DNA of 64,000 nt. It comes from Candidatus Spongiisociaceae bacterium. Lineage in GTDB: Bacteria; Actinomycetota; Acidimicrobiia; Spongiisociales; Spongiisociaceae. The DNA is taken from the NCBI GenBank assembly GCA_965219685.1, contig CBDCOH010000002.1, positions 2,752,001-2,816,000 of the forward strand. The letters are read 5' to 3'. Under the pieces are notes generated by a model that was not told the DNA's origin, did not search any database, and saw only the letters and a program-made list of their open reading frames with translations. The position numbers and the translations under genes were made by a program. Of the stretch, positions 1 through 64,000 are shown one piece after another. How positions within the stretch are numbered: position 1 is the first letter of the stretch; each line of letters begins with the position of its first letter.

Positions 1-98
1 TCCACCACCACCTCGCCAGGACCGGCGACAGGATCGTCCAAATCTTCGGCCACCAGAACTTCGGGACCGCCGAGACTCCGTATCACGGTTGCACGCAT
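1..98 (-). CDS. NADPH:quinone oxidoreductase / zinc-binding dehydrogenase family, N-terminal part (runs off window)
   Basis: Manual translation MRATVIRSLGGPEVLVAEDLDDPVAGPGEVVV, a typical MDR/QOR N-terminus; GGAGG RBS upstream. Confidence 0.7.
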   Translation of the reverse strand, partial: MRATVIRSLGGPEVLVAEDLDDPVAGPGEVVV

Positions 99-207
99 CG
101 ACCTACCTCCCCGCATCGTCGCCTTGTCCGGCGGTACGCTAGCGCGGCGAAGAAACCGGTCGCTCAGGAGACGGTCAGGAGCAGGCCGCGGTGTCCGACC
201 GGTCGGA

Positions 208-714
208 TCACCTACTCCGCGCCATCCGCCGCCGGGTGCGGTCGTCGGCGATCATGGCAATACATGCGACTTCGAGTTGCTCCCTGCAACTGGTGCGACC
301 GGCCCTGAGTCGGCGGATTCCATCCCCGGCGTATCCGATCGCGTTGAGGGCTTCAGCCTTGTTCGGCACATACGTATAGTCGTAGTCGGCCATGTAACGT
401 TCCGCTTGTAGGTCCGTGAATACTCCGGCCACGAACAGCAGGTCCTCGTGACAAACCGGATTGCCTTCGAGCCATGGCACTCGGCCGCTGGCTCCGAGTC
501 TGTGGAACACAGCCTGGGCGCCGCTGTGTTCCAGCATCCGTCGGGCAGCAACGCGTACCGTCGGCGTGAACAGGCGCTCCACCTCCTCTGTCAACGCCGT
601 GAATAGCGCGTGGTAGGCGGTGGAGACGGCGCGCCGAAGAGCGGCATGCGCTGGACGACCCGGCCCCGCCGAGCACAGTGACTCGGCTACATCGAGTAGC
701 CCCTCCGGTGTCAT
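208..714 (-). CDS. HEPN-domain-like protein (putative toxin)
   Basis: LRRAVSTAYHALF N-terminal helix and LQAERYMADY resemble the HEPN RxxADY motif. Confidence 0.6.
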   Translation of the reverse strand: MTPEGLLDVAESLCSAGPGRPAHAALRRAVSTAYHALFTALTEEVERLFTPTVRVAARRMLEHSGAQAVFHRLGASGRVPWLEGNPVCHEDLLFVAGVFTDLQAERYMADYDYTYVPNKAEALNAIGYAGDGIRRLRAGRTSCREQLEVACIAMIADDRTRRRMARSR

Positions 715-733
715 GGCATCCCGTCGTCGATCC

Positions 734-1069
734 TCAAGCGGCGGGTACCTCCGCGCCCATCCGGTGAGCCGGGTCCCGCAACTCCTCCCGTGAGCGGAAC
801 AGACAGGTCACCCAAAGATTCTCACCGCCCAACTCGGCGAAGAACCGGTCGCGGACCATATTCCTGTAGCGGAACATCTCTTCCCGCGGCCATCCCTCGT
901 CACCGTCTCCGGTGAGCGGCAATTCGACGACAGGGAGCACCACCCATCCGTCCAAGTCGTAGGGATCTGCGATGATTCGAAAGTAGCGGATCCGCGCCGG
1001 ATCACCGGTCCGCGCCAAGTCCTCGTTGATCCGGATGAGAATCCGTTCGCTCTGCTCCCATAAATCCAT
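734..1069 (-). CDS. Small hypothetical protein, putative MNT-like/antitoxin partner of the HEPN gene
   Basis: 111 aa, 19 bp upstream of and co-oriented with the HEPN ORF; own AT-rich promoter. Confidence 0.45.
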   Translation of the reverse strand: MDLWEQSERILIRINEDLARTGDPARIRYFRIIADPYDLDGWVVLPVVELPLTGDGDEGWPREEMFRYRNMVRDRFFAELGGENLWVTCLFRSREELRDPAHRMGAEVPAA

Positions 1070-1077
1070 ATACGTAG

Positions 1078-1097
1078 GATAGTACTAAAATACTATC
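1078..1097. promoter_or_regulatory. Palindromic operator overlapping a putative -10 (TACTAT, minus strand) of the HEPN pair
   Basis: GATAGTA-CTAAAA-TACTATC perfect inverted repeat just upstream of the ATG at 1069. Confidence 0.45.
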
Positions 1098-1116
1098 TAT
1101 AGCGAGCTGAGTAGCG

Positions 1117-2193
1117 TTAGACTACACGTCGCAGAGCGGCATCGAAGCGTCGGGCCACCGTCTCCCAGGAGTAGTGATCTACCGCTCGGGCTCGAGCCGC
1201 GGCGCCCATCTCATCCCGTCGATCGACGATCAGGCGCACCGCATCCACTATCCCTTCCACCGACGTGGCTACAAACCCTGTAACTCCAGGAACCACGGTC
1301 TCGGGAGCGCCCCCCGAGGTTCCCGCCACGACAGGAAGGCCGGACGCCGAGGCTTCCAGGTACACGATCCCCAGGCCTTCGGCTTCCAGACCCAGCCAGC
1401 GCGACCGAGCGGGCATGACGAAGACGTCGCAGGCGCGGTACAGCCCCGGGAGGGCCTTCCACGGAACGTCGGACTCGACCCGGACCGGGACCGTCGCTCG
1501 CGACGCACGCCGTTGGATACGGGCTTGGAGACGGCCCCTGCCCGCCAGGAGGACCTCCGCGGGGATCCCCGCGGCGTCCAGCCGCTCGGCAGCGGCGAGC
1601 ACCCGCAGGTGGCCCTTGCGGGGTACGAAACGGGAGATGCAACCGATCACCAGCGGCCTGTCCCCGGGCGGGCCGGGCCTGTGCTCGGCGGGACGGAAGG
1701 CCGCCAAATCGACGCCGGCGCCGAGTATCGAGGTCTCCGCGGCCCCCATTGCCGCCACCTTGCCGGCGGTGAAGGCGGACACGGTGAGCACCACGGAAGC
1801 ATTCCGGAACGTCCATCCCAGCACCTGCCGCAAGCCGGGCACCGCACCGGGAAGCGTCACCTCGGCTCCGTGGGCGATCACCACGAACGGGATACCGAAC
1901 GCCCCGGCGAGGCGGGGCCCTAGCTGTGCGAGCGGATGGGGCGCTCCGAACACCACCACCTCCGGCTCGAAATCCCTGATGTGATCCGCCACCCAGCGGT
2001 AGGTCCTGGCGGTGGGGACCAGGTACGACGCCCAGCCGCGGACAACCTGAGGATCGGCCGGAGCACCGGGGTGGCGGCAAGCCAGCACCCGGAACGAGAC
2101 CGAGGAGTGGCCGATCAGGTTCGAAAGGTACTGCTGGATCCCCCCTGCCTTCGGGGGGTAGTCGTTGGTGACCAGCAACGCCCGCACGGGCAT
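1117..2193 (-). CDS. GT4 glycosyltransferase, PimB-like phosphatidylinositol mannosyltransferase
   Basis: LLVTNDYPPKAGGIQ, SRFVPRKG and EGLGIVYLEASASGLPVV motifs; start trimmed to the ATG at 2193. Confidence 0.8.
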   Translation of the reverse strand: MPVRALLVTNDYPPKAGGIQQYLSNLIGHSSVSFRVLACRHPGAPADPQVVRGWASYLVPTARTYRWVADHIRDFEPEVVVFGAPHPLAQLGPRLAGAFGIPFVVIAHGAEVTLPGAVPGLRQVLGWTFRNASVVLTVSAFTAGKVAAMGAAETSILGAGVDLAAFRPAEHRPGPPGDRPLVIGCISRFVPRKGHLRVLAAAERLDAAGIPAEVLLAGRGRLQARIQRRASRATVPVRVESDVPWKALPGLYRACDVFVMPARSRWLGLEAEGLGIVYLEASASGLPVVAGTSGGAPETVVPGVTGFVATSVEGIVDAVRLIVDRRDEMGAAARARAVDHYSWETVARRFDAALRRVV

Positions 2194-2275
2194 GACGGTA
2201 CCCGCCGCGACGGCCCGGACCGGTTGGGCCGCCATCCCCCCGGCGGGAGCCGGCTTCCGGTTACGATCAGCGGAC

Positions 2276-3358
2276 ATGAGAAGACCGCCGATCCGGACCC
2301 TCGACCTATCCGGGAGCCCCGCGGCGATGGGCCACGCGCACGGCACCGCCTACGCCGCCGAGATCCGGGCCTACACGAGGGAACGCATCGAGTTGGTCAT
2401 GTCGGGCCTGTGGAGCGGGGTAGCCCTCTCCCGAGGCGAGGTGCTCGGAGTGGCGGAAGCGTGCCTTGAAGCCCACGAACGCCAGTCCCCCGTCCTCTAC
2501 GAGGAGATGTCGGCGATGGCCGGAGCCGCCGGCATCACCCTGGCCGAAGCAGTGGTGGTGGGCGGATTCACCGACTTCGTCGACACCGTACGGGCCGAGA
2601 TGGGAGTCGGCCGCCCCGCCGAACTCCTGGAGGACACCTGCACCGCCTTCATCGTGCCGGACCACCGGGCCGCCGGCGCAGGGTTCTTCGGCCAGACCTG
2701 GGACATGCACGCATCGGCGACCGATCACGTCGTCCTACTGCGCATCAGGCCGGACGACGGACCACCGGCCCTGGTGTTCACGACCACCGGTTGCCTCGGC
2801 CAGATCGGGATGAACGGACTCGGAGTGTGCGTGGGCATCAACAACCTCAGCGCCGCCGACGGCCGGACCGGGGTCATGTGGCCGACGGTGGTCCGCCAGG
2901 CTCTTCTGTGCGAGAGCGCGGAGGAGGCCCGCGACGTCATCCTCTCGGCCGACCTGGCCGGAGGGCACAACTTCATGGTGTTCGACGGCGAGGGCGCCGG
3001 CTACAACATCGAGGCCATGCCGACCGTGCGACCCGTGACCGGCCTCGGGTCCGACGCGCTGGTGCACACCAACCACACCACCACCGGCGCCGCCGGGGCG
3101 GTGGAGGCCCCGAGACCCCCTGACCTTCGGGAGAACTCCCTTCGCCGGATGGCCAGCGCTGTCGAACACCTCGACCGCGACGACCTCTCGGTCGAGGACC
3201 TGATGGAGTTGACCCGGCGGGCCGTTTGCCAGGTGGCCGAGCCCCCGTACCACGTGGAGACCTCCGGCGCCACCGTGATGCGACCCAAGACGTCGGAGTT
3301 CTGGGCGGTCTGGGGGCTCCCCAGCATGAACGACTACGCCAGGATCGGGTTCCCCTGA
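2276..3358 (+). CDS. C45-family (AAT/Ntn) autoproteolytic acyltransferase/hydrolase
   Basis: MGHAHG N-terminus, DTCT nucleophile Cys, GQTWD, GMNGLGVCVGINNL, HTNH. Confidence 0.8.
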   Translation: MRRPPIRTLDLSGSPAAMGHAHGTAYAAEIRAYTRERIELVMSGLWSGVALSRGEVLGVAEACLEAHERQSPVLYEEMSAMAGAAGITLAEAVVVGGFTDFVDTVRAEMGVGRPAELLEDTCTAFIVPDHRAAGAGFFGQTWDMHASATDHVVLLRIRPDDGPPALVFTTTGCLGQIGMNGLGVCVGINNLSAADGRTGVMWPTVVRQALLCESAEEARDVILSADLAGGHNFMVFDGEGAGYNIEAMPTVRPVTGLGSDALVHTNHTTTGAAGAVEAPRPPDLRENSLRRMASAVEHLDRDDLSVEDLMELTRRAVCQVAEPPYHVETSGATVMRPKTSEFWAVWGLPSMNDYARIGFP

Positions 3359-3456
3359 CAACCCGCCTCCCTTGGTGCCGCCATGCCGCAGCTATCCTCG
3401 GAAACCGGTGTGCCGGCGTCACGACACCGGTAATCGGCTCGTAGGGGAGGGACGTT

Positions 3457-4527
3457 ATGGGATCCGAGGTGTCGGCGGTCGGGCTCCACGGCATCACCAA
3501 GCGCTTCGGCGACGTGACCGCCGTGGACGAAGTCGACCTCGAGATCGCCGACGGCGAATTCTTTGCCCTTCTCGGTCCTTCCGGATGCGGCAAGACCACC
3601 ACCCTGCGCCTGATAGCGGGGCTCGAGTTCCCGACCCGGGGCAGCCTCCGCATCTTCGGCGAGGAGGTGGGAACCCTCCCCCCCAACAAGCGGCCGGTCA
3701 ACACAGTCTTCCAGAACTACGCACTCTTCCCGCACATGACGGTCGAGGAGAACGTCGCCTTCGGGCTCCGGATGCGGAGGGTGCCGAAGGGCGAGATCGG
3801 GTCGCGGGTTCACGACGCCATCGGACTGGTCCACATGGAGGGGATGGAACACCGGCGCTCCAACCAGCTCTCCGGCGGTCAGCAGCAGCGCGTCGCCCTG
3901 GCGCGCGCCCTCGTGAACAGCCCCAAGGTCCTGCTCTTGGACGAACCTCTCGGAGCCCTTGACCTCAAGCTCCGCCAGGCGATGCAGGTCGAGTTGAAGG
4001 GCCTCCAGCGTGAGGTGGGTATCACCTTCGTCTTCGTCACCCACGACCAGGGGGAGGCGCTGGCGATGAGCGACCGGATCGGCGTGATGAACGGCGGCCG
4101 CCTCCTGCAGGTCGGCACCCCCGAGGAGATATACGCCCGGCCTGCCAACCGTTTCGTCGCCGACTTCATCGGCCACACCAACCTTCTGGACGCCATGGTC
4201 ATGGACGACCGGTCGGTGACCCTGGCCAACGGCGTCCGCATACCCGCCGAATCGGGAGTAGCCCCCGGGACCAGGGTGGCGGTCAGCCTGAGACCTGAGC
4301 AGGCTGCATTGAACCGGCGGAACGAAGCGCCCTCGCATCACACTTCGGTCGACGGCACGATCGAGCAGATCACCTACCTGGGGAACGCCCTGGTGTACAG
4401 GGTCGTCTTCGAGTGGATGGACATGGATGTCCGGGCCGAGAACCGCCCCGGGATGGCGAAGGCCGCCGTCGGTGACGAGGTCACCGTCTCTTGGGAACCC
4501 ACCGCGGTCGCCGTGGTGGAGAACTGA
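3457..4527 (+). CDS. potA: Spermidine/putrescine ABC transporter ATPase
   Basis: GPSGCGKTT, VNTVFQNYALFPHM, LSGGQQQR, LLLDEP, C-terminal TOBE. Confidence 0.9.
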   Translation: MGSEVSAVGLHGITKRFGDVTAVDEVDLEIADGEFFALLGPSGCGKTTTLRLIAGLEFPTRGSLRIFGEEVGTLPPNKRPVNTVFQNYALFPHMTVEENVAFGLRMRRVPKGEIGSRVHDAIGLVHMEGMEHRRSNQLSGGQQQRVALARALVNSPKVLLLDEPLGALDLKLRQAMQVELKGLQREVGITFVFVTHDQGEALAMSDRIGVMNGGRLLQVGTPEEIYARPANRFVADFIGHTNLLDAMVMDDRSVTLANGVRIPAESGVAPGTRVAVSLRPEQAALNRRNEAPSHHTSVDGTIEQITYLGNALVYRVVFEWMDMDVRAENRPGMAKAAVGDEVTVSWEPTAVAVVEN

Positions 4528-4532
4528 GCGAG

Positions 4533-5468
4533 GTGACCACCGCCACCGACACCCCTCCGCCGCCCGGTTCCGGACCGGAAGGTCCCGATCGGGCCGCGCT
4601 CCGGGCGACGCCGGAGTTCGAGAGAGCCGCCGCCAGGGCGGACTCGCGCCGTGGCTTCCTGCTCTCCCTCCCCGCCTACGCGTATCTCGCCCTGTTCTTC
4701 GCGATCCCGTTCGGGATCGTGATCGTGTACTCGGTTGCGACCCGCAACCGCATCGGCGGAACCGACCTGGCCGGGTGGAACCTGGACTCCTACCGCAGGC
4801 TCGGCGAGCCCATCGTGCGCGACATCCTGTTCCGGTCGGTGTGGATCGCCCTGCTCACCACGGTGATATGCCTCCTGGTGGCCTACCCCTTCTCGTACTT
4901 CCTCTCCACCCGTTCCCCAACGGTCCGCAACTTGATGCTGGTGTTCGTGATGATCCCCTTCTGGACCAACTTCCTGGTCCGCAACTATGCATGGCGGGTG
5001 ATCCTGGGCACCGACGGACCCCTGAGCACGGTCAGCCAGGCGCTGGGATTGGGACCTCAGGAGATCCTCTTCACCCACTCGGCCGTGATCATCGGGCTGG
5101 TCTACGGCTACCTCCCATTCATGATCCTCCCCCTCTACGCGGCCATCGAACGCATCGACCCCAGCCTGCTCGAGGCGAGCCGCGACCTCTATGCATCCGG
5201 GACCCAGTCGTTCCGGGAGGTCTTGCTGCCGCTCTCGATGCCGGGAGTCGTCGCCGGGTCCATCCTGGTCTTCGTGCCCAGCCTGGGCGCGTACGTGACC
5301 CCGCAGATCCTGGGTGGAGGCAAGTCGACCATGCTGGGCTCCTACATAGTGGTCCAGTTCCTCACCGCCAGGAACTGGCCGCTCGGGGCCTCGCTGTCCT
5401 TCGTTCTGATGACCGTGATGCTTGCGGCGACCCTGATCTATTTCAGGACCGGGGGGCGGAACCTGTGA
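4533..5468 (+). CDS. potB: Polyamine ABC permease
   Basis: PFWTNFLVRNYAW, YGYLPFMILPLY, EAA-like loop; start uncertain (4524-4533). Confidence 0.85.
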   Translation: MTTATDTPPPPGSGPEGPDRAALRATPEFERAAARADSRRGFLLSLPAYAYLALFFAIPFGIVIVYSVATRNRIGGTDLAGWNLDSYRRLGEPIVRDILFRSVWIALLTTVICLLVAYPFSYFLSTRSPTVRNLMLVFVMIPFWTNFLVRNYAWRVILGTDGPLSTVSQALGLGPQEILFTHSAVIIGLVYGYLPFMILPLYAAIERIDPSLLEASRDLYASGTQSFREVLLPLSMPGVVAGSILVFVPSLGAYVTPQILGGGKSTMLGSYIVVQFLTARNWPLGASLSFVLMTVMLAATLIYFRTGGRNL

Positions 5469-6328
5469 GCCGCGGAGCCGTCCGTCCCCGCGGCACGACC
5501 AGGGCGGCCCTGACGGGCGGGGCCTGGCTCGTCTACACGTTCTTCTACGCGCCCATCGTCCTGCTGGTGGTGTTCTCGTTCAGCGACGACCGCAACGTGG
5601 GTCGTTGGGGAGGTTTCACCCTCTCCTGGTACGAGGATTTCATCCACCATTCCCAGTTGCAGAACTCGCTGTGGGTCTCCGTGCGCGTGGCCGTCCTCTC
5701 CACCGTCATCTCGGTCGTGCTCGGCACCCTGTCGGCCCTGGCCCTGGAGCGCTTCCGGTTCCGGGGGCGGCGGGTGTTCGACGCCCTGCTGTACCTGCCC
5801 ATCATCATCCCCGACGTCACGATGGCGGTGATGATGCTCCTGTTCTTCTCGGAGAGTATCCGTCTGGCCGAAGCCCTCCTGGGCCTGGAACTCACGAAGG
5901 GCTTCAGCACCATCACCATCAGCCACATCGCGTTCAACATCAGCTTCGTGTCGGTGGTGGTGAGGGCCAGGCTGTCGGGCATGGACGAGAACCTGGAGGA
6001 GGCGGCGCTCGACCTCTACGCCAGCCGGTGGCGGAGCTTTCGCTATGTCACCTTCCCCCAGATCGCGCCGGGCATCGCCGGCGGCGCCCTTCTGGCCCTC
6101 ACCCTGTCGCTGGACGACGTGGTCGTAACCCAGTTCGCATCCGGACCGGGCTCGACCACCCTGCCCGTGTTCGTCTTCGGAATGATCCGCCGGGGCGTCA
6201 CCCCGCTAATCAACGCGGTTTCGGTCATCATGCTGGCCGCCTCGGTGATGCTGGTGATCCTCTCCCTGGTCGTCCAGCGGATCCGTTCGGGTGAAACGCT
6301 GCGTGGAGCCACGAAGCGGACGAAGTGA
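5465..6328 (+). CDS. potC: Polyamine ABC permease
   Basis: YAPIVLLVVFSF, LEEAALDL, LSLDDVV, TTLP; GTGA overlap with potB. Confidence 0.85.
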   Translation: MSRGAVRPRGTTRAALTGGAWLVYTFFYAPIVLLVVFSFSDDRNVGRWGGFTLSWYEDFIHHSQLQNSLWVSVRVAVLSTVISVVLGTLSALALERFRFRGRRVFDALLYLPIIIPDVTMAVMMLLFFSESIRLAEALLGLELTKGFSTITISHIAFNISFVSVVVRARLSGMDENLEEAALDLYASRWRSFRYVTFPQIAPGIAGGALLALTLSLDDVVVTQFASGPGSTTLPVFVFGMIRRGVTPLINAVSVIMLAASVMLVILSLVVQRIRSGETLRGATKRTK

Positions 6329-6384
6329 CCGCGGTGGGAGACAACTCCAACGTGGTTTCGGTCGAAGCGCCAACGCGGCAGCAG

Positions 6385-6491
6385 GGAGGATGCCGAAGAG
6401 GCCCATCCGAAAGGACCTGGGGGCTGCGACTGCTCTCCGACCAGGTGGACCCCAGCAGTGAACCCCGCTAGATAGTTCTCCGGCACCCTCC
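6385..6491 (-). other. Structured intergenic element (long stem with internal loops)
   Basis: 15-bp closing stem 6385-6399/6477-6491, fully paired with G-U only on the minus strand; inner CTGGGG/CCCCAG and TCC-GAAA-GGA stems. Confidence 0.4.
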
Positions 6492-6563
6492 TAGAATCTT
6501 GACGCTGGCGCGCGCCAGCCTTGAGAAACTCTTGACGATGCGAACGAGAAGAGGGAGTTATCC

Positions 6564-7670
6564 ATGAGATCCGTTACGACGAGAAGCTTGCTTGCCGCCC
6601 TTTTGAGCCTCGCCTTGGTGGGCGCCGCCTGCGGCGAGGAGGACGGCGGAGCGGAAGCAGCCGACTGCGAGGTCGACCAGACCGACGGCGACCTGAACAT
6701 CTTCAACTGGGCCGAGTACATCGACCCCGAACTGCTGGATGCATTCGCCGCGGAGTACGGGGTGGGAGTCACCATCGATGTCTACGACTCCAACGAGGCC
6801 ATGCAGCCCATCATCTCCGCCGGCAACTCCGGATACGACCTGATCGTCCCGTCCGACTACATGGTGGCCATCCTCATCGAGGGGGAGGACATCCAGCCGC
6901 TGAACAAGGACGCCATCCCGAACGCGGCCAACGTCTCGCCGGATTTCGAGAACCTCATCTACGACCCGGACGGCACGTACTCCCTCCCCTACCAGTGGGG
7001 CACCACGGGTATCGCGGTCGACACGGCCGTGGTCGGTGCGGACTTCCCCCGGTCGTGGTCGATCATCTTCGACGCGAGCTTCGCCGATGCATACGCCGGT
7101 CGGATCTCGCTGCTGAACGATCCGCGCGAGACCCTGGGAGCGGCGCTCAAGTTCCTGGGTTACTCACTCAACACCACCGATGAGGACGAACTGGAGGAGG
7201 CCAAGGATCTGGTGGCCGAGGCGCGCGGCCGGGTGGCCGCATTCGACACCGACCAGGCCGATGAACTGTTGACCACCGGCGAGACCGCGATCGCCCACGG
7301 CTACTCCGGTGACATGTTCACCCAGTTCCTGGAGACCGACGACCCTTCCCGCTACGTGTACTTCGTGCCGGAGGAGGGCGGGACGCGCTGGATCGACAAC
7401 ATGGCGATCCCCTACGACGCCCCCAACCCCTGCACGGCCCACACCTTCATCAACTGGCTCCTGGACGGTGAGAACGGGGCGGCACTCTCCAACTACAACT
7501 ACTACTCCACCCCCAACGAGGCGGCGCTCGACGGGCTCGACGAGGATCTACTGGACTTCGTCAACGATCCGGCCGTGATCCCGGGCGGGGTCGGATCGTT
7601 GGAGGAGATCCAGGACACCGGCGACTTCGAGATCAAGTACACCGACGCTTTCATCGAGGCGGTCGGGTAG
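6564..7670 (+). CDS. potD: Polyamine ABC substrate-binding lipoprotein (PotD/PotF)
   Basis: Lipobox GAAC, LNIFNWAEYIDP, YDSNE, GYDLIVPSDYMV, PYQWGTTGI, WIDNMAIP. Confidence 0.9.
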   Translation: MRSVTTRSLLAALLSLALVGAACGEEDGGAEAADCEVDQTDGDLNIFNWAEYIDPELLDAFAAEYGVGVTIDVYDSNEAMQPIISAGNSGYDLIVPSDYMVAILIEGEDIQPLNKDAIPNAANVSPDFENLIYDPDGTYSLPYQWGTTGIAVDTAVVGADFPRSWSIIFDASFADAYAGRISLLNDPRETLGAALKFLGYSLNTTDEDELEEAKDLVAEARGRVAAFDTDQADELLTTGETAIAHGYSGDMFTQFLETDDPSRYVYFVPEEGGTRWIDNMAIPYDAPNPCTAHTFINWLLDGENGAALSNYNYYSTPNEAALDGLDEDLLDFVNDPAVIPGGVGSLEEIQDTGDFEIKYTDAFIEAVG

Positions 7671-7743
7671 GCCGAGCCCGCGACGACCGGTACCGGTCCC
7701 CCCGGAAGACCAACCTTTGCTCTCCGGGGGCGGCCGGTTGCGG

Positions 7744-8913
7744 TCAGGTTCCCGCCCTGGCGGGCACCGTTCTCTCCAGTTCGGCGCGCACCAGCGGGTC
7801 GTCCCCGTCGTCCAGCGCGTCCAGCCCCAGTCCGAGCCGGCGCGCGCACCAGACGGCATGGGCTCGAACGATCGGGTCCGGATCGGCGAGCGCTCCGTCG
7901 ACCGCGGCCCGGACCCGAGGATCGGAGGGTTCCCCTATGTTTCCGAGTGCCACCAGCGCGTTCCGTCTCAGGTAGCGGGGTTGGCGGCGGGGTATGTACC
8001 AGCGTCCGTAGCGAGCCATCAGTTCCTCGTCCGAGGCATCGAGTAGATCGAGCAGCGAGACCCAAGCCGTGTCTCCATGCCCGCCGATGTCCGCGGCGTG
8101 GTCACCGCCCGACCCGCCTTCGTTGGCCCGGCGGCGTCGACGTGTCGGCGTACCGAGCCGGACCCGCACCCGGTTGGGGGGGCACACGTCGGCACAGTCG
8201 TCGCACCCGTAGATCCGGTCACCCAGCGCCACCCGGAAGTCCGGGTCGAACACGCCGGTCTTCTGTACCAGCCATGCAAGGCATCTGCGCGCGTCCACAG
8301 TGCCGGGAGCCACGATGGCTCCCGTCGGGCAACCATCCAGGCATTGACGGCACGACCCGCAGCCATCCTGTACGGGCTCCGGATTGGCATTGCACAGTTC
8401 GGCGTCGGTGACCACAGCCCCTAGTACCACCAAGCTGCCCGCTCCGGGGACCAGGATGTTCGAGCTCTTCCCCCACCACCCGATGCCGGCCCGATGAGCC
8501 GCCGCCCGGTCCACCAGGTGATTCTCGTCCGCCACCACGATCGCGCGGTGCCCCGCCGCCCGCAAGGGCTCTGCGATCGACTCCAACGCCGATCGCAGGT
8601 CGGCGTAGTGGTCATCCCGAGCGTACGCCGCGACCCGCGCGTAGGGCCGGTCGTCGGTGGGCGGCTCAGGGTCCCCGCCCCAGAAGTCGAGCGCGCCGAC
8701 CACCAGGCTGGCGGCTCCCGGGAGTGAGCGAGCGGGGTCGGTGGAGCGGTCCGGGTTGCGGTAGGTGAACTGCATCCCGGCGTGCAGCCCCTCCTGCCTC
8801 CGCCTTCGGAGAACCTGCGCCGTGTCGTTGAAGGGCTCGGCGCGGCAGACGCCCACGGCGCGCAGCCCGGCGCGCCGACCGATTTCGATGAGCATGTCAA
8901 CCGTTACGGCCAC
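7744..8913 (-). CDS. queG: tRNA epoxyqueuosine(34) reductase
   Basis: RVAAYARDDHY, CGSCRQCLDGCPTGA, RRCLAW, IYGCDDCADVCPPN, LRRNALVALGN, HEAT-like tail. Confidence 0.9.
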   Translation of the reverse strand: MAVTVDMLIEIGRRAGLRAVGVCRAEPFNDTAQVLRRRRQEGLHAGMQFTYRNPDRSTDPARSLPGAASLVVGALDFWGGDPEPPTDDRPYARVAAYARDDHYADLRSALESIAEPLRAAGHRAIVVADENHLVDRAAAHRAGIGWWGKSSNILVPGAGSLVVLGAVVTDAELCNANPEPVQDGCGSCRQCLDGCPTGAIVAPGTVDARRCLAWLVQKTGVFDPDFRVALGDRIYGCDDCADVCPPNRVRVRLGTPTRRRRRANEGGSGGDHAADIGGHGDTAWVSLLDLLDASDEELMARYGRWYIPRRQPRYLRRNALVALGNIGEPSDPRVRAAVDGALADPDPIVRAHAVWCARRLGLGLDALDDGDDPLVRAELERTVPARAGT

Positions 8914-9005
8914 TCCCCCATCGTGGCAGATCCGAACGAGAGGGATCCTCGACAGTCCCCGACCGGATCGGATAGCCCCACCCCCCCAGTGAGGACCGTC
9001 CCCTC

Positions 9006-9183
9006 GGACCGATGGTCGCGAAACATGCTCGGCGAAGGGGGTTGATGTTCCCCCTGTGCCATCGCATAGTGGGTGGACCAAGCACCCGGGCGGTTCCGAA
9101 GCGGACGTCCTTAGGACCGCTCGAGGGGTCAGATCGTCGGAACCCGCAGGGCTGAACGGGCAGAGAGGCGCATGTTCCGGTCC
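9006..9183 (+). ncRNA. 6S RNA-like (ssrS) rod-shaped RNA
   Basis: Nested pairings AACATGC/GCATGTT, GTTC/GAAC, CCCTGTG/CGCAGGG, central bubble, GACC/GGTC, CGGGCGGTTCC/GGACCGCTCG; about 180 nt; motifs resemble those I recall from E. coli 6S. Confidence 0.55.
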
Positions 9184-9250
9184 CCGGCAAGGTGGTGGTG
9201 GGGGTGGGCCCGGCGGAGGAGTCGGCTGGTGGGGTTTTCGCGACCTCGGG

Positions 9251-9271
9251 GCCTCCGGATGCTCCGGAGGC
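9251..9271. terminator. GC-rich hairpin between convergent units
   Basis: GCCTCCGGA-TGC-TCCGGAGGC. Confidence 0.5.
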
Positions 9272-9290
9272 GGCTTGCCGGGTCTACTGC

Positions 9291-10667
9291 TCAGCGACGC
9301 AAGAGATGGTAGGCGGTCTCCCCGGCCCAGGATCGGCGGCCGGTCCTGAACTCCTTACGATCGGCCCAACCCATCACCGCGCGGGTACCCCTGATGCCGA
9401 GCCACCGAATCGGTTCCGGCTCCCAGGGGCGCGACTCGACCCCGACCCAGGGCAGCGAGGCCAACTCCGAGTCCGCGCCGGTCACGAGGTCCGCCAGGGT
9501 TCGGCCCGCCAGGTTGGACGGCGCCACACCTTCCCCGACGTATCCTCCGGCGGTTCCGAACCCGCGGTCGCGGTCGAAGCGCACCGACGGCATCCAGTTC
9601 CGGGGAGCGCCGAGCACCCCTCCCCATCGATGCGTTATCTCGACGCCGTCGAGCACGGGAAAGATCTCCACCAGCACACTTCGGATCAGGTCGTGGGAGC
9701 GCCGGTCCCGTTCCGTTGCAGGGCTGATGCGGGAACCGTATCGGTACGGGACGGCGCGACCCCCGAAAGCGATCCGGTCGTCGGCTGTGCGCTGGCCGTA
9801 AATCACCGCGTAGCGGTCGTCGGCGAACGTCGGACGGGTCGCCAACCCTATCTTGGCCAAGGTCGCCCGGTCCAGGGGCTCGGTGGCGATCATCAGCGAG
9901 TAGAGAGGCACCAACGACCGGCGCTGTCCGGGCAGGTCGCGGGTATACGCCTCGAGGGCCCGGATCACGACCGGCGCGGTGACCATCCCGCGGCTGGTGG
10001 TGACGCGGCCCTTCTCCAGCGAGGTCGCGGGCGTCTGCTCGACGATGCGGACCCCTCGTCGCTCGACCACCTCGGCGAGGCCCCGCACCAAACGGGCAGG
10101 GTCGAGGGCCGCGCAAGGCTCGTAGAAGATCCCTCCATGAAGGTCGGTGGGATTGGCGTACTCGCGGACCTGCTTCGGAGACAGGAGGCGGATAACGTCC
10201 TCTCCGATCCCATGGGACCGGTGCTGCTCGATCTCGGCCCGCTGGCGGCGGGCCTGCGCCCGGTTGCGCGCAAAGCGTACGACGCCCCCCCTCGCGAAGC
10301 CGCAGTCGATGCCCTCGGCGGCGACCACCCGCCCAACCTCGTCGACCGAACGGTGCACGTGGCGCAGCAGTCTCAGAGCGGCATCCTGGCCCGCACGCCG
10401 CGCGTAACTGCCCACCCCGGCCACCAGTTCGCCGACGCACCACCCACCGTTGCGCCCGGAGGCACCGAAACCACAAGTCTCCCGCTCGACCACCAGAATC
10501 GACAGGGACGGATCGCGCTCGACCAGGTAGTAGGCGGTCCATAAACCCGTGAAGCCGCCGCCGACGATGACGACATCCACCTCGGTGTCGCCGTCGAGCG
10601 CGGGCCGGGGTACGAGATCTCCCGGATAGTTCGCCAGCCATAGCGACAGGTTCGAGTACTCCGACAC
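9291..10667 (-). CDS. FAD-dependent amine oxidoreductase (DadA/PuuB-like)
   Basis: VVIVGGGFTGLWTAY, GFGASGRNGGW, HRWGG, GYVGEGV; GTG start at 10667. Confidence 0.85.
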   Translation of the reverse strand: MSEYSNLSLWLANYPGDLVPRPALDGDTEVDVVIVGGGFTGLWTAYYLVERDPSLSILVVERETCGFGASGRNGGWCVGELVAGVGSYARRAGQDAALRLLRHVHRSVDEVGRVVAAEGIDCGFARGGVVRFARNRAQARRQRAEIEQHRSHGIGEDVIRLLSPKQVREYANPTDLHGGIFYEPCAALDPARLVRGLAEVVERRGVRIVEQTPATSLEKGRVTTSRGMVTAPVVIRALEAYTRDLPGQRRSLVPLYSLMIATEPLDRATLAKIGLATRPTFADDRYAVIYGQRTADDRIAFGGRAVPYRYGSRISPATERDRRSHDLIRSVLVEIFPVLDGVEITHRWGGVLGAPRNWMPSVRFDRDRGFGTAGGYVGEGVAPSNLAGRTLADLVTGADSELASLPWVGVESRPWEPEPIRWLGIRGTRAVMGWADRKEFRTGRRSWAGETAYHLLRR

Positions 10668-10690
10668 CGCCGGGAGTATATGATCCGGTC

Positions 10691-11308
10691 GTGAACGAAG
10701 AGCTTCGGTACTGCCAGATCGAGACCCGCTGGGCGGAGGACCTCGAGGCGCTGGAGCTAAGGGCGTTTCCCAGTGTCGATCCGGCTGACCTGTACTCGGC
10801 ACCCGAACTCACCGACCTTGCCGAGGCGTTCCCCGAGGGCAACTTCGTGGTGCTGGACGGCGACGAGCCGATCGCCATGGGTCTCGGGGTGCGCGTCAAC
10901 TTCGACCTGAGCAGGCCCCAGCACCGGCTAAAGGATCTCATGGCCGAGGGCGGAAAGGCCGGGCACAACCCCAACGGCGAGTGGTATTACGGAACCGACA
11001 TCTCGGTGGATCCCCGCTACCGGCGTCGCGGGATCGGGAGCCGCCTCTACGACCTCCGCAAGGGCGTATGCCGCCGGCTGGGACTACGCGGCATCATCGC
11101 CGGTGGCGTGATCCCCGGCTACGCCGACCACAAGGATTCCATGACCGCCGCCGAGTACGTGGCCAAGGTGGCGGCCGGCGAACTCTACGACCGTACGCTG
11201 AGCTTCCAGGTCAGGAACGGGTTCGAGGTCCGGGGCGTTCTTGAGAACTACATGCACGACCCGACCGTCGACAGTTGGGCGTCGTTGATCGTGTGGCCGA
11301 ACGAGTGA
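10691..11308 (+). CDS. GNAT N-acetyltransferase (YkwB-like)
   Basis: WYYGTDISVDPRYRRRGIGSRLY, GGVIPGY, DRTLSFQVRNGF. Confidence 0.8.
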   Translation: MNEELRYCQIETRWAEDLEALELRAFPSVDPADLYSAPELTDLAEAFPEGNFVVLDGDEPIAMGLGVRVNFDLSRPQHRLKDLMAEGGKAGHNPNGEWYYGTDISVDPRYRRRGIGSRLYDLRKGVCRRLGLRGIIAGGVIPGYADHKDSMTAAEYVAKVAAGELYDRTLSFQVRNGFEVRGVLENYMHDPTVDSWASLIVWPNE

Positions 11309-11480
11309 GGTCGATCCGACCAACGAACCGGTTCCCCCTTCGTGTACCGCGCCCACAGCCGCTGACCGAGTGATCTACCCGAGTCGAGGGGTTCGGTCGG
11401 TTTGACTCTCGGGCCTGGCATGATATGTGGTTCACGATATTCTACGTACAATACGAGTTGTAGACTATCGGAACGGTGGT

Positions 11481-11867
11481 ATGGTTGACGCCATGGAGAT
11501 GGACGCCAACGCCCAGATCATCGTCGCTGTAGCTCTAGGTGTGCTGACCATCGTCTGGAACCAGCAGAGAAGCGTAGGCAATCTACGTCAGGAGTTCCAG
11601 GAAGCCAACAAGGAGCTACGCCGGGAACTCCAGGAAGCTCACTCTCAGATGCGTCAGGAGTTCCAGGAAGCTCACTCGCAGATGCGGCACGAGTCCCAGG
11701 AAGCCAACGCGCAACTTCGTGGGGCCGTAGCCAGGAACGGGGAGAGGCTGGCCCGGATCGAGGGACATCTAGGCATCGGTGTGGACGCTCCCCGCGCGCC
11801 CCGGACGAGCGGGACCCGAGCCCATACCGACGAAGCGGCTCAGACCCGCCACGCCGCAACAGGCTGA
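11481..11867 (+). CDS. Small membrane-anchored coiled-coil protein with 11-aa repeats
   Basis: N-terminal TM, about 4 x (RQEFQEAHSQM)-like units from 33-bp DNA repeats, ERLARIEG tail; start uncertain. Confidence 0.6.
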   Translation: MVDAMEMDANAQIIVAVALGVLTIVWNQQRSVGNLRQEFQEANKELRRELQEAHSQMRQEFQEAHSQMRHESQEANAQLRGAVARNGERLARIEGHLGIGVDAPRAPRTSGTRAHTDEAAQTRHAATG

Positions 11868-11956
11868 CGGCCGTTTCGCTATCGACTCGGTGGTTCGTGA
11901 CCTGTCACCCACCGCAGGCCTAACGGGTCGTGGCGGGTGATTCGGGCGGCGTCTGC

Positions 11957-12457
11957 TCAGCCGAGGGCAGCGAGGGCGCCGTCGTAGTCGGGCTCGTCAA
12001 CTATCTCCGGCACCAGGTGCGAGTAGAGCACCGTCCCGTCGCGGTCGATGACCACCACGGCCCTTGCGCACAGTCCTTCGAGCGGTCCGTCCACCATGCC
12101 CACCCCGAACGCGTCCATGAACTCCCGGTTGCGGAACACCGAGCCTGTGACGACGTTGCCGATTCCCTCGGCTTCGCAGAAGCGGCCCGCCGCGAAGGGT
12201 AGGTCGGCCGAGACACACACGACCGTGGTGTCTTCGAGCGCGGCGGCGCGCTCGTTGAATGCCCGGACGGAGGCGGCGCAGGTGCCCGTGTCGACCGACG
12301 GAAAGATGTTGAGAACCACGCGCCCCCCGGCGAGGTCTCCGGAAGATACGGAGCCGAGATCCTTGGTGGTGAGGGTGAAGCCCGGCGCCGCGGCGCCGAC
12401 CGCGGGCAGGTCCCCGCTCGTGTTGACCGCGTTCCCGTGCAGTGCCGTTCGTGCCAT
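11957..12457 (-). CDS. tpx: Thiol peroxidase (atypical 2-Cys Prx)
   Basis: FPSVDTGTCAASVRAFN, SADLPFAAGRFC, EIVDEPDY. Confidence 0.92.
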   Translation of the reverse strand: MARTALHGNAVNTSGDLPAVGAAAPGFTLTTKDLGSVSSGDLAGGRVVLNIFPSVDTGTCAASVRAFNERAAALEDTTVVCVSADLPFAAGRFCEAEGIGNVVTGSVFRNREFMDAFGVGMVDGPLEGLCARAVVVIDRDGTVLYSHLVPEIVDEPDYDGALAALG

Positions 12458-12566
12458 GCGTTTCTCCTTCGAATTCCGCGTCCGGCACCGGTGAATCGTG
12501 CGGCCGGCACCGAGAACGCCGGCCGGACGGCCGACCCGTCAAGGTTAGCGATCGCGGAATGCCCGA

Positions 12567-13796
12567 TCAGTCCTCAAGGTGTGACGTGATGTTGTAGGTG
12601 GCCAGGACCGGATGGCCGGAGGCTCCGATGGCCACCTGTGTGACCGAGGCGTTGTCGAGGGATGCGAGAAGCCGGGCCTTCTCGAATCCGAAGTCCAGCA
12701 CGGAACCTGCACAGGCTCTGATGGCCCCGCCGTGCGAGACCACCGCCACTCTCCGGCGCGGATGGGTCTCAACCAGCGATTCGAGGAACGGCGCCATTCT
12801 CCGCTGCACCTCGCTCCATGTCTCGCCGGCGTGATCCCAGCCGGGGCCGGCCCCACCCCTCAGGTCTCCACCCCCGCGTCGCGGCGCCTCCACCTCGGGC
12901 CACTTGTCTCCGTCCCGTCCGGCCAGGTCGACCTCCCCTAGCCCCGGAACCGCGACAGGTGGGCCACCACCGAGGATCCCGGCTGTCTCCATCGCCCGGC
13001 CGAGAGGGGACGAGTACACCTGGTCGATCTCCCCGATCCTGTCCCTCAGCCTCTCGGTCTGGAGTTTTCCGCTGGGATGGAGGCCGTCCCGACCGCGCCG
13101 ACCCCTCCGTTCCGCGTTGGCATAGGTAGCCCCATGGCGGATCAACTCCACCACCACCCCTCCTCCCAGCCTCATCTGTTCCGACCAAGCGGGAACGGGA
13201 GCCGGATGAGCCGCATCGTTGAACCGACGCATGACCGCTCCATCCCTCCCGAAGCTCAACTCGCAAAGGGAGGCGTTGGACACGAGCCCGAGGCGGCGTC
13301 GGTCCGACGGGAGGTCCAGAAGGAGCCGCAGGAGGGCGCCTATCAGGCCGGCGTGGGTCACGACCAGAGCGGTCTGACCTTCGTCGAGCCGGCTGACCAC
13401 GTCGTGAACGCCCTCCCAACCGCGCTCTCCAGCTTGCCGGGGAGACTCCCCGGTCACGCCTACGGGCATGTCGTAGTCGTAGTGGAGCCGCTCCAACTCC
13501 TCTCCGAAGTGAGCCATCACATACCGGCGGTCCAGCCCCTCCCACTCGCCCACGTCCCCCTCCCGCCAAATCTGACGGCGACGTGGCTCGAAGCCTGCGG
13601 CTCTCGCCGTATCCACGCACCGTTCCAAGTCCGACGACTCGACAAGCGCCAGGCGCCGACCGGCCAGCCTCCCCCCGGAGCGCCGCGCTTGGCGAAGCCC
13701 CCTGGATGTCAAAGGACTGGAACCTGTCCCCTGCCAGACCCCGCGCGCGTTGGCTGCCGACTCCCCGTGGCGCATCAGGATCACGTTCCTGGCCAA
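12567..13796 (-). CDS. Tandem-domain histidine phosphatase (PGM family), paralogue B
   Basis: Two RHG motifs (MRHGES, IRHGAT), THAG/SHGG; TTG start. Confidence 0.8.
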   Translation of the reverse strand: MARNVILMRHGESAANARGVWQGTGSSPLTSRGLRQARRSGGRLAGRRLALVESSDLERCVDTARAAGFEPRRRQIWREGDVGEWEGLDRRYVMAHFGEELERLHYDYDMPVGVTGESPRQAGERGWEGVHDVVSRLDEGQTALVVTHAGLIGALLRLLLDLPSDRRRLGLVSNASLCELSFGRDGAVMRRFNDAAHPAPVPAWSEQMRLGGGVVVELIRHGATYANAERRGRRGRDGLHPSGKLQTERLRDRIGEIDQVYSSPLGRAMETAGILGGGPPVAVPGLGEVDLAGRDGDKWPEVEAPRRGGGDLRGGAGPGWDHAGETWSEVQRRMAPFLESLVETHPRRRVAVVSHGGAIRACAGSVLDFGFEKARLLASLDNASVTQVAIGASGHPVLATYNITSHLED

Positions 13797-13839
13797 GTAC
13801 CCATCTCCTCGTCCGCCGTTCCGGCCGCGGTCCTTCGTC

Positions 13840-15084
13840 CTACCCGGCCCGTGCCTTCTCGAGATGGCCGGTAACGTTGTAGGTGGCGATGGCCGGCTTC
13901 CCGTCCGCGGTTACCACCACCTGGGTCACCGACGTGTTGCCCAGGGACCCGATGAGGCGAGCCTTCTCGAATCCGAAGCCGAGAGCGAAACCCGCGTAGG
14001 CACGTATCGCCCCTCCGTGGGAGGCTACCGCTACCCGACCCCCGGGGTGGGTCCGCTGGAGGGCGTTGAGGAATCCCGAGGTCCTGTTCTGGACGTCGCT
14101 CCATGTCTCGCCGGTATGACCGCGACGGATGTCGTTCCCGTCGGTGGGATACCCGCCCAGCTTGCCGGAAGCCTCGAGTTCTTCCCACAGTTCGCCCTCC
14201 CACTCCCCAAGGCTTATCTCCACCATCTCGTTGACCGGGATGGCCGGTCGCCCGAAAACGAGTTCGGCGGTGGCCATTGCCCTGCCCAGGGACGATGAGT
14301 AGACCTCATCCACCTCTCCGATCCAGCCGCTCAGCTTCAGGGACTGGGCACGTCCGGCGGGATGGAGGCCGTTGTCCCGCCGCCCCTGGACACGGCGCTC
14401 CAGATTGGCGTGGGTAACCCCGTGGCGGATCAGGTCGATCACGATCGCCCCTTGCATGCGCATGTCGGAAGACCAACCGGTCACCGGACCGAGATGGGCG
14501 GCGTCGTTGTATCTAATGAGAGCCGGGCCGTGGTCGTGGAGAGTCAGTTCGGAGAAGGCCGTATTGCTCAACTGAGCTAGCCGGCGACGGCCCGTGGGCA
14601 AATCCAGCAGCCTCCACAGCACCGCGCCGATCAGACCACCATGGGTGACGACCAGTGCGGTCTCCCCGTCGCGCAACCGGGCGACCAGATCATCCAGTGC
14701 CGCACACCCCCGCTCGGCGACCTGCCTGGGTGACTCGCCGGTCACGCCCATTCGCATGTCGTAGTCCCAGTGAAGCCGTGCGATCTCTTCGGCGTAGCTG
14801 TCCTGGGCAAGCCTTTCGGTAATGCCCTCCCACCGACCGATGTCGCCTTCCCGCCATGCGGACCGCTGGAGCGGCTCGAACCCGGCCACTCGAGCGGTGT
14901 CGACGGAACGCTCCAGGTCGGAGGATTCGACGATGGTGAACCGGCGCCCCGCCAGCCTTTCCCCGGCCTTCCCGGCCTGGGCGCGACCTCTCGCCGTCAG
15001 CGGACTGGAACCGGCGCCCTGGAACAGGTGACGCGCGTTGGCCTCGGACTCGCCGTGGCGCATCAGGATCACATGCTTCGCCAT
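13840..15084 (-). CDS. Tandem-domain histidine phosphatase (PGM family), paralogue A
   Basis: MRHGES...THGG and IRHGVT...EISLGEWEG...SHGG. Confidence 0.85.
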   Translation of the reverse strand: MAKHVILMRHGESEANARHLFQGAGSSPLTARGRAQAGKAGERLAGRRFTIVESSDLERSVDTARVAGFEPLQRSAWREGDIGRWEGITERLAQDSYAEEIARLHWDYDMRMGVTGESPRQVAERGCAALDDLVARLRDGETALVVTHGGLIGAVLWRLLDLPTGRRRLAQLSNTAFSELTLHDHGPALIRYNDAAHLGPVTGWSSDMRMQGAIVIDLIRHGVTHANLERRVQGRRDNGLHPAGRAQSLKLSGWIGEVDEVYSSSLGRAMATAELVFGRPAIPVNEMVEISLGEWEGELWEELEASGKLGGYPTDGNDIRRGHTGETWSDVQNRTSGFLNALQRTHPGGRVAVASHGGAIRAYAGFALGFGFEKARLIGSLGNTSVTQVVVTADGKPAIATYNVTGHLEKARAG

Positions 15085-15199
15085 GAACTCCTGCTCGCTC
15101 CGCTAGCACCGAGGCGCGCAGCTACCCACCCGCATGGCCGAAGCGCATGGACTCCGCCTGCCGTGCCCAGAACCCGATTCTCCGTTGGAACTGCCTGCG

Positions 15200-17263
15200 T
15201 CAGATGAACGCCGCCGCGAAGATGAGGGACACGATCGTCATGACCTTGATCACAATGTTCATCGCAGGGCCTGACGTGTCTTTGAAGGGGTCTCCGACCG
15301 TATCGCCGATGACCGCGGCCTTGTGCTGCTCGGACCCCTTACCCCCGAATGCACCCGACTCGATCAGCTTCTTGGCGTTGTCCCACGCACCGCCGGCGTT
15401 CGCCATGAAGATGGCGAGCAGGAACCCGGTGACGAGCGCACCGGCGAGTAGCCCGCCCAGCGCTTCCACATCGATGAACCCCACGACCAGCGGGAGGGCC
15501 ACCGCCAGCGCACCGGGCACGATCATCTCCCGAAGGGCGGATCCGGTCGCTATGTCGACTGCCTTGGCGTACTCGGGTTTCGCGTCCGGGTCACCCTTGA
15601 GCAACCCCGGGATCTCGCGGAACTGGCGCCTAACCTCCTCGATCATCCGGAAGGCGGCCCGGCTGACCGCGTTGATGGTCAGAGATGCGAAAAGGAACGG
15701 GAACATCGCCCCCAGGAACAGGCCGACCGTGGTCCCGACGTTGGTGATGTCTATGGAATCGAGCCCCACCGCCTGCGTGAAGGCTGCGAAAAGGGCGAGC
15801 GCGGTGACAGCCGCCGAGCCGATCGCGAAGCCCTTTCCCAGGGCGGCTGTGGTGTTGCCCAGGGCGTCCAACTCATCGGTGGCTTCCCGGACCTCGGGGG
15901 GCAGGTGCGCCATCTCGGCGATGCCGCCGGCATTGTCGGCAATCGGCCCGTAGGCGTCGACCGCCACGGTGATCCCAAGAGTCGACAGGACGCCGATGGC
16001 GGCGATGGCCACCCCGTAGATGCCTCCCCCTTCCCCGATCGCCCAGTCCCCCGCCGCGTAGGCTCCGGCGATGCCCGCCGCAACGACGATCACGGAGAAG
16101 GCGGCGGACCGCATCCCTTCGGCGATGCCCGCCAGCACCACCGTGGCGGGGCCGGTCTCCGTCTGGCGGGCGATCTCCTTCACGGTCTTGTAGTGGTCGG
16201 ACGTGAAAACCTCCGAGAGCTTGCCCACCAGTATCCCCACCACCAGGCCTACCAGCACCGCCAGGGCCAGACCGAACGGGTTCTCCACCCCGTCCGCGTC
16301 CCCGAAGATGACGTTCGTGAGGATCAGGGTTCCGACGACCGTGAGCGCCACGGCGACGTTGTTGCCCCGGTGGAGGGCCTTGGCGAGGTTGTCCCCCGTA
16401 ACCCGAACGAAGAAGGAGCCGATGATGGCCGCCAGCATCCCGACCGCCGCAATCGCCAGCGGGAACATGATGGCCTCGACAACGAAGGAACTCGAAGCGA
16501 ACACGATGGCCGCGTATGCGATGGGAGCGACGATCGAACCGACATACGACTCGAACAGGTCCGCCCCCATGCCGGCCACGTCACCGACGTTGTCGCCCAC
16601 GTTGTCGGCGATCACCGCCGGGTTCCGCGGATCGTCCTCGGGTATGCCGGCTTCGACCTTGCCGACCAGGTCAGCGCCCACGTCGGCCGCCTTGGTGTAG
16701 ATACCGCCCCCGACGCGTGCGAAGAGAGCGATCGAGGAACCTCCCAATCCGATCGCAGCGATGATGTTGTACTGGTCGGCGTCTGCGATCTCAAGAACGT
16801 TGACGAACAGCAGGTATCCGATCGTCACCCCTAGCAGTCCCAGACCGGCAACGCTGAACCCCATCACCGCGCCTCCCCGGAAGGCCACCGGGAGGGCCCG
16901 CTTGACGCCGCCAACCCGGGCCGCTTCGGTGGTTCTGGAGTTGGCGGAGGTTGCGATCCTCATGCCCACGAACCCTGCGGCGGCCGAGAGCACCGCCCCG
17001 AAGACGTAGGCGATGGACCCCCATGGCGCCCCCCATGGCAGAACCACGGAGATCAGGATGGCCAGAACGACGACGAAGACGGCCACCCATGTGTATTCAC
17101 GCTTCATGAAGGCGTCGGCGCCTTCGCGGATGGCTGCCGACAGCTCTCGCATCCGATCGTTGCCCGGGTCTGCGGCCAGAACTACCCGTGCGTAGTACAC
17201 GGCTAGTGCCAACGCCGCCAAACCGGCGATGAGGGCGCTCACCAATACAGCGTCTGAGGACAT
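15200..17263 (-). CDS. hppA: Membrane-bound pyrophosphatase, K+-dependent, probably Na+-pumping
   Basis: GGGIYTKAADVGADLVGKVE, DNVGDNVGD, GADLFESY, GNTTAALGKG, GDTVGDPFKD. Confidence 0.93.
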   Translation of the reverse strand: MSSDAVLVSALIAGLAALALAVYYARVVLAADPGNDRMRELSAAIREGADAFMKREYTWVAVFVVVLAILISVVLPWGAPWGSIAYVFGAVLSAAAGFVGMRIATSANSRTTEAARVGGVKRALPVAFRGGAVMGFSVAGLGLLGVTIGYLLFVNVLEIADADQYNIIAAIGLGGSSIALFARVGGGIYTKAADVGADLVGKVEAGIPEDDPRNPAVIADNVGDNVGDVAGMGADLFESYVGSIVAPIAYAAIVFASSSFVVEAIMFPLAIAAVGMLAAIIGSFFVRVTGDNLAKALHRGNNVAVALTVVGTLILTNVIFGDADGVENPFGLALAVLVGLVVGILVGKLSEVFTSDHYKTVKEIARQTETGPATVVLAGIAEGMRSAAFSVIVVAAGIAGAYAAGDWAIGEGGGIYGVAIAAIGVLSTLGITVAVDAYGPIADNAGGIAEMAHLPPEVREATDELDALGNTTAALGKGFAIGSAAVTALALFAAFTQAVGLDSIDITNVGTTVGLFLGAMFPFLFASLTINAVSRAAFRMIEEVRRQFREIPGLLKGDPDAKPEYAKAVDIATGSALREMIVPGALAVALPLVVGFIDVEALGGLLAGALVTGFLLAIFMANAGGAWDNAKKLIESGAFGGKGSEQHKAAVIGDTVGDPFKDTSGPAMNIVIKVMTIVSLIFAAAFI

Positions 17264-17317
17264 GGCAGGAACCTTCCTTGGAGCGGGTGGCCTGAGTATA
17301 TGGCAGGTGCCGGGTGG

Positions 17318-17401
17318 CTGGTGACTGGTGACTGGTGACTGGTGACTGGTGACTGGTGACTGGTGACTGGTGACTGGTGACTGGTGACTGGTGACTGGTG
17401 A
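17318..17401. repeat. (CTGGTGA)12 perfect heptamer array
   Basis: Read directly from sequence. Confidence 0.95.
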
Positions 17402-17438
17402 CCCATACCTACTTAATCACTGCTAACATATATAATTT

Positions 17439-17550
17439 TTCACTATTCACTATTCACTATTCACTATTCACTATTCACTATTCACTATTCACTATTCACT
17501 ATTCACTATTCACTACTCACTACTCACTACTCACTATTCACTATTCACTA
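17439..17550. repeat. (TTCACTA)16 heptamer array, 3 units with a T>C variant
   Basis: Read directly; the last CTA is the glcB stop codon. Confidence 0.95.
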
Positions 17551-19707
17551 ACCGACCAATCCTTTGCTCTCGGCTCGCCTGGTGTGGAGGATTGGCTCGG
17601 TGTAGCCCGAGGGTTGCGCGGTTCCCTCGAAGACAAGGTCGCAGGCTGCGCGGAAGGCCGGCCCATCGAACCCGGGCGCCATCGGTACGTAGGCGGCGTC
17701 ACCCGCGTTCTGGCGGTCGACCACCGCCGCCATGCGCTTCATCGTCTCCATGACCTGATCCTCGTCGACGACACCGTGGTGCATCCAGTTTGCGATGTGC
17801 TGGGACGAGATGCGACAGGTGGCCCGGTCCTCCATCAGGCCGATGTCGTTGATGTCGGGAACCTTCGAGCAACCGATCCCCTGGTCGACCCAGCGGACCA
17901 CGTAGCCGAGGATTCCTTGGGCGTTGTTGTCGAGCTCGGCCGCGATCTGCTCCGGTTCCCAGTTAGCGTCAACGGCCACGGGGATGTCGAGCAGGTCGGT
18001 CATCGGGCGTGGTTGGCGGCCTCGAATCTCCTGCTGGCGCCGGGCCACATCCACCTGGTGATAGTGGGTGGCGTGGAGGGTGGCGGCTGTGGGGGATGGA
18101 ACCCACGCGCAACTGGCCCCGGCCCTGGGATGTCCGATCTTTTGCTCCAGCATCGCCGCCATCAGGTCGGGCGCGGCCCACATACCCTTGCCGATCTGGG
18201 CTCGACCGCTCAACCCGCAGGCCAAGCCGACGTCGACGTTCCAGTCCTCGTAGGCATCGATCCAGACCTGGTTCTTCATCTCGGTCTTCCGGACCATCGG
18301 GCCGGCTTCCATGGAGGTGTGTATCTCGTCGCCGGTCCGGTCGAGGAAGCCCGTATTGATGAAGACGAGCCTCGACTTGGCGGCCCTGATGCACTCCTTC
18401 AGGTTGAGGGTGGTCCGCCGCTCCTCGTCCATCAGGCCGATCTTGATGGTGTTCGCCGGCAGGCCCAGCACCTCTTCCACCCGCCCGAACACCTTGTCGG
18501 TGAAGGCGACCTCAGCAGAGCCGTGCATCTTGGGCTTGACCACGTAGAGAGACCCCTTCCTGCTATTGCGGCCGGAGTTGTCGCCGCGCAGATCATGACA
18601 GCCGATGAGCCCTGTGATCATCGCGTCGACGAGTCCCTCGAAAGCCTCGCCGCCGTCCTGGTCGAGGATGGCAGGCGTCGTCATCAGGTGCCCGACGTTG
18701 CGAACCAGGAGAAGCGAGCGGCCGGGGAGGGTCAGCGGACTCCCGTCGACGCCAATGAAGGTGCGGTCCTCCGCCAGCCGTCTCGTGAAGGTTCTCCCGC
18801 CCTTGGTCACCTCCGCCGTCAGGTCACCCTTGATCAGACCCAGCAGGTTGCGGTAGGCAACGACCTTGTCGGCCGCGTCGACCGCAGCGATCGAATCCTC
18901 GAGATCCATGATGGTGGTCACCGCCGCCTCCAGCACGATGTCTGCGATGCCGGCCGGGTCGGAGGTGCCGACGGGATGGCCCCGATCGATGACGATCTCG
19001 ATGTGGAGACCGTTGTTGCGCAACAGGACCGAGCTGGGCTCCACCGGATCCCCGAGGTACCCCACCAGCTGCGACGGCCGCCTCAGGCCGGTCGCACGGC
19101 TGAGGATCTGGCGGACCAACAGCTTGCCGTCATGGACCGAATAGTGGATTGCGTCCCCGTGCTTCCCATCGGCGAGCGGAACCACATCGTCGAGGAAGCG
19201 GCTGCACCAGGCGACCACCTTGTCGCCCCGCCGCTGGTCGTAAGCGCCCGCCCCGGGCCGGTCGCCGAGAGCATCCGTACCGTAGAGAGCGTCGTACAGG
19301 GACCCCCACCGGGCGTTGGTGGCGTTGGTGGCGAACCGGGCGTTCATCACCGGCACGACCAGTTGCGGTCCGGCCACGGAGGCTATCTCGGAGTCGACAC
19401 CGGCTGTGTCGATGCTGAAGCTCCCACCCTCCGGTTCGATGTAGCCGATCTCCTCGAGGAACTCCCGGTATGCACTCCGGTCGAATCCCCCGTCCCGACG
19501 GCCGAGGTGCCACGAGTCAATCTGTGCCTGGAGAGCGGCCCTCCGCTCGAGCAGATCCCGGTTGATCGGACCGCAGTCGTGTACGAGTTCGGCTAGGCCT
19601 CTCCAGAAAACCGCAGGATCGACAGCGCTGCCGGGTAGGGCTTCGTCGGTTACGAACCCGAAGAGATCCGCGGCAACTTCCAGCCCCTCGACGTTGAGGG
19701 CGTTCAT
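17548..19707 (-). CDS. glcB: Malate synthase G
   Basis: [68 protein letters not shown]. Confidence 0.96.
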
Positions 19708-19729
19708 AGGGATAGCGATGCTAGTCGGA

Positions 19730-20950
19730 TCAGGGCCGGCGGTGCACCAGGTCCCTCGTGATCTCCGACACGGACCGTACCCCGGTCAGCGCCATCGATC
19801 GCCGCATCCCCTCCTCGAAGAAGTCGAGAACCCACTCGACACCCTTGAGGCCCCCCGCCCCGAGCCCGTACAGGTAGGGCCGGCCGACCATGACCGAGTC
19901 GGCGCCGAGAGCGATCGCCTTGATTATGTCGGCGCCGCGCCGGACCCCTCCGTCACAGATGATCTCGACCGAGTCCCCGACCTCCTGCGCGATCGGTTCG
20001 ATCATCTCGATGGCCGTCGGCGCGCCTTCCAGCTGCCGCCCTCCGTGGTTCGACACACAAATCGCCTGTATGTCGTGCTCGACGGCACGGCGCGCATCGG
20101 CGACCGACTGTATGCCCTTGATGATCATCGGGCCGTCCCACAGCGACCGGAACCACTCGATGTCATCCCACGAGAGGCTTGCGTCGAACTGATCGTTGAC
20201 CAGCGTGGAGAGCGCCACCGCCGTCGTCCCGTCCTCCTCGTGGAAGCCGACGACGTTGGAGAAGGTGATCGGGTCAGCGTTGAGGAAACGCCAGGTCCAG
20301 CCCGGTTTCCGGATTCCTTCGAGCATCATGCCGAGACCGAGTTTGGGAGGCAGTGTCATCCCGTTTCGGACATCCCGCTCGCGGCGGCCGGGAACCACCA
20401 GGTCGACCGTGATACACAGCGCCTCGTACCCTGCGGCCTTGGCTCGTTCGATCATGTTGCGGACCAGGCCTCGGTCCTTCCACACGTACACCTGGTACCA
20501 GTTGCGGCCTCCCGCCCCGGCGTCGGCCACCTCCTCGATCGATCGGGTGCCGAGCGTCGACAGGGCGTAGGGTACGTTCCTCGCCGCCGCGGCCCGGGCC
20601 ACCGACAGTTCGCCCGGCGGATCGACGATCCGGGTGAATCCGGTGGGCGCGAGGATCAGAGGGAAGGGTGCCCTCTGTCCCAGAATCTCCGATGACGTAT
20701 CGATGCTGCTCACATCCCGCATCACCGACGGTACGAACTCCCAGTTGTAGAAGTCCTGCTCGTTCCGCGCGTAGGTCACCTCGTCCTCGGCACCCCCGTC
20801 TACGTAGTCAAAGACCCCTTGGGGAAGCCGCTTCTCGGCGATGGCGCGTAGGTCCTTGATATTGGCTGCCATCTGCATTCGGCGCAGGTCCGGGTCGCGC
20901 TGGAACGAGCGGAAACGAACCACCGACCGCATAGTTCTTATCATTCCCAT
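19730..20950 (-). CDS. FMN-dependent alpha-hydroxy acid oxidase/dehydrogenase (LldD/glycolate oxidase family)
   Basis: [51 protein letters not shown]. Confidence 0.9.
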
Positions 20951-21172
20951 AGCGATGAATAGTACCTGCTAGAAACCAACCTGGGGTACCGACACGGGCC
21001 GCTGCAGTCCCTTCGGGATGCCCCTCCACGTCCAGGGCGCGGGAAGGAACGCGCCAGAGAAACAGGCTGTCGGATCCCGTGAACGGACTCGTGCGTTCCA
21101 AGCCCCCGCGACCCGGCGAACAGCAAAGGCTCTCGGGGCCGGCGAAGGCGGACCCGGGCCGGCGGCGTGCAG

Positions 21173-21916
21173 CTACCGGGTGCTTCGGCGCAACCGGCGG
21201 GCTCCCCATGCGTAGCGAGGGTGCGCACCCGCCGGTGGCCAGTAGTCGTCCTTCCGGTAGGCCCAGTACTCGAAGGGATTGTCGTAATAGGCAATGGTCT
21301 CGACAACCTTCCAGACATGCCTCCGCTCGCCTACCAGTGACACCACCAGGCCCACAACGGCGCCGATGCTCATCCAGGCCAGGTAGACCACCGGGTAGAT
21401 AGGACCCAGCAGACGGTTCTGGAACAGATGGGCGCCTTCGTGGACATCCACCAGCTTCCGCCGCCTCACCGCCCTCCGGGACTCACCCCGCAGACCGGCC
21501 GAGCCTCCCGCGCCGGACACCACGTTTCCCAGGGCAAGCGCGAAGCCCGGTCTCATGCTGAAGCCCTCCTCGTAGACGTGCCGGTTCGACCGCCTGCTCA
21601 TGCCCACGACGTACGAAGGATTCGGGTCAAACGCGTTGGCAAGGTGCAGCGCCAGCCCGCTCGCAGTGCCCACCAGTCCCCACGTCGAGTCGGCCAGGAA
21701 GCACAGCCACCCCCGGACACCCCGCCATTCATAGATTCCGACTCCTCCCGAGACCAGTCCGTTCAGCCCGCCGACAGCGGCTCCTGCGACGGCGGTTCCA
21801 GCCGCCACGACCTCGAGTTGGGACAGGGCCATCCAGCCCAGGCCGGCGCCCAACGCGCCTGTCGCCAAGCCTTCGAGGACAACACCTACCCGCCCGCGCC
21901 GACCGGTCCCACTCAC
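21173..21916 (-). CDS. Membrane protein with HExxH motif
   Basis: Gly-rich TM helices, VHEGAHLFQ, NPFEYWAY; GTGA overlap with the upstream CPBP gene. Confidence 0.6.
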   Translation of the reverse strand: MSGTGRRGRVGVVLEGLATGALGAGLGWMALSQLEVVAAGTAVAGAAVGGLNGLVSGGVGIYEWRGVRGWLCFLADSTWGLVGTASGLALHLANAFDPNPSYVVGMSRRSNRHVYEEGFSMRPGFALALGNVVSGAGGSAGLRGESRRAVRRRKLVDVHEGAHLFQNRLLGPIYPVVYLAWMSIGAVVGLVVSLVGERRHVWKVVETIAYYDNPFEYWAYRKDDYWPPAGAHPRYAWGARRLRRSTR

Positions 21917-22755
21917 AGGATGAAGCCCTTGTGGATGAGCGCCGCCACATCCATGGTGCCCGCCACCCCCACGTGAACGGCCACCCCCCACCAGATGGAC
22001 CGGCTCCGCAGTGACAGCGACCCGAGCACGGCGCCGCCGACGATGGCCGCCAATGCTTCCGCCATCGGCTTGCCGAAGTGGAGCATGTTGTACGGCACGA
22101 CCATCACGAACACCGCCATGTAGCCGAGTCGTCCGCTCAGCCCGTGAACCATGAATCCCCTGAAGAAGAACTCCAGCGCGGCGAACTGGAGTGCGTACAC
22201 CGCCCACCACAGTGCCATTTCGGGCCACAGTCCCTCCCCGGGAGCGAGATCGTAGAACGGATACTTCGCCTGGAAGGCGACGGTGTAGGACGCGGCGACC
22301 ACGAAGGGGACCGACACGCCGAGCAGCATCGCGTAGACCGGGGCGTGCCTGCCTATGCCCCTGATCCTCACCCCGTAATCCCGCACCCGCTCCTTCAACA
22401 CCAGCTTGATCGCCAGGAGCGGCGGCACCGTGTAGGCGATGACCTGCCCCACCCCCCAGAACAGGAGTCCGTTCCGCTGCCGGTACTGCGAGGTCTCGAA
22501 GGCCTCTCGAGCCCACTCCGCCAACCCGTCCAGTCCCACACCACCGATCAGGGTGACGAGCCAGTAGGGCTGCGACGTGGCGGCGAAGTTCAGGATCGTA
22601 AGGCTGAGAGCGGAGGTGACCAGCACGACCACCGCCTTGCGGTTGGCCTTTCCCCGCGGGGTAGCGGCCCGGTACGCGGCCGACTGATCGTCCCCATAGT
22701 CCTGGACGGCGGTCACGTACGATTTCCAGAAACGGCTGCCCATGATCGAACCCAT
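21913..22755 (-). CDS. CPBP (CAAX-like) intramembrane glutamic endopeptidase
   Basis: LEFFFRGF, MLHFGKP, SRSIWWGVAVH. Confidence 0.8.
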   Translation of the reverse strand: MGSIMGSRFWKSYVTAVQDYGDDQSAAYRAATPRGKANRKAVVVLVTSALSLTILNFAATSQPYWLVTLIGGVGLDGLAEWAREAFETSQYRQRNGLLFWGVGQVIAYTVPPLLAIKLVLKERVRDYGVRIRGIGRHAPVYAMLLGVSVPFVVAASYTVAFQAKYPFYDLAPGEGLWPEMALWWAVYALQFAALEFFFRGFMVHGLSGRLGYMAVFVMVVPYNMLHFGKPMAEALAAIVGGAVLGSLSLRSRSIWWGVAVHVGVAGTMDVAALIHKGFIL

Positions 22756-23040
22756 CGGCGGGAAGGTTACGCACCCTTGCATTCGCCTTGGTCGGTACGC
22801 ACAGGTCCGCACCCCGTTTTCTCGTACCTCGAGCTCCGGGCCTTTCATGTTCCACCGGCCGGACACCGGAACGGTCAGCACCGATTCGCCCAGCACAGAG
22901 GGCAATTCACTGGGTAGCAGGACGGGATCTCTCGGCGCCGTCATCGGGAAACACGCGAGAAAAGCACGTGTGCCGTCCGGTCATAGTTAGCGCACATGTT
23001 TAGTATAGTTGGTTTATACCTGTTTTGGAGGTGTAGAACA

Positions 23041-23715
23041 ATGGTGTCGTCCACCTATGCAGGGTTCATTGACGCCGGATTTCTTCGCGCCGAGGGGGCG
23101 AGAGCCCTGGGCGAGAGCCCTCGCAACGTGCGGCTGGATGCGGAGGCGGTGGTCACTTGGTTCAAGGACGTCGCGTACCGGGAAGCCGGCACGTTCCTCA
23201 GGGCGTACTGGTATGACGCCAGGTTCGATCAGGGCCACGATCACGCTGACGGACAACGCCGGTTCTTCACAGCCCTGGCTCAAACGGCAGGTATCCAACT
23301 GCGCCTCGGACGTATCGTGGAACATAGGCCCTGGTTCGAACCTGGTATACGAGATGCGCTGAGAAGGACCGCAACCGGTTTGGGACTGGAACCCTCGTCC
23401 GTGATGGAGGAGTTCGAGCGGAACTGGACCTTCCGACCCGAGCGGAGGCAGAAGGGCGTGGACACTCTGGTGGCGCTGGACCTGGTCAGGCTCGCCGGCC
23501 GTCGGGTCTTCGACACAGCGGTGCTCATCTCGGGCGACCGCGACCTCGCCGAGGCGGTCCGCTCTGCGCAGGAACTGGGTGCCCGGGTGGTGGTCGCCAC
23601 CCCGGACCGCTACTGCGTCTCACGCGAGGTCATCGAACTCGCCGACAGGGTCATCGAGATCGACGAGGACGGGCTCCATCAGATACTCCCGCGGAGGGTG
23701 CCGTCGTTCCCCTGA
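23041..23715 (+). CDS. NYN/LabA-DUF88 PIN-fold nuclease
   Basis: FIDAGFL, RAYWYD, QKGVDTLVALD, ISGDRDL, LAD; GGAGG RBS. Confidence 0.85.
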   Translation: MVSSTYAGFIDAGFLRAEGARALGESPRNVRLDAEAVVTWFKDVAYREAGTFLRAYWYDARFDQGHDHADGQRRFFTALAQTAGIQLRLGRIVEHRPWFEPGIRDALRRTATGLGLEPSSVMEEFERNWTFRPERRQKGVDTLVALDLVRLAGRRVFDTAVLISGDRDLAEAVRSAQELGARVVVATPDRYCVSREVIELADRVIEIDEDGLHQILPRRVPSFP

Positions 23716-23796
23716 TCGCCTTGACATAACCTACGAGCGCTCGAAAAACCTTGGCCCTCCCGCTATATGTCTGCGCGCCGGGCAGGAAGGACGGGA

Positions 23797-26106
23797 ATGG
23801 AAGGAACCGACCTCCTTCGGCTGATCGAACGCTGGCAGGACAGCACCACCTTCGGAGGCGACGTGGTCTACACGCGCCTCCTCCCCGCTCGAGAGGCCCG
23901 GTTCGAGGATCTCGTGCCGCCACCCACCGGCGCACTCGCCGACAGATTGGCCGCGAGAGGCATCAACCGTTTGTACCGGCACCAAGCAAGGGCAGTCCGC
24001 AACATCAGGGCGGGCAACCATGTGGTCCTGGTCTCCGGCACGGCCTCCGGGAAGACTTTGTGCTACCAGATCCCAATCCTCGAGCAGGTTCTACATGACC
24101 CGACCAGGACCGCCCTGCTCATGTACCCCACCAAGGCCCTGGCACAAGACCAGTTGGGCTCTCTCGACCGGTTCGCTATCCCGGGATTGGCGGCGTCCAC
24201 GTACGATGGTGACCTGCCGCCGCACCAGCGGAACCGGGTGAGAAAAACCGCCAACGTCGTCCTCACCAATCCCGACATGCTCCATTACGGGATCCTGCCG
24301 AATCACAGGTTGTGGGAATCGTTCCTCTCCCGGCTGGATCACGTCGTGATCGACGAGATGCACTACCTGCGGGGGGTGTTCGGAAGCCACAGCGCCCGGA
24401 TAGTCCACCGGCTCCGGCGCTTGGCGGCCCACTACGGATCGAGTCCGACGTTCGTCCTGACATCAGCCACTATCAGGAACCCCACCGAGTTAGCGTCACA
24501 CCTCACAGGGCTGGATGTGACGCTGTTGGAAGGAGACACTTCTCCGGCCGGGGAGAGGATGGTGGTCCTGTGGAACCCCCCTTTGGAGGATCCCGAGTCA
24601 GGTGTCCGGCGCTCCCCGATCTACGAAGCGTCACACCTTTACGTGGACCTGGTGCGCCGGGGGATCCGCACCATCGTGTTCGGGCGGAGCCGCAAGACGA
24701 CCGAGTTGATCCACATCGAATCCGCTCGGCGCCTCGGCAAGCTGGCGGATCGCGTCGCTCCCTATAGGGCCGGATACACGGCGGAGGATCGACGGGAGAT
24801 CGAGCGGCGGTTCTTCTCGGGCGAGTTGCTGGGCGTCACGGCCACTAACGCCCTCGAACTGGGGATAGATGTCGGAGGCCTGGACGCCGCTTTGCTCTGC
24901 ACCTTTCCCGGGACCATCTCCTCCTACCGCCAGCAATCCGGTCGCGCCGGAAGATCCCGCGAAACCTCCATGGTCGTGTTGATCGCAGGAGAGGACGCCC
25001 TGGATCAGTACTTCATGCGTCACCCCGATGAACTGCTGGCACGCCCGCCCGAGCCGGCGGTCATCAACCCCGACAACCCACGGATCCTCGATGTGCACGT
25101 GTCCTGCGCCGCCCACGAACTGCCCCTCGCCCTCTCCGACCGCCGGTACTTCGGTGAGGAGTTGGAGGAGGCCGCCCGCAGGCTGGTCCTCACGGGAAGC
25201 CTCCGGCATCGGCACGGGAGGCTCCACTGGACGGGCCGGCGATCACCGGCGCACCAGACGAGCCTCAGGTCCTCGGACAGACGCTCCTTCACGCTGTACG
25301 ACGTGCTGGCGAAGAAGGTCATCGGTGTGTTGGAGTGGGAAAGGGCCTTCTCCGACGCGCACGAGGGCGCCGTGTACCTACACCGGGGCGCCACCTACCT
25401 GATCGAACGCATGGACCTGCACCGCCGGGAGATACTCGCCCGGCCCGGTCCGGTGGGCTACTACACAGAGCCCTACATCGAGAAGGACCTGAGCGTGGTC
25501 GACACCGAGCGGTCCTCGGAGATCGGCCGGACGGCATGCCACCTAGGTCGGGTGAGGGTGGCGTCGCACGTGGTCGGGTTCCGGAACCGCTTCGAAAGGG
25601 GGACAGGCGGACACCGCGAGATCAACAGACTCGACCTACCCCCGGTGGAGATGGAGACCCAGGCGTTCTGGTTCGCACTTACCGACTCTCTCCTGGAAGG
25701 AGCCGGCCTCGAGAGCCGACAAGCCCCCGGAGCCCTGCACGCCGCCGAGCACACCATGATCGGCATGATGCCGCTGTTCGCGATCTGTGACCGCAGCGAC
25801 ATCGGTGGTCTCTCCACCGCATACCATCCCGATACCCGGGGCCCGGCCATTTTCATCCACGACGGGTACGACGGGGGAGCGGGTATCGCTCCCACCGCCT
25901 ACGAAACCGCTGGAGAACTGGTCGCCGCCACCCTGGAGACACTGCTGCAGTGCCCCTGCTCGACCGGGTGCCCTTCGTGTGTCCAGTCGCCCAAGTGCGG
26001 CAATTTCAACGAGCCTCTCTCCAAGATCGGAGCCATCCGGCTTCTCAACGCCTCGCTGGACGAGCCCGCTAATCCAGTCAATCGGTTGGGTGGATCGAAG
26101 CCCTAG
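23797..26106 (+). CDS. DEAH helicase with DUF1998 Cys-cluster (MrfA/SftH/Rv3649-like)
   Basis: GTASGKT, YPTKALAQDQ, DEMH, SAT, TNALELGIDVG, QQSGRAGR, HAAEH, CPCSTGCPSC. Confidence 0.92.
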   Translation: MEGTDLLRLIERWQDSTTFGGDVVYTRLLPAREARFEDLVPPPTGALADRLAARGINRLYRHQARAVRNIRAGNHVVLVSGTASGKTLCYQIPILEQVLHDPTRTALLMYPTKALAQDQLGSLDRFAIPGLAASTYDGDLPPHQRNRVRKTANVVLTNPDMLHYGILPNHRLWESFLSRLDHVVIDEMHYLRGVFGSHSARIVHRLRRLAAHYGSSPTFVLTSATIRNPTELASHLTGLDVTLLEGDTSPAGERMVVLWNPPLEDPESGVRRSPIYEASHLYVDLVRRGIRTIVFGRSRKTTELIHIESARRLGKLADRVAPYRAGYTAEDRREIERRFFSGELLGVTATNALELGIDVGGLDAALLCTFPGTISSYRQQSGRAGRSRETSMVVLIAGEDALDQYFMRHPDELLARPPEPAVINPDNPRILDVHVSCAAHELPLALSDRRYFGEELEEAARRLVLTGSLRHRHGRLHWTGRRSPAHQTSLRSSDRRSFTLYDVLAKKVIGVLEWERAFSDAHEGAVYLHRGATYLIERMDLHRREILARPGPVGYYTEPYIEKDLSVVDTERSSEIGRTACHLGRVRVASHVVGFRNRFERGTGGHREINRLDLPPVEMETQAFWFALTDSLLEGAGLESRQAPGALHAAEHTMIGMMPLFAICDRSDIGGLSTAYHPDTRGPAIFIHDGYDGGAGIAPTAYETAGELVAATLETLLQCPCSTGCPSCVQSPKCGNFNEPLSKIGAIRLLNASLDEPANPVNRLGGSKP

Positions 26107-26162
26107 GCCCTAACAATCGTACCCTAGGTCGGCAGACTCCGCTGCAAGACCCACTGCAGCAT

Positions 26163-26323
26163 CGATAATGAGAATCACTAACTAAGCGAGGGCCGAGCTT
26201 TCATGAAAAAGGGGCTGACAATACCGTCCTCAACGATAACGAGAATCACTAACTAAGCGAGGGCCGAGCTTCGCAAAAGGGCTAACTATCCGGCGTTCTC
26301 CGAACAATAATGAGAATCACTTA
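26163..26323. repeat. Three direct repeats at exact 71-bp period, each with a Fur/Zur-like box
   Basis: Starts 26163, 26234 and 26305; CGATAAYGAGAATCACTAACTAAGCGAGGGCCGAGCTT, third copy partial. Confidence 0.85.
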
Positions 26324-26527
26324 CTGCCCCATGTGTCGACTTGAGACTGAGTGTTCAGGTTCCTACACAAGTCGATAACTCCGCCGTTCACTTGTGCTAC
26401 CGTACGCGCCGAGTCCCCCTATCCAGGTGCGCTCCGCCCGCCGATTGATCGTGGCAGATGAGCACCCTGCAAGTGGGATATCGTGACCGCATATGCGGGA
26501 TAACACCCGCAAAGTGGAGTTCGACAT

Positions 26528-27754
26528 ATGGGAAGCAAGACCTCACATCAGCACGAGGCCGGGGATCACGAGCATCATCATGCCGATCACGGGCATTTGC
26601 ACGACCCCCACGAGTGCGACACCCACGAACACCACGGCGATGATCCAAAGCATGTACACGACCCGCACGAGTGCGACACCCACGAACACCACGGGCACGA
26701 CCACTCGGGACACGACGACCACGACCACGACCACCACGGGCATGACCACCCGGGACACGACGACCACGACCACGACGACCACTCAGGGCATGACCACGAT
26801 GACCACGACCACTCGCACGACTACACGGATGTCAACCGGCGCAGCCTCGTCATAGCCCTCACCCTGATCGCGGGCTTCATGGTCGCCGAAGTAGTCGGCG
26901 GCATCTTGTCCGGGAGCCTGGCCTTGCTGTCCGATGCTGGGCACATGATCACCGATGCGGCGGCGATCGCCTTGGCGCTGGTTGCACAGCGGATGGCTCA
27001 GCGCGACGCGTCGGCCGAGCGCACCTTCGGATACCGCCGGGCGGAAGTACTGGCGGCGATGCTGAACGCCTTGAGCCTATGGTTGATCGCTGCCTGGGTG
27101 TTCTTCGAGGCCTACCACCGCCTCAGGGACGTGCCGGAGGTCGAGGGTGGCCTGTTGCTCATCGTCGGGGTTCTCGGCCTTCTGGTGAACATCGCCGCCG
27201 CCTGGGTCCTCCACCGGTCGGCGGAGCACAGCATGAACGTCGAAGGCGCATTCCGTCATGTGATGGCCGACCTGATGGGTTCGGTCGGCGTCGTCATCTC
27301 CGGAGTCGTCATAATCACGCTCGGTTGGACGATCGTCGATCCCATCCTGAGCATTTTGATCGGGCTTCTGATCCTGGCCAGTTCCTGGCGCCTCACCGTC
27401 AAGGTGTTCCACGTGCTGATGGAGGCCGTTCCCGAGAACATCGACGTGTACGCGCTCTGCCACGAACTGGAGGAACAACCGGGTGTCACCCTTGTGCACG
27501 ACGTTCATGTGTGGACCATCTCCTCGGGGCACGAGTCGTTCACCGCTCACGTCCTCATCGATCCCTCCTACCAGGGGGACATGGACGATCTCATACACCG
27601 TATGCAGGCGATCGCCCGCCACAACTTCGGCATCGACCACATCACGATCCAAGCCGAGAAGTCGCTGGCGGGTTGTACCGAAAAACACCATGTCGGCCAC
27701 CTGATGGCAAGGAAGCGGGCCGGAAGGAAGAAGAAGAGGTTCGCCCTCGCCTGA
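26528..27754 (+). CDS. Cation diffusion facilitator (CzcD/ZitB Zn exporter) with ~100-aa His-rich N-terminus
   Basis: SLALLSDAGHMITD, RTFGYRRAE, AFRHVMAD, HDVHVWTI, HITIQ. Confidence 0.9.
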   Translation: MGSKTSHQHEAGDHEHHHADHGHLHDPHECDTHEHHGDDPKHVHDPHECDTHEHHGHDHSGHDDHDHDHHGHDHPGHDDHDHDDHSGHDHDDHDHSHDYTDVNRRSLVIALTLIAGFMVAEVVGGILSGSLALLSDAGHMITDAAAIALALVAQRMAQRDASAERTFGYRRAEVLAAMLNALSLWLIAAWVFFEAYHRLRDVPEVEGGLLLIVGVLGLLVNIAAAWVLHRSAEHSMNVEGAFRHVMADLMGSVGVVISGVVIITLGWTIVDPILSILIGLLILASSWRLTVKVFHVLMEAVPENIDVYALCHELEEQPGVTLVHDVHVWTISSGHESFTAHVLIDPSYQGDMDDLIHRMQAIARHNFGIDHITIQAEKSLAGCTEKHHVGHLMARKRAGRKKKRFALA

Positions 27755-27791
27755 CAGATGTATCACGAACCACAACGAAAGGAGCAACTAG

Positions 27792-28019
27792 ATGGGCGGA
27801 CATAACCCGCACGAGTGCGACACCCACGAACACCACGGCGACGAGCCGGGGCACGTGCACGACGACCACGAGTGCGACACCCACGAACACCACGCAGACG
27901 AACACGAGCATGACGAGCACGAGTGCGACACCCACGAACACCACGGCGACGAGCCGGGGCACGTGCACGACGACCACGAGTGCGACACCCACGAACACCA
28001 CGAGCACCAAGCAGCCTGA
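27792..28019 (+). CDS. His/Cys-rich repeat peptide (4 x HECDTHEHH), putative metal-buffer protein
   Basis: 75 aa, 24 His and 4 Cys, AAGGAG RBS 7 nt before the ATG. Confidence 0.7.
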
Positions 28020-28191
28020 ACCTCATTACCAACCGGATCCTGCTGTGCCCTCACGGGGGTACAGCAGGTCGGTCGGCTGAATTCGGCTCCATGCTCCGAG
28101 GTCAACAAACGGCTCTCCCCCACCCACCGCCTGTTCGGGAGTCCCGGCCAGGTAGGCGAGACGCCAGACGCTCTATCGGTTAAACCCTTAG

Positions 28192-28221
28192 CCCCTCTAA
28201 TCCAGCGACCCGTTAGAGGGG
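28192..28221. terminator. Hairpin between convergent efflux and uptake units
   Basis: CCCCTCTAA...TTAGAGGGG. Confidence 0.5.
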
Positions 28222-28228
28222 ATCGCGT

Positions 28229-29053
28229 CTACTTCGCCATACTCGAGCGTAGGCTCGAGATAGCAAGCACGACGAAGAAGAGAATCACGGGCAGCACCGC
28301 CATGGTCGCGGAGCCCGACGTATTGGCGTGGAAACTGATCACCAGCCCGGCCAGCACGCTGAAAACGCCGATGCCGGCACTGGTAAGGATCATCGTCGGC
28401 ACTCTCCGAACGAGCAACGCGGCGGTTGCCGGCGGCCCGACGAGCAAGCCCAGTGCGAGAAGGGTACCCACGGTGCGGAAGGATCCAATTATCGCCAGGG
28501 TTATCAGCGCCAGAAGCACTCCGTTCGTCAGTCCGGGATGCATCCCCAGCAAGCGGGCTTTCTGCTCGTTGAAGGAAAGGGTGAGAAAGCCCCGGTACAT
28601 CAGAACGGTGGTCAGTATCACGATGACCGCCACCGCCACCAGCAGGAGTATATCCCCGGATGTCACACCCAGGGTGTCTCCGAACAGGATGGCCGCGAGG
28701 CTCCCGCTGTAGGATGGGGTTCGGGAGATGAATATCACCCCCAGCCCCAACATTCCCACGAACAGGAGGCCGATGCCCGTGTCCTCGGCGAAGACCGTCT
28801 GGCGATGCACGAGGTTGATACCACCGATCATGACCAGAGCGGCCAGCGCCGCGCCGATGAAGATGTTGAAGTCAAGAAGGATAGCGAGGGCTATGCCTGG
28901 AATCACGCCGTGAATCAAGGCATCCCCCAGGAAGCTCATCCCCCTGATCACCACCCACGTCCCTACCATCGAACCGGAAACGGCGGCAAGCGTGCCTCCG
29001 ATCGCTGCCCTCTGCTGAAAAGCCAACTCGAACGGTTCGGTAAACCACTCCAC
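28229..29053 (-). CDS. Zn/Mn ABC permease (ZnuB/AztB)
   Basis: GMSFLGDALIHGVIPGIA, EDTGIG, ILFGD, PPATA; GTG start at 29053. Confidence 0.88.
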   Translation of the reverse strand: MEWFTEPFELAFQQRAAIGGTLAAVSGSMVGTWVVIRGMSFLGDALIHGVIPGIALAILLDFNIFIGAALAALVMIGGINLVHRQTVFAEDTGIGLLFVGMLGLGVIFISRTPSYSGSLAAILFGDTLGVTSGDILLLVAVAVIVILTTVLMYRGFLTLSFNEQKARLLGMHPGLTNGVLLALITLAIIGSFRTVGTLLALGLLVGPPATAALLVRRVPTMILTSAGIGVFSVLAGLVISFHANTSGSATMAVLPVILFFVVLAISSLRSSMAK

Positions 29054-29095
29054 AGAGTCCCATCGTAGTGGGGCTAGGACCGGCTCAGTTCCCTG

Positions 29096-29195
29096 GAGTG
29101 GTGAGTGGTGAGTGGTGAATGGTGAGTGGTGAGTGGTGAGTGGTGGAGCCTTAACACACCACGATTCACCAATCACCAGCCACCGATCACCATCA
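29096..29195. repeat. (GAGTGGT)7 array followed by degenerate complementary TCACC units
   Basis: Read directly between the znuA-like stop and the znuB-like start. Confidence 0.85.
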
Positions 29196-30545
29196 GCCAA
29201 GTATCTCGGCGATCCTCTCAGCGTTAACTCGGAGCATCCCGATGAGGCTGTCTGCGCCCGAACCGGGTTCGCCGAGCGATCCGGTATAGAGTTCCACCAC
29301 CGCCACGTCGGAACCGGCCTCAGCCGCGAGTGCCTCTGCCAGCGCGGTGGACTCGATCGTCTCGGCGAAGATCGCCCGAACCCCTTCCTCCTGGATCCGC
29401 TCCACCAGGGCAGCAAGTTCTGCGGAACTGGGATCCGCCAGCGTCGCCCCGCCCGGAATAACCGTATCGACGATCTCGAAGCCGTACCTTGCCGCGAAGT
29501 AGCCGAGAGCATCATGGTTGGTGATCAGCTTGCGGTCCTCGGCGTGAACCGGAGCGAGGATTGACCTGATCTCCTCGTCAAGCGCCTCGAGTTCTGAAGC
29601 GTAGGACTCGGCCCGGCCTTCCCAATCGATCGACGGATCGAGCGCTGTCAACTGCTCGGCGATCAGGTGAGCGGCCTTGGCGACGCGCAGCGGATCCAAC
29701 CAGAAGTGGGGATCCCCACCAGTGTGGGCGTGCCCCTCATCCTCGTCATGGCCCTCATCCTCATCATGCTCATGACCCTCATCCTCATCATGGCCCTCAT
29801 CCTCATCATGCTCATGACCCTCATCCTCATCATGGCCCTCATCCTCATCATGGCCCTCATCCTCATCATGCTCATGACCCTCATCCTCATCATGGCCCTC
29901 ATCCTCATCATGCTCATGACCCTCATCCTCATCATGACCCTCATCCTCATCATGGCCCTCATCCTCATCGTGCTCATGACCCTCATCCTCGTCATGACCC
30001 TCATCTTCGTCATGACCCTCGTCCTCATGCTCATGACCCTCATCCTCGTCATGCTCCCCCATATGCTCGTCATGCTCACCCTCGTCCTCATGGGCATGGG
30101 CGCCTCCGGCGAACGGCAAGGGATCGAGCAGGTCGCCGACCTCCAGCAGGTTCACGCCGTCTGCTTCGGCTGCTTCCAGCACGTCGATGAGCCCCTCCTC
30201 CAACTGGATCCCGTTGGACACCACGAGGTCCGCGTCGTGCAGTAGGGCCACCTGGGCGGCCGAAGCCCGGTAGTCGTGCGGATCGGCGCCCACGGGGAGC
30301 AGCACGACCAGGTCAGCGTCGGTGCCCACTATGTTCGACACGATGTCACCCAGGATCGTGGTGGTCACCACGACCATGAGGCGTGACGACTCCGCGGCCG
30401 CGCCGGATTCACTCTCGCTTGCAGATGCTGCATCCGAGGTCGCCTCGGCGGTCGTTGCCACTTCTTCTCCGTCCGAACCGCAGGCCGCAAAGAGCAGCAG
30501 GCAAGCGAACATCCAAGACAGGCTACGGTTCCGGAGGGTGGTCAC
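29193..30545 (-). CDS. Zn ABC substrate-binding lipoprotein (ZnuA/AztC) with very long His/acidic loop
   Basis: Lipobox FAAC, GADPHDY, ~120-aa (HDEDEG/HEHDEDEG)n loop, DPHFWLDP, TNHDALGYF. Confidence 0.9.
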   Translation of the reverse strand: MTTLRNRSLSWMFACLLLFAACGSDGEEVATTAEATSDAASASESESGAAAESSRLMVVVTTTILGDIVSNIVGTDADLVVLLPVGADPHDYRASAAQVALLHDADLVVSNGIQLEEGLIDVLEAAEADGVNLLEVGDLLDPLPFAGGAHAHEDEGEHDEHMGEHDEDEGHEHEDEGHDEDEGHDEDEGHEHDEDEGHDEDEGHDEDEGHEHDEDEGHDEDEGHEHDEDEGHDEDEGHDEDEGHEHDEDEGHDEDEGHEHDEDEGHDEDEGHAHTGGDPHFWLDPLRVAKAAHLIAEQLTALDPSIDWEGRAESYASELEALDEEIRSILAPVHAEDRKLITNHDALGYFAARYGFEIVDTVIPGGATLADPSSAELAALVERIQEEGVRAIFAETIESTALAEALAAEAGSDVAVVELYTGSLGEPGSGADSLIGMLRVNAERIAEILG

Positions 30546-30562
30546 GGGTATTCCTTTCTGGG

Positions 30563-30584
30563 AAAAATGAGAATAAGTATTATA
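30563..30584. promoter_or_regulatory. Zur/Fur-like box overlapping the znuA-like promoter
   Basis: AAAATGAGAATAAGTATTATA; TATAAT on the minus strand; shares AATGAGAAT with the boxes upstream of the CDF. Confidence 0.5.
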
Positions 30585-30650
30585 ACTATGGAGGACGGGA
30601 CTGCAACAAGGTCAAGACCAGGACGGATGGATCGGTCGGTGGCGAGGCGG

Positions 30651-31079
30651 TCACTCCCGCATCCGATGACCGTCCTCGGGGCCGGCGCCCGGCCCTACCA
30701 GTAACGCGACCGGGGAGAACTCAGCCGCGGCGGTGGCTTCCATCGTTATCTCCCGGAACCCCAGGACGGCCGTCCTCAACCGCGCGGTGACGACGGCCGT
30801 TCTGGGACCGTATCCGGGGTCATAGGGGCAGGAGCACCGGACGAGCCGAGCGCCGTTGGCGCGCACCAGACGATCCGCCTCCTCTGAGGGCGAGCCGGTG
30901 GCGCCGAAGGGACGGAACGTCACCGGTGCGGCGGCGAGCGCCCCGGCCTCCGCGGCTGCTACCACCTTCTCCCTCGCCAGGACGACCTGTCCTATCGCGG
31001 CTAGGCCGTACATCAGCACCAACCCGAGTACGACCACACCAACCGCAGCAATCGCCGCCGAGCCTCGCTCCGATCTCAT
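30651..31079 (-). CDS. TadE-like/Rv3654c-family pseudopilin
   Basis: ERGSA N-terminus, TM, AAAEAGALAAA, ANGARLVRC. Confidence 0.75.
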   Translation of the reverse strand: MRSERGSAAIAAVGVVVLGLVLMYGLAAIGQVVLAREKVVAAAEAGALAAAPVTFRPFGATGSPSEEADRLVRANGARLVRCSCPYDPGYGPRTAVVTARLRTAVLGFREITMEATAAAEFSPVALLVGPGAGPEDGHRMRE

Positions 31080-31453
31080 CCGTTGCCTGAGGGAACCTCG
31101 ACCCTCATCGCAGTGGTCGACTCGAGCGGCACCCGGAGTCCTCCCAGGGCCGGGAGAACGGTGTGGCTGATCGCAACAGTGACCCGGGCCTGGCCGCCCA
31201 CCACCGGCGGGCGCGAGACTGTGACCCTCGCGCGTCGTCCGAGTTCCTCGCCGAGCGCAGTCCGGGCCGCCTTGATCGCCCTGGCCGGATCGGGGGCGAC
31301 GGCGGCCACGCGAGCACCCTCACGTGACGCCGTCGCCAGATGCAGGGAAGTCCTCGCCATTACCGCCACCTCGACAACCCCGACGATGAGGAGGAAGAGC
31401 AGTGGCATGACGAGGACGAACTCCATGGTGGCCGAACCTCCTTCCGCCCTCAG
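31076..31453 (-). CDS. TadE-family pseudopilin
   Basis: EGGSATMEFVLVMP...ASREGARVAA; start at 31453 or 31426. Confidence 0.75.
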   Translation of the reverse strand: MRAEGGSATMEFVLVMPLLFLLIVGVVEVAVMARTSLHLATASREGARVAAVAPDPARAIKAARTALGEELGRRARVTVSRPPVVGGQARVTVAISHTVLPALGGLRVPLESTTAMRVEVPSGNG

Positions 31454-31650
31454 CCGATGAGCCCGTGGATGCCGCGCACCACCGCGCCGAAGAACTTTCC
31501 GAACAGGCTCGTCTTGTTGATCCACGCCAACAGCAGCGATGCCAGCCCGGCCGCGCACATACCTACCAGGGTGTACTCGACGGTTGCCTGACCTTCTTCT
31601 CCGGCGACAGCGCGGATCGCACGACGGACCATACGGGTGATTGCATTCAT
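31450..31650 (-). CDS. Flp-like pilin (DUF4244)
   Basis: EEGQATVEY prepilin motif followed by a TM. Confidence 0.8.
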   Translation of the reverse strand: MNAITRMVRRAIRAVAGEEGQATVEYTLVGMCAAGLASLLLAWINKTSLFGKFFGAVVRGIHGLIG

Positions 31651-31718
31651 TGTGGGTTTCCTTTCTCCCGCCGCGGCGGGTAGACCGGCGTCCGGCCGGT
31701 GCGGGGGGAAGTGACATC

Positions 31719-32360
31719 TCAGAAACTCACGATGGGGCCCAGGAGGCGCACCATCGAAGGCAGGACCAGCGGCCCGACCATGAGGATCAGCAAGCCGGGG
31801 AGCATCAGCAACGTGAGCGGGAGAACCATCTTCACGGGAAGGCGTCGGGCCCTCTCCACCGCTGCCGCCCGGGCCGCTGCCCGGTGCTCGGTGGCCAGGG
31901 CGGTCAATGCCAGACCGAGTGGCGCTCCCGAGAGTTGCGCCGCTCCCACCTGGCGGAACATGCGACCACCGACACCGCCCGAGTTCAGTAGCGAAGCGGC
32001 GAGGCCCTCCTGTACGGACCGACGCAGGACCTGATCCACCTCGTCACGAAGTTGGGACTCGAGAGCCTCCCGCGCCAGGAGCAGGGCCGCGGCAGGTGAT
32101 AGACCACCCGACAGTCCTATGAGCATCGAATGCGTCAGGAGTTCGATCTCACCCTGCGCCGACTGGCGGGCAACGCGTGCCTCTCTCAACGCTCGCTGAC
32201 GCTTGAACGCGAACCAGAACACGGCGGCACCGGCTCCGGCAACGGGATTGGAGAGGCCTATGGCAGCGCCGGCGGCGGCCACCAGGCGGAGTCCGGTCGG
32301 GTAGACGGACAGGACTCCGTAGACCACGCCCGCGACGGCTAGAACCGTGAACCGGGTCAC
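31719..32360 (-). CDS. Tad secretion platform protein TadC
   Basis: ARRLPVKMVLPLTLLMLPG T2SSF motif. Confidence 0.8.
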   Translation of the reverse strand: MTRFTVLAVAGVVYGVLSVYPTGLRLVAAAGAAIGLSNPVAGAGAAVFWFAFKRQRALREARVARQSAQGEIELLTHSMLIGLSGGLSPAAALLLAREALESQLRDEVDQVLRRSVQEGLAASLLNSGGVGGRMFRQVGAAQLSGAPLGLALTALATEHRAAARAAAVERARRLPVKMVLPLTLLMLPGLLILMVGPLVLPSMVRLLGPIVSF

Positions 32361-33043
32361 GAGAGCCTCCTGCCGATCGCCAGGGTCATCACACCCCCGG
32401 AGAGAAGGAGCAGGGAGCCGACCCCGACCAGGATGGGGCCGATCCGGCCCAGAGCCATGAGATCGGATAGCGAACCGGTGATCAGGGCGGCGGCCAGGCC
32501 GAAGACAGGTACCGCGGTGAGCACCACGACTGACGCTCGCGCGGTCGCGCCGGCCGCTCTGGTCTCCCTTGCCAGTTCGATCCGGTCAGCCTGGATACCG
32601 GCCAGGGTGGCGAAGGCCGAGGCCACCTGCCCGCCGCTCTCCGCCCCGATTCGCATTGCCGCGGCAGCAAGACGACCGGTTGCGGGCAGAGCCTCGGATG
32701 CGGCCTCAGCGACTTCGCCCATCGGGCGTCCCGACCGGGCAAGTCGCACGACGTAGGCCAGATCGAGCCCGGGCGCCCTCACGCGTGCCTCGACCAGGGC
32801 GTGGCGAAGGCTGCGCCCGGCCCGTAGCTCGGCGCTCACCGCCTGCAGGTAGGCGACTTCCTGGAATGGATCGGATCTGCGGGCACGGAGACCCATCCAG
32901 GTCGCGAGACCCAGGCCGGCCAGGCTCGCCCACCACGGCAGGAGGACGGCCGCGCCCAGCGCAAGGGGTTCCCAGAATCGTCGCGGCCGTAGCGCGACCC
33001 CGACCGCGACCATCGCCGCGATCAACACCGCGACTCCCGGCAT
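32357..33043 (-). CDS. Tad secretion platform protein TadB
   Basis: AELRAGRSL, AESGG, ARASVVVL. Confidence 0.75.
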   Translation of the reverse strand: MPGVAVLIAAMVAVGVALRPRRFWEPLALGAAVLLPWWASLAGLGLATWMGLRARRSDPFQEVAYLQAVSAELRAGRSLRHALVEARVRAPGLDLAYVVRLARSGRPMGEVAEAASEALPATGRLAAAAMRIGAESGGQVASAFATLAGIQADRIELARETRAAGATARASVVVLTAVPVFGLAAALITGSLSDLMALGRIGPILVGVGSLLLLSGGVMTLAIGRRLS

Positions 33044-34077
33044 CCATCCTGGTCCACCTCGGCGATAACCTCGATGCGACGGTGAGCATCCCGCCGGGTC
33101 AGATGGACGATGAGGTCGACGCCCGAGCGGAGCTGGCGGCGAACCGCCACCTCCCCCACACCCTCGCCCGACAGAGCCAGGGTCTCGAGTCGCCAGAGCG
33201 CGTCTTCGGGACCGTTGGCATGAACGGTGGAAAGGCTGCCGTCATGACCGGTGTTCATAGCGGCGATCATGTCCAGGGCCTCGGGGCCTCTGACCTCGCC
33301 GACCACGATCCGGTCAGGCCGAAGGCGCAACGCAGTACGGACCAGATCGGCGAGAGTCACCCGACCCCGGCCCTCGGCGTTGGGAGGGCGCGCCTCGAGA
33401 CGCACTACGTGACCGCGAAAGCGGAGCTCGGCTGCATCCTCGACGGTAACGATCCGCTCTCCGGCGGGTACGGTGGCCGCGAGCGCGTTGAGCAGGGTCG
33501 TCTTTCCGGTCCCTGTGCCGCCACTCACGACAATGTTCTTCCTGTCCACGACGGCTCGGTGGAGATAGGACCGTTGGCCGGTGGTCATCGAACCCCAGTC
33601 GACAAAAGTATCCAGGTCGGGGGCCACTGCGGTGAAACGTCGGATCGCGACGACCGGACCTTCTACGGAGACCGGCGGGATCACGGCGTGCAGACGGCTT
33701 CCGTCCGGCAACCGGGCACTGAGCAGCGGGCTCGCCCGGTCGAGGCGAAGACCCAGCGGGCCGATGGTGCGCTCGACGGCCGCCAGGACCGCGGCGTCGT
33801 CGACAAACACCACGTCAGTCGGTTCCAGGACGCCGCCTCGCTCCACCCACACCTGGTCCGGACCGTTGACGAAGACATCCGACACGGCCGGATCCCGGAA
33901 CAGGGGCTCTAACGGACCCATCCCCACCAGGTTGTCAACCACGAGATCCACCGTCTGGGGCGAGGCCAGTGGCGACTCGATGGAGAGGATGCGCCTCACC
34001 TCGGCCTCCGCTCCTTCGCGGCTCAACTCGACATCGGACTCGAGAACCCGTCGCAGGACACGGTCGACTACGGCCAT
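33022..34077 (-). CDS. tadA: Tad/CpaF ATPase
   Basis: [39 protein letters not shown]. Confidence 0.92.
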
Positions 34078-34598
34078 GGCCATCTCCAGACTCCCGCCCA
34101 GGAGCGAAGCCATCTGCCGGCGGGCGCTCTCCGGGCGATCACCGATGCGATCGCGGTGCGATCCGGGCAGTTGACAACGGGACCGGGTCCAGGCTTGACC
34201 CTTGCTATCCCTGTTCGGACCCACACCCGCGGTCTTGCCTTGGTGTTGACCCCAGGCATCAAGGGCGCCACCTCCGCGAAGGGGATCCCGGGAATCGGCT
34301 TGCGAGCCCTGACCACCACGCACGGCCACGAGTCGACCAGCGCCGAAACCACCGGCGCAGCCGACGCGACATCGATTCCCCCATGGGGCAGTACGGCAAC
34401 CCCCGATCTCGGAGGAACCAGTTCGGCCAGGGTCGGCTCCTCCTCCACCAGGCGCGCAAGGGTCCGGTTGCCGGGCAGGGGAATGCCGTCCAGGTCGAGA
34501 TCGATGACAAGCACCGTCCTCTGGAACGAGGCCAGGGCAAAGGGCGCCACCACACCGAGGACGTCGTCGTGCAGGGTATGGACGGCTAGCGCCACCAT
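34068..34598 (-). CDS. Truncated Ssd/TadZ-like protein
   Basis: Syntenic ssd position; VLVIDLD motif but no Walker A; 176 aa. Confidence 0.55.
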   Translation of the reverse strand: MVALAVHTLHDDVLGVVAPFALASFQRTVLVIDLDLDGIPLPGNRTLARLVEEEPTLAELVPPRSGVAVLPHGGIDVASAAPVVSALVDSWPCVVVRARKPIPGIPFAEVAPLMPGVNTKARPRVWVRTGIARVKPGPGPVVNCPDRTAIASVIARRAPAGRWLRSWAGVWRWPWP

Positions 34599-34806
34599 TT
34601 CCCATCTCGTTCCGGACAACAAGGATGATGGCTTGGTTGTCGATAGTTTGTATTTGTTAACATACCGCCAATGTACCGCACCGGTAGGCCGGTGTGAACC
34701 CCCTTGTCTTGCGGGTGGCGAAGAAAACCTCAACGGTCGGATTGGCGCGACACCGGACAACCTCCCGGCGGGCGCACAAGCGGCTCCCCTACGAGCGGGC
34801 CGTAGA

Positions 34807-35634
34807 ATGCACAAGGTGATCGCGACCCCCCACACCGGGAAGGCTGCCGCCTTCTTCGACCTGGACAAGACCGTCATCGCCAGGTCCTCGACCCTGGCGT
34901 TCGTCCGGCCCCTCCGGAAGGCGGGAATGCTGAGCCACCGGGCCGTACTGAAGGCCGCCGTGGCGCAGGCCATCTATCGAACCGTCGGCGCCGACCAGGC
35001 GAAGCTCGACCGGCTGCGGGATCAACTGGTCGGCATGAGCAAGGGCTGGAAGGCAGACCGGATCCGCCGCCTGGTGCAGGAAACCGTCGATGAAGTCATC
35101 TCTCCGCTCGTCTATGCCGAGGCGTTGGCCCTGATGGACGCGCACCGGCGGGAGGGCCGGAAGATCGTCATAGTTTCCATCTCCCCCGAGGAGGTGGTCC
35201 GTCCGCTGGCCGGGTACATCGGGGTGGACCACGTGATCGCGACCCGCTCTGCGGTGGACGAGGATGGTCGTTACGCCGGGCGGATCGCCTTCTACGCCAC
35301 GGGAGAGGCGAAGGCGGAGGCCGTTCGTAGCTTGGCCCTGCAGTGGAGTCTGGACCTGGAACGATGTTTCGGCTACTCGGATAGCTCGACCGACCTGCCC
35401 ATGCTCGAGGCCGTGGGACGACCCGTCGCCGTCAACCCGGATCGCGCTCTCCGGGCGGTCGCGACCGAGCGGGGCTGGCCGGTAGTCGAGTTCGACAGCC
35501 CGGTGACGCTGCGGACCCGTCTCCAGACCCTCCCCAGGCCCGGCGCACCCTTGGTGTCCGGGACCGCATTGGCCACCGCAGTGGTCGGCGCAGTGGCGCT
35601 GTGGGCGTTGAAGGCCCGGCAGAGAGCTACGTGA
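34807..35634 (+). CDS. HAD-IB hydrolase (Rv3661-like)
   Basis: AAFFDLDKTVIARSS, GYSDSSTDLPMLEAVG, VNPD; divergent from the tad locus. Confidence 0.88.
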   Translation: MHKVIATPHTGKAAAFFDLDKTVIARSSTLAFVRPLRKAGMLSHRAVLKAAVAQAIYRTVGADQAKLDRLRDQLVGMSKGWKADRIRRLVQETVDEVISPLVYAEALALMDAHRREGRKIVIVSISPEEVVRPLAGYIGVDHVIATRSAVDEDGRYAGRIAFYATGEAKAEAVRSLALQWSLDLERCFGYSDSSTDLPMLEAVGRPVAVNPDRALRAVATERGWPVVEFDSPVTLRTRLQTLPRPGAPLVSGTALATAVVGAVALWALKARQRAT

Positions 35635-35722
35635 GCCGCGCATGCCGGCCGGGGCGTGAATAGGATTCCGGGGATGGGCGGCGTCCGACACCCCAGGCCC
35701 GAGCCTCCTGCCACGTCGAGCG

Positions 35723-36628
35723 ATGTCGCCTAGCGCCAGGCGGATCCTGTCCTTCCTCGGGATCCTGGCGGTTCTGATTGCGGCGTGGGAAGGTTACAAG
35801 TGGATGGGCACCGCGACGGGCGGCGTCTGGCCCGGTACCGGTGTCCAGCTACCGGTGCGCACCAACGAGCGTTCGATGCCCCACACGTGGGACGTGGTCA
35901 TCGCCCTCCTCCGCCCGGCACGCCGGGGGGGTGACATGCTGCTGCTGGTCCTCCTGCGGGCCGCTCTCTTCACCTGGCGCTCCGCCCTCCTCGGGTTCCT
36001 GCTGGGGAGCGCGGTCGGTTTCGGGCTCGGCGTGTTGTTCGTGCGTTCGGCCCTCGCCGAGCGCGGCCTGATGCCCCACGTGGTTGCCTCCCAGACCGTT
36101 CCCATCCTCGCCATCGCTCCGATTCTGGTGGTCTGGGCCGGTCGCCTGAACATCTCCCGCTGGCTGGTGGTGGCGGTGGTCTCGGCCTATCTGGCCTTCT
36201 TCCCCGTCGCCATCAACACGCTGCGGGGGCTGCGCTCGCCTGACGCAACCGCGTCCGAGCTCATGCGGTCCTACGCGGCCACACCGAGCCAGGTGCTGTG
36301 GAAGCTCCAGGTGCCCGCAGCGCTGCCGTACCTCTTTCCCGCCCTCAAGATCGCCGCGACCGCCTCGATCATCGGCGCCATCGTCGGGGAACTACCCGCC
36401 AGCATGCCCGACGGACTGGGCCGGGCCATACTCAACTTCGCCGCGGCCTTCTCCGCCGCCCCGGAGAAGCTCTTCGCGTCGATCCTCGTCGCCTCGCTGG
36501 TGGGTATAGGGTTTGTCGGCATCGTGGTCCTCGCCGAGCGAGTCCTGATACCGCCCTCCCGGCGATTGGAAGACGTCAGCGATGCGGCGGGGTCACGGGG
36601 CGGTGGTCCGAAGGAGGTAGTCGCATGA
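35723..36628 (+). CDS. NitT/TauT-type ABC permease (pyrimidine uptake)
   Basis: SQTVPILAIAP, LPYLFPALK, GAIVGE. Confidence 0.85.
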   Translation: MSPSARRILSFLGILAVLIAAWEGYKWMGTATGGVWPGTGVQLPVRTNERSMPHTWDVVIALLRPARRGGDMLLLVLLRAALFTWRSALLGFLLGSAVGFGLGVLFVRSALAERGLMPHVVASQTVPILAIAPILVVWAGRLNISRWLVVAVVSAYLAFFPVAINTLRGLRSPDATASELMRSYAATPSQVLWKLQVPAALPYLFPALKIAATASIIGAIVGELPASMPDGLGRAILNFAAAFSAAPEKLFASILVASLVGIGFVGIVVLAERVLIPPSRRLEDVSDAAGSRGGGPKEVVA

Positions 36629-37398
36629 GCGCGCTCGACCTGCGCGGGGTCGACAAGGTTTTCAACCCCGGCTCGGACCATGAGGTACGAGCAGTCCACG
36701 GCATTGACCTCCAAGTGGAGCGAGGGGAGTTCATCTCCGTCATCGGACCGTCCGGATGCGGGAAGTCGACCCTCCTGCGGCTGATCGGAGACCTCACCCC
36801 GCCCACCGCCGGCACCGTGTCGGTCAACGGCAAGACCCCTGCCCAGGCGCGGCTCGACCGCGACTACGGCATGGTGTTCCAGTCTTCCACCCTTCTGGAT
36901 TGGCGAAAGGTGCAGGCCAATGTGGAACTTCCGCTCGAGATCATGGGAATGGAGACCGCCGAACGCGCGCGGCAGGCGGCGGCCATGCTCGAGTTGGTCC
37001 AACTCGAGCAGTTCGCCGGCCATTACCCGTGGCAGCTGTCGGGGGGGATGCAACAACGGGTAGCCATCGCCAGAGCCCTGGCCTTCAAGCCCTCCCTGCT
37101 GCTCATGGACGAACCCTTCGGGGCTCTTGACGAGATGACCCGCGAGCGGATGCAGTACGAGTTGCTTCGCATCCGGGCCGAGACGGGAACGACGGTGGTG
37201 TTCGTCACCCACTCCATTCCCGAGGCCGTGTTCCTGTCGACCCGGGTCGTGATCATGTCGCCCCGTCCCGGAAGCATCACCGAGGTGGTGGAGATCGACC
37301 TCCCGGAGCCGCGCTCCTACGAGACCCGCGAGGACCAACGATTCTTCGAACTGCTCACCAGCGTCCGTGAGGGACTGAGGGCCGTGGAGGCGTTGTGA
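36625..37398 (+). CDS. NitT/TauT-type ABC ATPase
   Basis: GPSGCGKST, YPWQLSGGMQQR, MDEPFGALD. Confidence 0.9.
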   Translation: MSALDLRGVDKVFNPGSDHEVRAVHGIDLQVERGEFISVIGPSGCGKSTLLRLIGDLTPPTAGTVSVNGKTPAQARLDRDYGMVFQSSTLLDWRKVQANVELPLEIMGMETAERARQAAAMLELVQLEQFAGHYPWQLSGGMQQRVAIARALAFKPSLLLMDEPFGALDEMTRERMQYELLRIRAETGTTVVFVTHSIPEAVFLSTRVVIMSPRPGSITEVVEIDLPEPRSYETREDQRFFELLTSVREGLRAVEAL

Positions 37399-38183
37399 CC
37401 AAGCATCGGGACTTCCTAGCGAAGGTCTACTACCGGCTCCCCGCCATCGGGATCTTCGTGGGCGGGCTGATCATCTGGGAGACGGTCGTGAGAGCCTTCA
37501 ACATCAAGGGTTTCATCCTCCCGGCGCCCACCGCGATCGCCACCACGTTCGCTACCGAGACCTCCGACCTGCTAGCCGCCGGAGCCGGGACCTTCTCGAC
37601 CGCGCTGGCCGGCTTGTTGCTTGGCAGCGTCGTGGCGGTGCTGACAGCCCTGGCGGCTGCTCGGTGGCGCTTCGTGCGCGACGGGGCCCTTCCCTTCGCG
37701 ATCGCGGCCAACTCGACCCCGATCATCGTGCTGGCGCCGATCGCCAACTCCTGGTTCGGGCTCCGGAGCCCGTTCGGCTCGATCTTCGTCGTCGCGATCC
37801 TGGTGTTCTTCCCGGTGATGATCAACCTCGTTCGCGGACTCCTCTCGGTCGAGGCCTCGCAGATCGAGCTGATGGACTCCTACGCAGCCGGCCGGCGCAC
37901 CACCCTGTGGAAGCTGCAACTACCGAACGCCGCCCCTTACCTCTTCTCCGCGCTGAAGGTGGCCGCCGCGCTGAGCCTCATCGGCGCCATCGTCAAGGAG
38001 TTCTTCGGAGGATCCCAGGAACGGCTCGGCCAGTACATCACCACCAAGGCGGGACTCCTCCAGTTCGAGGAGGCTTGGGCGGCGATCGTACTGGCCTCCG
38101 TGTTCGGCATCGCGCTGTACAACGTCGTGGTGCTGGTCGAACGCCGGATCATCCCCTGGCACGTGTCCGTTCGCAACGCCTGA
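37395..38183 (+). CDS. NitT/TauT-type ABC permease
   Basis: FILPAP, FFPVMIN, PYLFSALK. Confidence 0.85.
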   Translation: MTKHRDFLAKVYYRLPAIGIFVGGLIIWETVVRAFNIKGFILPAPTAIATTFATETSDLLAAGAGTFSTALAGLLLGSVVAVLTALAAARWRFVRDGALPFAIAANSTPIIVLAPIANSWFGLRSPFGSIFVVAILVFFPVMINLVRGLLSVEASQIELMDSYAAGRRTTLWKLQLPNAAPYLFSALKVAAALSLIGAIVKEFFGGSQERLGQYITTKAGLLQFEEAWAAIVLASVFGIALYNVVVLVERRIIPWHVSVRNA

Positions 38184-38407
38184 ACACCCCCGGGCAGACG
38201 AACGCGGCGATTCGTCGACAGCGTTCCCGTTTCAGTCGTCACCGGGTATGAAAGAGCGGCTATCCTTCCGCGTTTCCCCCGAAGGGCGCTGTCAAACCGG
38301 GGTGGAGCGTGGCTGCGGCGCCGCTCTGTGTCCAGGAGGGTCCGAAGGATCGCTGTGGCGGCGGACGATGGGGCGCCGGACGGGCGGAGCACTATGAAGG
38401 GAGCGAA

Positions 38408-39490
38408 ATGAGGAGATTTCGAGTAGTCACCGCGCTGGTGGCGGCACTGGCACTGCTTTTAGTCGCCTGCGCCGAGGACGAGGCTGAACTTACCCCGATC
38501 AACCTGCAGCTCCAATGGGTGGCGCAGGCACAGTTCGCCGGCTACTACGCGGCTGTCGATCAGGGGTTCTACGCCGACGAAGGACTGGACGTGACCATCC
38601 TCGAAGGCGCGGTCGAGATCGTCCCCCAACAGGTCGTGGCGACCGGAGGCGCCGAGTTCGGCCTTGCCTGGGTTCCCAAGGCCCTGGTCTCGAACGAGGA
38701 GGGCGCCGGCCTGGTGAACGTCGGCCAGGTGTTCCAGCGGTCCGGGACGCTGATGGTCTCATGGGCCGACTCCGGTATCAGTTCACCGAGCGACTGGGAA
38801 GGCAAGATCGTCGGAAACTGGGGATTCGGGAACGAGTACGAGTTGACGGCCGCCATCGAGAAGTTCGGTGTGAACGTGGACGAACTGGTCGCGCAGAGCT
38901 TCGACATGGAAGCGCTGCTCAACCGGGAGATCGATGCTGCCGAGGCGATGATCTACAACGAGTACGCCCAGGTCCTGGAGGCGACCAACCCCGATACGGG
39001 CGAGTTGTACCAGCCCTCCGACCTCAGCGTGATCGACTTCAACGACCCGTCGATTGCGACGGCGATGCTCCAGGACGCCATCTGGGTGACGGAGACGTAT
39101 GCAGACGAGAACGCCGAGACCGTCGAAGCCTTCCTGCGGGCCAGTTTCCGTGGATGGATCTACTGCCGTGACAACCCGGACAGTTGCGTGGACATCGTCC
39201 TCGCGGCCGGACCCACTCTGGGGCGAAGCCACCAGGCCTGGCAGATGAACGAGATCAACGGCCTCATCTGGCCGTCACCCCTCGGCATCGGCGTCATGGA
39301 CGGAGCCCTGTGGCAGCAGACCATCGACGTGGCCACCAGCCAGGGAGTGATCCAGGGCGTTCCGGGCGCCGGCTCGTACCGGACCGACTTCGCCCAGAGC
39401 GCGGTGGACGCGCTGGAGGACGATGGACTCGACACGGTCGGCAACAACTGGCGACGGGTCGACGTCCAGCTGAACCCGGGCGGCGAGTAG
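38408..39490 (+). CDS. NMT1/THI5-like substrate-binding lipoprotein
   Basis: Lipobox LVAC, LQLQWVAQAQFAGYY, WGFGNE, AMIYNEY. Confidence 0.88.
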   Translation: MRRFRVVTALVAALALLLVACAEDEAELTPINLQLQWVAQAQFAGYYAAVDQGFYADEGLDVTILEGAVEIVPQQVVATGGAEFGLAWVPKALVSNEEGAGLVNVGQVFQRSGTLMVSWADSGISSPSDWEGKIVGNWGFGNEYELTAAIEKFGVNVDELVAQSFDMEALLNREIDAAEAMIYNEYAQVLEATNPDTGELYQPSDLSVIDFNDPSIATAMLQDAIWVTETYADENAETVEAFLRASFRGWIYCRDNPDSCVDIVLAAGPTLGRSHQAWQMNEINGLIWPSPLGIGVMDGALWQQTIDVATSQGVIQGVPGAGSYRTDFAQSAVDALEDDGLDTVGNNWRRVDVQLNPGGE

Positions 39491-39660
39491 TACCCGGATC
39501 GACGCTCAACAATCCAGAAGGGACAGCGAACCGACAGAACCGGCTCGCATGATCGGCGGGACCGTGCCGGGCGAATGGTCACGGTCCCGCCCATACCCGA
39601 CGGCAAGCCGTCCGGTTGCGCTCTCCCGATGAAGAGAACCAGGGGATCGGAGAGATAGCT

Positions 39661-40503
39661 ATGGCAAACATCGTTCGGGCGGCGCTCCTGCAGGCTGCAT
39701 GGACCGGTGACCGGGAGTCGATGGTCGAGAAGGGCGCCCACTACGCGTACGAGGCGGCCGACCGGGGCGCCCAGGTGATGTGCTTCCAGGAACTGTTCAA
39801 CGGCCCCTATTTCTGCCAGGTCCAGGACGACGACCACAAGGACACGGCCGAGGCGGTGCCCGACGGACCGAGCACGCAGCGGATGATCGAGGTCGCCCAG
39901 GAGACGGGCATGGTGCTGGTCGTCCCTCTGTACGAGAAGGAGGACGACGGCTTCCTCTACAACACCGCGGCGGTCATAGACGCGGACGGCACCTATCTGG
40001 GCAAGTACCGCAAGACCCATATCCCGCACGTCAACGGGTTCTGGGAGAAGTTCTACTTCCGGCCCGGGAATCTGGGCTACCCGGTGTTCGACACCGCGGT
40101 GGGCCGCATCGGCGTGTACATCTGCTACGACCGGCACTTCCCCGAGGGATGGAGAGCCCTGGGCCTGGCCGGCGCCAAGATCGTGTTCAACCCATCGGCC
40201 ACCAGCCGCGGGCTGTCCATGTACCTATGGAACCTCGAACAGCCTGCCTCGGCGGTGGCCAACGAGTATTTCGTGGGCGCCATCAACCGGGTCGGCAAGG
40301 AGCCCTACGGCGACAACGACTTCTACGGCTCCTCGTACTTCGTGGACCCCCGGGGGCAACTGGTCGGCGATGCGGGCTCGGACACCGACGAGGAACTGGT
40401 GATCAGAGACCTCGCGATGGACCTGATCGATGAGGTGCGCAAGACCTGGGCCTTCTACCGCGATCGTCGCCCCGACGCCTACGACCCCCTCGTCGCCCCC
40501 TGA
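39661..40503 (+). CDS. Nitrilase-family beta-ureidopropionase
   Basis: CFQELF, YRKTHIP, FWEKFYF, ICYDRHFPE triad. Confidence 0.9.
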   Translation: MANIVRAALLQAAWTGDRESMVEKGAHYAYEAADRGAQVMCFQELFNGPYFCQVQDDDHKDTAEAVPDGPSTQRMIEVAQETGMVLVVPLYEKEDDGFLYNTAAVIDADGTYLGKYRKTHIPHVNGFWEKFYFRPGNLGYPVFDTAVGRIGVYICYDRHFPEGWRALGLAGAKIVFNPSATSRGLSMYLWNLEQPASAVANEYFVGAINRVGKEPYGDNDFYGSSYFVDPRGQLVGDAGSDTDEELVIRDLAMDLIDEVRKTWAFYRDRRPDAYDPLVAP

Positions 40504-40597
40504 CCGGCTCGGCGTGAAACCGACCGGGGTCTGGCTGCGGGTTGGCCACCGGTGGGGGCGGGTGACGGCTCACTCCGACCCAGGGTCCAAGCGCCGT

Positions 40598-40861
40598 TCA
40601 GCCCATGGCCTCCAAGATCGCGACGAGCCCTGCCACTACCGCAACGATCCCGGCACCCTGCAGCCACAACGCTCGGTACATGTCAGCGCGCAGCCTGGAC
40701 TCGACGCCGGCCAGTTCGGTCTTGAGTACGTCGCGGGTCACCAGCGGACTTGTCGCATCACCGATGACCTCAACAACGCCTTCGGCCGCTTGTTCCTCCA
40801 TCCCTGAGGAGCGTAGCTTGCGGACTCCAGCATGCGTGTCGAAGGTCGGTGCGGTCACCAT
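40598..40861 (-). CDS. DUF1640/CCDC90-like small coiled-coil membrane protein
   Basis: TFDTH...KLRSSGMEEQAAE, LVTR, C-terminal TM; AAGGAG RBS. Confidence 0.65.
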   Translation of the reverse strand: MVTAPTFDTHAGVRKLRSSGMEEQAAEGVVEVIGDATSPLVTRDVLKTELAGVESRLRADMYRALWLQGAGIVAVVAGLVAILEAMG

Positions 40862-41246
40862 ACTCCTTCCGTATACTCCTTCCGTTCTACTCTGCTAATC
40901 ATAGTATCTGTTGTTAGTTATGAATAGTCCGCTCTCTGGCATAAAGCTATGATCCCGGCCTCTGCAGCTTCCACGGTCACCCCTTCAAGACCTAGTTCCC
41001 GTCGGTGGGCGAGGACTTGCACAGCTTCCACTTCGGCAAGCCGTGGCGGACCAGATCTTGCGCGGAGTTGGCACTGATCTCCAGGCAACTGTCCGGCCAG
41101 TCGCCGGAGAGATCGCGTACCGGTAAGGTCGATATACCTGCCCGCGAGCCGTGGGTCGGCAATAACCAGTCGACCGGTACAACCGGGCTCGCTTGCGAGG
41201 CCGGGAAGTTATCCTATGGGCTTCACCCGACAAACGGAGGACGGTC

Positions 41247-42542
41247 GTGGGAATCCATGCTGACCTGCTAGAACGCCACCGGGCGGTGATCCCCCCATGG
41301 GTGGGTCTCTACTACGACGAGCCGATCTCGCTGGTGGACGGGGAGGGTCGCCACGTCATCGATGCCGAGGGGAACCGCTACCTGGACTTCTTCGGCGGGA
41401 TCCTGGTGACGATCGCCGGCCACCGCGTGCCCCGGGTGGTGGAGGCGATCAAGGCACAGGCGGACCGGATGCTGCACGCCTCCACCCTGTACCTGATGGA
41501 GTCACACATCGAACTGGCCGAGCAGATCGCCGAGTTGTCGGGCATCCCCGACGCCAAGGTCTTCTTCGCCAACTCCGGCACCGAGGCCAACGACACAGCC
41601 CTGATGCTGGCCACCCAGTACCGCCGCTCCAACCAGGTCCTCGCCGTGAGGGGCAGCTATCACGGCAAATCCCACAGCGCCATCGCGGTCACCGGGAACG
41701 CGGCATGGTCGGGCACCACCTTCAGCCCCTTCCAGGTGACGTACGTCCACGGCGGCTACAAGGTCCGCTCCCCGTTCGGACACCTGCCCGACGACCAGTT
41801 CATCGCCAGGTGCGTCGACGACCTCCGCGACCTGCTCGACATCGCCACGGCCGGCAACGTCGCCGCCATGATCGCCGAGCCCATCCAGGGGGTGGGGGGA
41901 TTCATAACCCCGCCTGACGGGCTGTTCGGGGCCATGAAGGAGGTGCTGGACGAGCACGGGATCCTCTTCATCTCCGACGAGGTCCAGACCGGGTGGGGCC
42001 GCACCGGCGAGCACTTCTGGGGGTACCAGGCGCACGGCATCGTGCCGGACCTGCTCACCTTCGCCAAGGGCCTCGGCAACGGCATGGCGATCGGGGGCGT
42101 GGTCGGCCGCAGGGAAATCATGGACTGCTACCCCGCCAACGCCATCTCGACATTCGGGGGTAACCCGATGGCGACCACGGCCGGCCTCGCCACGCTCGAG
42201 GTCCTGGTCGAGGACGACCTCCAGTCCAACGCGTACAAGGTGGGAGCCCAGCTGAGGAACGGGCTCGACCACCTTGCCCTGGAGACCGAGGAGATCACCG
42301 AGGTTCGGGGCAAGGGCCTGATGCTGGGCGTGGAGTTGTCGGACCCCGGCACCGGCCAGCCCGACGCGGCGCTGACCGGGGCCGTCATGGAGGCGGCCAA
42401 GGTCGAGGGACTCCTCGTCGGCAAGGGCGGTCTGTACGGGAACGTGCTGCGCATCGCCCCGCCCCTGTCCGTCACCGAGGCGGAGTGCGACGAGGGCCTG
42501 GCGATGCTCGACGCCGCCGTCCGTCGTGCAACCGGGGCCTGA
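41247..42542 (+). CDS. Class III aminotransferase (beta-alanine:pyruvate/AGXT2-like)
   Basis: YLDFFGG, NSGTEAND, SYHG, EPIQGVGG, DEVQTGWGR, AKGLGNG, TFGGNP. Confidence 0.9.
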   Translation: MGIHADLLERHRAVIPPWVGLYYDEPISLVDGEGRHVIDAEGNRYLDFFGGILVTIAGHRVPRVVEAIKAQADRMLHASTLYLMESHIELAEQIAELSGIPDAKVFFANSGTEANDTALMLATQYRRSNQVLAVRGSYHGKSHSAIAVTGNAAWSGTTFSPFQVTYVHGGYKVRSPFGHLPDDQFIARCVDDLRDLLDIATAGNVAAMIAEPIQGVGGFITPPDGLFGAMKEVLDEHGILFISDEVQTGWGRTGEHFWGYQAHGIVPDLLTFAKGLGNGMAIGGVVGRREIMDCYPANAISTFGGNPMATTAGLATLEVLVEDDLQSNAYKVGAQLRNGLDHLALETEEITEVRGKGLMLGVELSDPGTGQPDAALTGAVMEAAKVEGLLVGKGGLYGNVLRIAPPLSVTEAECDEGLAMLDAAVRRATGA

Positions 42543-42731
42543 AACCGAGACAGATGGTGGTCTGTTTGCGAACCGGCGTCGCGACAGGCGCAGGCAGCGG
42601 CGTTCCTCGCACGGCCCGCCGACGAAGGCGTACCCGCAGCGGTACGTCGAGGAGGCGAAACGCCGCGAGGGGCGTCGATGGCAAGCATGACACGACAAGT
42701 TGGTTTGCAGACAGACCACAGGAGGAAAGCC

Positions 42732-44153
42732 ATGGGAAGTGCACTCATCAAGAACGGCACCGTCGTCACCGCCACCGAGACCATGCAGGCCGACGTGCTC
42801 ATCCAGGGCACGAAGGTGGTTGCCCTGGTGTCCTCCGCCGACGTCGACCTGGGCCTGGCGGCGGATCGCACCATCGACGCATCCGGCAAGCTCGTGATAC
42901 CCGGCGGCATAGACGTACACACCCACATGGAGCTTCCTTTCGGGGGAACATTCGCCGCGGACACGTTCGAGACCGGTAGCCGCGCCGCTGCCTGGGGAGG
43001 TACCACCACGATCGTCGACTTCGCAGTGCAGACCAAGGGCGAGTCGGCTATGGAGGGCTTCGAGGCTTGGATGGCCAAGGCCGAGGGCGAGTGCGCCATC
43101 GACTACGGCTTCCACATGATCACCGGGGACATCAACGAGCAGACGCTCAAGGAGATGGACATGCTGGTCGACGAGGGGGTCACCTCGTTCAAGATGTTCA
43201 TGGCCTATCCGGGCGTCTTCTTCTCCGACGACGGCGAGATCGTGATGGCCATGCAGAAGGCCGCCGAGAACGGATCGGTGATCGCCATGCACGCCGAGAA
43301 CGGGATCGCCATCGATGTGTTCGTGAACCAGGCCTTGGCACGCGGGGAGACCGACCCTATCCATCACGGTCTGGTGCGGAAGTCGGTGCTGGAAGGTGAG
43401 GCGACCCACCGCGCCATCCGGCTGGCCGAGGTTACGGGCGCCCCGGTCTACTTCGTGCATCTCTCGGCTCTCGAAGCCCTCGAGCAGGTGACCCTGGCCC
43501 GTGACGAGGGCAGGAACGTCTTCGCGGAGACATGCCCCCAGTACCTGCTGCTGGACCTCGACAACCTCGGGAACGGGTTCGAAGGGGCCAAGTACGTGTG
43601 CTCGCCCCCCCTGCGCGACCGGGCTGCGGGCCACCAGGAACGGCTGTGGCGGGGCCTCAAGACCGACGACCTGCAGGTGGTCTCCACGGACCACTGCCCG
43701 TTCTGCATGGGTGACCACCACACCTTCGGCGTCCAGAAACAACTCGGACGGGGGAACTTCGCGGCGATCCCGAACGGGATCCCGGGAGTCGAAAACCGGA
43801 TGGAACTGATCTTCGACGCGGGTGTCTCAGATGGGCGCATCAATCCCAACCGGTTCGTCGAGATCACCTCAACCACACCCGCCAAGATGTTCGGCCTGTT
43901 CCCGAAGAAGGGGACCATCGCGGTGGGTAGCGACGCGGACATCGTGATTCTCGACCCGGACCGGACCCACACCATCTCGGTGGACACCCACCACATGGAC
44001 GTCGACTACTCGGCCTACGAGGGTCGGGAGGTCACCGGCAAAGTCGAGACGGTTCTTTCCAAGGGCAAGGTGATAATCGCCGACGAGCTTTACCACGGCC
44101 GCAAGGGCGACGGAGACTACCTCCGGCGCGGTACGACCATGCTGCTCCGCTGA
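42732..44153 (+). CDS. hydA: Dihydropyrimidinase
   Basis: PGGIDVHTH, GGTTTIVDF, SFKMFMAY, HAENG, ETCPQY, STDHCPF. Confidence 0.93.
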   Translation: MGSALIKNGTVVTATETMQADVLIQGTKVVALVSSADVDLGLAADRTIDASGKLVIPGGIDVHTHMELPFGGTFAADTFETGSRAAAWGGTTTIVDFAVQTKGESAMEGFEAWMAKAEGECAIDYGFHMITGDINEQTLKEMDMLVDEGVTSFKMFMAYPGVFFSDDGEIVMAMQKAAENGSVIAMHAENGIAIDVFVNQALARGETDPIHHGLVRKSVLEGEATHRAIRLAEVTGAPVYFVHLSALEALEQVTLARDEGRNVFAETCPQYLLLDLDNLGNGFEGAKYVCSPPLRDRAAGHQERLWRGLKTDDLQVVSTDHCPFCMGDHHTFGVQKQLGRGNFAAIPNGIPGVENRMELIFDAGVSDGRINPNRFVEITSTTPAKMFGLFPKKGTIAVGSDADIVILDPDRTHTISVDTHHMDVDYSAYEGREVTGKVETVLSKGKVIIADELYHGRKGDGDYLRRGTTMLLR

Positions 44154-44241
44154 GCCGGATGCACCGGGACAACCGGCGCCGGCGGATGCGGGCGCCGGCC
44201 GAGCAGGCGACGCAACGACATCGAGAACGAGGGCGGTAGCG

Positions 44242-45735
44242 ATGAAGACCATCACCCATTGGATCAACGGCAAGTCCTGGGAGGGCGAACCGGAGCGTAC
44301 CGGTCCGGTGTTCAATCCGGCCACCGGTCGCCAAGCGGCCGAGGTCGCGTTCGCCACCGCCCACGAAGTGGACCAGGCGGTGGGCGCCGCCCGCAAGGCC
44401 TTCGAAGACTGGCGGTCGGTCTCCCTCACCCGCCGCCAGAACATCATGTTCTCCTACCGGGAGTTGATCACCCGGCACCGACTCGACATGGCCCGCGTCC
44501 TCACCGCCGAACACGGGAAGACGCTCGACGACGCTCTGGGCGAGGTCCAGCGCGGCCTCGAGGTGGTGGAGTTCGCCTGCAACATCGCCCACCTCGTCAA
44601 AGGAGAGTTCTCGGAGCAGGTGAGCAGCGCCGTCGATACCTACACGGTGCGCCAGCCGCTGGGGGTGGCCGCCGGTATCACACCGTTCAACTTCCCCGCC
44701 ATGGTGCCGATGTGGATGTTCCCGATCGCCATCGCCTGCGGGAACACCTTCGTGCTCAAACCATCCGAGAAGGATCCATCCCCGTCGTTGCTCAACGCGG
44801 AACTCCTCGCCGAAGCAGGCCTCCCCGACGGGGTGTTCAACGTGGTCCACGGCGACAAGGCGGCGGTGGACGCCATACTCGCCCACCCCGACATCGCCGC
44901 AGTCTCGTTCGTCGGCTCGACCCCGATCGCCCGCTACATATACGAGCAGGGAACCCGTCACGGCAAGCGGGTCCAAGCCCTGGGCGGGGCCAAGAACCAC
45001 ATGATCGTGCTGCCCGACGCCGACATGGACCTGGCGGCCGACGCGGCCGTGTCGGCCGGCTACGGATCTGCGGGCGAGCGCTGCATGGCCATCTCGGTGG
45101 TGGTCACGGTGGGTGACGCCGCCGACCGCCTCCTGCCCAGGGTCCGGGAACGGATCGCGGAGTTGGTGGTAGGGCCTGGGGACTCCGAAGGAGCCCAGAT
45201 GGGACCGCTGGTCACCGCCCAGCACCGCGACCGGGTGGCGGGCTACGTAGACGCCGGCGAGTCCGACGGAGCACGCCTCCTCGAGGACGGCCGCGGTTTC
45301 ACCAGCGAAGGGCACGAGGACGGGTTCTTCTTCGGACCCACGCTGTTCGACGAGGTCACACCCGACATGTCGATCTACCGGGACGAGATATTCGGGCCGG
45401 TCCTGTCGGTGGTGCGCACCGGCTCCTACCAGGAGGCCATCGACCTCGTAAACGTGAACCCCTACGGCAACGGGACCGCTGTTTTCACTAACGACGGCGG
45501 TGCGGCACGCAAGTTCCAGGCCGAGATAGAAGTGGGGATGGTCGGAATCAACGTACCGATCCCGGTACCCCTGTCGTTCTACTCCTTCGGAGGTTGGAAG
45601 GACTCGATCTTCGGTGGCCATTCCATCTACGGGCCCGAGGGGGTACATTTCTACACCCGGCCCAAGGTCGTCATAGCCAGGTGGCCGGATCCCATCCACC
45701 GGGGAGTGGACCTCGGATTCCCCCAGCACCGCTGA
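44242..45735 (+). CDS. mmsA: CoA-acylating (methyl)malonate-semialdehyde dehydrogenase
   Basis: ITPFNFPAMVP, KPSEKDP, FVGSTP, GGAKNH, SAGERCMA, EIFGP. Confidence 0.92.
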   Translation: MKTITHWINGKSWEGEPERTGPVFNPATGRQAAEVAFATAHEVDQAVGAARKAFEDWRSVSLTRRQNIMFSYRELITRHRLDMARVLTAEHGKTLDDALGEVQRGLEVVEFACNIAHLVKGEFSEQVSSAVDTYTVRQPLGVAAGITPFNFPAMVPMWMFPIAIACGNTFVLKPSEKDPSPSLLNAELLAEAGLPDGVFNVVHGDKAAVDAILAHPDIAAVSFVGSTPIARYIYEQGTRHGKRVQALGGAKNHMIVLPDADMDLAADAAVSAGYGSAGERCMAISVVVTVGDAADRLLPRVRERIAELVVGPGDSEGAQMGPLVTAQHRDRVAGYVDAGESDGARLLEDGRGFTSEGHEDGFFFGPTLFDEVTPDMSIYRDEIFGPVLSVVRTGSYQEAIDLVNVNPYGNGTAVFTNDGGAARKFQAEIEVGMVGINVPIPVPLSFYSFGGWKDSIFGGHSIYGPEGVHFYTRPKVVIARWPDPIHRGVDLGFPQHR

Positions 45736-45761
45736 CGGACCATTCGGACGGATTGGAAAGG

Positions 45762-46790
45762 ATGGCTAGCACTATGGACTTCGGCGTCGTACTCCAGACC
45801 GATCCACCTGCGTCACGCCTGGTCGAACTGACCCGTATCGCAGAGGCCAACGGATTCACCCACGCGTGGACCTTCGACTCCCACGTGCTGTGGCAGGAGC
45901 CCTTCGTCATCTACTCGAGGATGCTGGCCGAGACCGACCGCATGGTGGTAGGTCCCATGGTCACCAACCCCGGTACGCGCGATTGGACCGTGCTGGCCTC
46001 CCTGTTCGCCACCCTCAACGACATGTACGGGGACCGGACCATCTGCGGGATGGGACGCGGCGACTCGGCCCTGCGGGTTATCGGTCGCAAGCCCCGCACC
46101 CTGGCCAAGATGGTCGAGTCGATGAAGGTGATCAAGGGGCTGGTTGCGGGGGAGGAGGTCGACTACGACGGTACGCCTCTCCGGATACCCTGGATCTCGG
46201 AAGGCTGGGACCTGCCGATGTGGGCGGCGGGTTACGGACCGAAGGCGCTGGCCACGATCGGGCGGCACGCCGACGGATTCATCCTGCAGTTGGCCGACCC
46301 CCAGATCCTGGAGTGGACGGTGGGGGCGGTGCGAGCCGCGGCGGTGGATGCGGGCCGCGATCCTGGCGAGATAGCCGTGTGCGTAGTGGCGCCCGCCTAC
46401 GTGGGTGACAATATCGAGCACCAGCGGGAGCAACTCCGGTGGTTCGGAGGGATGGTCGGCAACCATGTCCACGACTTGGTGAAGCGCTACGGCTCGGACA
46501 GTCCGGAGATGGTGCCTGAGGTGCTGGCCGACTACATCGCAGCCCGGGAAGGCTACGACTACGCCCACCACGGCAAGGCCGGCAACCCTTCAACCGATTT
46601 CGTGCCCGACGCCATCGTCGACCGCTTCTGCGTGCTCGGCACAGCGCAGGATCACATCGACAAACTGCAGCAGCTCCGAGAGCTGGGCATGGACCACTTC
46701 GGGATCTACCTGATGCACGACGACCGGGAGAACACGTTGAAGGCCTACGGCGAGACTGTTGTACCTGGGTTGGTGAATGGTGAATGGTGA
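45762..46790 (+). CDS. LLM-class F420-dependent oxidoreductase (TIGR03842-like)
   Basis: MDFGVVLQTDPP, WTFDSHVLWQEP, WFGGMVGNHV, YDYAHHG; within the pyrimidine cluster. Confidence 0.82.
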   Translation: MASTMDFGVVLQTDPPASRLVELTRIAEANGFTHAWTFDSHVLWQEPFVIYSRMLAETDRMVVGPMVTNPGTRDWTVLASLFATLNDMYGDRTICGMGRGDSALRVIGRKPRTLAKMVESMKVIKGLVAGEEVDYDGTPLRIPWISEGWDLPMWAAGYGPKALATIGRHADGFILQLADPQILEWTVGAVRAAAVDAGRDPGEIAVCVVAPAYVGDNIEHQREQLRWFGGMVGNHVHDLVKRYGSDSPEMVPEVLADYIAAREGYDYAHHGKAGNPSTDFVPDAIVDRFCVLGTAQDHIDKLQQLRELGMDHFGIYLMHDDRENTLKAYGETVVPGLVNGEW

Positions 46791-46809
46791 ATGGTGAATG
46801 GTGAATGGT
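46771..46809. repeat. (TGGTGAA)5 array overlapping the LLM stop
   Basis: Read directly; supplies the last codons VNGEW-stop. Confidence 0.9.
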
Positions 46810-46821
46810 AGGTCCGGCGGA

Positions 46822-46990
46822 TCATTCGAACAGGGCGGATGCGTCCCAGTCCGAATGCCCTGGCGTCACATAGTCATATAGCACCGCCCGGCACACGTCC
46901 TCGGTGCTGGTCCCGATGAGCCCGATGATGTTGTCGATCTCGTCGGCTGCGGCCTTCGATATCTTGAATCTTTGAGACCAGACCCGTTGG
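46822..46990 (-). pseudogene. Orphan 3' gene fragment
   Basis: Frame ...FKISKAAADEIDNIIGLIGTSTEDVCRAVLYDYVTPGHSDWDASALFE* with high-GC3 codons and no clear start. Confidence 0.3.
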
Positions 46991-47058
46991 CGGCCTTTAG
47001 CCGTCCGCCCGAACCGCCTCGCCCAACCGACTCCCGGGGAGCGTTCGGGAGGCCCTTC

Positions 47059-47481
47059 TCAGTAACCGGACTCAGCGACGGGTGAGCGACCCCCGCCGGC
47101 CACCGACCGATACTCGTCGTCGCTCACCTTGCGGCCCTCCCAGACAGTAGCCCCGCCAGTGGTATGCGACAGGTGGGTCATGGGCGAGTCGGGTAGGGCG
47201 CCATGCCAGTGGACCTCCCCCGGTGGGGAGTGGACGATGTCGCCGGTTGAGATCTCCGCGGCGGCGCCATCCTCACTCTGGACCAGTCCCGCGCCACTCG
47301 TAACATGCAACACTTGGCCGTCCGGGTGGTGGTGCCAGTCGGTTCTTGCACCCGGTGAGAAACTCACCGCCAGGACATTGAGAACCCCGTCGGTCCTTAC
47401 CGGCCCGAACAGAACCTCGCCCGTGAAGTTCCCGGCCGGAGCCTTCTCCCATCCGATCTGTCCAGGCTTCCAGTGTTCCAT
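47059..47481 (-). CDS. Cupin domain protein
   Basis: FSPGARTDWHHHPDGQ...PGEVHWHGA. Confidence 0.85.
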   Translation of the reverse strand: MEHWKPGQIGWEKAPAGNFTGEVLFGPVRTDGVLNVLAVSFSPGARTDWHHHPDGQVLHVTSGAGLVQSEDGAAAEISTGDIVHSPPGEVHWHGALPDSPMTHLSHTTGGATVWEGRKVSDDEYRSVAGGGRSPVAESGY

Positions 47482-47514
47482 GGATCCTCCCCATAGTGCT
47501 CGCCCGGTGGAACT

Positions 47515-48927
47515 CTAGGAGATCCGCTCGGCTTTCTCGTCGATGAGCCGCCAGAGTCTCTCGACATGCTCCTCACGGGTGTTGACCTGGCCGATGGACA
47601 CTCTCAGGAAGGACATCCCGTCGATGCGCGACCGCGTCAGGAAGGAATGGCCGGATCGGTTGACCTCGGTAGCCAGCGACTCGGTTGCGTCGTTGCCGGC
47701 CCGGTGCCGGAAACACACCAGCGAGAACGGAACGGGCGCTGCCAATTCGAGGCGGTCGTCCTCCTCGATCCGGGTCGCGAAGTCCCGAGCCCACGCCACA
47801 TTGGCTCTGATACGGGCCCGGATTCCCGATGCGCCGTAGTAGCGAAGCACGAACCACAGCTTCAGCGAGCGGAACCGGCGCCCCAAGGCCACGTGCCAGT
47901 CCCGGTAGTCGATCACCTGGCCGCTCTCGGAGGCCTCGTTCCGCAGGTACTCGGGCAGGATCGAGAGGGCGTGGATGAGGGGAGCGCGATCGGCCACGAA
48001 GAACAGGGATCCGTCGAAGGTCATCGGGGTCCACTTGTATGGGTTCACGGTGTAGCTGTCTGCCAGTTCGAGGCCGTCCTGGTGGTGGCGGAACTCCTCG
48101 CAGAACATGGCGTTGCCCGCGAAGGCGGCATCGACGTGGTGCCACATGCCCTCGTCACGGGCCAGTTCCCCGACCGCTCGCACCGGGTCGACAGCGGTCG
48201 TGGCGGTGGTGCCCACGGCGGAGCATGCGAACGTGGGAAACAGACCCGAGGCTCGATCATCCGCCACCGCGGTGGCCAACCGTCCGACATCCAGGGAGTA
48301 GTCGTCGTCCACATCGACCAGGCGGATGTGTTGGTAACCCGCCACCCGGGCACCCTTCTCGATCGACGAGTGCGCCTGCGTGCTGGTGTACGCAACGCAG
48401 CGGCTGATGTCGGCGCCCTGACGCTGGGCCCGGTCTCGGGCGACAACGAGGGCCACGTGAGCCGCGTCGGAGGCGGTCTGCTGCATCACCCCGCCTCCCT
48501 TCGCCGTCGTCTTCCAACCGGCGGGGAGGCCCAGCAGATCCACCATCCAGTCCATCATCACGCTCTCGAGTTCCGTGCACACCGGGCTGGTGGCCCACAG
48601 CATGCCCTGCTGGTCGAGACCCGCGGCCACCAACTCGCCGAGCATCCCGGGGCCGGACGTCGTGCACGGGAAGTAGGCAAACCATCCGGGGGAGGTCCAG
48701 TTGGTCAAACCCGGCACCACGATCCGGTCCAGGTCGGCGGCTACCGCCTCGAATTCCTCGGGTACTTCCGGAGCGCGATCGGGCAACATCCCGCGTATCC
48801 AACCCGGCCGCACCCCCGGCTGGACGGGGAGTTCTCCCACCCGCTCCATGTAGCCGGCCAGCCAATCGACCATCGCGTATCCGTGCCGGCGGAACTCCTC
48901 GGGCGTCATGTCAGGAAGGTCGGTCAT
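47515..48927 (-). CDS. Group II PLP decarboxylase (aromatic L-amino acid decarboxylase-like)
   Basis: MTPEEFRRHG, WATSPVCTELE, AHSSIEK, HVDAAFAG, NPYKW, DYRDW..LGRRFRSLKLW. Confidence 0.9.
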   Translation of the reverse strand: MTDLPDMTPEEFRRHGYAMVDWLAGYMERVGELPVQPGVRPGWIRGMLPDRAPEVPEEFEAVAADLDRIVVPGLTNWTSPGWFAYFPCTTSGPGMLGELVAAGLDQQGMLWATSPVCTELESVMMDWMVDLLGLPAGWKTTAKGGGVMQQTASDAAHVALVVARDRAQRQGADISRCVAYTSTQAHSSIEKGARVAGYQHIRLVDVDDDYSLDVGRLATAVADDRASGLFPTFACSAVGTTATTAVDPVRAVGELARDEGMWHHVDAAFAGNAMFCEEFRHHQDGLELADSYTVNPYKWTPMTFDGSLFFVADRAPLIHALSILPEYLRNEASESGQVIDYRDWHVALGRRFRSLKLWFVLRYYGASGIRARIRANVAWARDFATRIEEDDRLELAAPVPFSLVCFRHRAGNDATESLATEVNRSGHSFLTRSRIDGMSFLRVSIGQVNTREEHVERLWRLIDEKAERIS

Positions 48928-49109
48928 GATCAGACATGCAAGGGGAGACGGTCGGAAAGGTCAAGCGACCCCGCATCCTCGAGGCCTCACCGCTGCGCTG
49001 TGTGCGAGCCGGATCGTTACACGTGCACCAGGGAGCGCCGGTTGGAGGCCGATTGTCACAGCGGCATCGCAAGATGGACATCGAACCGGCCATGGCAGGA
49101 GGCCAACCG

Positions 49110-49364
49110 ATGAGCAGACAACGTAAGCTCCTCCTCCGCATTCTCAGCGGCCGCTCGGATGCAAGTATCCGCTTCAGCGATCTGCGGTATCTGTTGCGAA
49201 CCCTCGGATTCGTCGAACGCACTCGTGGAAGTCACCACATATTCGTGAGGCGAGACATCGAAGAGAGAATCATCTTGCAGCGGGATGGACCCCATGCAAA
49301 ACCGTATCAGATTAGGCAGGTTCGAAAGATGATACGAAGGAATAGAATAGGGGGCGAGGAGTGA
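49110..49364 (+). CDS. hicA: HicA-family toxin
   Basis: LGFVERTRGSHHIF, AKPYQIRQV. Confidence 0.88.
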   Translation: MSRQRKLLLRILSGRSDASIRFSDLRYLLRTLGFVERTRGSHHIFVRRDIEERIILQRDGPHAKPYQIRQVRKMIRRNRIGGEE

Positions 49365-49576
49365 TGAACAAGTACGGGATCATTATCTACTGGAGCAACA
49401 CCGATCAGGCATTCGTGGCCGAGGTGCCGGAACTCCCTGGATGTATGGCACACGGCGCTACACAGGAAACTGCTCTCGAGAATATAAACGAGGCAACCAG
49501 GCTGTGGATCGACACCGCGAGGGGTTTCGGAGATCCGGTGCCCGAACCTGCGGGAGAGCGGCTGGCGCCCGCCTGA
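49361..49576 (+). CDS. hicB: HicB-family antitoxin (short, no DNA-binding domain)
   Basis: FVAEVPELPGCMAHGATQETAL...GDPVPEP. Confidence 0.9.
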   Translation: MMNKYGIIIYWSNTDQAFVAEVPELPGCMAHGATQETALENINEATRLWIDTARGFGDPVPEPAGERLAPA

Positions 49577-49687
49577 CCCTCTCGCGGCACGTGTTGAGAC
49601 CGAACCACGCCTTCCGCCGGCAGGGTCAGATCGGGGGCAGTCCGGCGACCTATACCGCTATAGGTGTAGCATGCCCCCGGAGGTCAG

Positions 49688-51097
49688 ATGACGAGCACGC
49701 CACGAACCCTGTTCCAGAAGGTTTGGGACGCCCATGTTGCCCACGAGGCGCCGGGCGAGCCCTCCCTGCTGTACATCGACCTGCATCTGGTCCACGAGGT
49801 GACCAGCCCCCAGGCATTCGACGGGCTGCGGATGGCCGGGAGGACGGTCAGACGACCGGACCTGACCCTGGCGACCATCGACCACGGGGTCCCTACCGCC
49901 AACCGGAGCCTCGGTATCCGCGATCCGCTCTCGAAGAAACAGATCGATGCGCTCATAGAGAACTGCGAGGAGTACGGGATAACGCTCTACGGCCTGGGCG
50001 ATCCCCGCCAGGGAATCGTCCACATCATCGGCCCCGAGCAGGGCCTCACCCAGCCGGGAATGACGATCGTCTGCGGTGACTCACATACCGCCACCCACGG
50101 CGCCTTCGGTGCTCTGGCTTTCGGGATCGGAACGTCTGAGGTCGAGCACGTGCTGGCCACCCAGACCCTCCCGCAGATCAAGCCGAAGGCGATGGCCGTG
50201 ACGGTGGAGGGGGACCTGCCGAGAGGCGTCACGGCCAAGGACATCATCCTGGCGATCATCGCCCGGATCGGCGTAGCCGGCGGCGTCGGACATGTCATCG
50301 AGTACCGGGGCTCGACCATCCGGTCGCTGTCGATGGCGGGCCGGATGACCATCTGCAACATGTCGATCGAAGGAGGCGCACGCGCCGGGATGGTGGCTCC
50401 CGACGACACGACCTACTCCTACATCGAAGGCCGGCCGTACGCTCCCAAGGATTGGGAGGAGGCCTTGGACCACTGGCGGACCCTCCCGGGCGACCCGGGG
50501 GCGACCTTCGACGCCGAGGTGGAGATCGACGCCGGCTCCCTCGAACCCCACGTCTCGTGGGGGACCAATCCCGCCCAGACAGCGCCGGTGAGCGCCCGTG
50601 TGCCCCACCCCGACGACTACGACGACCCGCTCGACCAGGAAGGATGCCGGCGCGCGCTCGAGTACATGGACCTCAGCGCAGGGATTCCGATCACCGACAT
50701 CCGTCTCGACCGGGTGTTCCTCGGGTCGTGTACAAACGCCCGGATCGAGGACCTCCGGGCCGCGGCGGCCGTTGTGGAGGGCCGCAGGGTGGCCGAGCGG
50801 GTGGAGGCGATGGTGGTGCCGGGATCGGGCCTCGTGAAGCTACAAGCCGAGGAGGAAGGCCTCGACCGCGTTTTCAAGGGAGCCGGTTTCGAATGGCGGG
50901 ACGCCGGCTGCTCCATGTGCCTGGGGATGAACGACGACATCCTTGCGCCCGGCCAGCGGTGCGCGTCGACGTCGAACCGCAACTTCGAGGGGAGGCAGGG
51001 GCGCGGAGGTCGCACCCATCTGGTCAGTCCCGAGATGGCTGCCGCAGCGGCGGTCACCGGCCACTTCGTCGACGTCCGTTCGTGGGACCGCCGATGA
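49688..51097 (+). CDS. leuC: 3-isopropylmalate dehydratase large subunit
   Basis: [56 protein letters not shown]. Confidence 0.97.
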
Positions 51098-51699
51098 AGC
51101 CGGTCAGCACCATCAGCGGGTCCATGGCGCCCCTTCCTCGCAGCAACGTCGACACGGACCAGATCATGCCGAAGCAGTTCCTCAAGCGGGTCGAGCGCAG
51201 CGGCTACGGGCAGTTCCTCTTCTACGACTGGGCCAGGACTGCCGGCGGTGACCTCGACCCTGACTTCGTCCTCAACCGGCCCGGGCACCGCGACGCGAAG
51301 GTGCTGGTGAGCGGGCCCAACTTCGGTTCCGGGTCATCGCGCGAGCACGCTCCCTGGGGCATCCAGGACTGGGGTTTCGAAGCGGTGATAGCACCATCGT
51401 TCGCCGACATCTTCTACAACAACTGCACCAAGATCGGCCTACTCCCCGTCAGGCTCCCCGAGCGCGATGTGAACGAGTTGATAGCGCTCGCCACCACCGA
51501 CCCGGCGGCGGTGGTGACCGTCGACCTCGCCGCGCAGACCGTCGAGACCGGGGAGCTCCGCTCGAGTTTCGAGATCGACCCCTTCACGAAGAACCGCCTG
51601 CTCGAGGGCTTGGACGACATCGGCCTGACGCTCCGGAACACCGGCGCGATAGAGTCCTTCGAGGCCCTCCGTCCTGCTCGCCTCCCGAGTCTCAGCTGA
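51094..51699 (+). CDS. leuD: 3-isopropylmalate dehydratase small subunit
   Basis: [41 protein letters not shown]. Confidence 0.96.
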
Positions 51700-51705
51700 G
51701 TCGGC

Positions 51706-52608
51706 ATGGACCTGCTGGCGGTCATCTCCTACCCACCCATACCGATCTTCGACGTCGGCCCGCTTCGCCTGTCGCTGCACGGGGTCTTCGCAGGGGTCGG
51801 GTTCATGACCGGCGCCTACTACGGCCTCAAGATGTTCCACGCCCGCGGGTTCGACGCCGCGCGCTTCCAGTCCGCTCTCACTTGGGCTCTCGTCGGAGCG
51901 CTCCTCGGTGCTCGCTGGTTGACGCTCCCCGCGTACTGGGTGGAGAACGGATTCGACCTGAGCGAGATGATCAACATCGGGGGCAACTACTCCATCATGG
52001 GGGGTTTCGCGGGCGGCATCGGCCTTGGAGTGTTCCGAGCCTACCGACTGGGCCTCAGGATCTGGCCCACCCTCGACGTGACCGCCTTCGGCCTAGCGAT
52101 CGGCACGATCGTCGGGCGGATCGGCGATCTGGCCATAGTCGAGCATCTGGGCGGGCCCACCGACTTCTTCCTAGGCTACGGGATCCGGCCGGGATACGAC
52201 GTGGCGCCACAGCACAACCGCCTGGAATGCACGGTGGCGGAGGTGGGCGAGTATTGCGGCATCTACCACCATGCAGCCTTCTACGACATGTTGGGCGCCA
52301 TCGTGCTCTTCGGGGTGGTGTACTGGCTCTACGAGCGCTCCCGGCTGACACTTCGCTACGGGCAGCTTTTCGCCGTCTGGGTGGCCTGGTACGGCTTCCA
52401 GCGCCTGTTCATAGACTTCACCCGCCTCGCGCTAGATGTCGACGGTGACAGGACCCTCGGCGCGCTCACGTGGAGCCAGTGGAGCGGCCTGGCTGCGGGG
52501 ATCGCGGGCGTCGCCGGACTCCTGTGGCTGGGAAGGCGGAACCGCGCGGTCAGCCCGGAGAACGACCGGCTCTACGGCGCCGTCGCGACCGCGCCTGAGC
52601 CGGATTGA
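51706..52608 (+). CDS. lgt: Prolipoprotein diacylglyceryl transferase
   Basis: GALLGAR, GGFAGG, GRIGDL..EHLG, multi-TM. Confidence 0.8.
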   Translation: MDLLAVISYPPIPIFDVGPLRLSLHGVFAGVGFMTGAYYGLKMFHARGFDAARFQSALTWALVGALLGARWLTLPAYWVENGFDLSEMINIGGNYSIMGGFAGGIGLGVFRAYRLGLRIWPTLDVTAFGLAIGTIVGRIGDLAIVEHLGGPTDFFLGYGIRPGYDVAPQHNRLECTVAEVGEYCGIYHHAAFYDMLGAIVLFGVVYWLYERSRLTLRYGQLFAVWVAWYGFQRLFIDFTRLALDVDGDRTLGALTWSQWSGLAAGIAGVAGLLWLGRRNRAVSPENDRLYGAVATAPEPD

Positions 52609-52610
52609 CG

Positions 52611-52645
52611 ATTAGTTCCTAGTCGGTAGTCTATAGTCTCTAGTT
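52611..52645. repeat. Degenerate (NNTAGTY)5 heptamer run after the lgt stop
   Basis: attagtt cctagtc ggtagtc tatagtc tctagtt. Confidence 0.55.
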
Positions 52646-52875
52646 GGTCATCGCTCGTTAACGTTAAATTGAATCCAGTTACCATTGTCATAGCACTGTT
52701 TGGGTCTCGCGTTGCACCGCGGGTGGCTCTTCACGAGATGGCAGACCCAGTCCCGAGTCCAGGAACAGGGACACACTAGTTTACAGATGTGTTGTACAGC
52801 GTTGTGTAGCGGTCGTAGTGTACGGTCTCTTCTGGTCAGATCCCTTGGAACTAGGGGAGTGGTCGGCCGGCGGGG

Positions 52876-52904
52876 TTGTCCGTCTCGCTCGCGCCGGTTA
52901 GCCT
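52876..52904 (+). promoter_or_regulatory. Sigma-A-type promoter for a leaderless leader peptide
   Basis: TTGTCC-17 bp-TAGCCT, with GTG 7 nt downstream. Confidence 0.6.
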
Positions 52905-52911
52905 TGCCGGC

Positions 52912-52983
52912 GTGAGACCGACGTCTGTGTATACGTATTTCGCCTTTACCGGGCCCGGCGCCCGGGCCCGGCACTGCACGTAG
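52912..52983 (+). CDS. Tyr/Phe-rich attenuator leader peptide (MRPTSVYTYFAFTGPGARARHCT)
   Basis: YTYFAF codon cluster immediately before overlapping hairpins. Confidence 0.7.
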   Translation: MRPTSVYTYFAFTGPGARARHCT

Positions 52984-53009
52984 CACCCACACAACGTCGC
53001 AAGCAAAAG

Positions 53010-53037
53010 GCCCGGAGCAGCCGCTCCGGGCGTTTTT
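53010..53037 (+). terminator. Attenuator intrinsic terminator
   Basis: GCCCGGAGC-AGCC-GCTCCGGGC followed by GTTTTT, 30 nt upstream of the ATG at 53068. Confidence 0.8.
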
Positions 53038-53067
53038 CGTTCACGGGGCGGCCCCACCAGAGGAGCG

Positions 53068-54123
53068 ATGATGGAACGGAGAGCAGTACGCAACGGATCA
53101 GAAACCGACACCGTCGTCAACGTCGGACTGACGAGGTTCGGTCACGATCCCTTCCCTGTCATCGCCGGCCCCCGAGCGGTGGAGTCGGAGTCACAGATAA
53201 TGCAGGTGGCCACTGCCGTGGCCGAGGCGGGCGCGTCCTTGCTCCGCGGAGGCGTGTTCGAGTCGAGCCCGTCCCCGTACGCCTTTCCCGGTCTGGGAGA
53301 ACCAGGCTTGAAGCTGCTCAAGAAGGCCGGGGAGGAGGTCGGCCTACCCACCGTCACCAAGGCGCTCGAACCCAAGGACGTCAGCATGGTCGCCGCCCAC
53401 GTCGACATGATCTACGTGGATCCCGGATCGATGCAGAACTTCGAACTCCTGCGCGTCATCGGCCGGTCCGGCAAACCGGTCCTCCTCGAACGGGGCGGTT
53501 CCGCCACGGTCGACGAATGGCTGTGGGCTGCGGAGTACGTGCTCGCCGAGGGCAACAACCAGGTGGTCCTCTGCGAAGCCGGAATCCGGACCTTCGAGAA
53601 ATCCACGAGAGCGACGCTCGACCTGAGTGCCATTCCCGTTCTCAAGGAGAAGAGTCATCTCCCGGTGATCGTGGCCCCGTCCGCCGCGGTCGGGTCACCG
53701 GGGCGGATCCAACCGCTCGCACTGGCCGCCCAGGGCGTGGGGGCCGACGGGATCATGATCGAGGTACATCCGGATCCGAGCACATCCCGGACCTTTGTCT
53801 CGCATCACATCACGATCGAGGCGTTCAGCAGGCTGATGGACGCGCTCGGCGTCAACCGGATCCGCATGAACATAGACATGATCGACCGCGATCTGGTACG
53901 CCTGCTTGCCAGGCGGCACCACCTGGCCATGGAAGTCGGGCGGATCAAAGCGGAGCGGGGAATGCCCGTCCAGATTCCCGAACGCGAGGAGGAGCTCCTG
54001 GGGATCATCCGCGAGGAGGCGGAAGTGGTGGGGTTGGACCCCGACCAGGTCGAGAGGATCTTCATCCTGATACTCGAGCAGTCCCGCAACGCGCAGCACC
54101 GGAAGCGAGCCGGGAGTTGGTAG
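53068..54123 (+). CDS. Degenerate type I-beta DAHP synthase domain fused to C-terminal AroQ chorismate mutase
   Basis: IAGP..RGG..SPY..MQNF..GIRTFE..TLDLSA..IEVH scaffold; CM motifs IRMNIDMID, LARR, GRIK, PERE, SRNAQ. Confidence 0.85.
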   Translation: MMERRAVRNGSETDTVVNVGLTRFGHDPFPVIAGPRAVESESQIMQVATAVAEAGASLLRGGVFESSPSPYAFPGLGEPGLKLLKKAGEEVGLPTVTKALEPKDVSMVAAHVDMIYVDPGSMQNFELLRVIGRSGKPVLLERGGSATVDEWLWAAEYVLAEGNNQVVLCEAGIRTFEKSTRATLDLSAIPVLKEKSHLPVIVAPSAAVGSPGRIQPLALAAQGVGADGIMIEVHPDPSTSRTFVSHHITIEAFSRLMDALGVNRIRMNIDMIDRDLVRLLARRHHLAMEVGRIKAERGMPVQIPEREEELLGIIREEAEVVGLDPDQVERIFILILEQSRNAQHRKRAGSW

Positions 54124-54285
54124 CACAGTTGAGCTAAACCGACCGGTTTTCTACGTAGAGCAGGGGAAATAGCGTATCAATTTGCCGGTTTCGGCCCGCG
54201 TACGGTCCGGCCGTTGGATATTCTTCCTCTCCCCGGCCGACTGGCCGAGGAGCAATACTCGGGACCGCCAAGGAGAGGAGGAGGC

Positions 54286-55518
54286 GTGGCACGGGACAAA
54301 TCGGGACCTTCGCTGGAGGAGACTCTGGAGACGAAGGTAGACCGCAGGGACTTCCTCAAGAAAGCAGGAATGACAGTTGCAGCCGGCGGGTTGCTCGCCG
54401 CCGTAGCAGCATGTGGCGACGACGAGCCTGCGCCTGAGACAACCGCGGCACCCGCCGCCGACGACACCACTACCACCGCCGCCGAAGCGGTCGAAGTGGT
54501 GATGAGCGAGGGTGGGCCGGAGATCGAATGGGAGATGGGCACGAGCTGGCCGCTCTCCCTGGACACGATCTACGGAGGCGCCGCGGACTTCGCCGAGCGC
54601 GTCTCGGCGATGACCGGCGGCCGGTTCAACATCACGCCCCGAGCGGCGGGCGAGCTCGTACCGGGACTTGAGGTTCTGCAGAACGTCCAGCAGAACGCCA
54701 TCCCGGCCGGCCATACCGCGTCGTACTACTACGTGGGCCTGAGCCCCGCCACGGCGTTCAACACCGCTCTGCCCTTCGGGTTCACCTACCGGCAGCAGAA
54801 CGCGTGGATGTACGAGGGCGGCGGCCTGCAACTGATGCAGGACTTCTACGCGGACCGCTTCGGCGTGATCAACTTCCCGGCCGGCAATACCGGAGTCCAG
54901 ATGGGCGGTTGGTTCAACAAGGAGATCAACTCCAAGGCGGACTTGGAGGGACTACGCATGCGGATCCCCGGCCTGGGAGGCAAGGTTATGGAGAAGCTCG
55001 GCGTCACCGTCCAGGTGCTACCAGGCGGTGAGATCTTCCAGGCGCTCCAGACCGGCGCCATCGACGCCACCGAGTGGGTCGGCCCGTACGACGACACGAC
55101 CATGGGGTTCCACGACGTGTCCACCTATTACTACTACCCCGGGTGGTGGGAGCCGGGCCCCGAGCTCGACGTGTTCATCCCGCTGGCGGAGTGGAACGAG
55201 CTGCCCGAGGAGTACCGGGTGATTGTCGAAGCCGCGGCCTACGGCGCCAACGCCACCATGATGGCGCGCTACGACGCCAAGAACCCGGCCGCTCTGCAGA
55301 CGATCCTCGAGTCGGACATCGAACTCCGGCCGTTCCCGGATGACGTGATGCAGGCTTCTCAGGATGCCGCATTCGAACTCTTCGACGAGACAGCCGCGGA
55401 TGACAGTGACTTCGCGTCGATCTTCGCCGAGTGGAAGAGCTTCCGCGACGGGATCACGCGATGGCATGGCCTTGCGGAGACAGCCATGGTCAGTTGGACG
55501 GGTCGCCACACGGCCTGA
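54286..55518 (+). CDS. dctP: TRAP substrate-binding protein (TakP-like), Tat lipoprotein
   Basis: RRDFLKK Tat motif, VAAC lipobox, [36 protein letters not shown]. Confidence 0.9.
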
Positions 55519-55535
55519 ATCCACAAGAACCAAGC

Positions 55536-55561
55536 GAGGGGCGGGCCCAGGCCCGCCCCTC
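55536..55561. terminator. Hairpin between convergent dctP and dctM
   Basis: GAGGGGCGGGCC-CA-GGCCCGCCCCTC followed by TGGTGAA units. Confidence 0.65.
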
Positions 55562-55664
55562 TCTGGTGAATGGTGAATGGTGGTGCGGCTACCACGCACC
55601 GCTCATGGTCACATGGATCTATCTCGGTAATCGAATACCGTTGAGAATTCTACTGGCTACCGGC

Positions 55665-57029
55665 CTAGCCCACGACGCTCGGTAACCAGGTGACCGTGGC
55701 CGGGAAGATCATCACCAGGACCAACGCCACACCCTGAAGGGCCATGAACGGCAGGGCGCCCCGGTGGATGTCAATCGTCTTTACCTCCGGCGGTTTCACG
55801 CTCTGGAGGTAGAAGAGCGAGAAGCCCACCGGCGGCGAGATGAAGGCCATGTTCAGGTTGATCGCGATCATGACCGTGAACCAGATCATCAGAGCCGGGA
55901 GAGTGTCGAACGGGGTAACCCCCGTCTCGAACAGCACGCGAACCGCCGGAACGAAGATGGGCATGGCGATGAACGTAATCTCGATGAACTCCAGGTTGAT
56001 GCCCAGCAGGAACACCGCGATGTTGGCGATGATCACGAAACCCCAGAACCCGCCGGGAAGGCCCGTGAGGATCTCCTGGGCGAAGCGTTGCCCGCCCAAT
56101 TGGTCGAAGATCAACTGGAAGAACGTGGAGCAGAACAGGATCATCAGGACCAGACCGGTTATGTTCGCTGCGGACCGGCTGGCTCCGGCGATGACCCGCC
56201 ACCTCAAATTCCGGTTGGCTGCTGCCAGCGCCATGGCGGCAACCGCGCCGACGGCACCCGCTTCGGTGGGAGTGGCTATCCCTCTGAAGATCGTGCCGAG
56301 CACGGCCAGGATCAGCAGGATGATCGGAACCACCGCGATCAGGAGTTCCTTGATGAGATCCACTCCGCGGATGGTGCGAGCCTCGTCGGGGAGAGCGGGA
56401 GCCACTCCTTCTTTGGTGTAAGCCCGGTACAGGCAGTAGACACCGTAGATTCCGGCCAGCATGGTTCCGGGGACCATGGCTCCCAGGAACAGGTCGCCAA
56501 CCGAGACGCCCACCACCTGCGCTAGGAGGATCAGCACCAGGGAGGGCGGGAGAAGCTGGGCCAGGGTGCCCGACGCCGTGATCAGCCCGGTGGCGAGCCG
56601 GTGGTCGTACCCGTAGCGGACCATGGTCGGCAGGGAGAGCAGGCCCATCACGATCACTGTGGCTGCGACGACGCCGGTTGCCGCCGCCAGCATGGCGCCC
56701 ACGACCACGACGGTGAGGCCGAGCCCGCCCTTCAGGCGGCCGAGAGCCATCCCGATGGTCGTCAACATACGCTCCGCGAGCCCGGACTTCTCGAGGATCG
56801 CCCCCATGAACACGAAGAACGGAACGGCCAGCAAAGTGAAGTTGTCAACCGCCTTGAACCAGCGGCTGAAGAGGATGATCAGGCGGTTGAAGTCGAACTC
56901 CCCGAGCAGGATCCCGACGGCGCCGAACACTATGGCGGTACCGGCGAACGAGAAGGCCACGGGATACCCGACGAGCAGCAGCACCAGGAAGATGGCGAAC
57001 ATGATGATGGCTAGCCACTCGACACCCAT
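55665..57029 (-). CDS. dctM: TRAP large permease
   Basis: [46 protein letters not shown]. Confidence 0.92.
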
Positions 57030-57643
57030 TATTCGATCCTCATCGGAGCCTCGCGTTCGCCCAAGGAGAGCCTGGCTTCACGGCCGGTCAGGAAAGCAAC
57101 CAGGCGGATCAATGTGGCGAGGGCCTGAATCCCGAGCAGGATGAAGGCCACCAGGATCAACGCTTTCAACGGCGCTCGGGGGAGACCACCGGGATCGGGC
57201 GACTGCTCCCAGATACTCCACGAGTCACGGACGGGCCTCCACGAAACCCAGATGGCGAGAGCGGTGAAGGGAACCAGGCCGACCATGTGACCGATCAGGT
57301 CGATTACGGCCTTCACCCGGTCCGAACGCTCCGCGTACCAAAAGTCCACCCGTACGTTCCCGTCGTGCCTGAGCAGGTAAGGGAACATCAGCAGGAATAT
57401 CACCCCGTAGAGGTACCACTGCGCCTCGATCCAGGTGTTGTTGACGAGTTGGGTCTCGACGTATTGCCCCACGTACCGCAGGGCGACGTTGAGGAAGCCG
57501 ACGGGGATGAGTATGTAGACGAGAAGCCGGGCCACCCACCCGCTTGCCTCGGTGACGGCATCCGCCGCGGCCACGACCAACTCCGCGACCCGGTCCGTAA
57601 TTCTCGATACGGCCTGTCCGGCGTGCGCAAGGCCTTCGCTCAA
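57029..57643 (-). CDS. dctQ: TRAP small permease
   Basis: [24 protein letters not shown]. Confidence 0.88.
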
Positions 57644-57854
57644 CCCGGGCCCCTCCTTCTACCCGCCAAGCGGAACCTTACATGACCGAGTAGGGCCTCG
57701 CCGACTATTCGGGAGCTTGCTGTCCGTGATGCCACGTCCGAATCTCCCGACGAGATCCGACCCCTGAGCAGGACCTTCGGAAGCTGTCGCCTTGACCTGA
57801 CTCAGTCGTGCTACGGGACCGCGGAGTGTCCGGGACGGCCGGTTGCTCGCCTCC

Positions 57855-58823
57855 CTACACAGTGGCGTTCTGAGCGACGACGGCAATGAAAACGACGAAC
57901 GACACCAGAAGCACCGCTCCCTGCGTGATGCCCAGACGACGACGAGTGATGGCCATGACCCCCACCAGCACTCCGATGAGGAGCATCATCACGTGCTCCC
58001 TCACACGCCTCTCCCCTATGGCCCCGGCGCCGACGACGCCGGCGATCCCCACCACGAGAAGCGAATTGAACAGATTCGATCCCAGGAGGTTGCCGATCAC
58101 CAACTCGTTCGCCCTGCGCCGCGCAGCTGCGCCAGCCGTCACCAACTCGGGGAGACTGGTCCCCAAGGCGAAGATCGTGGCTCCCACGAACCCTCCGGCC
58201 AGGCCGTAATGATCGGCGACGGCGCCGCCTCCCTCCACGAGCAGCGCCGCGCCGCCCACTATTCCCACCAGCGAGGCAAAGGCCTTGGCCAACTCTCGGG
58301 ACGGCCGGTGGTCACCCGAGGCACCGCCATCATCCCCGTCCAGGGTGGCGCCCGCCCGCCCGTCGCGGACATCGCGCTTGGACCACCTGACCAGGAAGAC
58401 GGAGGCGACCGCCATCCCCGCCACCAGGATGATCCCCTCGGCCCGGTGAAGGTAGTCGTCCCATGCGGCCAGGACGACCGCGACCATGGCGAGGATGGTG
58501 ATGACCCCCTCCCGGCGGATGATCCGGAGTTGGCCCACCACCGGACAGATCACGGCGCTGGCACCCAGAACCAGAGAAAGGTTGGCTGCATTGGAGCCGA
58601 CCACGTTGCCGACCGAGGATGCCAACTCGCCCCTCGCCGCAGCCAGGCCGCTGACCACCAACTCGGGCGCCGACGTTCCGAAGCCGATGACCAGCGCCCC
58701 CACCAGGACGGGGGAGACGCCCCAGATGTGGGCCAGACGGGCCGCCGCATCCACGAAAGGGTCTGCCGCCACCCAGAGCAAGGCTATCCCGGCAATGATC
58801 AGTATCAGTCCGAGCCAGAGCAT
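57855..58823 (-). CDS. Calcium/sodium antiporter (YrbG/CaCA)
   Basis: GFGTSAPE..GNVVGSN and LGTSLPE..GNLLGSN alpha repeats. Confidence 0.9.
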   Translation of the reverse strand: MLWLGLILIIAGIALLWVAADPFVDAAARLAHIWGVSPVLVGALVIGFGTSAPELVVSGLAAARGELASSVGNVVGSNAANLSLVLGASAVICPVVGQLRIIRREGVITILAMVAVVLAAWDDYLHRAEGIILVAGMAVASVFLVRWSKRDVRDGRAGATLDGDDGGASGDHRPSRELAKAFASLVGIVGGAALLVEGGGAVADHYGLAGGFVGATIFALGTSLPELVTAGAAARRRANELVIGNLLGSNLFNSLLVVGIAGVVGAGAIGERRVREHVMMLLIGVLVGVMAITRRRLGITQGAVLLVSFVVFIAVVAQNATV

Positions 58824-58912
58824 CCGGGAAGCCTAACCAAAGACTCGGAACCGAGACCGCGCCATGACTCCAAAGGACCTCTCGATCCCGTCACCGGTTC
58901 AGGAAGGGCTCC

Positions 58913-59704
58913 TCATCCGGCGAGCCGATCGGCGTTCCTCTCGTCGCGCCATGCCAGCCATTCGCCGAGTCCGCCCAGGTCGTAGGCCGGCCCGTTCACC
59001 GCCAGCGCGATCTGGGTGACGCCGGCTGACAGCAGATCGTCGGCATGGTCGATCTCGTCGAGTTCGGCCCCTCCCGCCCGTTCGACCTCGGACGGATCCC
59101 GACCTGCCGCCACGCACCACTCGTCGAGGATGCGGCTCTTGCGGCGCATGAGGTCTCCGTCGCCGAAGCCGTGCCAGACGTCCGCGTAGCGGCCCGCCAA
59201 CCGGAGGGTGTGCTTCTCTCCCAGCCCACCTATGAGAATGGGGATCCGCCGGATCGGCGGAGGATTGAGCCGGCCCAGCCTGCGCTTGATCCTGTACAGG
59301 CCCGCTTCGAAGTCGCGCAGGCGGCCGCCGAAGGTTCCGAACGGGTACTCGTACTCGGTGTAGTCCCGCTCGGTCCAACCCGCCCCCAGACCGAGGATCA
59401 ACCTGCCTTCGCTTATGTGGTCCACGGTTCGAGCCATGTCGGCCAGCAGATGGGCGTTGCGGTAGGAGTAGCAGGTGACCAGAGCGCCTATCTCCACCCG
59501 CTCGGTCACCTCCGCCCACGAGGCCAGCATCGTCCAGCACTCGAAGTGCTTCCCGTCGGCAGGGCCGGAGAGGGGGAAGAAATGATCCCAGTTGTAGATG
59601 ACGTCGGCGCCCATCTCCTCGGCGCGTACGGCCGCCGACCGCAGGTCACGGTAGTCACCGTGCTGGGGATAGATGTGCACCGCGATCCGGACCGGGCGGG
59701 TCAT
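58913..59704 (-). CDS. LLM-class F420-dependent oxidoreductase (MSMEG_2906-like)
   Basis: NWDHFFPL, HFECWTML, YRNAHLLADMARTVDHIS, GRLNPPP. Confidence 0.85.
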   Translation of the reverse strand: MTRPVRIAVHIYPQHGDYRDLRSAAVRAEEMGADVIYNWDHFFPLSGPADGKHFECWTMLASWAEVTERVEIGALVTCYSYRNAHLLADMARTVDHISEGRLILGLGAGWTERDYTEYEYPFGTFGGRLRDFEAGLYRIKRRLGRLNPPPIRRIPILIGGLGEKHTLRLAGRYADVWHGFGDGDLMRRKSRILDEWCVAAGRDPSEVERAGGAELDEIDHADDLLSAGVTQIALAVNGPAYDLGGLGEWLAWRDERNADRLAG

Positions 59705-59747
59705 AAGCACACCCCCCGCCCTAACGGTGCCGGGCTGGCCGGTCCCA

Positions 59748-60389
59748 TCACGTCACCGCGGGCGGGACGCCGCCCGGGCGGTCTCCGAACTCGGGCGGCT
59801 CGGTCCGGGTCCGCTTCAGCTCCCAGAAGCTGGGCGTGCGGGTGGCCTCCACGACGATGTCCCAAAGCCGCAGAGACTCGTCGGCGGGCGGGACCTTGGT
59901 GATTACCGGGCCGAAGATGCCCACCCTCGCGCCCTCGCAGTCGTCCATCGCGATGATCGGCGTTCCCACATCCTGGCCCACCAGATCGAGGCCCGCGTCC
60001 ATGCGCGCCCGGATCTCCGTGTCCCAGGATGCGTCGTCGAACGCACCGGCGTGAGTTGTGTCCAAGCCACTGCCGGACAGCACCTCTCCCACGTCGAAGT
60101 CGAAGAGTTGCCGGTCGTGATGGATCCGGGTCCCGAACCCCCAGTAGGCGCGGAAGACACCCTCGTTGCCGTATTCGGTCCTCACCGACTCCATCACCCG
60201 CAGCAGACGGTGGGTCCGCAGCGACGCTGCGTAGCGGTCCGAGCCCGGATCGGGCCGGTTCTTGAACAGGAGACTGATCGGCTCCCACTCGATGCTCAGG
60301 TCCCTGACCGGAGACACCTCGTCGACGACCCACCGGGCCGTCACCCAGCACCACGGTCAGACGGGATCTACCCAGAAGGAGATGTTCAT
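59748..60389 (-). CDS. Rv2466c/DsbA-like mycothiol-dependent reductase with in-frame UGA (probable selenocysteine, UPWC)
   Basis: MNISFWVDPV-UGA-PWCWVTARW...VGQDVGTPII...FGPVI...FWELKRTR; AAGGA RBS; SECIS-like hairpin. Confidence 0.8.
60324..60356 (-). promoter_or_regulatory. Candidate bacterial SECIS element
   Basis: GACGGCCC-GGU-GGGUCGUC stem-loop; loop starts with G, 22 nt after the UGA. Confidence 0.6.
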
Positions 60390-60439
60390 CGTCCGTCCTT
60401 TCCTACACCCGGAACGGTAGCGGGACGAGCAAGGGCAAG

Positions 60440-63010
60440 CTACCCGTGGGATTCCGCTTGGGCCGTCAGGGCCTCCGTAACCGGCCCCGTCTCCCGTTCG
60501 CGCATCATCACCATGGCCCGCAACCGTTCGAGTTTCTGCTCGAGCGCCTTGGCCGCATGCGGTAGCGGGTTCTCGGCGAAGAAGGTACCGACCTCGGACG
60601 CGACTTCGGGACGCGATAGGGCGGGAAGGCCCTCGATCATGCGGGAGTGGGTCATCGGAGGGAGACCGGCCGACATCGCGGGCCACTTCTCCGTCAGCCG
60701 CTCCCACGCGTAGGGTCCCGACACGCGATTGGCCAGCATCCTCCCCAGAACCCAGGTGGTGTCCTGGTTGCGGATGGTCCCGTCGTCCATGAGACCCAGG
60801 GTGCGGTCCACCGCCTCCGGGTCGTCGAACGAGGCCAGCGCTCGCAGGTACTTCATCGCCTCCTGTGGGTTTGCGGCATCCTTGTGCCTGGCCAGGAAGG
60901 CCCGGTAGGTGGAGGCATCCCCGTGGGCGGCGCACACGAAGATGCATGCGGATCCCACCTCGGGGTCGACCGCGGTCGGCTCCGACAACAACCGCTCCCA
61001 CGTGCTGCGAGCCCGGTCGACGGTCTCCTGGTCGTTGGCGAGGCAGCCCATGGCGGTAATGATCCGGCCACGCAGGCGCCGCACCAGGTCGCTCTCGCCC
61101 TCCGGCGGTCGCCACCCCAGGCGGTCCAGGACCGGTGCGGCGAGGCCGGACACCCAACGCTCGTACCGGGGACGGACCCCACTCGAGACCAGGTGATGTC
61201 CGATGCCGGCGGCCCCGCCCAGAACGGCGCCCCAAACCGCCTGCTCCGTCTCGCCGGCGAACGACGGCGCCAACGTCATGAACGACGGCGCCCCTGCCTG
61301 TCCGGACTCCACGAAGGCCCATGCGTCGTCCGCCACCGCGAAACGCTCCAGCGGGTCCAGTTCGTCGAGCCGGGCGAGGAGAGCCGCCTGGAGTGACTCC
61401 TGGTAGAGCGTCCGGTAGAACCCGTATCCTGCGGCGTTGGCGACCACCCAGTCGACCGGACCGCCGGTCGGGATGACCGCTTCCGGACCGTCGAGCAGCG
61501 CCTTCGTCTCGAAAGGCTCGCCGCCGGCACTTCCCCGGACCCGGACCGGGACCTTCCAGAGCGAGGAGTCCGAAGGATCGGGGATCAGCAGGAACCGGCC
61601 CTGGCGGAGGGCCACGCCTCCGGGGACGGCCCTTACCGACACCTGGGGATAGCCACCCTGGAGGATCCAGGTGTCCATGATGTCGCCCACCGGCCATCCG
61701 GAGGCCTCGTCGAGACTTCGCCACAGATCCTCGGTCTCGGTGTTGGCGTAGGCATGGGCCCGCAGGTAGGCGCCGACTCCACCGCGGAAGGCCTCCTCGC
61801 CGACGTGCTGCTCCATCATGCGGAGAACCGCGGAGCCCTTGCCGTAGGTGAGGGCATCGAACATGCCCTCCGCGTCCTCGGGCGAACGGACCTCGTACTC
61901 GACGGGGCGGGTGCCGGCCAACTCGTCCACCTTGAAGGCCCAGGGCCGCTCCACAGCGACGAACTCCAGCCACCGCTTCCACTCCGGACGGTAGGCGGCG
62001 GTGGCCTTCATCTCCATGAAGGTGGCGAAGGCTTCGTTCAACCAGATACCGTTCCACCACTTCATGGTGACCAGGTCGCCGAACCACATGTGCGCCAACT
62101 CGTGGCCGATCACGTCCAGGACCCGCATCTTCTCGCTGGTGGTGGCGGTGGTCTCGTCGACCAGCAGTACCGACTCGCGGTAGGTGATGCAGCCGAGGTT
62201 CTCCATCGCCCCGAAGGCGAAGTCGGGAATCGCCACCATGTCCACCTTGTCGCCCGGGTAGGGAATCCCGTAGTAGGAGGCGAGGTAGTCCAGGCAGAAC
62301 CGGCTGCAGGCGAGGGCGAACCCGGTCAGGTGCTCCTTACCCCTCGGTGCGATGATGCGGAGGGGAACGCCGTTGACGTCGATGGGTTCGGTCGCCTCGA
62401 AGGGACCCACGACGAAGGCGACCAGGTACGTGGACATCTCGATCGTGTCGGCGAAGGTCACCGCCACTTTCCCGTCGCCCGCCGGCGCCCTGGCGGTCTC
62501 GGCGCCGTTCGAGACGGCCATCAGGTCCCCGGGCACGACCAGGGTGACGCCGAAGGAGGCCTTGAAATCCGGCTCGTCCCAGCAGGGGAAGGCACGCCGG
62601 GCGTCGGTGGCTTCGAACTGGGTGGTGGCTATGACCTGCTCGCGGCCATCCACATCTGTGAAGGTGGAACGGTAGAAGCCTCTCAACTGGTCGTTGAGGA
62701 TCCCGCTGAACCGGCAGTGGAACTCGGCCGGACCCTCCGGGACCTCTCCTGCCAATGTGAGGACCGCCCGTTGCGCCTCCTCGTCGTACTCCACGCCGGC
62801 GCCCACCCGGCGCCCGTCACCGACGACGAACCAGGCCTCGTGGATGTCCAGTTCGATGGCGTTCAGCACCACCCGGTCGGTGGCCCCGGTCACCTCCACC
62901 TCCACTGCCTCGGTCCCGCTGAAGGTGGCCGCCTCGAGGTCGGGCTCCAAGCGAAGGCGGTAGTGCCTGGGCACCACGTTGCGCGGCAGCCGGTACGGGT
63001 CCTCGTTCAT
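60440..63010 (-). CDS. M1-family aminopeptidase with ERAP1-like C-terminus
   Basis: TQFEATDARRAFPCWDEP, GAMEN, HELAH..WLNE, YGKG. Confidence 0.93.
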   Translation of the reverse strand: MNEDPYRLPRNVVPRHYRLRLEPDLEAATFSGTEAVEVEVTGATDRVVLNAIELDIHEAWFVVGDGRRVGAGVEYDEEAQRAVLTLAGEVPEGPAEFHCRFSGILNDQLRGFYRSTFTDVDGREQVIATTQFEATDARRAFPCWDEPDFKASFGVTLVVPGDLMAVSNGAETARAPAGDGKVAVTFADTIEMSTYLVAFVVGPFEATEPIDVNGVPLRIIAPRGKEHLTGFALACSRFCLDYLASYYGIPYPGDKVDMVAIPDFAFGAMENLGCITYRESVLLVDETTATTSEKMRVLDVIGHELAHMWFGDLVTMKWWNGIWLNEAFATFMEMKATAAYRPEWKRWLEFVAVERPWAFKVDELAGTRPVEYEVRSPEDAEGMFDALTYGKGSAVLRMMEQHVGEEAFRGGVGAYLRAHAYANTETEDLWRSLDEASGWPVGDIMDTWILQGGYPQVSVRAVPGGVALRQGRFLLIPDPSDSSLWKVPVRVRGSAGGEPFETKALLDGPEAVIPTGGPVDWVVANAAGYGFYRTLYQESLQAALLARLDELDPLERFAVADDAWAFVESGQAGAPSFMTLAPSFAGETEQAVWGAVLGGAAGIGHHLVSSGVRPRYERWVSGLAAPVLDRLGWRPPEGESDLVRRLRGRIITAMGCLANDQETVDRARSTWERLLSEPTAVDPEVGSACIFVCAAHGDASTYRAFLARHKDAANPQEAMKYLRALASFDDPEAVDRTLGLMDDGTIRNQDTTWVLGRMLANRVSGPYAWERLTEKWPAMSAGLPPMTHSRMIEGLPALSRPEVASEVGTFFAENPLPHAAKALEQKLERLRAMVMMRERETGPVTEALTAQAESHG

Positions 63011-63161
63011 CACATGACTCCAGCGTTAGGGAAGAGCCGGACGGAATCTCTACGACGGGATACGATCATTCCCGTATGAGGCTCGCCGGCATCACCCTCA
63101 TGATATGCGCTGCAGGGGACGGGTTCTGCCCGGTGCGGTCCGGCCGGGAGGGGGCCGGACG

Positions 63162-64000
63162 GTGACCGGCCCCGGCGCGCTGCGGTTCGATCCCATCCTG
63201 GTGCCCAAGCCGTGGGGCGGGACGAGGCTGGCGAGCCTCGACAAGGAGCCAGCGGCCCGCCACGTTCCCGGAACTCGCTACGGCGAGTCGTGGGAGGTGG
63301 CGGACCTCCCGCGCGGGGCGCTCTCCGCGGCCGAACGAGGGCGAACGAGGGTGGCGGCCGGGCCCCATCGGGGCAAGACGCTCCGAAGGCTGATCGCCGA
63401 GCAAGGGTCCGGACTCCTCGGCTCCGCATCCCCGACCCCTGCCGGTGACTTCCCCCTCCTGTTCAAGCTGCTCGACACGGCCGAGCACCTGTCGATCCAG
63501 GTCCATCCCGACGAGACCTGGACCGCGCTCAACCCGGGGTGGCTGCCGAAGACCGAGTCCTGGTACGTGCTCGACGCGGCGCCGGGAGCGGCCATCTACA
63601 AGGGCTTGCGGCCCGGGGTGGGGATAGGGGACGTGCGTGCAGCCGCGGGGACACCCGCTCTGGACGGTCTCCTGCGCAGAATCCCGGTCCGGCGGGGAGA
63701 ATTCCACCATCTCCCGTCCGGGACAGTCCACGCCCTCGGTGCCGGCGTGACCGTTGCCGAGGTCCAGACCCCGTCGGACACCACCTTCCGACTCTACGAC
63801 TGGACCGAGAAATACGACCGACCGCCCCGGCGGTTGCAGATCGAGCGAGGACTCGATGCCCTCTCCCTCGATGCCCCGGACCTCTCGCAGGGCCGCATGA
63901 AAGGCGATGGGGTCCGCCGCCTGGTGGACGGACCCCACTTCTGGATCCGCGAACACATGGCCACCGAGGGCCCGATCATCCTGCGGGATCTCCCGGAACT
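63162..64000 (+). CDS. manA: Type I mannose-6-phosphate isomerase (partial, runs off window)
   Basis: Manual translation: KPWGG, GESWE, FPLLFKLLD, LSIQVHPD, KTESWY, GTVHALG, EVQTPSDTTFRLYDW. Confidence 0.85.
   Translation, partial: MTGPGALRFDPILVPKPWGGTRLASLDKEPAARHVPGTRYGESWEVADLPRGALSAAERGRTRVAAGPHRGKTLRRLIAEQGSGLLGSASPTPAGDFPLLFKLLDTAEHLSIQVHPDETWTALNPGWLPKTESWYVLDAAPGAAIYKGLRPGVGIGDVRAAAGTPALDGLLRRIPVRRGEFHHLPSGTVHALGAGVTVAEVQTPSDTTFRLYDWTEKYDRPPRRLQIERGLDALSLDAPDLSQGRMKGDGVRRLVDGPHFWIREHMATEGPIILRDLPE

Follow-up and report, generated by a model that had tools for sequence, protein, structure and literature searches.

A chorismate mutase fused to a DAHP synthase barrel with a degenerate active site in Acidimicrobiia

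Results and discussion

Analysis of a stretch of 64,000 nucleotides (the window) from the genome of Candidatus Spongiisociaceae bacterium revealed a gene in which a barrel of the type I-beta DAHP synthase (DAHPS) family is fused to an AroQ chorismate mutase (CM) domain. This gene probably codes for a CM of the Phe/Tyr branch that is carried on a dead barrel maintained by selection, that depends on this barrel, and that is controlled by an attenuator, a combined interpretation that is put forward with moderate confidence. Selection maintains the degenerate fusion throughout an entire actinobacterial class. Full-text literature searches found no published description of a degenerate DAHPS/CM fusion, in line with the original prediction, whose author knew of none.

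Organization of the fusion gene and its surroundings

The fusion gene (53068..54123, + strand) consists of an open frame of 351 codons from the ATG at 53068, as originally predicted. The true start is probably the second ATG (53071), since a Shine-Dalgarno-like GAGGAG, read from the sequence, is located at 53060..53065 (+) and homologues of 350 amino acids begin with MER; a GGAG-type sequence precedes the start in most loci. A Pfam search of the 351-amino acid protein resolved its layout into a barrel, a linker, and a C-terminal CM. The type I-beta DAHPS-like TIM barrel, whose active site is degenerate, is encoded by 53101..53853 (+; residues 12-262) and matched DAHP_synth_1 (PF00793) at residues 25-252 (E 2e-53). 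The AroQ domain is encoded by 53860..54099 (+; residues 265-344) and matched CM_2 (PF01817) over the same residues and over positions 1-80 of the 80 profile positions (E 3.1e-21). The protein scored above the cut-offs of TIGR01361 (292 versus 268 bits) and NF009239 (308 versus 279). A weak match with NeuB (E 5.9e-06) was found too, covering the shared barrel core only (residues 82-198).

No DAHPS or other aromatic-pathway genes were found among the 49 open reading frames (ORFs) of the window (NCBIfam scan), nor among 88 flanking proteins of 12 diverse loci (Pfam scan). Similarly, short motifs of type II, I-alpha, and I-beta DAHPS had no true counterpart in 929 kb of sequence, the two matches obtained being out-of-frame chance matches. 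The sole conserved neighbour of the fusion was an upstream gene of the Lgt family, present in 58 of 80 loci; it was considered as an operon partner that might give a clue to function, but no connection to the fusion was found. If the genome lacks another DAHPS, this would imply an unorthodox activity of the barrel, a different start of the pathway, or auxotrophy.

Degeneration of the DAHP synthase active site

The fold of the barrel appeared to be retained. Indeed, the scaffold motifs SPY, MQNF, GIRTFE, TLDLSA, and IEVH were all present, the pLDDT of the AlphaFold2 model was mostly 82-98 per block of ten residues (one block at 66), and Foldseek superposed the barrel on 1vs1 and 4c1k/4c1l with a TM-score of 0.93-0.95 and an rmsd of 1.3-1.8 Å. 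In contrast with these scaffold motifs, which the original prediction had listed as kept, the catalytic motifs are replaced throughout. A residue-by-residue alignment to the solved I-beta DAHPS chains 1vs1, 4grs, 3nvt, and 1zco confirmed each of the predicted substitutions, namely GPC to GPR (Arg36), KPRTS to ESSPS (Glu65, Ser67, and Pro68), IGARN to VDPGS (residues 117-121, including Asp118-Pro-Gly120), LLKRG to LLERG (Glu141), CERG to CEAG (Ala171), DPSH to APSA (Ala203 and Ala206), and ALSD to SRTF (residues 240-243, including Phe243). Glu232 is the only one of nine key DAHPS residues that survives in the window protein. The metal ligands of I-beta DAHPS, which we take from the structures of the Thermotoga maritima and Pyrococcus furiosus enzymes to be the Cys of GPC, the His of DPSH, the Glu of EVH, and the Asp of ALSD, correspond to Arg36, Ala206, Glu232, and Phe243, so that three of the four are gone and the Glu alone remains. 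The cationic positions involved in PEP and E4P binding, scored as the Lys and Arg of KPRT, the Arg of GAR, the Lys of KRG, and the Arg of ERG, are now occupied by Glu65, Ser67, Gly120, Glu141, and Ala171, none of which is cationic.

Such a loss is exceptional in the wider family. Among 150 representatives (50% identity), all nine key residues were present in 123, each key-residue column was canonical in 136-148, and the metal-ligand columns were canonical in 136-142. Because these columns are canonical nearly everywhere, the retention of one residue out of nine lies far beyond chance. The replaced residues point to a loss of DAHPS activity, and the barrel almost certainly can no longer make DAHP.

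The chorismate mutase domain

The active-site set of the CM domain was complete (Arg266, Arg283, Lys294, Arg306, Glu307, Ser339, and Gln343). Its alignment to the Escherichia coli CM chain 1ecm was ungapped through Ser339, Gln343 being located just beyond the end of the printed alignment, and the residues also aligned to 2d8d. The equivalent residues of the E. coli enzyme are Arg11, Arg28, Lys39, Arg51, Glu52, Ser84, and Gln88. The set, which was predicted to be kept, was invariant in all 81 genome copies of the fusion, except for Ser339, which was kept in 76 copies and replaced by Ala in five. These residues suggest that the fusion protein has CM activity.

In a homodimer model, an ipSAE of 0.50 was obtained (best control, 0.00), with an interface that was confined to CM residues 268-338, contacts that agreed for at least 94% between runs, and a partner pLDDT of at least 86. 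Of 30 proteins solved as pairs of one chain, 20 attained the ipSAE mark applied, compared with one of 23 proteins solved as single chains; as AroQ dimers have already been solved, the pass of the present model may come from its likeness to these dimers. According to this model, the AroQ domain would dimerise in the usual intertwined way. The monomer model was poor at the CM domain and the linker, with a pLDDT below 50 at residues 263-278, and the complex model contained no confident barrel-CM or barrel-barrel contacts.

Maintenance of the fusion in Acidimicrobiia

The degenerate fusion was followed through 81 genome copies, comprising the window and 80 species-level loci, all from metagenome-assembled genomes (MAGs) of Acidimicrobiia or Actinomycetota. 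The source names among the representatives included 'Actinobacteria bacterium' (P0274) and 'Acidimicrobiia bacterium' (P0069 and P0316). In the window and all 80 loci, the frame was open, with no internal stops. The arginine of KPRT was present in none of the 81 copies, and one to six of the nine key residues were kept per copy, as was the case for the 120 nearest database homologues. Up to six of the nine were found in more distant family members; these retain the metal ligands Cys, His, and Glu, the arginine of ERG, and, at two further positions, a Lys or Arg, and may therefore still bind metal or perform some chemistry. Glu232 and His234 (EVH) were invariant or nearly so.

The barrel is under purifying selection. 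Calculated from the 232 of 300 pairs with a dS between 0.05 and 1.5, the median NG86 dN/dS of the barrel was 0.124 and that of the CM domain 0.184; between the window and locus L001, the values were 0.133 and 0.097, respectively. Five neighbouring genes displayed values of 0.05-0.16, a range that includes the barrel. At the 13 columns of the former active site, the mean entropy was 1.64, compared with 1.08 for the whole domain, which corresponds to the 97.5th percentile of random column sets. This indicates that relaxation is confined to the former active site and that the remainder of the fold is conserved. In the nearest clade (25 members, 72-96% identity), Arg36, Asp118, Pro119, and Ala203 were invariant and Glu65 and Glu141 nearly so; these replacements are as compatible with a new function as with common ancestry. 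What fills the old pocket might be a network of Arg36, Glu65, Asp118, and Glu141, although this is a guess.

Phylogenetic analysis grouped the 26 sampled degenerate barrels into one clade (SH-aLRT 99), sister to the canonical fusion P0123 (support 98). In a full-length tree of 61 rows, canonical actinobacterial fusions were basal, other degenerate lineages occurred among canonical forms, and the state changed between canonical and degenerate at least three times; both results come from trees without verified sequences of the Porphyromonas gingivalis (Pgi) or Prevotella nigrescens (Pni) enzymes. Furthermore, of the 503 genome stretches that matched the search pattern, 465 coded for a relative, canonical and degenerate fusions both being widespread in actinomycetotal MAGs. 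The claims that orthologues share the losses and that the barrel is selected rather than decaying were thus borne out, the former by the absence of the KPRT arginine from all 81 copies, by the ceiling of six out of nine residues, and by the single well-supported clade, the latter by a dN/dS of 0.12 within the range of the neighbouring genes (0.05-0.16). With its catalytic residues lost, this loss common to orthologues, and purifying selection acting on it, the barrel is to be classed as a probable pseudoenzyme.

A putative attenuator upstream of the fusion

Upstream of the fusion gene, a leader-peptide ORF (...TSVYTYFAFTGPGARARHCT) was found at 52876..52983 (+), with a TAG stop at 52981-83. 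Its start is uncertain, being either the TTG at 52876 or the in-frame GTG at 52912. The codons TAT ACG TAT TTC GCC TTT at 52930-52947, rich in Phe and Tyr, are directly followed by a GC-rich hairpin (52949..52971, +; arms 52949-58 and 52962-71), which would constitute segments 1 and 2 of an attenuator and which contains CCGGGCC, a stretch that could alternatively base-pair with the 5' terminator arm. The intrinsic-terminator-like hairpin (GCCCGGAGC-AGCC-GCTCCGGGC) is located at 53010..53037 (+), with a stem at 53010-53031 and a T run at 53033-37, the latter ending about 31 nucleotides before the ATG at 53068. The minimum free energy of region 52915-53045 was -61.9 kcal/mol (z -5.29), and none of 200 shuffled sequences folded as well.

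This arrangement was conserved in the family. A regular expression recovered the terminator stem from the window and from all but one of the 80 loci, and an independent mechanical search detected a stem with a T tail in 79 of 81 loci. Across the family, a homologous short ORF rich in Phe and Tyr ends 22-41 nucleotides ahead of the hairpin, with a core [FY][FY]x[YF][FY]xFTG in which Phe and Tyr interchange and whose aromatic columns vary synonymously (TAT/TAC and TTT/TTC). In 67 of 81 loci, at least four Phe plus Tyr occurred per eight residues; the same density was reached in seven of the 405 other frames and in 50 of 1620 shuffled sequences. The antiterminator match was 7 nucleotides in the window; an exact upstream complement of at least 6 nucleotides was present in 53 of the 81 loci and one of only 5 nucleotides in the other 26 terminator-bearing loci. 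No Rfam family reached its gathering threshold in the window, and relaxed searching of the leader gave chance-level matches only (best, Thr_leader, 20 bits, E 0.26). A scan of 52500-54400 for sigma-70 promoters yielded nothing, and a narrow literature search aimed at the leader found no description of this leader family.

The order of these elements suggests ribosome-mediated attenuation, and the leader and terminator would mark the fusion as a gene of the Phe/Tyr branch. The conserved Phe/Tyr leader provides independent evidence of selection on the CM function.

Function of the barrel

The role of the barrel is most likely that of a pseudoenzyme partner of the CM. The fusion gene would supply the organism with its chorismate mutase for the Phe/Tyr branch, its expression being set by the leader peptide with Phe and Tyr codons and the upstream terminator. 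The barrel would be a pseudoenzyme domain whose fold is held by purifying selection and whose former active site is drifting; Glu, Ser, Pro, Gly, and Ala now stand in place of the lysines and arginines that bind the phosphate and carboxylate groups of PEP and E4P. It would be kept since the fused mutase depends on it: with DAHP supplied by another enzyme, the mutase may still have required the barrel as a partner for its structure and kinetics, and possibly for its regulation. This dependence is suggested by the fusion of P. gingivalis, a dimer held by its CM, of which the Km for chorismate is 19 µM for the full-length protein and 207 µM for the isolated CM, the kcat being unchanged (PMC12202928); the tenfold worse Km upon removal of the barrel indicates how a barrel may become indispensable to its mutase. 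Given the absence of confident barrel-CM contacts in the complex model and the poor modelling of the CM domain and linker, the support that the barrel may lend to the CM rests on the analogy with P. gingivalis.

A more far-reaching interpretation, which is tentative, is that the barrel, instead of being a passive scaffold, has been newly made into a regulatory organ of the CM, either by receiving allosteric effectors or by docking onto a real, probably type II, DAHPS. If so, Acidimicrobiia would possess a covalent mirror image of the CM-regulated DAHPS of Bacillus and likewise of the CM-DAHPS complex of mycobacteria, and the scattered degenerate lineages would represent a ratchet, the mutase being unable to shed a useless barrel. 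A receptor whose remodelled pocket binds Phe, Tyr, prephenate, or another effector and signals to the CM seems rather unlikely; it would be a true reversal of roles with respect to the Bacillus-type enzyme, in which an active DAHPS is regulated by a CM-like domain. In the active Prevotella fusion, the CM becomes more active once the DAH7PS site is filled, and prephenate acting at the CM inhibits the DAH7PS (PMC8408635), so that a path for communication between the domains exists in this architecture. Furthermore, the dN/dS of the barrel was lower than that of the CM domain, and the nearest clade is invariant at Arg36, Asp118, Pro119, and Ala203 and nearly so at Glu65 and Glu141. However, this invariance may reflect the closeness of the 25 members (72-96% identity), and the columns of the former active site are more variable than the domain as a whole (entropy 1.64 versus 1.08), unlike what is expected from one family-wide ligand site. 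In view of this variability, one new ligand pocket shared by all family members was placed below the scaffold role. Docking through hetero-oligomerisation with the real DAHPS of the cell, giving a regulated DAHPS-CM assembly that would be a covalently tagged counterpart of the mycobacterial complex, is improbable; this alternative had been raised in the original prediction. It would agree with the need of the Mycobacterium tuberculosis CM for a DAHP synthase complex to reach high activity (stated in part of PMC7762937) and with the oligomeric nature of many I-beta DAHPS barrels (two to ten chains in PDB entries), but the isolated barrel of P. gingivalis is monomeric (PMC12202928). Moreover, no DAHPS was encountered in the window, in the 88 flanking proteins of 12 loci, or, by motifs, in 929 kb, and the Lgt-family gene is the only conserved neighbour (58 of 80 loci). 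The DAHPS expected in actinobacteria is of type II, a fold family different from that to which I-beta interfaces belong, which does not favour docking either.

It is very improbable that the barrel is still catalytic, whether it makes DAHP with unorthodox residues or performs a new reaction on non-phosphorylated substrates. The invariance or near-invariance of Glu232 and His234 would fit such an activity, as would the Cys, His, Glu, ERG arginine, and Lys or Arg at two sites in distant members and the weak match (E 5.9e-06) with NeuB, enzymes of that family using non-phosphorylated sugars. However, this match is limited to the shared barrel core (residues 82-198), the window protein has just one metal ligand out of four left, the cationic residues for PEP and E4P binding are all gone, two of them being replaced by Glu, which should repel phosphate and carboxylate groups, and the pocket columns vary across the family. 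Finally, strain-specific decay or an assembly artefact, for which the loss of motifs itself and nothing further pleads, has a negligible likelihood: the open frames without internal stops in the window and all 80 loci and the low dN/dS (0.12) refute it, the copy of locus L001 is 96% identical and syntenic, and a regulatory leader is conserved upstream. The preferred explanation remains a CM that depends on a pseudoenzyme barrel.

Relationship to known DAHPS-CM systems

The closest architectural parallels are PgiDAH7PS-CM of P. gingivalis and PniDAH7PS of P. nigrescens, which have the same domain order (a plain I-beta barrel followed, after a short linker, by an AroQ CM at the C-terminus) and a comparable length (about 350-366 residues). 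The dimers of these enzymes are held by the CM, which performs better with the barrel attached (PMC12202928; also a passage of PMC8408635). However, these enzymes are truly bifunctional, whereas the window barrel lacks eight of the nine key catalytic residues and only its CM is catalytically equipped. In part of a paper from 2025 (PMC12202928), the Porphyromonas-type fusion was called specific to periodontal pathogens; in contrast, fusions, both canonical and degenerate, are widespread in actinomycetotal MAGs.

AroA(Q) of Bacillus, Listeria, and Geobacillus (PDB 3nvt and 5j6f) likewise combines a DAHPS barrel and an AroQ domain in one chain, the one serving the other, and the window barrel aligned to AroA(Q)-type barrels with E values of 1e-70 to 1e-72. 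In AroA(Q), the CM-like domain is N-terminal, opposite to the order of the window fusion, and the labour is reversed: catalysis falls to the DAHPS, with a CM-like domain that is mainly regulatory (according to a passage of PMC5526877), whereas the window fusion has an intact CM and a dead DAHPS. The 'role reversal' that was originally proposed relative to Bacillus-type fusions is a fair description of the sequence pattern and, as regards mechanism, a proposal. In the CM-DAHPS complexes of M. tuberculosis and Corynebacterium glutamicum, a small actinobacterial AroQ CM relies on a DAHPS body for both activity and regulation, as the window CM may do (excerpt of PMC7762937 for the known complexes); there, the partner is an active type II DAHPS on a separate polypeptide, whereas the partner in the window is a covalently fused, dead I-beta barrel.

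The upstream region resembles pheL-pheA of E. coli and aroR-aroF of C. glutamicum, in which a short ORF with Phe or Phe-Tyr-Phe codons is followed by a terminator and a CM or DAHPS gene that is under control of this leader (passages of PMC11802643 and PMC3082878). The window leader belongs to a sequence family other than pheL and aroR and precedes a pseudo-DAHPS/CM fusion in Acidimicrobiia.

Significance for annotation and pseudoenzyme evolution

The fusion protein exceeds the curated NCBI cut-offs for '3-deoxy-7-phosphoheptulonate synthase' and 'bifunctional DAHPS/chorismate mutase', and database relatives already carry these names. [quoted passage not shown] Furthermore, DAHPS-CM fusions are a model for the modular building of allostery, and a fusion with one module dead yet retained offers a natural experiment on the non-catalytic service of the barrel to the mutase. 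The family provides a graded series, from canonical fusions over members with the metal site kept to members with everything lost, with more than one independent loss, and is thereby suited to studying how pseudoenzymes originate and persist.

Domain structure and active sites of the fusion protein

The fusion gene (window 53068-54123, + strand) is an open reading frame of 351 residues, in which Pfam recognises a DAHP synthase (DAHPS) barrel (DAHP_synth_1, residues 25-252, E = 2e-53) followed by an AroQ chorismate mutase (CM) (CM_2, residues 265-344, E = 3.1e-21, all 80 profile positions covered). A Shine-Dalgarno-like GAGGAG (53060-53065, +) precedes the start; its position, together with homologues of 350 residues, suggests that the second ATG (53071) is the real start codon. 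The NCBIfam scores exceed the curated cut-offs of both TIGR01361 (292 bits versus 268) and NF009239 'bifunctional 3-deoxy-7-phosphoheptulonate synthase/chorismate mutase' (308 versus 279), and therefore a standard annotation pipeline would call this protein a DAHP synthase. HMMER alignments to solved type I-beta DAHPS chains (A. pernix 1vs1, P. furiosus 1zco, Listeria 3nvt, and chimera 4grs) bore out each of the barrel substitutions listed in the original prediction, which had read the protein as a pseudo-DAHPS fused to an intact mutase. The metal-site cysteine (GPC) is replaced by Arg36, KPRT by Glu65-Ser-Ser67-Pro68, IGARN by Val-Asp-Pro-Gly-Ser (residues 117-121), KRG by Glu141, ERG by Ala171, DPSH by Ala203...Ala206, and ALSD by Ser-Arg-Thr-Phe243. 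We take the lost residues, from the T. maritima and P. furiosus structures, to be those that bind metal, PEP, and E4P. One of the nine key residues, Glu232, is kept. Among 150 representatives of the wider family (50% identity set), each of the nine columns is canonical in 136-148 and all nine residues are present in 123. The mutase active-site set proved to be intact, as had been claimed: the domain aligns with E. coli CM (1ecm) without gaps, placing Arg266, Arg283, Lys294, Arg306, Glu307, and Ser339 on their counterparts, with Gln343 just past the end of the aligned stretch.

An AlphaFold2 model (56-row alignment) had a mean pLDDT of 82.7. Ten-residue blocks of the barrel mostly scored 82-98, with one at 66, and the barrel superimposed on solved DAHPS structures with a TM-score of 0.93-0.95 (normalised by target length) and an rmsd of 1.3-1.8 Å. 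The linker and the first CM helix were modelled poorly (below 50 at residues 263-278), which is to be expected of a monomer model when the domain needs an intertwined dimer to fold. A two-copy complex model passed, with an ipSAE of 0.50 (best control 0.00), a mark that 20 of 30 proteins solved as same-chain pairs reach, against one of 23 solved as single chains. Contact agreement between runs was at least 94%, partner pLDDT was at least 86, and all confident contacts lay within CM residues 268-338. Since AroQ dimers are solved structures, this pass may stem from the predictor's prior exposure to them, and the model shows likeness to known dimers, not binding.

Distribution of the losses and selection on the barrel

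The degenerate active site is a family trait, not decay. Both Pfam domains occur in all 120 nearest database homologues (57-96% identity), none of which has more than six of the nine key residues and one of which has the KPRT arginine. A scan of species-representative genomes matched 503 stretches, 465 of them encoding a relative; the best 80 loci are all in metagenome-assembled genomes (MAGs), titled Acidimicrobiia, Actinomycetota, Actinomycetes, Candidatus Spongiisociaceae/Spongiisocius, or plain 'bacterium'. The nearest locus is 96% identical and syntenic across leuC, leuD, an Lgt-family gene, and TRAP transporter genes. In the window and these 80 loci together (n = 81, zero internal stops), the orthologues share the losses, as the original prediction requires: the KPRT arginine is canonical in 0/81 copies, the KRG lysine in 9, the ALSD aspartate in 10, the GAR arginine in 11 (in the context HVDPRS), the GPC cysteine in 48, the DPSH histidine in 54, the ERG arginine in 56, and the EVH glutamate in all 81. 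The CM residues are invariant in 81/81, except for Ser339, which is Ala in five. Most degenerate is the 25-member clade of the window, largely sponge-associated Spongiisociaceae, with one or two of the nine residues left. One MAG carries two degenerate copies on separate contigs, both at about 56% identity to the window protein and with almost the same motif pattern, which could be a paralogue pair or reflect a bin with two strains.

The original prediction of a selected barrel was upheld by pairwise dN/dS (Nei-Gojobori; 25-member clade, 232 of 300 pairs with dS 0.05-1.5). Median values were 0.124 (barrel) and 0.184 (CM domain); between the window and its nearest locus, the values were 0.133 and 0.097, respectively. 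As five neighbouring genes of the same genomes gave 0.05 to 0.16, constraint on the barrel matches that on ordinary working genes. The 13 former active-site columns had a mean entropy of 1.64 bits versus 1.08 for the domain, above 97.5% of random column sets; in working DAHPS, the same columns are the most conserved ones. Judged from the sequences, a fold that stays constrained while its old active site relaxes has the signature of a pseudoenzyme. That Arg36, Asp118, Pro119, and Ala203 are invariant in the 25-member clade speaks against a pocket that is wholly passive.

Phylogeny

The degenerate Acidimicrobiia barrels sampled for a tree of 65 barrel domains, 26 in number, grouped in a single clade (SH-aLRT 99). 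Its sister (98) is P0123, a fusion of 360 residues that has every motif in canonical form. A search with P0123 retrieved a set of canonical fusions (62-78% identity), one named 'Actinobacteria bacterium'. It also brought up more forms with partial degeneration, among them one named 'bifunctional ... [Acidimicrobiia bacterium]'. A full-length tree of 61 rows, with other canonical CM fusions as the root, placed canonical actinobacterial fusions at the base; among these lay the main degenerate clade (22 rows, 99) together with four smaller groups of degenerate proteins, a pattern that requires at least three changes of state by parsimony. As both trees were 'quick' searches and several relevant forks of the latter are weakly supported, this is read as more than one loss, with no firm count. 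Degenerate DAHPS sites were also seen in unrelated architectures (P0149, P0162, P0198, P0219, and P0235, of 667-688 residues, P0172, and P0259). In proteins of about 670-690 residues, a CM at the N-terminus is followed by roughly 300 intervening residues and then by a C-terminal I-beta barrel without several key residues; these proteins adjoin canonical ones of like architecture (P0126-P0128 and others). Death of a DAHPS barrel beside a CM may be a recurrent theme beyond Acidimicrobiia.

Upstream leader and neighbouring genes

The fusion gene is preceded by a spacer of 460 nt. At its end, about 31 nt short of the ATG at 53068, are a terminator-like hairpin (GCCCGGAGC/GCTCCGGGC; 53010-53031, +) and a T run. 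A regular expression found this stem in the window and also in 79 of the 80 loci, 33-75 nt ahead of the start, and an independent mechanical search recovered stem and T tail in 79/81 loci. The hairpin is preceded, at a distance of 22-41 nt, by the end of a short ORF, which in the window closes with ...TSVYTYFAFTGPGARARHCT (stop at 52981-52983, +); across the family, the tail of this ORF has cores such as RFAYYFFTG, RFYGYFVFTG, and VYYADFAFTG. At least four Phe plus Tyr per eight residues were found in 67/81 loci, versus 7/405 other-frame translations and 50/1620 shuffles (best of six frames). Where the ORF could be anchored on F[TA]G (66 of 81 loci), the aromatic columns swap TAT/TAC, TTT/TTC, and Phe/Tyr, and Trp is rare (25 of 1900 residues). 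The segment 52915-53045 folds at -61.9 kcal/mol (z -5.3), with a GC hairpin immediately behind the Phe/Tyr codons and then the terminator. CCGGGCC in the first hairpin could pair alternatively with the 5' arm of the terminator; a complementary segment of at least 6 nt occurs in 53/81 loci, counted by sequence match. Leader and hairpins have the anatomy of ribosome-mediated attenuation, a mechanism described for E. coli pheL-pheA and for C. glutamicum aroR-aroF, the leader of which carries Phe-Tyr-Phe (PMC11802643). An Rfam search found no family matching the leader. As the codons are those of Phe and Tyr, not Trp, the control fits a chorismate mutase gene, and the putative leader is an independent line of evidence as to which of the two halves matters to selection. 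Just past the stop codon of the Lgt-family gene upstream, some 90 nt (52610-52700) are strikingly AT-rich (window G+C 64-67%) and could harbour the promoter of the leader transcript; a sigma-70 scan called zero promoter-like sites there.

The gene directly upstream encodes an Lgt-family (PF01790) membrane protein (51706-52608, +). No other neighbour is conserved throughout the family; this gene lies directly upstream in 58/80 loci (50-96% identity; about 200-1100 nt upstream of the match), and in many distant loci a UbiA-family gene and cytochrome oxidase subunits precede it. The window protein may not be a true Lgt, its NCBIfam Lgt scores being far under the cut-off (55 versus 119 bits). Elsewhere, two adjacent genes (12567-13796 and 13840-15084, -) encode proteins of about 410 residues with two histidine-phosphatase domains apiece (alpha-ribazole phosphatase/phosphoglycerate mutase family), a tandem pair of internally duplicated proteins. 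Furthermore, a DECH-box helicase of the 'helicase/secretion neighbourhood' family (23767-26106, +; TIGR03817 830 bits, just below the 874 cut-off) lies near a gene for an Rv3654c-family TadE-like protein (30651-31079, -), an actinobacterial Tad-pilus-type neighbourhood that fits an actinobacterial origin of the window.

Why the barrel is kept

Fusions of DAHPS and CM in either order, complexes of the two proteins, and aromatic leader peptides are already known. A full-text literature search, with most subscription journals outside it, found no description of a fusion with a dead DAHPS half and a live CM half, in agreement with the novelty originally proposed. The abstract of a 2025 P. gingivalis paper states that the fusion is specific to periodontal pathogens, which is contradicted by the distribution of the predicted proteins among the genome loci and P0123 relatives. 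When the domains of the active P. gingivalis fusion were separated, the kcat of the CM stayed the same and its Km for chorismate rose from 19 to 207 µM; the isolated barrel turned monomeric, the CM holding the dimer (PMC12202928). Mutual regulation of the two domains is reported for the Prevotella enzyme (PMC8408635).

The best explanation would be that the DAHPS chemistry of an ancestral DAHPS-CM fusion in actinobacteria became dispensable, presumably owing to the presence of another DAHPS in the cell, and that the barrel survived as a pseudoenzyme partner because the mutase probably stayed dependent on it. Type II DAHPS is usual in Actinobacteria. The barrel may also sense a ligand or dock onto a real DAHPS. 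These proteins are of solid interest for researchers of shikimate-pathway enzymes and pseudoenzymes, and their practical weight lies in the annotation of Acidimicrobiia genomes.

Follow-up and report, generated by a model that had tools for sequence, protein, structure and literature searches.

Gene organization at the locus

The window, which is the whole 64,000-nucleotide stretch analysed from a Candidatus Spongiisociaceae bacterium, carries on its minus strand a reading frame that opens with an ATG (60389-60387), passes through ten sense codons (MNISFWVDPV), meets an in-frame TGA (60359-60357) and continues for 202 sense codons to a terminal TGA (59750-59748). The frame, the internal TGA, the ribosome-binding site ahead of them and the hairpin that follows had been described in the original prediction, and each is confirmed on the minus strand. 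The features of the locus are as follows.

60396..60404, minus strand: ribosome-binding site AGGAAAGGA, purine-rich, 6 nt before the ATG
59748..60389, minus strand: full coding sequence of the predicted selenoprotein, 213 residues (MNISFWVDPVUPWCW...), from the frame reading, PF22234 and PDB matches
60357..60359, minus strand: UGA, codon 11, very probably read as selenocysteine (Sec) in place of the first Cys of the CPWC redox motif, from TGA or Cys in the same column of homologues and from Rv2466c structures
60348..60359, minus strand: redox motif U-P-W-C (UxxC); C11/U, P12, W13 and C14 are invariant in 18 aligned homologues
60324..60342, minus strand: SECIS-like hairpin GACGGCCC-GGU-GGGUCGUC, inside codons 16-22 (VTARWVV), from folding and comparison
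59748..60344, minus strand: truncated ORF of the standard gene call (table-11 ORF list), GTG start, 198 aa, without the redox motif
60440..63013, minus strand: M1 aminopeptidase (pepN-like), upstream neighbour on the same strand (PF01433, PF11838, PF17900)
58913..59710, minus strand: luciferase-like monooxygenase, downstream neighbour on the same strand (PF00296, 102.8 bits)

Purine-rich stretches occur at the place of the ribosome-binding site in the printed homologues as well. The stop codon of the M1 peptidase lies 50 nt before the ATG of the selenoprotein gene, and the luciferase-like monooxygenase starts 37 nt past its stop. Truncation by ORF callers had been anticipated, and the table-11 list does start the gene at GTG 60344. 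The adjacency to pepN, which had been read as a link with Mycobacterium tuberculosis, is real both here and in that species, where Rv2466c flanks pepN (passages of PMC6457555). Only 27 of 105 homologous loci share it, however, and all of these belong to the window's own family, which makes it weak evidence of orthology, and it was not relied on as such.

Protein family and characterized relatives

Read through the internal TGA, the product matches PF22234 (Rv2466c-like) with 127.7 bits against a cut-off of 27 and covers profile positions 1-180 of 180. PF01323 (DSBA) is passed marginally (27.5 bits against 25.6) and is also carried by many full-length homologues in precomputed annotation; none of the NCBIfam models matches the protein. 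Structures 4zil, 4nxi and 5xur in the PDB align over residues 4-202 with E values of 1.5e-38 to 5.6e-37, and U falls on the first Cys of CPWC. Judged from these matches, the product is a full-length Rv2466c-like DsbA-fold reductase, and the proposed family with a UxxC motif is borne out by the PF22234 score and by the position of UPWC on the CPWC of 4zil and 4nxi, the redox motif that opens the first helix in this family.

Rv2466c of M. tuberculosis is a DsbA-like, mycothiol-dependent reductase and nitroreductase, also known as mycoredoxin-2, that receives its electrons from the mycothiol/Mtr pathway (described in passages of PMC6178380). It shares with the protein studied here PF22234, the position of the DPxCPWCW motif and a C-terminal FxELKRTRTEPPxF block. 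The two differ in the first Cys of the motif, which would be Sec here, with a SECIS-like hairpin encoded just after it, and in the reductant, which is mycothiol/Mtr for Rv2466c and may or may not be the same here. NCgl2478 of Corynebacterium glutamicum belongs to a DsbA-mycoredoxin cluster with a CPxC motif (as described in PMC8280269, the likeness being one of description). It is a mycothiol-dependent DsbA-like Cys enzyme with CPFC, and some Acidimicrobiia homologues of the gene studied here likewise read CPFC, or UPFC.

TGA and cysteine at the active-site column

A six-frame search of 41 related genomes yielded a homologue in 25, and in 21 of these, down to 59% identity, the match contains one TGA. 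All 21 TGAs share a single column, that of U-P-W-C, and Cys occupies it in the four homologues free of stops. Scanning named genomes gave 568 confirmed relatives, of which the best 80 were used, all from Acidimicrobiia or unclassified Actinomycetota metagenome-assembled genomes (MAGs) to judge by record titles; the active-site column is TGA in 75 of these 80 and Cys in five. Both sets together give TGA in 96 loci (Sec forms hereafter) and Cys, as TGC or TGT, in nine loci (Cys forms) at the same column, with the proviso that some of the 105 loci are the same genome reached by both searches. A further 72 full-length database homologues among the best 120 hits also have Cys at this position. UGA/Cys pairs among relatives had been proposed as a check on the Sec reading; they exist, and the TGA is not unique to the strain.

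Sampling across the phylum places the active-site TGA within the class. Among 201 evenly sampled genomes, 39 have a match, and all 14 TGA-containing matches besides the window's own were examined. Among these, an active-site TGA is confined to two other genomes of the same class (G129 and G183); elsewhere TGA is the terminal stop, and the motif is CPWC, CPWA or a Cys-first variant. This tally takes in the unpublished genomes G057 and G157, and no claim depends on these alone. The CPWA motif was found in four loci outside the class, from genomes of 3.1 to 9.2 Mb (L128, L129, L130 and L132 of G078, G227, G092 and G135, respectively), in which TGA is the terminal stop only; these are single-Cys motif variants. 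A second, paralogous Rv2466c-like gene, 39% identical and from the same class (L137, G183 C1:2563300-2564250, minus strand), has an active-site TGA that reads U-P-W-A, so that Sec would be kept while the resolving Cys is replaced by Ala.

TGA also serves as an ordinary stop codon in these genomes. It terminates 11 of the 21 Sec-form genes, and the selA, selB and pepN frames are open without an in-frame TGA. Contigs of four runs from four studies have no other letter at 60357-60359 among the differences listed; the check is a weak one because it draws on contigs rather than reads. Extra contigs cover 60322-60377, which spans the redox motif and the hairpin, at depths far above those of the flanks in all four metagenome runs, and contigs of one run (X1) break at 60332-60345. 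Several co-occurring relatives with an almost identical sequence over this stretch would be expected to produce such extra contigs.

The ten codons upstream of the TGA

At each of residues 3-9 of the leader (I, S, F, W, V, D and P), between 18 and 21 of the 21 Sec forms agree, and the synonymous spelling is free, with five codons used for Ser, four for Val and three for Pro. Conserved residues combined with varying synonymous sites point to purifying selection on a protein rather than on an RNA, which argues that the leader is translated. The same residues also open the full-length Cys homologues, and the solved M. tuberculosis protein aligns from residue 4.

A SECIS-like hairpin within codons 16-22

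A spacer of 14 nt separates the UGA from a hairpin whose 5' arm is GACGGCCC (60342-60335), whose loop is GGU (60334-60332) and whose 3' arm is GGGUCGUC (60331-60324). The stem comprises 8 bp, one of them a G-U pair; the loop is a triloop, and the folding energy is -12.2 kcal/mol. The stem length and loop are as originally predicted; the distance of 22 nt given with them is that from the UGA to the loop, whereas the stem itself begins 15 nt past the UGA. In the published bSECIS model the loop has 3-9 nt and carries a G within its first two positions, for the most part as G and then G or U; the stem has 4-16 bp, the UGA-to-loop distance is 16-37 nt and the minimum free energy (MFE) is -7.5 or lower (Fig. 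2 legend of PMC13188914). The element in the window agrees with this model in loop length, stem length, loop G, spacing and MFE. It departs from the consensus in that its triloop is very short and its sequence is fixed across a whole bacterial class, the latter because the element doubles as codons for VTARWVV.

Comparison across loci is more informative than the single fold, which is no better than shuffled sequences (73 nt, z = -0.93) and was left out of the evidence. Loops across the 96 Sec forms are GUU in 60, GGU in 22 and AGGUG in 14, and within the same 19-nt window an MFE of -7.5 kcal/mol or lower is reached by 95 of the 96 Sec forms versus two of 15 Cys forms. Over the 21 Sec forms of the related genomes, mean codon entropy is 0.28 bits in codons 16-22 versus 1.04 bits over 108 comparable columns elsewhere, a value tied for the lowest among 113 sliding windows. 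Although their codons are four-fold degenerate, Val16, Thr17, Ala18, Val21 and Val22 are spelled almost invariably as GTG ACG GCC ... GTC GTC, whereas Val7 and Val25, outside the hairpin, use all four codons. Part of this nucleotide conservation reflects protein constraint because the hairpin codons also encode the conserved VTARWVV; many Cys forms, however, have the same or nearly the same peptide spelled with other codons.

Pairing within the stem is also largely retained. Among the 79 distinct 51-nt segments of the 96 Sec forms, 97.6% of stem cells are in standard pairs versus 16-62% when the 3' partners are slid. Stem-compatible changes comprise G-C to G-U at two pairs and C-G to U-G in six distinct sequences, and a GCC to GCU change retains a U-G pair in the stem. 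L106 has G-C to A-U double changes at both of its wobble-wobble pairs, and L078 has one such change at a single pair; a U-C mismatch is present in the stem of another Sec form (L121), and the closing pair is opened (CGG to AGG) in 11 of the 79 distinct sequences, in which the loop becomes AGGUG. Covariation is thin, with three double-change cells in two pairs, and 21 of 500 shuffles attain the covariation score. Evidence for the hairpin comes mainly from synonymous-site constraint and from the contrast with Cys forms, and the comparison across sequences shows that it is no product of chance.

A different small hairpin, CCCACC...GGUGGG, lies in the same 19-nt window of two Cys forms (L041 and L042, genus g3) from the clade that is sister to the Sec clade of the gene studied here, with energies of -8.4 and -8.8 kcal/mol. 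It may be a remnant or due to chance.

Selenocysteine machinery of the source genome

In the source genome (4.42 Mb, two contigs, completeness 96.7%), selA (435.7 bits) and selB (322.7 bits) are neighbours, and selD (366.9 bits) and a tRNA-Sec (77 bits, ARAGORN anticodon tca, UCA) are also present; all four exceed their curated cut-offs. The search for this machinery, which had been suggested along with the original prediction, thus recovered each component. Two of the genes lie outside the window at the following positions.

G000 C2:2823808-2823898, plus strand: tRNA-Sec (L001), about 7.8 kb past the end of the window
G000 C2:2564589-2565512, minus strand: selD (L019), with an in-frame TGA

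The single in-frame TGA of selD is at GAGU-ASK, the known active-site position. At 26 nt beyond it lies a 7-bp hairpin, GGCGCAG-GUC-CUGCGCC, of the same small type as that in the reductase gene, and selD is itself a predicted selenoprotein in the source genome.

The tRNA-Sec gene is 11.4 kb from the reductase gene. A distance of about 7.5-12 kb between the two recurs in many relatives, the Cys-form genomes G009 and G014 among them; it looks like conserved synteny and not like a functional link. Of the 41 relatives, 39 have a selA match that exceeds the cut-off, and a strong tRNA-Sec turns up across the whole set, Cys-form genomes included; these tallies take in the unpublished genomes G028 and G039, on which no claim depends alone. 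Machinery that extends across both kinds of genome does not separate Sec-form from Cys-form genomes, and its co-occurrence with the TGA was dropped as evidence for that reason.

A probable selenocysteine-containing reductase and alternative readings of the TGA

These observations are best accommodated by a single selenoprotein gene at 60389-59748 on the minus strand, which would encode a 213-residue cytoplasmic thiol-disulfide reductase with a DsbA fold, Rv2466c-like and with a UPWC motif. We regard this reading, drawn from sequence comparison, as very probable. Support for the original prediction of a Sec-containing Rv2466c-like reductase comes from the pairing of Sec with Cys, the conservation of the N-terminus, the constraint on the hairpin, the presence of the machinery and membership of the family. 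None of the three findings that it had named as contrary to it was made (a lack of Sec machinery, TGC or TGT at the codon among the contig differences listed, or a TGA unique to the strain).

Three other explanations of the TGA may be weighed against these data. The UGA could be a true stop, in which case the functional product would be the 198-residue protein from GTG 60344 and the ten codons upstream an unrelated leader. This is how the table-11 ORF list calls the gene (59748-60344), and 43 of the best 120 public database entries are called in the same way. The resulting product, however, would be devoid of the entire redox motif, which is invariant in the family, and the supposed leader is conserved as protein, free at synonymous sites and aligned with the N-terminus of Cys homologues and of Rv2466c; moreover, the TGA column is Cys in every homologue that does not have TGA. 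We therefore consider termination at this codon very improbable. At the other extreme, an error of sequencing or assembly has nothing in its favour: the same TGA is found in 96 loci from independent assemblies, and the contigs of four runs from four studies have no other letter among their listed differences, which reduces the chance of an error to an almost negligible level.

The codon could also be read through by a near-cognate or suppressor tRNA that inserts Trp or Cys, and not by Sec-tRNA(Sec). Nothing specific speaks for this mechanism. A full Sec machinery is present, a hairpin that conforms to the bSECIS model is conserved only in TGA forms (although two of 15 Cys forms also reach the energy limit), and TGA terminates 11 of 21 of the same genes. 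The recoded position is, in addition, exactly that of the redox Cys, which is the usual site of Sec. Suppression by another tRNA is consequently given the same very slight probability as a true stop.

Under the Sec reading, translation would start at ATG 60389, and UGA codon 11 would be decoded by Sec-tRNA(Sec) delivered by SelB, with SelB held by the mRNA hairpin that begins 15 nt downstream of the UGA within the VTARWVV codons. By analogy with Rv2466c, U11 as a selenolate would carry out the attack on substrate disulfides or mixed disulfides, leaving a selenenylsulfide for Cys14 to resolve. The enzyme might then be returned to its reduced state by mycothiol with mycothione reductase, as is the case for M. 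tuberculosis Rv2466c, or by another system. In this scheme the actual insertion of selenium, the binding of SelB, the chemistry and the choice of reductant are inferred.

Source of reducing equivalents

The enzyme had been described as mycothiol-dependent at the outset, and here the wording needs to be weaker than originally stated. In the source genome MshD is over its cut-off (171.5 bits versus 163.1). MshA-like (417.8 versus 462.5) and Mtr-like (591.5 versus 635.65) matches are full length and far above paralogues, but under their cut-offs. A separate MshC was not found in this 96.7% complete genome, where the sole match to the MshC model (283.8 versus 485.1) is a gene that scores 468.5 bits as cysS, and the mycoredoxin profile TIGR02200 has no match there either. 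With completeness at 96.7%, one gene may simply be unassembled. Mycothiol dependence is thus a property carried over from the M. tuberculosis enzyme and is unproven for the protein studied here.

Another possibility is that the selenoprotein is not mycothiol-dependent and draws for its recycling on thioredoxin reductase or thioredoxin, or on another low-molecular-weight thiol. The cysS identity of the only MshC-model match, the empty TIGR02200 search and the sub-threshold scores of the MshA-like and Mtr-like genes all favour this alternative, whereas MshD above its cut-off, the full length of the MshA-like and Mtr-like matches and their distance from paralogues, the potential for an unassembled gene and the use of mycothiol and Mtr by the characterized homologue (passages of PMC6178380) weigh against it. 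We consider a reductant other than mycothiol to be a substantial possibility, with a probability of about one in three.

Evolution of Sec and Cys forms

A tree of 177 rows (96 Sec and 81 Cys, 171 of them different) was built from an alignment that excluded the Sec column and the hairpin codons. This tree requires 15 Sec/Cys changes versus a mean of 58 for shuffled labels, and at least five of the changes are forced by well-supported branches. The window gene belongs to an all-Sec clade of 24, whose sister is a Cys clade of five. Most of the Cys rows were drawn from a protein database in which Sec forms are truncated and were on that account left out; the proportions of Sec and Cys are not representative, and the root of the tree is not secure. 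Since one hairpin is common to all Sec clades, it is simpler to suppose that Sec arose once and then gave way to Cys repeatedly, and we infer this history on that basis.

A broader interpretation may be entertained tentatively, as one that we consider rather unlikely in its entirety: a class-wide selenoprotein of Acidimicrobiia that has gone unrecognized, with one origin marked by the shared hairpin in the VTARWVV codons, at least five reversions to Cys, a second Sec paralogue with UPWA and perhaps, where MshC and mycoredoxin are not recognizable, a reductant other than mycothiol.

Relationship to known selenoproteins and implications

Selenoproteins with UxxC on a DsbA-like fold have been in print since 2005, and the gene described here opens no new principle. 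Nine 'DsbA-like' UxxC sequences (COG2761) were reported from the Sargasso Sea in 2005 (passages of PMC1088965), members from Anaeromyxobacter, Desulfovibrio and Desulfotomaculum followed in 2006 (passages of PMC1794560), and DsbA-like selenoproteins were counted in 41 organisms in 2016 (passages of PMC5029168); a 2026 review tabulates the group as 'form 1, PF01323, UxxC' (passages of PMC13188914). UxxC selenoproteins with a thioredoxin fold, DsbA-like ones included, are the commonest bacterial kind in the cited surveys, as far as their passages describe. The gene studied here resembles form 1 in having UxxC on a DsbA fold and in passing PF01323 marginally (27.5 versus 25.6). It differs in origin, as the published members named in the cited passages come from the three genera listed above and from marine metagenome reads, and the likeness is one of domain and motif only. 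The passages concerned with form 1 link it neither to Rv2466c nor to Acidimicrobiia. The gene is a further member of the UxxC DsbA-like selenoproteins and possibly a distinct subfamily.

The Acidimicrobiia form may already be contained within the 2016 counts or in BSepDB. Supplements to the 2016 survey list 15 selenoproteins for Ilumatobacter coccineus, 10 for I. nonamiensis and seven for Candidatus Microthrix parvicella, with families not named in the parts concerned (PMC5029168). Our literature searches found no work that joins Rv2466c with selenocysteine; passages of one paper on Acidimicrobiia selenoproteins name no DsbA, and none of the papers listed for selenoprotein, selenocysteine and mycothiol together is relevant by title or abstract.

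Public annotation of the family is affected by the truncation. Among the best 120 public protein hits, 43 start with MTARWVV... exactly past the motif and five start later, whereas 72 are full length with Cys. Where NCBI sources give a name to these truncated or full-length records, it is 'disulfide bond formation protein DsbA' or 'DsbA family protein'; the truncated records describe an enzyme without its active site. This annotation error recurs across an abundant class of marine, freshwater and sponge-associated bacteria.

A further question is what reduces the enzyme in genomes in which neither MshC nor mycoredoxin is found and, with it, what low-molecular-weight thiol the lineage uses. For the Rv2466c/mycoredoxin-2 family, the loci described here would provide natural Sec/Cys pairs at close evolutionary distance, with sister clades that differ at this residue. 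Such Sec and Cys sister clades would be suitable material for measuring what selenium buys in a DsbA fold.
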